Assembly: GCF_003704095.1 (NCBI RefSeq)
Contig: NW_020843829.1
Location: forward strand, 372,001-436,000
Length of the DNA: 64,000 nucleotides
Reading direction: 5' to 3'
From: Pocillopora damicornis
Lineage: Eukaryota
Position 1 is the first letter of the stretch. Each line of letters begins with the position of its first letter. Made by a program: the position numbers and the translations under genes. Shown here piece by piece: positions 1 through 64,000 of the stretch. The notes beneath the pieces are model-generated. The model was not told the origin of the DNA, searched no databases, and saw only the letters and a list, made by a program, of their open reading frames with translations.

Positions 1-11920: not shown

Positions 11921-14900
11921 ATGCCCAAGTTGAAAGGAGTCGAAGGCACAAAATCCCACAAGAAAATGCGAAGAAAAAGGTCCACTGCGAGTACTGTCAA
12001 AGGAAAAAGAAAACTTGGAGGCAAGGGTAAAAAGGTAACTAACTATTGCAGTTTTCACCTAAGATTTAGTTTGCGTTGACCGAACGACCGGCATGATTTT
12101 CTTCTTTTTGAAGATCTTTGCGTGGGACGAAATAGTTCATGTGGTCTTCCTTCTTCCCTTCTTCATAAATCCAGTGTAGTGCGCGATGAAAGTAAGGGCG
12201 CTTCTGTCATATTTACTTACGGTTTGAATTACATTGAAATTTTCAAGGCTCTCAGAAAGTGCAGTATCACTTGTCTTTGGATAATACGCAATGGTTGAAA
12301 TAATTTGCTTGGAAGTGTTACTACTCGCGTCGATCTTTTGTGTAGGTAGGAGGGTCTCGAGACCATAGTGTGCAGACAGTTTCTCGATATATCTGTAAAA
12401 TAAAACATAATTTTTTTTCGATGAAAAATCTTGTTGCGTCAGGCAGAGGATGAACATGTATTTGATATTTTATGTTGGAGATATTCGGGAGTCGTACTGT
12501 ATGGCTTTGCCCAGTACTTGTCATGTCGATTTCAGACATCCATAGTTCTCTAGACCTTTCTGTTGGCTTTTGAACTTACAACTTCGAGTTGATTTCAATT
12601 AGGGGAACAAAGCCTTAACCGAAGATGTCAAATATTTGGATCATATTTGTTCAGGGGTAATTTTTTCGGAGCGATTTTCGTTTCTTGGCGATCAAAAGTC
12701 AGCTGTGACTCTCGTATCTGCGCGCGTTTGCTGTTGCGTCGAAGGAGGACGCAAGATCGATCTTGAGGGAAACTTCTGGCCGGTACCCGTTTCTCAGGAG
12801 ATAATTGAAAAAAGCTGCGTAAAACAGTTTCTAAGGGATAGTACAAAAGATCGCTGAAATTTTCTATCATTGACACATAGACAGAGTTTAGTGTATCGAG
12901 TTTTAAAAAAATTGTTTTTCTTTTGTAGCAGTCTGGAAGGAGCGTGAGCCCTCGGAGCGATTCATCAGAGGACAGCGTATTTAGCAATCAAGCCTGCGCA
13001 CCACGGACTTCGGGAAGGATCAAAAAAATGGCGGCAGTGTTCAATCGAGAGGCGAGCTTTGATGACAATCGTTCTGATGTTTATGATGACGATGAAGATA
13101 GGGGATTTTTCCACATGAACGAATCAGATGAAGGTATAATTTAGTTATTGAGAGTGCGACAATTTGTATGGATGGATCGAAAAATGGGTAGTTTGTTTTA
13201 CTTGTGGAACTCAGCAGTGCATGCATGGATATGTTTACATGTTAAGTTGCAAAATATGTAGGGTGTAATGTTTCATACATTATAGTCAACAGACTCTTGA
13301 TTTGCATTGTTTGATAGTAGATTCATTTTTTAGTATTAGTGGGTACAGTTTTTCGTTGCTCTCAGGGCTAGCTAAGGTGCCTGCATGAAATTTTGGATAC
13401 GTGTGCATGTATGTGAGCTCCAGGTATTTTTTTTTTAGATATGCCAATTAACCCGAAAACACTTAAGATTCATACAGTTAAGAAAGGAGTTCCCTCTCTA
13501 TGTTTTGACTGTATGAAAGATTGGGTTCCATGGCAATGGTTAACAAAAAAATGTTTGATTAAATATTTGCAATTGGTTTATGGGTTTTGATCAATCAAGA
13601 TATTTTTTTATCATTGATAAGACTTTGATAATATTCTTTTTAAAGCCAGACAGTGTGAATTTATTTATTCAGCTATAAATCCCTGATATACTGTATGCTA
13701 GAGAGAATTGAAAATTTGAAGCTGAGAAATCCATTTTTGTAATGTTGAATAGTATGTTGTACCCATGCTACAAGGTACATGTATGATTAAAAATGTTATC
13801 TAAATTGAACTTTAGATACAGAAGATGCAAGTGAAACTGATATGGCAAAGCTTGAAGAGGAGTTTACAGAAATGAAAGAACAGTAAGTATTCCTTCCCAC
13901 TTGATAAAAAGTTAGAGAAATTGCTTATGGACAACTTGTCTTACCTAATCCTCCATAGATAGAGCTGACATGTAATCTAGACAATCACAGTATTTTTCAC
14001 GAGATGTGCTCATTAGATTTAAAAATGCTAATTTATAGGTTTATTTATATTTCAGAATGTACCAAGAAAAGTTACAGGATTTTAAACAACAGCTACAGAA
14101 TTTGAACAGTGGTAAGAAGATGAGTGCTGCTATTAAATTTGCTTTTGAACTCAAAATTAAAATGTGTTTTCACTGCTAAGTGTAGTTGACTTAACCCTTC
14201 ACCCTTCACCCTTTATGGAAGTGAGAAACTGTCTTTGAAATGATAGAGCGATTTTCACTATTTCTCAGGTAAACACTCTGACTACACTAAGAGGCTGAAT
14301 AAACTTGATTTAGTTAGAACAGAGAGACTTCTCATTGCAGGTAAAGTATTAAAAGCATTTCTTTTCATTTTCAGCTTTGTTTATTAGTTGTCATTAGTAA
14401 CATTATTATACATGTGCATTACAATACAAGGTTGGATTACATTTTATTACAAACATTAATGTTTTTGTTTGATTCTATTCTTGTTTCTCTTGAATTTTCA
14501 GACATCTGTAGGAAGTATGAGGTATGTACTGGATATAGATATTATTCCATGGAAAGTATACGCAAACAATTTTTATTCATTTGTTTTGATGCATCAAAAA
14601 ATTCACCTGTTTGCTTCACTCAGTCAGTCGTTTTTTTGGCATCACAACTGATGAATAAAAATTTTCAAGCACTTTCCATAGTATGATGTTTTTATTTCAT
14701 ATGTACTGAGATTTACACAGTAAAGCACAAAGCAAACTATTGTGGAAATACATTGTTCCAATCAGAGATAAAACTTTACAATTTAAGTGTCAGTAAGTAT
14801 GAAATCAATTAGGGTTATCAACTAAAGGTAGCATCTAGGGATCAATTGTTTCATACTTCAGAATTAAGAACTTTTCTCTTCATCTTGTCTTTGTATGCCA

Positions 14901-17900
14901 CTATTGTTTACTTCAAGTAAGGCATCAGCTTTCTTCAAATCATGTTTAAACTCTAAACTGCTTGCTTTAATTTATATACTCCATAGTTATCAACTAGTTT
15001 CTATTCAATTCACAAATGATATACCTTGTATACCCACATTTTAAAACAATGTAAAGAAAGTAAAATTTACTTGTTCAGTGCTTTCTGATTTCACATATAT
15101 ATATATGATTGTTGTCAGGATTTTACATAACACACCTTTTTCCTTTGCTTTTGGTCTATATAAAATGAAGCCCAGCCTTATTTGTTTGTAACAGTGATAT
15201 TCTTGCATTCTTCACAAAGATTGAGCTTGTTGAGAAGGAATATGTCCGTGAACAGAAAGCAGCACAAGAGGAGTATGAGGTAAGGGCTGCTTCTCAGTTA
15301 TGGGAATGTTTTATTCTGTTTTTGTGTGATTATTTTGTAATTCTATTTATTTTTTATTCCTTTCACAAATATCTTTTGTACAGCATTATGATCTTTCACA
15401 ACTAGAACACTACCCTCTTACTTAAACTACTCTATGTAAAAATATGTTTACCAGTAGATTTAGCAACAATATAACAATAAAACTTAATGCATAAAAATAT
15501 CTAACAACAAACAGTTCAAAATAACTAAAATGAAACATGCATGATTCTCTGTCACTCAGAGTTTCGTGCTTACACACTCGTCAAACAGATTTAATCTGAC
15601 CACTTTCCTACAGCATTTGGTACAATTTCCCACAATTAACAACAAACATGTATATGCAAATTTTAAAAATAGTCAACTATGGTATGTTGGTCTGATTTAA
15701 TCCCAAATTCTCCAAAACCTAGTTGAAGACATGTGTTTAACTTTTAGTAACGAAAATTGCCATGGATATAGAGTTTTGATTAAGGGTTTTGCTGTCGCGG
15801 TTTAAAGATAAGCCATTTGTTTGTGTTTTTCTCCCTTGTTTAATTAGCAAAAGAAAGTTGAACTCAAAGAGACACTCCTAAATGAACTACAAGAGAAGAA
15901 AAAGGTGATAGAGACAGAGAGGTCATCCATGGAGCTCACCGGAGGTTAGTTAAATAAAGGTATTTTTTCAAAAGGAATCATCACAGAATAACACATTATT
16001 TGGGGTAGACAAAAATTCCAAAGCATTTTGCAGTAACAGAAAGAAGCTCAGATCAATATCAGTCTCTGGGCAACTGCCCACCTACCCCTCCCCTAACCCA
16101 AAATTAACCCTGACTTGTTATCAATTGACTGTTGTTAAGTTAGGGAAGGGGTAGGTGGGCAGTTGTCCAGATACTGATATTGATCCAGAAGCTCTGCATC
16201 AATTAAAGTAACCAAAAAGTCACAGCTCATGAGCTTTCATTTCATTGGAGTTTCCAAATTACAGGGTTTTCATTGAGTAGTTAGTTTTGCTGTCAATCTC
16301 TGGTTTTTGTAGCATCCTTTATTGAAAAAAAAAAGTTATCTTTGATAAAACAGTTGCTAGCCACCAATAATAGTTGGCTCATGGTGATTTCAACCAGCAA
16401 TAAACTACCTGTACATTTTATCAAAAATTTTTCCTCTGATTTAAATGTTGCCTAGAAGCAAATTGTTTAGGGGAGTAATGCTAAATGACTGACAATTCTC
16501 CTATTTTGATAGATTCAGTGGAAGTGAAACCTGCTGTTACACGAAAACTGAGAAGAAGACCAAATGACCCATTACCCGCTCCTGAAAAAAGAAGAAAGAC
16601 TTCTCATATCCTTATGAATTCATTGCCCTACAATTCAATTACTGAAGATTTTGTTATTTTGTTACTAGGTACAAAAAATTTGTCAGCATATGATAAGTGC
16701 TGTTGATATGAACAGACAGTGAGAGAGAAGGGATCACTTTGCCAGGTCATGTGTAGCCATTTCAGATTGGAGAATTATGGGGTTGTTTGGTAGAATTCTG
16801 TAGTCTTAACCTCCTAACCCCTTGGAATGATTAGCGTCTTGTCTCTCCCCAGGATCTTACCCCTGAATCAAACATTAAGGTTATGAGAATATAGGAAATG
16901 GTCACCAAGTAAAGAGGGTCTTGATGGTTGTACAAATCCTCTTCAGTGCCATAGGAAAATTTTTGTGACTAGTATGGAGAATTTCATAGAAAAGGTTGTG
17001 GTTATTCATCGTGAATGACAATAAAAGCTAAGTTTTTCTCGTTTGTCTCACATGACTATATTGTGACACAAACGAAAAAAAACTTAGCTTTTATTTTTAT
17101 AGTATGGAGAATATACATATTGATGTTTGGGTGTAAAAGGTTAAAGCTTGAAGTACTTTCTATTCTGATTGGGAACATATTTTTCTGTTTCTCATCACTC
17201 TTCTCCTGCCTATGCATTTCTCTATAAAAACTCTGTTTGTTTCTGTTTGACCTGAGTTCTATGTTGTGTTGGCAATCTTAACCAACCTCACCCCAGATAA
17301 ACTACATGCTTGATGAAGAAGATATCATGGAAGACTTAAAAGCCCTCAACAAGTTGGTCTCTCTTCCAGGAGAGGTGATGAAATGTTTTTGAGTGTGATG
17401 AAAGTATTGATTGATTATATGTACCTTTTTGCTGTGCCTCCAAAAAGGACAGGAAAAAAAGGTCATTTGTGATTGCTTAAAAGGATGTTTCAAAAGAATG
17501 TGTTAAGTTATTCTTAGTTTAGTGATGATTTATAACTGTGAATAACCCTTTTTTTTTATTCGAAAAAAAAAAATTGTGATCTTGTAGTGAATAAACTGTT
17601 TAATCATTATTTGCACATAGATGAAATTTATGGTGGTATTTGTAAACTTTGATGATCTCTAATGCTGTATTTTAGGTGTCATCATCACAAGGCCAGTCGC
17701 AGAATAAAACAGGATCAAGCCGTCTTAAAACATCCTCAGGTATCTTAATGAAATTATTTCTCACAAGCAGCACATGTATAATACAGCTTGCTCACCAAGG
17801 GGAAGTTATCCTTTTAGTAAAAGACAAAATTTTCATTATTTATTAGACCAAACTGCTTCTCAGGCTCATAGTGGGAGGACTTATATTGTCTACAACTCAT

Positions 17901-18971
17901 GTGATATATACTTAATCTTCTTGTAAAATATCTCAGGAAACGGCTCACATTCAGAAATCTCATACCCAGTTGAGGTCCGCTCCGAGGATGGAAGGCTCTT
18001 ATATGACAAAAAATGGTAATAGCATGTCTTGTGAAATTAATGTGCAGTTTATTGTTATAGCTCAGCATAAGTCTTAAGGAACTGCCCTAGGATAATTTTA
18101 ATTGGTGAAGGCTTGTTACCTTCAAGGAGGATTAAAAAAATGTAATTTGAGCACCATGCGTAAAAACTTATGTAGATGGTGCAGCTGATTGCTTATTGCA
18201 GTATTTTTAGCTTGAGTGCTCTTCTGTAAAGGAGTATTATAATAGATCTCTTGACTTTGGTTCTCCATTGTTATTAGGTTCCATAAAGGGTGTGGTATTG
18301 TTGTAGAAACAAGAGAGAATGGAAGATATAGGTGAGATTTCTTACAGTTGTTGACCATGGCACCTGCAGAATTAATTGTTGTTGTTGTTACCTTTTTAAA
18401 AAAACAAATTTATCATCATTATTAAGTTGCAAAAAGCTTCTTTTCTATTTTAGTAATTGAAACATTTTCTTTTCTTTCAGTGGATCCCTTCATTCTATTG
18501 GCCAGTCAGAGGTGAGATTACCTACATTTTTGACACTAATCAAATTTGAAAGATCTCATTTAGTTAATTTAATATGCAATGCTAACCTTGAAGGCAACAC
18601 TTCTCATTCCAAACTTTCTTTTGGACTTTAATTTTTTTAATTCATAGCTTATGGTGACACCATGAATATAAATCCTGTGTTAAAATGTGAGGTATCATGA
18701 TTGAAATACAGCATTGCCTGCACAACTTAAGTAATCCTAATATCAAGTCTTGTCTTACTTCCTTTAATACATTTGTCATACAAAATTACATATTGAATAT
18801 TTATTTTTTTTCACATTATTTTAGATATGGATCAAGAAAACTGATAACACAAAAGTGCGAATTTACATTTCCTCACTGATGAAAGGGAAATTCCATCTCA
18901 AGAAGAAAAATTCCAGCAGCAGCAATAATAGCATGAATTCTGGTCCTTCAGTGAATCACTCCAGTACATAA
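11921..18971 (+). CDS. SUDS3: Sin3-HDAC corepressor subunit SDS3, with a putative basic N-terminal extension
   Basis: Exons 11921-12034 (putative), 12929(or ATG 13028)-13133, 13816-13882, 14056-14111, 14269-14340, 14502-14521 (20-nt microexon), 15220-15279, 15848-15944, 16513-16605, 17292-17374 (3' end uncertain), 17676-17739, 17937-18015, 18278-18331, 18481-18511, 18825-18971. Diagnostic peptides: DTEDASETDMAK...[74 protein letters not shown]. Confidence 0.93.
16050..16186. mobile_element. Palindromic MITE with 8-bp target-site duplication
   Basis: ~45-bp inverted ends (GATCAATATCAGT...CCCACCTACCCCT / AGGGGTAGGTGGG...ACTGATATTGATC) flanked by AGAAGCTC at 16042-16049 and 16187-16194. Confidence 0.85.
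16606..17291 (+). other. U12-type AT-AC intron in SUDS3
   Basis: 5' splice site ATATCCTT; branch site TCTTAAC at 17276-17282; AC acceptor at 17290-17291. Splicing gives the homologous peptide KRRKTS-PQINYML. Confidence 0.93.
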
Positions 18972-19396
18972 CACTCATTCTGAGGACATTTAGGTTCATT
19001 TATAGCAACAATTACTTTTAATAATTGATGCCCCAGTCCATAACTCTTAACTGGTAATGTTTTCTTTGTTAATAAAGTGACACCAGATAAACTTTCCATG
19101 CATATGGAGCAGCACTAAGAAAGATTGAACTAACCAAAAATGTTAAAACTGGGAACATTTTCAGAGTTTATCATGCAAGGGGTCATAAAAGTTTTGTTTC
19201 AGAAATCCAATTTCTTTGGCAAAAATTTGCAGTCAAAAAAGTCTATAAGAGATCTACTTGTGTACATTATACAGAGGTGCTGTTTGTGAAGGTCACAGAT
19301 ATTTATTTGTAAACTTTGTCAATATAGATTAGAGAGGGAATTGTCTCCACTGGAATCTGTAGATGTCGCACTGTGTGTACCCTTGCTGGGAGTGTT

Positions 19397-19577
19397 CAGT
19401 TTTTATCACACTTTATATCCAATCCTTCTTTGGCTCTTGTAAATTCCCTGAATTAGAGTAAATCTCTCTAAGTTCATTACCCAGTTGTCAGTTTATCACA
19501 CTTTATATCCAATCCTTCTTTGGCTCTAGTAAATTCTCTGAATTAGCATAAATCTCTCTAATTTCATTACCCAGTTG
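19397..19577 (+). repeat. Tandem duplication (~91 bp x2) downstream of the SUDS3 stop
   Basis: TTTATCACACTTTATATCCAATCCTTCTTTGGCTCT...TTCATTACCCAGTTG repeated with a few mismatches. Confidence 0.9.
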
Positions 19578-19965
19578 CCTATCATTTCAGTATAAGTTTT
19601 GTGGTTCCTTGTAACTTTAGGAAACATTGCAAACAGAACAAAAGGAAAAAATTAACCTCTAGAGGTTCTTCTATCAGCTGTGTTGAAAATAATTTTCTCC
19701 CAGTGTAATTTCTCTCGTTTCCTGATAATCAAGGTCAACATGCATATATTTACTCAGTCAGAGAATGTCATTGCTGTAAATAGTAACATTCAACCAAGTA
19801 TTAAAAACTTTGAAACAATCATTGTTACAATGAGCTGTGTGACATTTAAATTTTCATTGTGCAATCAACATTCACATGTGGAAGATTATTTAGTTTATCT
19901 CTGTTCCATACAAACCCAAATTCTCTGCAGGCATGGCTCATCCTCACTGAAGTGAAGAAAAGCAC

Positions 19966-20175
19966 ATAACCCTTCAACTCCCATGAGTGACCAAGACAAT
20001 TTCTTCTCACAATAATAATACAATATCAAGTAGACAAGTGATGAGAATATAGAAAAATATCAGTGAGGGAATTATAAGTTGATCCAACACCAAATTCTTC
20101 AAACTAACATCACAAGAACTGTATGGGAGAAATAAAAGCGAATTACTTATGAGATCTTGGGAGTTAAAGGGTTAA
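19966..20175. mobile_element. piggyBac-type MITE, subfamily B
   Basis: ATAACCCTTCAACTCCCATGAGTGACCAAG ... GATCTTGGGAGTTAAAGGGTTAA. Confidence 0.8.
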
Positions 20176-20288
20176 AATTATACAATGTAGAGTTGTGAAG
20201 ACAAACCAGAGTGGAATAAACTGCAAGCATCTATACCGTGTTTTAAATACTGGGGATAACATACTGAATTCCATACATCACATAGGAG

Positions 20289-20500
20289 TCAACCCTTTAA
20301 AACCTGAAGGGTGATTAGCATCTAATTTCTCCCTACAGTATCAACCCTGAATCACACATTAAAGTCATGAGAGTAAAGGAAATGATCACCGACGAAAGAA
20401 GCTTTCAATTGGTAAACAAATTCTCCTTGTCAGCACCTAACAAAATATATAAGAATAGTATGGAGAATATGCATACTGATGTTGGAGTGTAAAGGGTTAA
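20289..20500. mobile_element. piggyBac-type MITE, subfamily A
   Basis: TCAACCCTTTAAAACC ... GCATACTGATGTTGGAGTGTAAAGGGTTAA. Confidence 0.8.
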
Positions 20501-20932
20501 TATCAGTAAAAGGGTAAGGGCTAAAAATTACAGAAAAGGTTCGAGGTGCTTTTGAAAGTGAACAAACTGAAATTTTACATTTTATTTTTTATCAGTTTAG
20601 AGTTTCAGCTGAAGTTTTTATGATTAATTTTGGTTACTCTTTTAGTGAGGCATATTTCAGTCCAAAAATTAAAGAGACAACTTTTGAATTGTATGATTAT
20701 CTGTAACATATTCAGTTAAACGTAGTCTGACAAATAAATAGCTCTAAGAACAGTTCAGCAAACAACTTTATTTCAACTACATGATCTTACTGAACATCTC
20801 CATTTAAAACAAATAATTTACAAACAACGTCAACAGGGGCAGTGCACTAAGTTTTCTATGAGAAAGTTCATGTTTGATGACATGATGTGAGCTTCTTCAA
20901 GCTCCACTTGTAGATGTTTTATGGCAACTTGA

Positions 20933-23900
20933 TCAATATGGTCTGTCTCTTCGCTCTTGCCTCATCCCTTGTCTGCAAATGGCAAAAAGACAAAACAAAA
21001 AAGCCCAATAATTAGAAAGCGTGTTTGTGTATCTGTAGTTTTTATCTCTTAAATCAGACAAGAAGTATATGAGGAACTGAAAACATCTCCAAATCACACT
21101 TCAACCAAAAAACATTCCTTGATTTTCCATTAGTAATACCTATGTGAGGAAAAAATGGGCCCCCACTTTTGCATTTCACAACACAGCCTACTGGTAGCTG
21201 CCAAGCAATTTCTTATTTTTAATTCGCTCCTAACCTATTAAAAACAAGCTTTTGTTATCATAATAAAACTCTTTGATAAAGTTTATGGTTATCTTACTCT
21301 CTTAGTAAAACATCACTAAAGTACTATTCCACAAAGACTCATAGAATTTTATTTTTCAACTAGCATCCTGATTTCCTCTTACAATAGCACCCTTGAACCA
21401 CACATTAAGGTCACAAGGATAAAGGAATTGAACACAATTTCTGAGGCTTTTAATTTTTTTCTTTATATCAGCAGCATGGAAAATGTTTAGTGAACAGTAT
21501 GGATAATATGGGTATTAAAGGTGAAATTTGTTTTTCAAACTACACTCAGCATTTTACCTGTCATAACCACCTCTTCCACCTCCACCTCTCCTGTCACCAC
21601 GCCCTCCACCTCTGCCTCCACCTCTACCTCCCCCCCAACCTCCTCTTCCACCTCCCCCACTTCTTCCACCATATCCACCACCACCTGGAGCAAAAGACAA
21701 GGAAGTTAACACCAGATAATACTGGAACTGTTACTGTGACAATTTATCATCTGTAAAAAGATAGGCAAAGGGTCCACAAAAATAGACAAACATTGAAAAT
21801 AGTTACCATCTCCACCACCATCGCCAGATCTTGGTGTTTGGCATCGATTGCAGGTGTCCCTCCTGGCAAAATTCATGTTTCCACACCTGTCCACAAAAAA
21901 AAACACAAAAAAAACAATTTTAAAAAATTTTTAAAAAAAAAGTCACTAAGGATCTATTAGTAACCTCTTAAATAACTTTCTAACATGTAGCATTCCAAGA
22001 TGAATTTACTAGTATAAAAGGTCAGATTCCATGATTGTGAGTTTGTAAATGATCCAAGGTTAGCCACTTATCTAGTAATACACCAACCAGATGCAAGATA
22101 AAATCTTAAACATATGTCTGAATTTAAACTAATTAGCCAGTGCCCACCAACACTTAACACCATGAACCAATAACTCTTTTTATAATATTAAGACATGGAC
22201 CACTCTTGTCTTCAAAATGCAATTCATATAAAACACTCCACTTACGATGGGCAGTCCCAGTCCCCAGCACGAGCTTCCATTCCTCCGCCACTACCACCAC
22301 CACGATGGTCATCTCGACCACCCCTTCTGTCACCACCACCCCCACGTCCACCACGAGGACCTGCATAGAGAAGGGGTCAACTTACTTACAAAATTTTGCT
22401 TTATTATTCTAAAAGTGGCTTTTTGGGTCTTCAGGAACAGAAGCAATAGTAAATGTAATCTGTGCCAAGTTGACAACTAACATCTGTTTTCACTACAGCA
22501 CTAACATGAGGGGGGGGGGGTTGATTTTTTTTTCAGAAACCAAAGTTATCCCATGATCAATCAGAACAAAGAACTCAAACCATAAATAAGTCACTGCTTG
22601 AAACAGGAAAAAACTAGTTATCAGTTTGCAACTGATTGATTGGTTGGGAGAGAAGTGCAAGTTTTCTGGACCAATCAGAAAGCAAAGGTAATGAAATACA
22701 ACCCAATCCATTATCATTTACTACACACAATTGAAAACTTTTCATGTAACAACCACAGCTTGATTACAACAACCCCACACTAAATAAACGACAGAATGAT
22801 AATAAAAGAGGTCACACCTCGTCCTCCACCACCTCTTCCACCAAAGCCTCCTTTGGGTACTCTCTTCTCAGCAAATTCAACCTTGATTGTCTGTCCAAGA
22901 AACTCTTTACCTGAAGAGATAATATGAACAATAAATGAATCTTAACATCTTTATTTCCACTGAAACACACTCCAGACAGCCACCTCCTTTGAATTGAAGT
23001 CAGTGCATCACTGTATTTTCTTAAATCTTTAGAATCCCTTTTCTATGAACCAAGATTCTGTTCCACAAGATAATGTTTTCACAAGTTTTTACAAACTAAT
23101 TCTCCTTAAATATTGAAAGGAAAATAAATTTAAAGAAATCACTTCACTACTGGAGGATGAATAAAAGACAGAGAAAATAAAAGCTACCGGTAACTAAAAT
23201 CAGTTAACAAGATTATGCTTCATCTCTCAGACAAGCTCTACACAAAAAGGAAAGCTGTCATTTATTAACCCTTAGAGTAAGCAGTAATACTGCTTAATAA
23301 TTCATTAAGATCATGAGAATAAAGAAAATGATCACCACACTAAGAAGCTTTGATTGGGAAATAAATTCTCCTTGTTGCTGCCAAAGGAAATGTGAAGAGA
23401 AGAGTTTGGAGAATATGGATACTGATGTTAGAATGTGAAAGATTAATTGCAGCAAGTCAATCTTTCATGATATCATGCACAGCAAGGATGCTCATTGCAT
23501 TACAATAAAATGACATCCATAATGTCACAACTAGCTTTATTAGTAAATCAATTTACCATTGAACCAAGAGATAGCAGCATTAGCTGTTGGCGGATCATCA
23601 TAAGTAACAGTAGCATCCCCCTGGGGTAAATAAAAATATTTTATATCATTTTAAACCAATAACAATCTGAACTCACTACATGCACTCTTCACAAAACAAC
23701 AAAAGGCTGCAAGTGTAATGAAGACTTGGTTTTTACCTTTGGAGTCCCGTCAGGATGTCTGTAAATCCAGATTTTAGGGTTGCCTGTCTTTTTGTCAATC
23801 TGAGACAAACATTTTAAATGGAGGTTGTTTAAGAGTGTGATAAAAACTCAACTGCAAACCTAGACAGTGTAAACTAACCTTAAACTATCCTATCAGTATA

Positions 23901-36821: not shown

Positions 36822-39609
36822 CCTTTGTATCTTTAGATAGAATATCACTGAATGTAGCTGTGCTGTAATTTCATTGGAATCTTGATTGATGAACATAGTC
36901 ATTCATCCGTCCATGGGCTTTGGTAGGCAAGCAACATCCCCTGCTGTGCTGCAGGCTACAAAATAGTGCATGTGAGAGGTTCTTGTAGGAAAAAGAAAGA
37001 GGCATGATTGTAAGGAGGTTCAGTTTTATCTTTGGTTTATTCTTCCTTCATTACAAATGCACATATTCACTGATACCAGAGAGAAACTTGAAAAGATGAG
37101 GAGCAGTTTCCAGTTTTCACATCGTATAGTGACAAGGAAAATTATTACTTCCCCTGGATGGGTTTTATGGTTACCACAGGTTAACCACCCCCCTATGCAT
37201 TTTAACATGGTTCCCATTATATTTTTTTATACCTATTCATTATCATTATGGATGAAGTATCTTCCCCAAGAATAAGGGAATGTGGCTTTGGTGGAAAAAT
37301 GAATCCATACTTTTGATCTGGAGTTCAGCAAGGCAACCATTAGGTTATTGTGTCCTAGAGATAAAATTGAACCACAATGGTTACAGATATGGCATGTGGG
37401 GTGCTTTGACAGATGCATACAGTGATTTTATCCTTATTCCCTGTTGTGTTGTACTTGTTAGTTACCCACTCACAGCCAAGTGGGTCAATGGTCGATTCAT
37501 TTTGTGAGCTGCCATTTTAGGTTGCATAAAACAGGTTCTCTTGTTTTCTTTCTTGTGCTGTGTTCAGCTGTAAGAAAAAATAAGCAAGAATTGTTTTCAG
37601 TTTTATGAATAGTAATATTTTTTAAATTTGTTTAATTATATCCAATTTTCTTAGTTTTGGGTTTGATATTTTTTTTGTGGTGGTATTGTGTCAACAAGAA
37701 TGGAGTCTGTTTTGCCTCTAGTAGCTTGATCATAAAAAGGGATTTAGACATTGGTTGCAAGTACTTTGAGTTATATAATCTGTTGTTTGTGAACTGTCAT
37801 GGTAATTTGGTGAAGTTCTTTTAATAATGTTGCTTTAACTTGCTTTGAGAAGAAAGCTTTATTCGATGGTAGAGAGCATCATGGTTTCAATATTTGTTTT
37901 GATGTTTTCATTAGGAAAAGTAAAATTTATTGTTATTTGAGAATTTTTACACTGCTGGTAAGCACCATTTAAAGACAGTGGCCAGAAAATAAATTGTTAA
38001 ATTGCCCAGAAGACATTTTCCAAAAGAAATGATTTTTTCATCAATCAAGAGTTCCTTTTATCAGTCAAGAGTTCCTTTTACAGAATATAGTTGACATGTT
38101 ATTAAAAAAGTATTTACTTGTTGCATGATTAAAAACTTTTTTACCAAGTACTTGCATTTTAAAAAGTAGGGCTTTTTGGTGCAGGAATTATTATTTATTA
38201 TTTACTTCACCCAAGGTGATATCATATATGAGATGTCAGCACCATCAAGGAATCCAGTTCATCCACTTGTTCTGCAGTGGCAAGATTTATTATATGGCAA
38301 GGTAGTCCAGAGGTTAATTCTGATTGGTTCTTAGTAGGTCAGTATTTTTACTATAGGGACTGTTTCCATGGAAATTGTCATTAGCGATGTATTTTTGGTT
38401 ACAAAAGATGGCAAATCAAAGGGCTAATGCTTGAAACATCAGCTTTTTTACTCTTTATGGTGGCCAATTTAATTTTTCAACTCAGTTTAATGGTTTGATT
38501 GCCATGTAATAAACTACCCACTAACCTCACTTCCTTAAGCTGTACTGGGGAATATTAGATCTCAGTATTTTTTTGTACTGACCTTGCTGTGTTTGGTCTG
38601 TACTGCCATGACCTCATGCCAATATTCCCCAGTACCACTCCATGCTCAATTAGCAAGAAGTTACAGTTCTTGATTTTTCAATTATTTCTTTGTTGTTGTT
38701 TCTTTTCTTTTTTCTTTTTTTTTTTTGTTGTTGTTACTGTCACTGTTTTATTTTTGATCTTCCAATTTACTTGATAATACATGTTAGGTATGTCCTATTC
38801 TTTACTGTTCTTTGATATGACTGGAAAAAAACTTATTTTCAATTTTTCTATTAAACATTGTTGTAAATGCTGGTGTGAGCTATATGTGGTTTGTTCATTT
38901 ATCTGCTGGTGAAGCAGCATGCTGTAAGCTAAAAACTGTTGTTTACCTACTTTAATTTATACAAAAATTCAACTCAAACTCCCATGCACTGGGAGAGCTT
39001 GCAAAGTAATAAACAATTTTTTTTAAAGTGGTTCATGAAGTTTGGATGCCTCGTAAGAGACCAGACTGTAAGGTTCTTGATTGGCTGATAAAAATTTGCA
39101 TATTCTATAGTAGGTTTCTTAAATGTGAGTTTGCATTGTATATGAGCTGGTCAAAGAAAATGTTTTAAGTAACCTGCTTTGTTGGATAATTTTCAAGGTA
39201 AAGAAAACAAGACACATTTAGCTTCTGAGCAACCAACTTTTTGTCGCTCATTTTCAAACAGGCTCAATTCCAAGACAAGCTAAAAATCAATGCAGCGTCA
39301 GGTCAGACGTGCTGGAATTTCATCTTTTTTTTTTTTTGTGGCCCTGAATGCTATTTAGATCAGACTTGGCACATCATGCGGTAATAATTGAAATAAGTAA
39401 TTGTTATGTCATCTGCTCTACTTATTTAATCTTGTTATATCAGTATTCCATTATCATGTATGGAAAAACTAGCCAGATGGCCAAATGTTGAGAAATTTTT
39501 TATGCCTTTTTTTTACTTTTTTATCTTTGTGAAGTGTGCTCAGCAGTCAAACAACCTTTTGTATTGCTATGAGCGGGAGCCTGTATTGCGTGCGGTTATT
39601 TTGTTTAAT

Positions 39610-39825
39610 TTAACCCTTTGACTCCCATGAGTGACCAAGAAAGAATTTCTCCTTGCAATATCAATACAATATTGAACAGACAAGAGACGAGAATCGAGAA
39701 AAAATATATTAATTCAGGGGATTATTAGCTGATCCGATACCAAATTCTCCGAACTAAAGTTATACGAATTCTATGGTGGACAGTAAGGCGGATTACTAGT
39801 GAGATCGTAAGAGTGAAAAGGTCAA
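39610..39825. mobile_element. piggyBac-type MITE, subfamily B
   Basis: TTAACCCTTTGACTCCCATGAGTGACCAAG ... GAGTGAAAAGGTCAA. Confidence 0.75.
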
Positions 39826-40319
39826 GTCCTAAAATTATCAAGAAAAGCGTTTTAAAGGTGCTCGAATTGCCACACGATTTTATGTTCTTCGCGGGCTTCA
39901 TCCTTAGACGAGGTATTCAAGGTATAATTCTTCACATGAAAATAGCTGGAGTCGGGTTTTACAGGCGGCACAATCCCTTTTCCCTTCGAGATGGTGATCC
40001 TTGTAGAAAAACCATCGTGTTCAATGTTCAGTACTCCGTCTCAGGGAAGCCATTTATTTACTGTTACAGGATGCCGGTGCAGCCAATCAGGTGGCGCGTT
40101 TGCCTTCCGTCAAATGGAGTGACTGTCGACGGGGCAAGGAGTCAGAAACATCTGAGTAACCTCGTGTGAATGAAAGATTTCAAAGAGGATCTGTTTAAGG
40201 GATTCAACAAAAGTGCAGCTTGGGGAGAGATCCAACTCACGGAGCAGTTGGGAAGCCCAAAGGGCTAATACCTCCCCCCTCCCCTCCTCCCATCCGCCTC
40301 GAGCGGTTACGTTGGACCA

Positions 40320-41850
40320 AGAAGCGCAGGCAATTTTCAATAAAAACAGGGGAGAAGGGAACAGTTAAGGAGCTTCTCCTAGAGGATTTACCCTTAAAAC
40401 GAGTGCGGCGCGAACACGAAGAGCTGTCTCGCGCGCACGTGTTAAATTTTAGCAGCACGACAGCGTCACGTGCGCACGTGCGAGCCTGGGTGAGTTGACC
40501 TTAAGATCATGAGTCATTTTCTTTCATAAGAAGCCATCTACGGTGACTGGCTCGAAGCTATTTTGTTTTGCAAAGGCATAAGTTAAGTGTTCATACTCCT
40601 CATCCCCTATTCCTCTCGAGGAATCAGCTCCAACTGTGGGGAACTGGTTAAGTGTTGGTAAGTGCTAGTAACACGCACAGGATTTATATTACAAAGTCTC
40701 TAAAGCCGATCTTTGATGACACAGATTAATGTTTCGACGCAAATATTAGACGAGACTGTTGGTCACACAATTTTGAAAATTTTACTGATCAGAGGTAGAT
40801 ACATCAACTAGATTATATTGACTCAGAATCAGATGGTTTAAACCTGGACCGAGAATCGTTTGAGTTTTTTAACATTTTAAAACAACGAGTTGAAAGGTTC
40901 ACGCTATAGTGGGCATTTCACAACAACAGATAAAGCCATAGGCGTCATGCTTGTTTGATTCCATTTCATGCAACAATGTTTCGTTATGAGAAACAATGCA
41001 AACGGCTGCTCAATTAAAACCATTGTGATGTCGTAATATACTGAAATTACAGTGCTGGATAACATCAATTAATCGCAGACAATGGTCGACAGTAACCAGG
41101 GGGAGGAGGTAATCGGTGAAGTCCAGAGGACCCATCTCCTACCTCGTCGGAATATACCATACTACAGAGAAGCAGGCAACTGTCGGTAAACACAAGGGAG
41201 AAGGTGGTGNNNNNNNNNNTTTAGGATTAGCTTTTAGACGAGTGAAGCGCGAACGATGAGTGCCGCGCACGTGTAAATTTCGTGCTGTGCAGCAGTGTCA
41301 CGTGAGCATGTGCAAAAAGTGTCGCCTTCTAGATCTTGACCCATCTTCCTTCACAAGACCCTAGACTTTACGGCGACTACATTTAAATTATCAGTTTGTT
41401 TTGTAGACGTATCAGGCTTCCACATTCATTATAACTCCTCCTTCCTCCTCATATGGAATCAGCTAAAAAGTACTGACATTATTTGGGTAAGATCTGGGTG
41501 AAGCTAGGATGTTGAACTTTTTTGGGTGCTGTTAGGGAAGGAAGGATTTATATTTGATTGCACATGGTCATCAGCTGATGCGATCAGTCTATCTTTGCAC
41601 AGTTTGATGATTTTGACGCAGTTCCAGACTGCTCGCTACACACTCGTGGAAACTTCACTTATCGTAGGTAAATTCATGAACACGATTATAAATACTAAGA
41701 ATCAGATGGTCTGTACAGCAACCAGGAATCGTTTACATGTTTTCACACAGCAATATAACAGGTTGAACCATTTACGCGGTTCTAGCATTTAACGAAATCG
41801 GCTGAAATCACGAGGTTCGTGCATGCTTCCATTCGTACCATGCCATGACC
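40320..41850 (+). repeat. Diverged tandem duplication of a ~650-bp non-coding module (approx. 40320-40980 and 41165-41850) carrying E-boxes
   Basis: Colinear shared blocks: GCAGGCAA..GGGAGAAGG, ACGAGTG..GCGCGAAC, CGCGCACGTGT.AAATTT, GTCACGTG, GGAATCAGCT, GGATTTATATT, AGAATCAGATGGT, GAATCGTTT. CACGTG at 40436, 40467, 40475 and at 41268, 41299. Confidence 0.8.
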
Positions 41851-43534
41851 TATCGGTAAATACAATTTAATAGCCACTAATGGCGAAGTCTTTACATGTT
41901 CGCCGTGACAGGTTTAGTCACGAGCCTGGTTGTTTAACAGAAAAAAGACAAAAACTACTTCAAAACAACCACTCTCTTAGCTCGTGGTATTTTATGCAAA
42001 TTCGTATTTATATAAGGTGCTAATTTTAATTCAGGTTAATCACATGGGCTAAAATTAGTAACTCGAGAGTACGAATCACAATTGTATCTCAGTAATCAAT
42101 GAAACCTTCTGGCGGCAATGATATTGGATAACCTGGATTGAAAAACCGGAAGTTATCCCAGTGGCGCTCTTTAAACTTTTGGGTTTTTGTTTTGACTCAG
42201 AATCTTCTAGTCTCGCTATTTTTAGCTTTTTTATTATTTGGACAGGCAAACTTCTCAAAAAGTGGAAGATTTTGTGGGTCTCGACTGTTAAAAAAGGTAT
42301 ACAATTTTACTATACAACCTCTTGAACAGGGGACCTTTCCAAACTGAAAGCCTTGAAAAAGATGCAGGCTTTGGCGATGCATAATGTTGATCGCATTTCA
42401 GTATTCTCCCTGAATATGTTTGTTTAAGATTGAGTGAAGAAATGAAAAGATCTTGTGTCAGACAGGGTCGGGGTTTCAAGGCTTCGGCGGTGTACACTTC
42501 CTAGGACTTTCTTCGAGTGCTTTCCGGCTGGCGATCAAACGTTAGTATGGTAGAGAGGTTGCTCATTTTCCCGCGCAGTGAAGCCAAGCGGAAGCTCAGG
42601 GATGTGAACGCAAATCCTGTAATCGCCATAGCCTCAGAGTTCTCAACTGGCATTCTCCTTTCCAGCTGTTATATATTCCTTTGTAAATTGAGAATTCAGT
42701 TCCATATCAAAATAGCGCCTCCTCTACTTTTTTAGTGGAGAGCGTGTTGATATTGTCGGCACAAGTGTGAAGAGTGAAGAGCTAATTTCGGAGATTAATT
42801 TATGCCACATTTACCTAAAAAAGATCTTTAAAAAATTAATCAACGGTTGTTGTAATCTTGAAAAAAGCTTTTTAGCCTATTTACGCCGATGCTCCATACG
42901 TGTAAATCTAATTAGTTTCCAATGAAGTATTATTCGAGTTGGCTAAACGTAAAAACACGACAAAGTCGTCTCTGTTCAGGGATTGTTGGCTACAGCTAGA
43001 CAAAAGTCCATTGTGAGAAAGACACTGGGTTGGCCGCATTCCAGGCACTGAATGTTTTCCCATTACTGTCTATTTATATTTGATCATTTACATGCTTCAC
43101 TGCATTGTTTGCTTCTATTTCTATTTTGATAAGTATTTTTACTCAGTCGACCTTGAAAACTTGAACTTATGGAAATTTGATTTGAATTCAATGTCGTTCC
43201 AAAGTCTAACTTTATCAAATTAGGTCTGGCGCACTGATTGCACCTAGGCGGCTTTTCATGAACCAGCCCTGACTTGGGTTTCCTCTTTGTTTCTGTTTTA
43301 GACTTCATCTGGCTCCACTTTTTGAAAAAGGCTGACACTATCGAGGATTAGTTCAGCTGAAAACTTTCCTTCACGCTACATTTACGTTATAATGACAAAA
43401 ACAGGAAATTCAAACTGCAGACATTCTACCGAAATTGTTTGACGAAGACGGTCACGCGGTTAGTTACCTAAGCAGATGAACATTTAAACCCAACTCGTTT
43501 CCGCCGATAGATGTCGAGTTAAATCATCACTGAA

Positions 43535-46054
43535 ATGGAATTTTACTCAAATGCAACAACGGCTCATCAAATTAGTAACCTAAACGAGTCTTCTTCCTTA
43601 TATGGAGCGGAAATTCAAGATGAAATGCAAACTTCTGGAGGCAATTTTGGAAATGCAGTACAATCATGTCGATTAGAAGAACCAAGCTACTTGGATAGTG
43701 GCAAAAGTGGCAGAAGATTTCGTGGACCAGAGCCTTACAGAAGCACGGCTACGAACCAAACGTCATGTTCAAGTTCTACTAATAGTAATCCCTGGGAAGT
43801 CACGTTAAACCCGAGGGATATTCAAAATGGGATGCAACCGTATGCAGTGGACTTACTTTTACCAGTAAACAATTTAGTTCAGTCTCTTCCAAATGATTCT
43901 ACGGAAATTAATTCATACAACCCCATAGCTGATCCAAGGGAAACAAATCTTACGGGTATCCCATCTTACGATGTGGACATCACCATACGGTCACCTGTTA
44001 GCCATTCCTTTCATTCTCATCCAACAACCTCGACCAATATGATTCCCGATCGCCATTCAGTCGATCCGAGGGGAACGAATCCCAAGGGTATTCCAACTAA
44101 CGCTATGGACTTCTCTGGGGATAGAAATTCCTGCTATCATTTGGGTAATCCTTGGGAGAAAGATCCAAATGGAATGATGTCTTCTCATACGACTTATGAA
44201 AAAGGGAAAAAGGATCGGAACGGCATTCAATCTGGTGAAACGGAAAGTCCCGAGGTGACACATGCTACCAGGGCTGATCTCAAACGAATAAATTACGATG
44301 TTGAGGAAAGAAATTTTCATCAGGTGACACACAGAGAAAACTCGCAGTTCACTCAGCCGATACTAAGCTATCCACTTAATCAGACATGCAGCCAAGCTGG
44401 TACTTCGTCTCAAAAAACTATTAGGTTGCAAGGAGGGGCGCCATTCTACCACGCTACGTTCCAAGGAGAATTAGCCAGCCAGGTGTTCGAGAAAGGCAGT
44501 GAAGGAGGGAGCAATTTCATTTACCAAACAAGCTCCGATGGAAGGATTCGATCCAAGGATCTTCCCTTTAATTCTCAACAAACGACTGTCAATGAGAGAG
44601 GATTCACCAGGACTTGCCCTCGTTGTCACTGCGTTGTAGCGAGCCAACCACAAACGACGTCTCCTCCAACAACCCCTGGCATACAAAACACACGAACATC
44701 GGTCATCATGCTTCCTCAAAAGAGAGAGGTAGGATTGATTTAAGTATCAACTGTAGACACGCTCATTGGAAAACGTTTTAAATTCAGCATCAGGCGTTGA
44801 CAAGTTTTTATCGTCTTCAATTTGAAGCGTTATCCCGCGATCGAGTTTGACTTTTAATCAGCTAAATTGTGTCATGCTTCTTATGCTGTCAATCAACTGA
44901 ACTGTTGACCAATATTACTCGCAATTCAAGCAATGCGCATTAATTTATGATGGAAGACAAAAATGCATCAAATCAGTCACTTCACAAGGTGCGATCAAAG
45001 CTAAGGGAGGGCAAGATTCAGCCACACTTTCTGCTGTCTCCATAGCAAACAGGTGGGTGCGGGACTGGATGATGAGATGCAGGACGTGGTTCAGTAACAC
45101 CGGTCCTCTTTGAGAATCAGTTTACAGAGTGATAAGATAGTCTTCGGCCACCATATTAAAAATAACGAGCTGCAAGATTTTAATTTTTTTTTTATTTTAA
45201 TTCACAATCAGGTCGAGGAGACAAAGAAAACATCCAACCATTTTGCAGTAGGAAATCAGAAATGGCCATCACCGATAAAAAGGCCTCTGGAAAACGTAAT
45301 ACAAACTGTATTTGTATAATAGTGCATTTTATAATTGCGCTCTTTAACCCTGAATATCACTGGCTTTAGTTTTCAACTCACTAATTAAGTCTATGTTGTG
45401 CTCTTTTTGGCAAAGTTTTCATGTGAAATTCCCATAAGAAGGTCAGCCTTTATTGTGCAGCTACACACAAGTCTTTAAACTTCTTTGACACGATTTTCCC
45501 CTCCCCTCTTGGGTCTGCATTTCATGATCCCTCGTCGACAAGCGAAAACGCAGAAAGATCTTGGTCGTAAGTGCAGTTTGCATAAGGTTTTTTTTCCCAC
45601 AACTATTAGAGTAATGCCAATGTCAAATTATGTTTCTTTCATTTAGGAATCTGATCTTTCTGAAGAAGACAAAGATGATGAGGACTTACAAGAAACGTTC
45701 TTTCGAGTGAACATAGACGGCACGACTGCGAGATTCAAGCTGACAGAGGAAGATTGGGCCAAGATGCCAATTAAGTCATTTCCAAGCGGTGGCCGTCTAC
45801 TGAGCGGAGACTGGACCCGCATTTTCCTTAACAAAGTGAAGGAAAGCAACCCATGGTGCAGTTTGCGTTTCAAGAATAATCACGTGAGATCGGAAAACTC
45901 GCGTAAGATGCACTCGTCCGTGTTTTTCAGGGGAGGGGCTGAGTGCAAGTATCCAGAGTGCAGCGTTAAATTGAGATTCGTGATTAAGAAGGATTACGGG
46001 CGGCGTGTGGATGTGACCTACATCGGTAACGTCTGCCACGCTAGCTATACCTAG
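43535..46054 (+). CDS. Uncharacterised putative transcription regulator with a C-terminal WRKY-GCM1/MULE-like zinc-finger domain
   Basis: 398-codon first exon 43535-44728 (GAG|GTAGGA donor); candidate phase-0 exons 45212-45295 and 45543-45566 (RKRRKILV); last exon 45647-46054 after a TTTCTTTCATTTAG acceptor, encoding an acidic patch and WTRIF...NPWCSLRFK...SRK...FFRGGAECKYPECSVKLRF...VDVTYIGNVCH. Internal exon structure is tentative. Confidence 0.6.
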
Positions 46055-46392
46055 GCATGAGATGTAAGACTAACATCCGAGGAAACACGTTTTCTGTATC
46101 CATGTTCTCATCTTAGACTTAACAAAAATTACTCAATTCGAGTAAAGCACTTATATACTTCAATTTGTGACAAAACTCTTGGCACGCTCTAGTACTTTTT
46201 TTAACTTTTTATATCTCTCATTTATCTCTCCCTCTCTCCCATCTCAATGTTGCCTGGTGCGTGAGAAAACGCCCCGGTATAACCAAGTTATGATTAGTTT
46301 AGAGATCAGCCTTCTTATCAAACGACAAGAAGACGTGAATTTTGTAATTCAAGCACTCAGTGCAAGTGAATGAAAAACGGTACTTCACATGA

Positions 46393-46826
46393 TACAGTCG
46401 AACATGTATTCAGCGTTCACCCGCGAGGAGTGATGGGGCGACCGCTAAATTCAGGTTGAACGCTTAATACAGGTTTCACAGAATTGGGTTGTTTGAAAAA
46501 AAAAAAAGTCTTTTCATTCCATAATTAACCACTTAATGTACAAACACTCGCTCAAACTTACTACTAACATTGAATTTCGGGAGATAAACACGGAATATAT
46601 TGACCTGAGATATTATTCTTAGTTTTATTTGTGTGGTTCCACTCTAAATGACCGTTCAATTCAGGTGGAAAACAATACAAATAAGCCGTTGGGTCTCAGT
46701 TAAGGGTAACCACGACCGCATAATGATAAAGTTAATTAAGTAGAAAAGTTCGGGACTATTACAACCGAACCGATTAATACATGGTGAACGCTTAATACGG
46801 TGCCGCTTAATGCAGGTTCGACCATA
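46393..46826. mobile_element. Tc1/pogo-like MITE
   Basis: TA-CAGTCGAAC left end; GTTCGACCA-TA degenerate right end; subterminal repeats of CGCTTAATAC. Confidence 0.6.
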
Positions 46827-47727
46827 CTCTCAATACTTAAAGTACTGAGGCTTCGAATCTGTACTATTCACTCGCAGTTTACACACCTTACATCAAGCAT
46901 TTACATTTAGATATTGTGAAAAGTCTAACTCATCTTTCTCAATCCCTGTATTTCCAGGAGAGAAAAACCAAAATATCGTCGTTTTTCTGTAATAAATTTC
47001 TCTTTTACAAAATAAATCCTGAAATTCGACTTATCTTGATGAAAATACGAGAAAGAAAAGTCTTTTACCTTGTCAAAGCGCGCATCAGTGGTTTAAAGAT
47101 CTATTACGTACCTTATACGTTTCTGTATTAAGACCCCAGCCCTATATACTCCGTAACCGTCTGTCAACATGCGCAGCTCTTCTCTAGGTTGATCATGATG
47201 TGGCTCGAAACTGACCTGATATACTTTGAACTTCCGAAGTGGCTTATACGACTAGCTCTGCCGCATTTGAAGTTTTCTTTTTAAATAAACCAATTGGAAG
47301 GTTTCCTTGCTAGGATATGGTTTATATTGTAGCAAGGAGCTGTCACGCTTTTATTACGTTGCCATACGTAGCCTCTCGAGAGGTTCTCGTGATGCAGCTT
47401 ACCATCCGAACCATACTGGACAAAAGCGCTTGACTTCCCGACTGAGCAACCAAGGATAGCATTGATTACGTAAGAGCCCGATAATTCTGATGACTTCTCT
47501 TGCGAGGCCTTTCTTGTGATCCTTTCTAAGACCTCTTCTAAATAATTTAAAACAACCTTTTAAACTTCTTCTTTTATTCTAGACTTTATTCTATTTTCTT
47601 CTTTGTTCCCTCTTCAACTTCAAGTCAGTTCTCAAAAGTCTGAAGCACAGAAGCTCCTCCTGGACACAAAGCGGACCTATGCCATGTTTTACTTAAAGAG
47701 GAAGTCTGAGTACAAGTTTAATTCAAG

Positions 47728-50700
47728 ATGGAGTTTGAGGAGTTGAGAGTTGAAATTCCTGCTGATGATAGCGATAAAGAGGAGAAAGATTTACCATTTT
47801 ACTTTGTAAGTATGAAGGATATTTAGTAATTTAACTATAATTATTATCTATAAAAACATGTAATTATTTTTTTCCATGAATTTTGCACGTATAGGAAAGA
47901 AGATATGAAAATAAGTCTGGGTGTTTCGTGACAGGATTTGATGTAACTTCGAAGGTACTCATATCGTTGTAAAGTGTTTAAATTATAATTTCAGTCGAAG
48001 TGGAACTGATTTCCTGTTACCTTGTAACTTGAAATGTTTGGATTTATTCCTATTAAACTCCAAGAAGTTTTGATCAACCAAGAATTTAGCTACAGTACCA
48101 TGGCCTCAAGTTACTTCAACGAAATTCGTTAAATTTAATCCATGTGACATTTAGCATTCGACATTTCTGATCTCCCTAGATTTGAAAGCCAGCCACTGAA
48201 TATCTATTTCTTAAAATTCTCTTTAAAAAAATTGGCTATTTTTCTATTTTTCTTGGACCTTTTTTCCGAGCCCAATGGTAATTTTATTTATATATCACAT
48301 GCCTTCAAATACAGACATACACCTCACAATTTATAATACGAAAGTAAACGTTATGTGATATACAGGGGAAAGGTTCCTTACATCTGGTGTCATTTGTGGT
48401 GGATATAGGCTGCAAAATCTCCTGTTGCTTGCATTAAAACTTCAGGAGTTATCAACCACCTCTTTGGGTGGTAGACAGTGCCATTGTGTAGGCTTGCGTC
48501 AAAGATTGTAATGTCTGGGTGTGCACCCTGGCAAGGTCTTTTTTTGTGTTTTGTTTTTAAGAAAGATTCTTAACTCAAATGGTGCTTCTCTCAACCATGA
48601 TGGTGAACAAAATGTGTACCAGTTAGTTGAAAACTATATGGAATATGCTGAGTAAAGCAACCAACCTTCTATCTATTTGCAGTTACTGTCAGTAGCAATA
48701 CTTTAAATTTTTCAGCTCTCATTTCCATCATACAAATGTTATTCTCTTTGGTTCACAGGAAGCACAGGAGAGGAAAGAAAGAAGGGCAAAAAGATTTGGC
48801 CTTCAAGCAAAACAGAAAGACACAGAAAAGGATGACAGTCATTCTGAGGATGACCCAGATACAGTGTAGGTGTATTAACTCAGAGAAGTATATGATTCTT
48901 AATCCTTTAACTCTGATAAGTGACCAAGGCAGGATTTCTCCTTACAATATCAATACAGTATCTGAAGGAGACAAGCACTGAGAATTAAGAAAAATGTCAA
49001 TTAGGGGATTAGTAGTTTATCCAGTATCAAATTCTTAGAACAAACATTATAGGAATTGTTTGGCAGAGAGTAAGGAGAATTTCTGATGAGATCTAGGGGT
49101 GAACCAGTTAAGTCTCCTTTCCTACGGTCATTAAGGCTCTTTATACACTAAACTCTCCCCTTCTCCACCTGTCCATTCTGTCTTTTTACAATTGTTTTGG
49201 GGGTAGGGTTAGTGGAGGGGAGAGAATGAGAGAGGGGGGAGGGGGAAATAGTTGTATGAAAAGCATAAATTACAGCTGCTGTGCACCACTTCTTGCATGT
49301 GCCTTTTCACTTTCAGATTTTTTGTTATATTTATTGGGTTCTTCATGTAGTAACCTCTTACTTAACGGTACTTCATTTTTTTTTTTTAGAAAGTTTTATG
49401 CTTATTTGTTATTGGCTTTTTTTTTTGTTTTTTTTCAGACTGCCATCTGTTGATCCCAAGGAGTTGCCTGCCATTACTGATGGTAAATTGACCCTTTAAC
49501 CCTTAAGAGTGACTGGCCTCTAATTTCTCCTTACTATATCACCCTGAATCAAACCTTTAAGTCAGGAGAATAAAGGAGTTGATCACAGACTAAAGAAGCT
49601 CTTGATTGTTAGGCAAATTCTCCATGTTGGCATCTTAGGAAATGTTTAGAGAACAGTATGGAGAATATACATACTGATGTTAGGGTGTAAAGGGTTAAAC
49701 TTGTTTCTTCATAGTCCTTTTTTTTATCAACAAACCAGTAGGATCTTTCTCCCCATATCAATTGCCCATGAAGTATTTAACATTAAAAAAGTCTGAACTT
49801 TTTCCAGAATTAATAACATGTATTGATATCTCAGTAGTACTTGGTAGTATTCTTTTGAATAGAGTGCTTTTTGATAGAGTATCTTAATCCTAACCTAAGG
49901 TCTAGACTTGACAAAGGTCCAGTTATGAAGGAAATAGTGGGAACCTGTGTGACTACATGAAAACAGCCATAAGCATGGAGACTAAAGCATGGTTGAAGGA
50001 TCAGGAGTCATTTGCTCACATTGGTCACAAAAAAAGCAAATCGATTAATATATATTCCTTTCAGCATTCATGTGAAAGGTGCTTTTATTTATTGCTAAGG
50101 GTCTATTTATTATGCAAATCATACATCATGTTGTACACTTGACACTGGCTCTTTGTTTGAAGGTGAGACCAGATCAGATGCCATTCTTATTCATGGCGTG
50201 AACGAGATGAGCACAGAGGATGTGTTTGCATATTTCAGAGACTTTGCCCCTGGGTCTGTAGAATGGATTGATGATTCTTCATGTAAGTCCTTGATCTCAG
50301 TAATCTAACAAATGACAGGGATTAATGGATGAGAATTATGTAGGCTGAGGTTTGGATTATTTGCTGAAGCTAGACACTGATGCAAATAACACAACCATAG
50401 CTTTTCTATTGTTCTAAGAGGAAAGTGTTGTCTACTCTACACTGCCAGAGCTGTTAGTAAGAGTAAGCAGTCAGCCAAAACTGCCGGCATATCTGTTACC
50501 TTTAGCCAGCTACTTTCACCTCATTTTTCAAACAAACCATACAATTTTTGAAATACCACTGAAGAAATTTTTAGGATAGCCATTTCCCAATTCTTAAGTG
50601 AAATTATATGGATGTGATTTACTTTAAACAGTTTTAAAAATGTTAGTTGGTCAGTTCCACCTTGCTGGAAGGTTTGTGAAAAATTCCTGGAATGCTTGGA

Positions 50701-53700
50701 ACATGTTAGCTGAACAGTTCTTCGCTTAAGGTGTAATCTGATAAAACAATGTGGCTTCCATGATAACCTGGCCACCCACTATATCTTTCTGCTTTCTTTT
50801 TTCAAGTATATTGACAGCCAAGTGCACTGCAGGGACAGATCCAGGTTTTTTTGTGTAGGGGGTGCACCACTGAGGATGTGTAATGTAAACAAATTTTGAA
50901 AGGGATTGATGAAGAAGGAGGCTTATGACTCAGCAATAACATATTACAAACTGCTGAGAATGCAAAGCTAATGATACAGCAGATTTTGTTTAACCTTGAT
51001 GCGGAGAAGGGGGGGGTGCCTACACTCCTTTCTTAGATTTGCCCTTGCAGTGCACATCAACTTAACATTGCAAGCTTGCATAGCTGGTAGGAACACTGAG
51101 TGTAATTGTTTGGTGAAAGGAGGCACCATTCCTTTATGAACAAACCTTAATGCAGAAGCTGTTGCTGCAAAATTACTGAAGAAAATTGATCCCCAACCTT
51201 TTCTGCAGCCTCAAAGTTTCTCCAGCTTCGAAAAGTAGTTGTTTAAGCTTGGTTGTCCTACAAGCTAAGATACTATGCAGTTCTGTGAAATTTAACCAGG
51301 ATATTTATTTTTAAATCCTTTTCCTCAAAATTTTTTTCTTTTATTTGTAGGTAATGTAGTTTGGGATGATGAATTCACTGCTTCTAGAGTTCTGATGGCA
51401 GTCGGAAAACAATTAGAAAACCCAACAGGTGAATTCTCAAATGCATTTACTCAAAGAAACAGTTTTCCTCTTAAATTTTATGCCTTGTGATAAAAAACTT
51501 TGATCTCTTTATAAAAACAAGGGATACTCTGAAGATCAATTGCAGGTTTTAAAAAAGTTGATGGTAGTTCTCAACATAAACACATTTGTTTGTTAGGTTG
51601 CTTTGGATGATTCAGAATACGATGAATTCTCTGATATTTTTTTGAACTCTGACTATCTTGGACTGTCATCTTGGCCTTGGGTAATTTTCTTACCCACTTG
51701 TTTTGTTAAGTTTAGTCAAAATGCGAGACTGTCTTGTGTGCGCTGGGATTTTTCTTAGAGGACCGAAACCTTTCCAAAAAATGCCAAATTCTATAGTGCT
51801 CTAATAACTAGGGCACTTTTGAATTGAGTTTTATAAATGCTAGATTATAGTTCCCATACCGGCCAATGAGAAAAAAAGAGAATATCATTAGCAGCCAATC
51901 AGAATTCACAGAACAAACAAGCTAACAATCAAAAGCGCGGGAAAACGCAGTCGTCAAAGTCCGGTTTGATTTTAGGCTTGCGTCTGATTGGTTGATAGAT
52001 GAACGCAAGTTTTCTAGACCAATCAGAATGACAAAAAGCAAAGCCACATCTTTTCCGCATTATTTTCGACACCCAATTGAAAGTTACTCTTTTTTGCCAT
52101 CTAACCATTATTTACCGTTTGATATTAAGTAGATGAGGATATCAGTGACGCTGTGGAAGTCAGATGGAAGATAGGCCCTCCTCATCCCAAAGCCAAATGT
52201 CTCCTCTTACGATTGGCAACGAAAAGTAGGTTGCTTGCTTTGGTGATTTAAATTAAGTCTTACTCTTTTTTCGCAGATCATGGCTGGCTGAACTGTTTTC
52301 GGCATTGAACTAGAACGACGAACAGAGCCGGGTTGTTCATCGCACGCTTACATTAGTGTGGTTGACACGTTTAATGCATATTCAAACCCAAGCGCTAATG
52401 CAAGGCATTGAAAATCTTACCATTTCCTGTATTGTTTCTTGCACTTCTGTTATATTTGCGTTTGGAAGACAAAATTTCGAGACCATATACAACTTTTGCA
52501 ATACTTGCGACAATTCAAGCTAACATTCGCCAGACTCGCCGGTCTTCACACCTGGCTTAAATTAAAGATCCTTCTCTAACCCCGGCTTTGCTTAATCCTG
52601 TTTTGAATAACCTGGCGCAGTTTTTAACAGCACGTGAAAGGGTCAAGGTTTCGTGATACTCATTTTATGTCGTTTTGAAATGTTTTAGAGGACAAGAAAC
52701 TACCAGGGGCAGCCGGAAGAAGCATGTATTACTTAATCAATGGTAAAGCAAACGACACTGGACAAGGTGGATATCCTCTTATTCTGAGGCTTACTCTCTC
52801 GCTATGTTCCGTTCTCTCGTCCCTCTTCCCTAATTAAGAGTTTTGCTTGAACAGAGTTAGAAACAGTTGTCTTGTTAATATGAATGACCATCATTTTTAT
52901 GTGATTTGCTTTCGCAAAGTGGTTTGATTTTTATGTTGTTGGTAAAGTTTATTGAAAGACACACGATTATCGTTTCATCCTCTCCTTTTTTCAGGCAGAA
53001 GAAAAGGCATCGTCAGTTCATCAAGGTGATTAATTTCTTAAGGTTACTAGTAGAAGCTACAAGCGACTTCATTAGCCTGTCAGAATAAGCTTTAACTCGA
53101 GGAACCAATCAAAGCTCAAAACAGATGCACGTGACAAGCGCCAGTTGTGGCAAAATGGTGGGCAAAAGGAGTGCGACCAAAGCGGTTTTACATGATATAG
53201 AGATTTAGGCAAGCCTAAAAGCGGAGCTCGCATTTTTTTCCCCCGCACGTCTCTTCAACAAAACTAAAGCCCCTACCATGGATAAAGTGCGTGGTAATAT
53301 TAATGGATTTTCATTCGCAACTTCTCCGTGTCCGTGTAAAGGACTGATTATAAGATAGTGCCCATGGTACAGTTGGCCGCGCATGCTAAAAGTAGCACCT
53401 TGTACGGTCGGTCGTACGGCCGTACATCCAAATTTTTTCGGCTTGATGGGCCACTACTATTTTGTATAATTATGGGGCTACGCTCTGCGAGCTCCGCTAT
53501 GATTGATGGAGGAGGTAGCATATCATTTAAACCAATCGCTGAACGCAGGAAATGAAAACCGTACAAACACTTTTGGATTACTTATGTTTCGAAACTCAAT
53601 CCAGCACTCTTTACACTTTCTTTTTTCCAGAAAGAGGAAATTATTGAAAGAACAGGAGCGAGTGAAGCACATGTATTCAGGTGGTCCAGAAGTTGTCTTC

Positions 53701-54054
53701 CTCGACAAGATTGATACTGAAAAAGAAGAAAAAATGGATATCGACGAACCTCCGCTTAAGATTGTCGTCAACAACGACGGTCAGCCGGAAAGGAATGAAC
53801 CGGGAAATCTACGCATGCGCATGCACGCTGATGCTATCGAAGATGACGACAGCGAAAGTGACGAGGACGACGACAGAAGAGAAAAGAGGGATAAATGGAA
53901 AGGAAGAATTGAGAAGAAAGAAAATAAAATGGAAGTCCGGACTGAAAAACCCACTTTAGACTTGCGGTCAAAACTTCAAAGTAGACAGCGACACGGGTTT
54001 AATTTTAAGAACAGGCCGTCTTTGTCTATCGAGATCAAGGAGGAGCCGGAATAG
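47728..54054 (+). CDS. NCBP3: Nuclear cap-binding protein subunit 3 (10 exons)
   Basis: Exons 47728-47805, 47895-47954, 48759-48865, 49439-49482, 50163-50282, 51351-51428, 52133(or 52130)-52225, 52689-52766(or 52742), 52995-53025, 53631-54054. Peptides: RRYENKSGCFVTGFDVTSKEAQERKERRAKRFG, AILIHGVNEMSTEDVFAYFRDFAPGSVEWIDDSSCNVVW, LLLRLATKKDKK, RMRMHAD. Confidence 0.93.
48899..49111. mobile_element. piggyBac-type MITE, subfamily B
   Basis: TTAATCCTTTAACTC...AGTGACCAAG ... GATCTAGGGGTGAACCAGTTAA; TTAA at both ends. Confidence 0.72.
49488..49698. mobile_element. piggyBac-type MITE, subfamily A, starting about 6 nt into an NCBP3 intron
   Basis: TTGACCCTTTAACCCTTAAGAGTGAC ... ACTGATGTTAGGGTGTAAAGGGTTAA. 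Confidence 0.8.
50830..51047. mobile_element. Degenerate MITE with CAGGG.C.GATC-type inverted ends
   Basis: CAGGGACAGATCCAG ... TAGATTTGCCCTTG, flanked by inverted GTGCACTG/CAGTGCAC. Confidence 0.5.
51809..52090. repeat. CCAAT-rich interspersed repeat with degenerate inverted ends; related copy near 22540-22742
   Basis: Several CCAAT/ATTGG boxes; ends GCACTTTTGAATTGAG / CAATTGAAAGTTACTCT. GATTGGTTG...CAAGTTTTCT.GACCAATCAGAA is shared with about 22636-22680. Confidence 0.55.
53221..53500. repeat. Interspersed element with GCGGAGCTCG/CGAGCTCCGC inverted ends
   Basis: 10-bp inverted repeat at 53221-53230 and 53488-53497; internal GTACGG-type short repeats; CpG-rich relative to the host intron. 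Confidence 0.55.
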
Positions 54055-57000
54055 ACCTGTCTTGAAGAAAAAAAATTTAAGTTAATTTTTTTAGTTTTTA
54101 GCACTTAAATCATATAGCTACGGTGTAGAACGTTAACTATTTTACCACCGAGATGTGCGAGCGGGCTTGGTTTTTAAATCATTTTGCTGATAAATATTAT
54201 ACGGCAAATCTAAGGTACTGATGTGGAACTTTATCTTTAATAAAAGTACATAATTTAATGGAATTACTTGACAATAACATCGTCAAAATGGACAGCAACG
54301 AACGGGAATGTAGCTGTCCTATCTTTCTAATCAACCATTGTTGGTGTCTCAGAACTGATGACGTTGGCAGAAAGGCAAATTCTGTCAAAGATATCAGGGC
54401 CGTTTTTTTTCTTTGTCTCGGCCTTCGTAAAATTTCTGACTCTATCATTCGACGACCCAATTAGAGAGAGACGCAACCAACATCCTAACATCAGTATCTA
54501 TATTCCCCAATCTCTTCTCTAAACATTTCCTTTGGTACTTATGGGGAGAATTTACATAACAATCGAAGCTTCTTATGTTGGTGATCATTTCCTATATTCT
54601 CATGATCTTAATAAATGATTCAGTCGTGTTACTGTAAGGAGAAGTTAGATGCTGGTCATACTTCGGCGACGATATGAAGCGCGTTGTGTTTCTTGACTAT
54701 ATTCGTGAGGTGTGGGCAGATTTGTGGCTGGATTTGTCAACAGGAGACTTGAACTTCGATCAGATGATTATGTATATTGCACATGGATGAACTATTTGAC
54801 ACAAAAACAAACAATAGATACGAAGTTTGTGGTTTTTCTTTTCTTCTTTTATTTGTTGTTGTTGCTTTCCAGTAGTTTTTCGTTGTTGTTTCTGCTTTTT
54901 TTTAACGTAAAAGCATAAATCCGGCACCAAAATTGCTTGATAGAAAAAAGAGATTTTCATTCCAGATGTCGCGAACTTCGTCCTAATTATTTCGGCCGGT
55001 GGACAAAGAAATTTTGATGTGTGATACACTACATTATTTAAGAATTTTACATGAAAGCTACGTGTTGATATTGCTAATTTCCCATCGTGCTGGGAAATTT
55101 AAAAAAAGGAAAACACCCCTTGAGGGCTTCCGCCATTTAAATGCGGGTCACTATCAACATTATTAGCAACATCTGGGCATAGCCCCATATAGGGAAATCA
55201 GATGGAAAATTTAAGACCATTCCTTAATATAAATCACGCCACTCAAATATATAGACATAACAGAAGAAATTACTTAATGATGACCTATAGCCGTGGAGGA
55301 AAAGAGCAGGTTTTAAGACCCTCTGGACTAAATGTGCTGATTCAGGACCCCTGGATGTAACGATTCCAAACTCCTCAACCAATATTGGTTCAACAGCAGG
55401 TTTATATCGGTGAACAGTATTCTTACTGTTGTTACTGCTTTATTTATATCCTTAATTAGTCCAACATCGGTTCTTTTTTCCCTTTTTGCTTTTGTGGAGG
55501 GGAATCAGTCGCCTCAACCCAGGAAAAGGTCACCACGCAGGAGAGTATATTTACACATAAAAGTGGTACTTCAAAATCTTTGTGGAACTGTAATTAATTA
55601 TGTTGTTTGCCATTTTTGGTTCTTTCCAAGCGCTGAGGCAGGAACACTATCCTCTTAGAATCATTATATTTTAAGAGTATTAACCGACAAGCTCTATCAA
55701 CTTAACTATGGCAATGTGGAAGTGTATTTAAATACGTGTTGAGGGTAAACGCAAATGAGCTTTTCTCATATCAAAATACATGATTATGAAATGAGATACA
55801 AAGCTTTAGCCGAAAGAAGTACATGTTTTCTTTTACCGCATGTCCTAGCATCATTTATACGACCACCAACATGGGTCAGACACTCAAGACTCTTACAGAA
55901 TGCGGCATATCGTAATATACGATGATGCTACTCGTTTTAATTGGAAAATCGACGGTATTAGCTATATCGCGCCAATATTCGGTATTGTTAAAGAACAGCG
56001 AGTGGAAGATGTTTGGAATACAATATGTAAACGTTTCGAACTTCTACTCTAAGTTCTGACTAAGGCCTGGTCCGAACCGGAAAAAAAAATTTGATTGCTT
56101 TACCATAAAACCAGGTGAGATCTCATTATCATTTCACCGATAAGTTAAAACGAACCGTCACCAAAAGAGAACGATCAATCTTGAATTCTTCACCTTGAGG
56201 CAAGAACTCTGCCCTCAAATATTCTTTCAATATATACAGGGAATCTGAGATGTAGTCAGTTTTTCTATCGGTTTTCTCAAATCCGAGAGAATGACACGCA
56301 AACTTGGCGCGACCGTGAATCATTGAAATTAGCAAGCATGTCGCTCAAGTGACTGATCACTCTTGCTATTTAAAGAAATTAGTCTTCCTGAAAAAATTTA
56401 TTTCCTCACGTAAATCGCGGTTTCTGAGCTATTTTTACGATCTTAAAACCGTCTCAAACGGCCTCTGAAAAGCAGACCGATCTTTGTTTGCATTGGAAAC
56501 GATACCTACCCCGAATGTAAAGGTTTTAGAGTTGCGGAACTTAAGATGTGTTATTTTTAGGACTTACAATAAGCATTCTTAAAATAATTACCTGTGATGA
56601 TCTAACTACCAGACTCGTCAAAATACAGCGCATTTAGTAAAAAAAATACCCGGTGATACGACTATGACACCTATTAATTACGTCTGAGGAAATATACAGA
56701 TAATTTGACAAAGATCTTTACATGATGCTCTGCCTAAAAATAACATTTTTCTTTGTTTTCTCTGAGGGTATGCGAGACATAAGAAGCATAAAATAGGCTC
56801 GTGCAAAGTCTTGATGTAACCCCCACATTCCTTGCCCCATTAGCTTCATCCTCTCTCCACCTTCGTGAGTCTCTTGATTCAATATCTCTCCCCTCTCAGG
56901 CTATTTATTTAACATTAGCAAAACCATAACGATGAGTACCACTCATTTTAAAAAAGGGCCACTTAAGTGCTGCTACTTTTTTTCCCATGGAAGAGGACTC

Positions 57001-57494
57001 AATACTGAATAAGTTCCCTCTTGGCTTGTTATGAAATCTCTTCAAGTATCAAAAACTAAAGATTGTTCGTTTGTTCTGAGATTGTCATCCCAATCTATAA
57101 TTTTTGAAACGAGATATTTCTCTAAGTGCGAGATCACTCAAATCACCTTAATGCGAAACTCTTCTTTATTTACACCATTTGCGAAATTTTAACAATATTA
57201 TAGGTCCCAACAAAACTATACTTTTAGTTCCGAGAAGCTGATCCGTCTTCCCGAGTCCTCAGTAACCTGTTAAATTTTTCACCTCTCTCTATGAGAGACT
57301 GGAACGACCGAAGTACTGTCAAACGCTGTTGCATGATGGGACGACCGGCTTCCGCCATCTTGATCACCAACGTCAAAGCAACGTTGTTGAAAACGGAAAT
57401 TCAGTGGGGAATCTACTTCAGAGTGAGCTAAGATCTTCCCTTCATCGTTATTTGGATTTTGATACTCAAGAAAGGTCCAAGAACAGCTTTCAAA

Positions 57495-57923
57495 ATGTCT
57501 TACATGCTTCAGCATCTTAAAAATGGTTGGCAAGTTGATCAGGCAATCATGTCGGAAGAAGATCGAGTTGTGGTTATTCGATTTGGTCACGATTGGGATC
57601 CGACATGCATGAAAATGGACGAAGTATTGTACACCATTGCGGATAAAGTGAAGAACTTTGCGGTGATCTACTTAGTGGATATTACAGAGTGTCCGGATTT
57701 TAACAAAATGTATGAATTGTACGACCCCTGCACGACAATGTTCTTCTACCGAAACAAACACATCATGATTGATTTGGGCACAGGAAACAACAATAAGATC
57801 AACTGGGCTTTGGAAGATAAACAAGAAATGGTTGATATTGTCGAGACTGTTTATCGTGGAGCGCGGAAAGGCCGAGGTTTGGTTGTTTCACCCAAGGATT
57901 ATTCCACCAAGTATCGTTATTAG
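57495..57923 (+). CDS. TXNL4A: U5 snRNP thioredoxin-like protein Dim1 (142 aa), intronless
   Basis: MSYMLQHLKNGWQVDQAIMSEEDRVVVIRFGHDWDPTCMKMDEVLY...GRGLVVSPKDYSTKYRY*, very close to the canonical Dim1 sequence, in a single uninterrupted ORF. Confidence 0.98.
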   Translation: MSYMLQHLKNGWQVDQAIMSEEDRVVVIRFGHDWDPTCMKMDEVLYTIADKVKNFAVIYLVDITECPDFNKMYELYDPCTTMFFYRNKHIMIDLGTGNNNKINWALEDKQEMVDIVETVYRGARKGRGLVVSPKDYSTKYRY

Positions 57924-57940
57924 GATATAAATCTTTTGCT

Positions 57941-58150
57941 TTAACCCCTTTCAGCCTAAGATCAGTATTCATATTCTCCATACCGTTCTCTATACATTTT
58001 CTTAGGCGTCGATAAGGAGAATTTGTTTGGCAATCAAAAGCCTCTTGTTGGTGATCATTTCCTTTATTCCTGTAACCTTTATGTTTGATTCAGGCATGAT
58101 ATTGTAAGGAGAAATTAGATATTAGTCACTCTTAGGGGTCAAATGGTTAA
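57941..58150. mobile_element. piggyBac-type MITE, subfamily A, 17 bp after the TXNL4A stop
   Basis: TTAACCCCTTTCAGCCTAAGATCAGTAT ... CTTAGGGGTCAAATGGTTAA; TTAA at both ends. Confidence 0.8.
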
Positions 58151-60437
58151 ATGTCATTAGTGGACAAATGAGCTTCTTTCTATTTTCACAATAATGTTAA
58201 CTTTCCTATTACACACTGAATTGTTCAGCATGACCTATGAGTTCATAGATTTTAAGCAAATTAAAGCTAAAACAGACTGTAGCTGGAAACAGTAACTAAA
58301 CAAATGTTTAAGGGTTATATGACAGTTTTTTTGCCTGTAGAATGATCTAGTTTGAAGGTTTATGGTGCATTAGTTTTTCCCCAATCTTATAGCTTTCCTA
58401 TATGCATTTTTGGTCAGTGAGTGATAAACGTTCTGAGCAAAGGTTGAAGGCAACACATTTTGTCTATGAAAGTGAGAAGGGGCCTGGATAAAGTCTTCAC
58501 TCTGATTACTATGGTTGCTACAGGTTGGGAAAGGCAAAGAATTACACTTTGAGTCAGAGAAAATTTACATCTTTAAAGAAGTCAGGGATGAGTGAAATTT
58601 CAAGTAAATGTGTAATTGTTCATATCTTCCTGGCCCTCTCCATGATGAAAGATAGTAACACCATCCTTCTTTTTGATGTCAATATTACTTCTGTACACTG
58701 TTAAGAACAGTCGACAGATTCCTAAGTATTCCAGGTTTTGATGCAAGTTTAAGTTGGTTCATGAATGAAATTGTTCATTTTTTTCAATCTTCTATTTCAC
58801 TGTTTTCTAACATTTTTAATTCTTGGATTCACTTTATAGACATGAAAGGTTGGAGTGGTAGAAGTTAGGTTTATGAAATTGAATGGCAAGCTGATGTTGG
58901 CTTCTAAGAAAATCACTCCTTTTTCCATGCTTATACCTAAAGGAAATATCAATTGATATGCACTGTATGTGACTTGCTGAAAACATTAAGTTATGGCAAA
59001 GAAGATGGCTGGGAGTGGAGGTTGTAGGCCACTACTAGGATTAGTTTTTGAAACTTTTTATTTCAGTTAGTGTGAGAAATTTTACATTTGTCAGGGAAAA
59101 GGCATCACTAGACATCATTAGAATGGTAATATTACTTAATGATATTTTTGTGCTTATTAAATATAGGGAAGTTACTAAACTCAGATATTTGTTGTTTATT
59201 TCTTTTTGAGGTATGGAGTAAATATTGCTTATATTGGTTATGAAGAATAAGTTTGCTCCTTAAGGAACTTCCTGTGACAATGCTTGAGTATTAATTATTT
59301 TATCACCTCATCTGGCATAGGTCTCTGTAGTAACCATTAGCTCAAATGGAGGGGTTCATCAGGCAATTCTCAAATAAAGAGTGACTTCTCCATCAGTTAA
59401 AATGGAGTCCACTGAAATCTTTCTCTTGATTTTTCCCCTTCAAACATCTCGTGAATTGGGTTTTCATTGTTATGGAGTAAATTTCCCTGCATTAGAGCCA
59501 ACCACATAGTTCCATAAGAAACAGAAATTACTTTTTTGATACATTTTTTCTTGACTGACCAAAAATATACCCAAAACGTTGATGAAAACGTAGACTCAAC
59601 AAAAGATTTCTTAGTGTAGACTGATGAAAACTCGGTGACAAACAATAACAAACGAAACTTTCTGTAGATATTAGCATCATTAAAGGGCGTTTTAGTTTGA
59701 ACTAAAGTAGGTGAAAAATGCACAAAGATGTAAACATTCAGTGAAGAGCATACTGGTGAGGACATTAGATGAAAATGAGGCGGATAAAAATAATTTAATT
59801 TCGTTTTATTTGAGAAGAAACCGCCGAGAAACTCTTGAAGACGCAATTAATGTGGATGGTACCTCGGTTATGAAAGTTATCAAAACTAAAGTAAATTTTA
59901 ATGTGGTCCATGTCTCTTTTGGCTCTGGGTGAAACCTGGTCTTACACGGCCTCAAGAGAGTATAATCTCTTGTCAGCTTACTTGACCTTACTTTCGTTTC
60001 TTTGTTGAAATCAAGAAATACTATCGCATTTTCATTTTTTTTTACATAATCATACGAACGGAATGCGGCCTTCCATTCCACTTTCCCTTTCAGTTTTATT
60101 GACCTAATACAAAAGGAATGCGACCTTCCATTCCGGATCAACCTTAGCTTCGTTGTTCCGCTTTTCTGAGACCTTGAAAAATTTTGACCGAAAGGCCCTC
60201 AAAGTGTGGCATTCTCTCTTTATGGTCGGCGTCAGGCACATAAGACGGGAGGGGAGGGGAGGGGGAAAGAACACCTCTTAATCAAAATCACGACAAATGT
60301 CTTACATTTACGCCCCATGGGGGTTGAGCTAGGATAGCTTTTTGCGACTTATCTTCCTGTTGTGAGTTTGACCTCTGCTATGCTTGAATAAATTTCTTGA
60401 TCACGCTTCTTTTGAAACTTTAAACTGAAATAGAGGA

Positions 60438-60629
60438 AACAACGGGTTGATAAGTGCAGGTTAAGGTAAGAAGTATATTTTTAACAGCATGACTGATGAT
60501 AGAAACTCGCTCCTTTATTTATAAACTATTGAACAACAGGTTGATGAATGCAGGTTAAGATAAGAAGTATATTTTTAAAAGGATGACTGATCATAGAAAC
60601 TCGCTCCTTTATTTATAAACTATTGAACA
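60438..60629 (+). repeat. Tandem duplication (~94 bp x2)
   Basis: TGCAGGTTAAG.TAAGAAGTATATTTTTAA...ATGACTGAT.ATAGAAACTCGCTCCTTTATTTATAAACTATTGAACA repeated. Confidence 0.9.
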
Positions 60630-62379
60630 TCAGCTAAAAATCTTGTCCCCCGTTGTGGGCAAGACTTGTTTCCCTCGTTCTAACATGGTTTGCGCGTTCT
60701 CAACTGCTTCTGTGATTGGCTGTGATCGGGTTTATTGCGACTGTGATGAGTGATCAGCTGCTATGATGATCGTGGTGTAATCAGCTGTTATCTGACGCAA
60801 CTGTTGGATTTGCGTCAAATTCGAAACTGCTATGTAACAGCTTCTACTGATTGAAGGTGAGAGGTGAAAATTTACCAAATGAAAAATTAAGTTCTTTTCT
60901 TTTTCACTTGGCCTCATTCTCTAGGCATTTAAAGCTGAAGTTTTTAGAAAACCGCAACAATTGGAAAATTTAAGGGAAAAAGAACTAACAATAACAAATG
61001 AATTTCAGCCAGTAGAGTACTCTTTAAAAAAAAAATAGTAGTTATCAGAGAGAGAAAACACCAGCACTGACTTGGCAAGGACAGAAGGAGCGTTTTCGTT
61101 TTAAAAGCTTCGTTTTGGATTTGCCGTAATAGGAGAACTAGACCGTAATTTAAACTGATTTCTACTCAAGGTCTCTGACTTGAAATCCCGTTTTGTTGTT
61201 CAACTCATTTTCTCTGTATATTTACTTCCACTGATCATCCCCGTCTATAATTAAAGAAAAAGTTCCCTCGCGCTCTCGAACTTTTGATCGTGCTTTCGAG
61301 TTAGAGTTGCTCTTGAATTAATACGTTATGGCCTGTTTGTTGTGGGAATAAGTCAGCTAAATGGGAATTTCCGAGATTACCATGTCACGAAGGTCAGTGA
61401 CTATCAATGATCTGGTTTCCATTGCAAGTACAACAACTCCTTTTGTAAATATCCCGAAAGAAAACGCGACAATCTTAAGCTGTCCTTTTTCCCAGCTACA
61501 CCGAGATATATTCGATATGATTTCGATAAAAATATACGCAGTCATCGATGATTCACATCACTTACATTGGTTACCAAATGAACAGGTTTGAACATCCGAT
61601 TCCGTCACAGGTCTATAAGTGACTAAGTATTATTTACTTAGAGTTTCTTATCAAAAATTCCATGAAGTCATGATATTTACATTGCAGCTATTTTTGTCAG
61701 TAGCGTTCTGACGTGGAAGTGTTAAACTGATAAGATCGCTATTACTCGATGAAACATGGCCCTTAATTTAGGGTTGATGTTCTATTCTCTTAAATAATGT
61801 CTCTTTACCGTTGACAGGCGTAATAAGTGAAGTCAGCAGGATTCCTGAGGAGTTCTTAAATTTACGCGGTGCGAGCGAGGCGGGCTTACTGATAATTAAT
61901 TTTCAATAGAAATGAATTTCTTGCAAAAAAAAAAAAAAAAAAAGGAAAGAAGAGAAAAAGACCCTCTGGCTTAATCCGGGCAGAAAAATTGTATTTGTAC
62001 TTTCTACTTGATGACTGACAGGAACTGCTGAGGAATGGTATGGTCGGGAAACGGGAAGTTTCAAGGCAACAGCAAAAGTTATTTTCAAGCAAGTTTGATC
62101 CCCTGATTTTAAAAGTTAATAATTTTCGACGTTTATAACCTGTTCTTTTTTTTAAGTTGTAGTTGCTGAAGTTCATTACATAGTATCAACTAAGTTTTCA
62201 ATATTTTTTGAACAGATAATTCACATTTTGCACTCTCAGAGTATCGCTTAGTCTTTTTCCTGAAATGTGTAAGTAATATTCATAAAAATATCGTTTATTT
62301 GCCCCTGTCTAAATGGATCGTGACTCGCTTCTGACTCGCTTTAGACCCTCGGGTGAATTGAGTAGTTCCGTCAATCATA

Positions 62380-62834
62380 TGACGTCATTCTTTAATTTTT
62401 TTCAATTTATGCATTTTTCTTTAGACCGATTGCGAAAAAAAATTATGAAAGCGTTGAATCGTGTTACCTTTCTTCTTAGTATTTTGTAATTGTCAGTTCT
62501 ATATTATCATTTACTCATACATTGTGGTTCAAATGAAGTGAAGATATTCATGCTGTCGGTTGTACGTCTATATTGAAAGTTGCCGCTTGAACGAAGTGAT
62601 ATTTTTTTGTTTACTGTTTGATTATCGAGAAGCGGATCAAGATTACTACTTTAAGATTTTCCTCTATCAAAAGTGTTAGTGTAAGAAGAGACAAGCGTGA
62701 AAAAATCGAAGTTGTAACAATTAATTTGTATGCGCTAAAAACCTGCTATGACGTTGGCGCGTTCGGCTGTCTAATGCATTACTTCCGCAAAGTTTTTTTG
62801 ATTGGCCCGCGGGGAGGAAAAAACGTGCGATTGG
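62380..62834 (+). promoter_or_regulatory. Putative BICDL promoter elements
   Basis: Perfect CRE TGACGTCA at 62380-62387; two reverse CCAAT boxes (GATTGGCC) with ATTGG at 62801 and 62830; CpG-rich. Confidence 0.5.
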
Positions 62835-62993
62835 CCGATAAGCTGAATATAAATCGAGCGGATTTGCATTATAGTACAAAACAGTTTGCCAAGTCACTTT
62901 GACGTTCCTCCTGGCAGCGGAAAACAATTGAACGTTCATGCAAATTCGGTTCAGTTCGTTTACGCAAAACATTACGTCTGTTCTTCTCTTGTC

Positions 62994-63725
62994 ATGTGCG
63001 AGGTCTTATTGATGCGTGAAAATTATGGCGGTCGGCTGGCATTGAAGCAAATGAAGATCCCACCAGAAATCGTTTACTCTTTGGATATGAATGGATATGA
63101 AATTGGTGAAGGAAATTTTCACGGTGATAAAGATGTGAATGGAGAGGATTGTGACGGATTTGAGCGGGATTTCCATTGTAATGCGTCAGACGAAGATGGA
63201 GAGATTTTCGCCGGAGACGATGACGGAGCGGATGATGTCTATCGGCAGTTAGCGCAAAAGGAAAAGGACCTTCTCTTGGCTGCAGAGCTTGGGAAAGCTT
63301 TGTTGGAGAAGAACGAAGAGCTCAGCCAGAAGTATGAATTATTACAGGAGGAATATTCTCAAGCAGTCGAAGTACGTTTTTGTTGTTTTTTGTTGCTAGA
63401 TCCGCTTTTAGTTTTACACGCGCGAATGAATTTGTTGAGAGCAGGTTGCGGTAAGTTCGCGTTCGATTTTTGTCATCACGGAATTTTAACCTCTGAGTTT
63501 TTTTCTTAGGCACTGGAACAAGATAAATACGAGCTTAAACTCAAAGTGGAACGTTTGCAAAACGGGAGCGATTCGAGAGTTCATGAACTACAAGCAGATT
63601 TGAGAACGCTGCGAAATGAATTGAAAACACTCCAGTCCGACACGAACAACGACAAACAAAACAAGAGAGAAACGTTCGCTGGTCTCACGGAAGAGAATGA
63701 ACAACTTCATCTGGATCTACAAAAG
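62994..63725 (+). CDS. BICDL1: BICD-family-like cargo adaptor (BICDR/CCDC64), 5' part; gene continues beyond the window
   Basis: Exon 1 ends at 63371 (start ATG uncertain: 62994 or downstream); exon 2 is 63510-63725. QKEKDLLLAAELGKALLEKNEEL (CC1-box AAxxG)...ALEQDKYELK...SRVHELQADLRTLRNEL coiled coil. Confidence 0.85.
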
Positions 63726-64000
63726 GTAAGTATTTCCTTGTTTTTTACGTGACGAGATTTTTTTTCTTCGGCTGAAAGAGAGTTGGAGGTGAACTGATTG
63801 CCTTGTTAGTTATGTTTATTTTTAATTTTGAAACAGGAATGCATCCAAGATTAGAATTTCCATAATGAATTGAAACTTGTATGAAATTTAGTTCCGAAAT
63901 CCTTGTACATAACAAATGTTTTATTTTATACCGGAAATTTCACGTTTTAAACTACTTTTAGCCCACTGAAACCCGATCAGCTTAGGTAATCCGAGAAGGA

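Follow-up and report, generated by a model that had tools for sequence, protein, structure and literature searches.

That hosts turn the DNA-binding domains of transposases into transcription factors is well known, with WRKY, GCM, FLYWCH, FAR1, and Aft as examples. In domains of the WRKY type, the C-terminal metal-ligand dyad is HxH or HxC and is located after strand 4. The DNA-binding domains of MULE transposases and their host derivatives, which include plant FAR1/FHY3 and fungal Rcs1/Aft1/Aft2, have been described by Babu, Iyer, Balaji and Aravind (2006, PMC1702500), and a helix ahead of the first core strand has been described for the MULE-associated families (Babu et al. 2006, PMC1702500). 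FLYWCH and GCM, two domains of animal transcription factors, are also thought to be transposon-derived (PMC1702500). A different kind of described system that bears on the present locus is the RING of IRF2BP2, which recognizes the ligand motif RxSVI/RxxVI in its partners IRF2, VGLL4, and ZBTB16 and for whose binding the Arg, Val, and Ile of the motif are essential (PMC11608337).

In the window, a stretch of 64,000 nucleotides from the coral Pocillopora damicornis, we found a gene that probably encodes an unnamed transcription regulator of corals and sea anemones. The explanation that we favor as a whole, and consider likely, is that of an expressed and old host family that carries a captured Mutator-like domain and acts as a DNA-binding transcription regulator. 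Spliced RNA contigs from four runs of four studies define an expressed four-exon gene on the + strand, from about 41487 to about 46976. The 5' exon is untranslated (41487..41667, + strand, 5' end approximate, GT donor at 41668) and joins 43302, as judged from the RNA contigs together with the sequence; loose contig ends of 119-178 letters in runs X1, X4, and X9 precede 43299/43300 and match the window at 41642-41665. Transcription may start further upstream of 41487. Exon 2 (43302..44728, + strand) is covered by contigs from 43299/43300 to 44726 in all four runs and consists of 5' UTR up to 43534, followed by the ATG at 43535 and 398 codons up to the GT donor at 44729, within an ORF of 43535-44743. 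Its coding part is rich in Ser, Thr, Asn, and Pro, as in the preliminary description, and is poorly conserved. Exon 3 (45212..45295, + strand) has 84 nt and 28 codons, VEETKKTSNHFAVGNQKWPSPIKRPLEN, and the coding part of the terminal exon (45647..46054, + strand) is closed by the TAG at 46052-46054. Contigs from all four runs contain the joints 44728>45212 and 45295>45647, both GT..AG, and a contig of 2948 nt and one of 3046 nt each cover all three coding exons. The 3' UTR (46055..46976, + strand) is at least 900 nt long, with contig ends at 46961-46976. AATAAA occurs at 46991 and 47012, beyond the contig ends.

It had been proposed that the long exon is spliced in frame to the C-terminal exon via a 24-nt microexon encoding RKRRKILV, a putative nuclear localization signal (NLS). 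The in-frame connection of the two exons stands, since the contigs span all three coding exons, and the predicted junction 44728/45212 was recovered; the route via the microexon was not. The candidate microexon (45543..45566, + strand) lies inside intron 3 and has good-looking borders (AG/GTAAGT), and no joint at either border, 45295/45543 or 45566/45647, was found in the four RNA runs, all of which go from 45295 straight to 45647. It is likewise absent from P0003 and P0212, two orthologues derived from transcripts. Because the RNA joins bypass 45543-45566, the microexon model was dropped, and the proposed NLS falls with a microexon that is never used. No other evident nuclear localization signal is found in the window copy, in which the basic tail of the paralogues is missing.

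The encoded protein has 561 residues. It starts with about 400 fast-evolving residues of low complexity, near whose end lie a Cys cluster and an RxSVI motif, and continues with a linker exon of 28 residues, an acidic patch, and a zinc domain. The acidic patch, which had been noted before, opens the last exon (45647..45694, + strand; ESDLSEEDKDDEDLQE), contains 10 Asp/Glu and 1 Lys, and is at the same place in all three paralogues of this genome. For the searches, the coding exons were used separately, and the database orthologues P0001 and P0212 took the place of the full-length protein. A Pfam search of both coding pieces matched no family at E values up to 10, the sole trace being a sub-threshold SGS.

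The zinc domain (45695..46054 including the TAG, + strand; residues 17-135 of the exon translation) is beta-rich and C-terminal, has about 115 residues, and finishes 4 residues ahead of the stop. All the motifs read earlier from the terminal exon, WTRIF, NPWC, FK, SRK, FFRGGAEC-x4-C, and VTYIGNVCH, are in its translation. The AF2 model of the last exon (pLDDT 91.6) predicts a core formed by a four-stranded antiparallel beta-sheet (73-80, 94-100, 108-113, and 120-126, plus 129-132), with a helix at 56-67 directly before strand 73-80 and a beta-beta-alpha-beta-beta extension of about 50 residues N-terminal to the core. In a PDB profile search, six of the seven matches were WRKY domains (best E 0.016), with the Cys-x4-Cys and the His aligned. 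Foldseek gave probabilities of 0.84-0.95 for WRKY18 (up to 0.95), WRKY1, and RRS1, and a Foldseek-independent aligner run on 48161 chains ranked Aft2 bound to DNA (Z 5.5, 74 residues aligned) and WRKY33 (Z 5.1) at the top. The matches to the WRKY-GCM1 superfamily are individually weak (E 0.016-0.4 and Z 4.4-5.5, where a Z below 8 can mean a common arrangement only). The language-model neighbors with Pfam names, FAR1, GCM, FLYWCH, AFT, ZSWIM3_N, and ALS2CR8, were used as a lead only. These modest matches and the model support the earlier proposal that the last-exon domain has a WRKY-GCM1 type of fold.

Four residues of the domain are near-invariant in 154 relatives, namely C71 (149/150), C100 (149/149), C105 (139/147), and H131 (135/139), and they are the candidate zinc ligands as far as sequence conservation indicates. 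The pair C100-x4-C105 is located between strands 94-100 and 108-113 and aligns to the WRKY Cys pair, and H131 corresponds in the alignment to the first of the two WRKY His residues. It is followed by no second His or Cys, and only 34 members have C130. C71, which precedes strand 1, may be the replacement for the missing second C-terminal ligand.

The preliminary description had also asked whether the domain sits at the N terminus of transposases, and it is homologous to the N-terminal domain of long DDE/CxxH proteins. A search with the domain profile gave 212 matches, and among the best 150 at least 35 continue past the domain into a long conserved core. In these long homologues, the same domain is at the N terminus and is followed by a D-D-CxxH-E core with near-invariant residues (D298 in 26/28, D373 in 23/25, C419 in 25/25, H422 in 23/25, and E595 in 21/23). 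The top fold matches of the P0027 model were ISCth4, which we take to be an IS256-family element, the P element, Hermes, Mos1, and RAG1 (E 1.5e-3 and weaker), and the core of the long homologues is thus predicted to fold like the IS256, P-element, and hAT transposases. The comparison of the long homologues with MULE frames of this coral by hhalign gave a probability of 87% and an E value of 4e-6, and the language-model neighbors of the long homologues also signal MULE. In 30 long homologues, Pfam found no transposase family (MULE PF10551, Transposase_mut) at E values up to 1. As Pfam gives no match to MULE, we use the name Mutator-like for the family without assigning it to MULE. The profile of the long homologues gave nothing meaningful against PDB sequences. 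Some long homologues carry PHD, USP, or Ulp1 domains, with a PHD finger in 5 of 30. Around the P0027 ORF, for which one 10-kb contig (L016) was searched, no convincing terminal inverted repeats were found; a 134-nt satellite array lies beside the ORF on this contig. A Mutator-like transposase origin of the coral domain is supported by these results.

In the tree of the domain, the coral copies form one clade (SH-aLRT 99) that is surrounded by transposase-linked copies only. The tree is unrooted, and since its root is arbitrary, we infer the direction from transposon to host. An old cnidarian or eukaryotic host domain might instead have been captured by a transposon lineage, which the unrooted tree would allow, and most of the transposase-type proteins come from metagenomic contigs. 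However, the transposase-linked copies are long-branched across the whole tree, whereas the host copies are one shallow clade within it. Moreover, an N-terminal WRKY-GCM1 domain is the standard DNA-binding module of MULEs, and its repeated recruitment by hosts is documented (PMC1702500). We consider this reverse capture quite improbable and retain the direction from transposon to host.

The coral gene itself has no catalytic core, its ORF stopping 4 residues after H131, and no inverted repeats were found flanking it, which is in agreement with what had been reported for this locus. A profile search of the genome (234 Mb) gave only four copies of the domain, all in terminal exons and none linked to a transposase. 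These are the window gene and its three paralogues, and the reading frames are intact in all four. Relatives are present in six other coral genera and in two sea anemones, including LOC125556674 and LOC116606246 of Nematostella; the named database relatives are all "uncharacterized" or "hypothetical". The gene can therefore no longer be called an orphan or a recent, lineage-specific insertion. Rather, a family that has four members in this genome and extends over both major coral clades and sea anemones means that the capture is old.

It could be argued that the domain, being homologous to the DNA-binding end of transposases, still serves transposon control, binding the ends of its cognate Mutator-like elements and blocking or silencing them with no regulation of host genes; the putative corepressor-recruiting motif described below would suit silencing. 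However, the lack of a transposase-linked copy in this genome, as searched with the profile, leaves no evident target for such control, and strong purifying selection in anemones and in coral clades far apart from each other points to a stable host role. We regard transposon control as improbable compared with regulation of host genes.

P0212, an orthologue of 563 aa, is collinear with all three coding exons, with 63% identity in exon 2, where the start MEFY is kept, and 71% identity of exon 3 to residues 401-428. The dN/dS of the zinc domain is 0.063 against the orthologue, at a dS of 0.35, and 0.09-0.12 among the three closer paralogues; that of the last 153 codons of exon 2 is 0.48. The zinc domain is under strong purifying selection, and neutral evolution, which had been named beforehand as a point to be checked, is excluded for it. 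This also bears on the view that the locus is a piece of a decaying transposon, or an artefact of annotation, transcribed by chance and functionless, for which one might cite the missing Pfam match and the uninformative names of the relatives. Against this, splicing is consistent in four studies, the frames of four paralogues are intact, the domain has a dN/dS of 0.06 at the dS given above, and other corals have collinear orthologues. The data on selection and expression have thus already refuted this view, and its probability is negligible.

The N-terminal regions of the family barely align and are only 14-23% identical to the window gene outside the conserved blocks. The N-terminal alignment contains a Cys cluster, C-P-R-C-H-C in the window gene (44624..44641, + strand) and CNCCCH, CNCSCH, or CCHCPCH in the paralogues, about 20-25 residues ahead of the RxSVI block. 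The latter is the short linear motif R-T-S-V-I-M-L-P (44693..44716, + strand, with RTSVI at 44693-44707), whose family consensus is R-x-S-V-I-M-V/L-P. No other long block is conserved in the N-terminal region, and this one is present in 9/9 family members compared, Nematostella included. Of the 11 alignment columns with the same residue in at least 7 of 9 rows, 7 belong to the motif. Its Arg, Val, and Ile are invariant in all cnidarian members compared, and they match the RxSVI/RxxVI ligand motif in sequence (Arg 1, Val 4, and Ile 5). The peptide of the coral gene, NTRTSVIMLPQK, is a candidate ligand of the IRF2BP RING. The coral has one IRF2BP gene, and its RING is about 80% identical to the crystallized human RING. 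The study that described RxSVI counted the motif in over 1000 human proteins (PMC11608337), so a sequence match alone is weak evidence. A complex prediction for the coral IRF2BP RING with zinc and a 40-residue segment containing the motif gave 0.45, 0.02, and 0.02 and was counted neither way.

The V-I-M-V of the consensus also fits the hydrophobic core of SUMO-interaction motifs. It is conceivable on this basis that the motif is a SUMO-interaction motif and not an IRF2BP ligand and that the domain no longer binds DNA and has become a protein- or RNA-binding module; an acidic patch follows close downstream, and Ulp1 or USP proteases are found on some of the related transposases. However, the domain is net basic (22 Lys/Arg versus 11 Asp/Glu), and by analogy the near-invariant F-K of the first strand and the S-R-K loop would be at the DNA-contact positions of WRKY and Aft2. 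In addition, the invariant Arg of the motif is needed for IRF2BP2 binding and is not a feature of SUMO-interaction motifs. We therefore assign a low probability to a SUMO-binding or non-DNA-binding protein and prefer a DNA-binding one.

We suggest that the DNA-binding domain of a Mutator-like transposase was captured as a terminal exon in a common ancestor of corals and sea anemones and that the resulting gene was subsequently duplicated. The coral protein would then be a sequence-specific DNA-binding transcription regulator, in which the basic beta-sheet domain would read DNA via its first strand and the SRK loop and the N-terminal motif would serve to recruit a partner, for which the IRF2BP corepressor, bound via its RING, is the most likely candidate. 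The more specific proposal of a repressor family private to corals and sea anemones, in which the Mutator-like domain, with its unusual putative ligand set Cys...Cys-x4-Cys...His, is fused to an IRF2BP-recruiting RxSVI motif, is tentative, and we think it rather less probable than not. If it is true, RxSVI-IRF2BP docking, known from three mammalian factors, would be older than the split between cnidarians and bilaterians, and a captured DNA-binding exon would suffice to wire new regulators into this docking. The gene fits the familiar path from transposase domain to transcription factor. What is new here is a coral and sea-anemone family that is under strong selection, "uncharacterized" in databases, and outside every Pfam model; its source, a Mutator-like transposase group that likewise has no Pfam model; and a conserved short motif that names IRF2BP as a concrete candidate partner. 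Regulators specific to cnidarians matter to the study of development, symbiosis, and stress in corals, and the Nematostella members open the family to experiment.

Compared with the known systems, the long homologues resemble Rehavkus, Phantom, and Foldback-type MULE relatives in having a DDE and CxxH core and, on one contig, a satellite array beside the ORF, and Rehavkus also in the PHD finger, a likeness judged from domain content. Unlike these relatives, they have no Pfam MULE match, carry USP and Ulp1 fusions, and showed no terminal inverted repeats around the ORF searched. As in MULE systems, relatives of the coral domain are N-terminal on DDE transposases with a CxxH motif. Like those of the MULE-derived host factors, the coral domain is a beta-sheet zinc domain of the WRKY-GCM1 type in which a helix precedes the first strand, and, as in FAR1/FHY3 and Aft1/Aft2, the host gene keeps the domain alone, DNA-bound Aft2 being the top structural match. 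However, it is C-terminal in the host protein, has a single conserved C-terminal His, a near-invariant Cys before strand 1, and the extension of about 50 residues, and the Pfam models of FAR1, AFT, MULE, and SWIM do not match it.

Like those of IRF2, VGLL4, and ZBTB16, the putative ligand motif lies in disordered sequence of a presumed DNA-binding protein, but it differs from those of the known IRF2BP2 partners in its extended form (SVIM-V/L-P). With respect to FLYWCH and GCM, the coral domain belongs to the same superfamily by fold. It differs from FLYWCH in having G-A-E before C100 and no Trp two residues upstream, with no PF04500 match at E values up to 10, and from GCM in having a spacer of 4 and no zinc-ribbon insert between the core Cys residues, with no Pfam GCM match. 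In plant WRKY domains, too, the Cys-x4-Cys lies between strands 2 and 3 and a His follows the last strand, as aligned by the profile; their folds match the coral domain at Z 4.4-5.1, and the family pattern "PFFRGxAxC...C.VK..F......V.VTY.G..H" parallels the WRKY pattern "PRSYYRC..pgC.VKK.V.......l.tTYeG.H.H". In contrast to plant WRKY, the coral domain has SLRFKNNHVR as strand 1, with the F-K conserved, in place of WRKYGQK, lacks the second His, has no Pfam WRKY match, and belongs to an animal family linked to transposases.

RNA contigs from four runs of four different studies, all labeled coral or marine metatranscriptomes, were placed on positions 42000-47500 (+ strand). The open reading frame at 43535-44743 has the structure claimed in the preliminary description: 398 codons precede a GT donor at 44729, beyond which the frame reads through four more codons before it stops. 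The proposed joint 44728>45212, with GT..AG ends, was present in all four runs, as was a GT..AG joint 45295>45647, and single contigs of 2948 nt (run X1) and 3046 nt (run X9) traversed all three coding exons. A 24-nt microexon encoding RKRRKILV had also been proposed at 45543-45566, but no RNA joint at 45543 or 45566 was found in the four runs, so that the microexon is outside the message and the nuclear localization signal ascribed to it falls too. This is in agreement with two orthologous proteins from transcripts of other corals, P0003 (316 aa, a fragment) and P0212 (563 aa), which are collinear with exon 2, exon 3, and the last exon and have no residues between 428 and 429. The protein of the window gene is composed of 398 + 28 + 135 = 561 residues; for the searches, each exon served as a separate query. 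Upstream overhangs of the contigs match 41642-41665, indicating an untranslated first exon at about 41487-41667 that is spliced to 43302, and the contig 3′ ends at 46961-46976 give a 3′ UTR of at least 900 nt. Low-depth contigs (depth about 5) in runs X2 and X4 read past the exon-2 donor into the intron (44701-45052) and splice from about 45050-45052 to the exon-3 acceptor (45209) or the last-exon acceptor (45645). Translation of such transcripts would terminate at the TAA at 44741-44743, and the 402-residue product would lack the zinc domain; the transcripts themselves may represent either a minor isoform or unspliced precursors.

The domain encoded by the last exon is not represented by any Pfam model. 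A profile of the four coral copies gave 212 matches at E up to 1e-3 among 1.84 billion representative proteins. From an alignment of 67 mostly short members, AlphaFold2 predicted (pLDDT 91.6, pTM 0.80) two short hairpins and a short helix (18-52), a helix at 56-67, and then a sheet with strands at 73-80, 94-100, 108-113, 120-126, and 129-132. The family profile had seven matches among all PDB sequences; WRKY DNA-binding domains made up six of these (best E 0.016), and the alignment placed the Cys-x4-Cys of the domain on the WRKY Cys pair and its His on the first WRKY His. Foldseek returned WRKY18, WRKY1, and RRS1-WRKY at a probability of 0.84-0.95, but with an E of only about 0.25. In a structural alignment against 48161 chains, DNA-bound Aft2 ranked first (Z 5.5, 74 residues) and WRKY33 second (Z 5.1), with WRKY1 and another WRKY at Z 4.4-4.5. 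The WRKY-GCM1 superfamily comprises the DNA-binding domains of Aft2, WRKY, GCM, FLYWCH, and MULE transposases, of which the MULE-associated families share a helix ahead of the first strand (Babu et al. 2006, PMC1702500); the model of the coral domain also has this helix. The Pfam-named language-model neighbors of the domain (FAR1, GCM, FLYWCH, AFT, ZSWIM3_N, and ALS2CR8) are regarded as a lead only. The WRKY-GCM1 fold suggested in the preliminary description is accepted for the modeled domain on the concordance of three kinds of comparison, each modest in score and none strong singly.

Four Cys/His positions (last-exon numbering) are near-invariant among 154 aligned members: C71 (149/150), C100 (149/149), C105 (139/147), and H131 (135/139). 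WRKY-GCM1 domains usually have an HxH or HxC dyad, whereas this domain family has one conserved His only. Nothing is conserved after H131 and a Cys adjoins it in only 34 members; the usual dyad is therefore reduced to a single His. From the alignment, we infer that C71, directly ahead of strand 1, may be the fourth ligand. F75-K76 in strand 1 and S85-R86-K87 in the next loop are also near-invariant. The domain is net basic (22 Lys/Arg versus 11 Asp/Glu) and is preceded by an acidic patch in which 10 of 16 residues are acidic; the paralogues end in a basic tail (e.g., KKMKRARR), which the window gene lacks. By analogy with the corresponding strand of WRKY and Aft2, the DNA-contacting elements would be strand 1 (SLRFKNNHVR) together with the SRK loop.

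The gene had been taken for an orphan, which is contradicted by three paralogues of the last exon in the stony coral genome (234 Mb, 4393 contigs), with 73-76% identity, and by relatives across corals (Montipora foliosa, M. capricornis, Acropora muricata, A. cervicornis, Stylophora pistillata, Oculina patagonica, and Orbicella faveolata) and sea anemones (Nematostella vectensis and Exaiptasia diaphana). Every named relative is annotated as "uncharacterized" or "hypothetical", and no precomputed Pfam domain exists for any of them. The paralogous last exons have intact frames and an AG before each at the same frame point, and a profile of 67 sequences still found only four domain copies in the 234 Mb. 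Two paralogues (L008 and L009, at about 197 kb and 303 kb of contig C2785 in G000) are separated by 106 kb and oriented alike, a pattern suggestive of local duplication. A direct genome search with the N-terminal exon detected no paralogue. In each of the three paralogues, the large upstream exon ends like that of the window gene, with a Cys cluster (CNCCCH and CNCSCH versus CPRCHC in the window gene) and, 20-25 residues on, an RxSVI-type block (RPSVIMVP versus RTSVIMLP). All three paralogues start with MYSL-x-D-I/M; the window gene starts with MEFYSN instead.

Compared with the orthologous transcript L020 (dS about 0.33), dN/dS was 0.48 for the last 153 codons of exon 2, 0.58 for exon 3, and only 0.063 for the last exon, so that the domain is not evolving neutrally. 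The domain exons of the three closer paralogues gave 0.09-0.12 among themselves; between them and the window gene, synonymous sites are saturated. P0212 is 63% identical to the window protein in the N-terminal region and 93% in the domain. The window gene is functional; constraint is tight on its C-terminal domain and loose on its N-terminal region, which is rich in Ser (12%), Thr (10%), Asn (8%), and Pro (7.5%) and is probably disordered.

The domain also occurs at the N terminus of long transposase-type proteins: at least 35 of the best 150 profile matches are long proteins with a conserved core downstream. The core alignment of 30 of them has candidate catalytic residues D298 (26/28), D373 (23/25), and E595 (21/23), and a C419-x2-H422 motif past the second Asp (C419 25/25, H422 23/25). 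A D-D-E with CxxH after the second Asp is the arrangement typical of Mutator-like elements. The AlphaFold2 model of one long homologue, P0027 (pLDDT >90 over most of residues 50-640), matched almost exclusively DDE transposases among its best Foldseek hits, with ISCth4 first, followed by P element, Hermes, Mos1, and RAG1, at E 1.5e-3 and weaker. ISCth4 is an IS256-family element, and this family is the bacterial kin of Mutator. The long-homologue family aligned with four MULE frames of the coral genome in hhalign (probability 87%, E 4e-6, 105 columns), and the language-model neighbors of the long homologues are MULE clusters. Because Pfam transposase models had no match in the 30 long homologues and a search of L016, the metagenomic contig encoding P0027, found no element ends or target duplications, we term the source transposase Mutator-like and do not file it under MULE. 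Additional domains in the 30 are USP (UCH) in six, a PHD finger in five, and Ulp1 protease in two; the PHD finger is the mark of the Rehavkus group (PMC6446971). On L016, a satellite array (1-2880; period 134 nt, sub-period 37) spans at least 2.9 kb, and another array (4291-5323; 69/137 nt) is located upstream of the P0027 frame. The arrays are reminiscent of subterminal repeats in Foldback and Rehavkus-type elements; a search for terminal inverted repeats on the contig found no convincing ones.

In an arbitrarily rooted tree of 137 domain sequences, a single clade with short branches (SH-aLRT 99) contains the coral copies, and around it are the anemone copies and one transposase, P0047 (SH-aLRT 91); the remainder consists of transposase-linked copies on long branches. 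The simplest reading of these sequences would be one capture before the coral/anemone split and subsequent duplication. With the root arbitrary, we infer transfer from transposon to host from the tree pattern and the literature. A protein of the hydrozoan Clytia hemisphaerica annotated "gametocyte surface protein P230-like, partial" (P0034, XP_066931752.1) has the same domain at its C terminus, preceded by a long, acidic repeat region. It lacks the RxSVI motif and groups with the transposase P0148, and could be either a fragment of a transposon or the product of an independent capture.

The window gene retains no part of the transposase core, and a search for flanking inverted repeats found none, consistent with the preliminary description. 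Directly oriented copies of a dispersed 63-nt repeat flank the gene (39610-39672, 48899-48961, and 49488-49550, the later copies 84% and 62% identical to the first); the repeat is probably a short interspersed element, not transposon ends. Two copies of a 50-nt module rich in CACGTG-type E-boxes, with 74% identity, are at 40432-40481 and 41264-41313; the second lies about 170-220 nt ahead of the 5′ exon and thus within the likely promoter. Further along the + strand are an intronless frame for a DIM1/TXNL4A-type spliceosomal thioredoxin-like protein (57459-57923; Pfam DIM1, E 6e-69) and an exon with a weak HAP1_N (TRAK/Milton-type) match (62886-63509; E 2e-7, below the Pfam cut-off).

Over the N-terminal region, the window gene and its paralogues share 14-23% identity. 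An R-x-S-V-I-M-V/L-P block is present in all nine family members compared, with variants such as RPGVIMVP in one Montipora paralogue and RESVIMVP in Nematostella. ITC, crystal structures, and mutagenesis have demonstrated that the RING of IRF2BP2 binds RxSVI peptides of IRF2, VGLL4, and ZBTB16, in which Arg1, Val4, and Ile5 are essential and the motif can be relaxed to RxxVI (Wang et al. 2024, PMC11608337). The coral genome has one IRF2BP gene, a 606-codon intronless single-exon frame (L019 1989-3809, − strand; contig C1129). It encodes an IRF-2BP1_2 zinc finger at the N terminus (E 6e-25) and, at the C terminus, a RING that shares about 80% identity with the crystallized human IRF2BP2 domain (E 1e-38). 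Judged by sequence, the coral block fits the RxSVI ligand, and a conserved candidate partner is present. The hydrophobic V-I-M-V core is also compatible with a SUMO-interaction motif, which the block could be instead. That the protein represses transcription by docking IRF2BP through this block is a tentative and rather doubtful proposal.

Taken together, the window gene is an expressed and selected gene in which a probably disordered region with one conserved motif is joined to a basic, zinc-type, transposase-derived beta-sheet domain, and its product is fairly likely to be a sequence-specific DNA-binding regulator. No name for any family member was found in the databases searched, and Pfam covers neither the cnidarian family with its ligand variant nor the transposase group that was its source. 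The kind of system itself is known, that of host transcription factors built from the WRKY-GCM1 domains of Mutator-like transposases.
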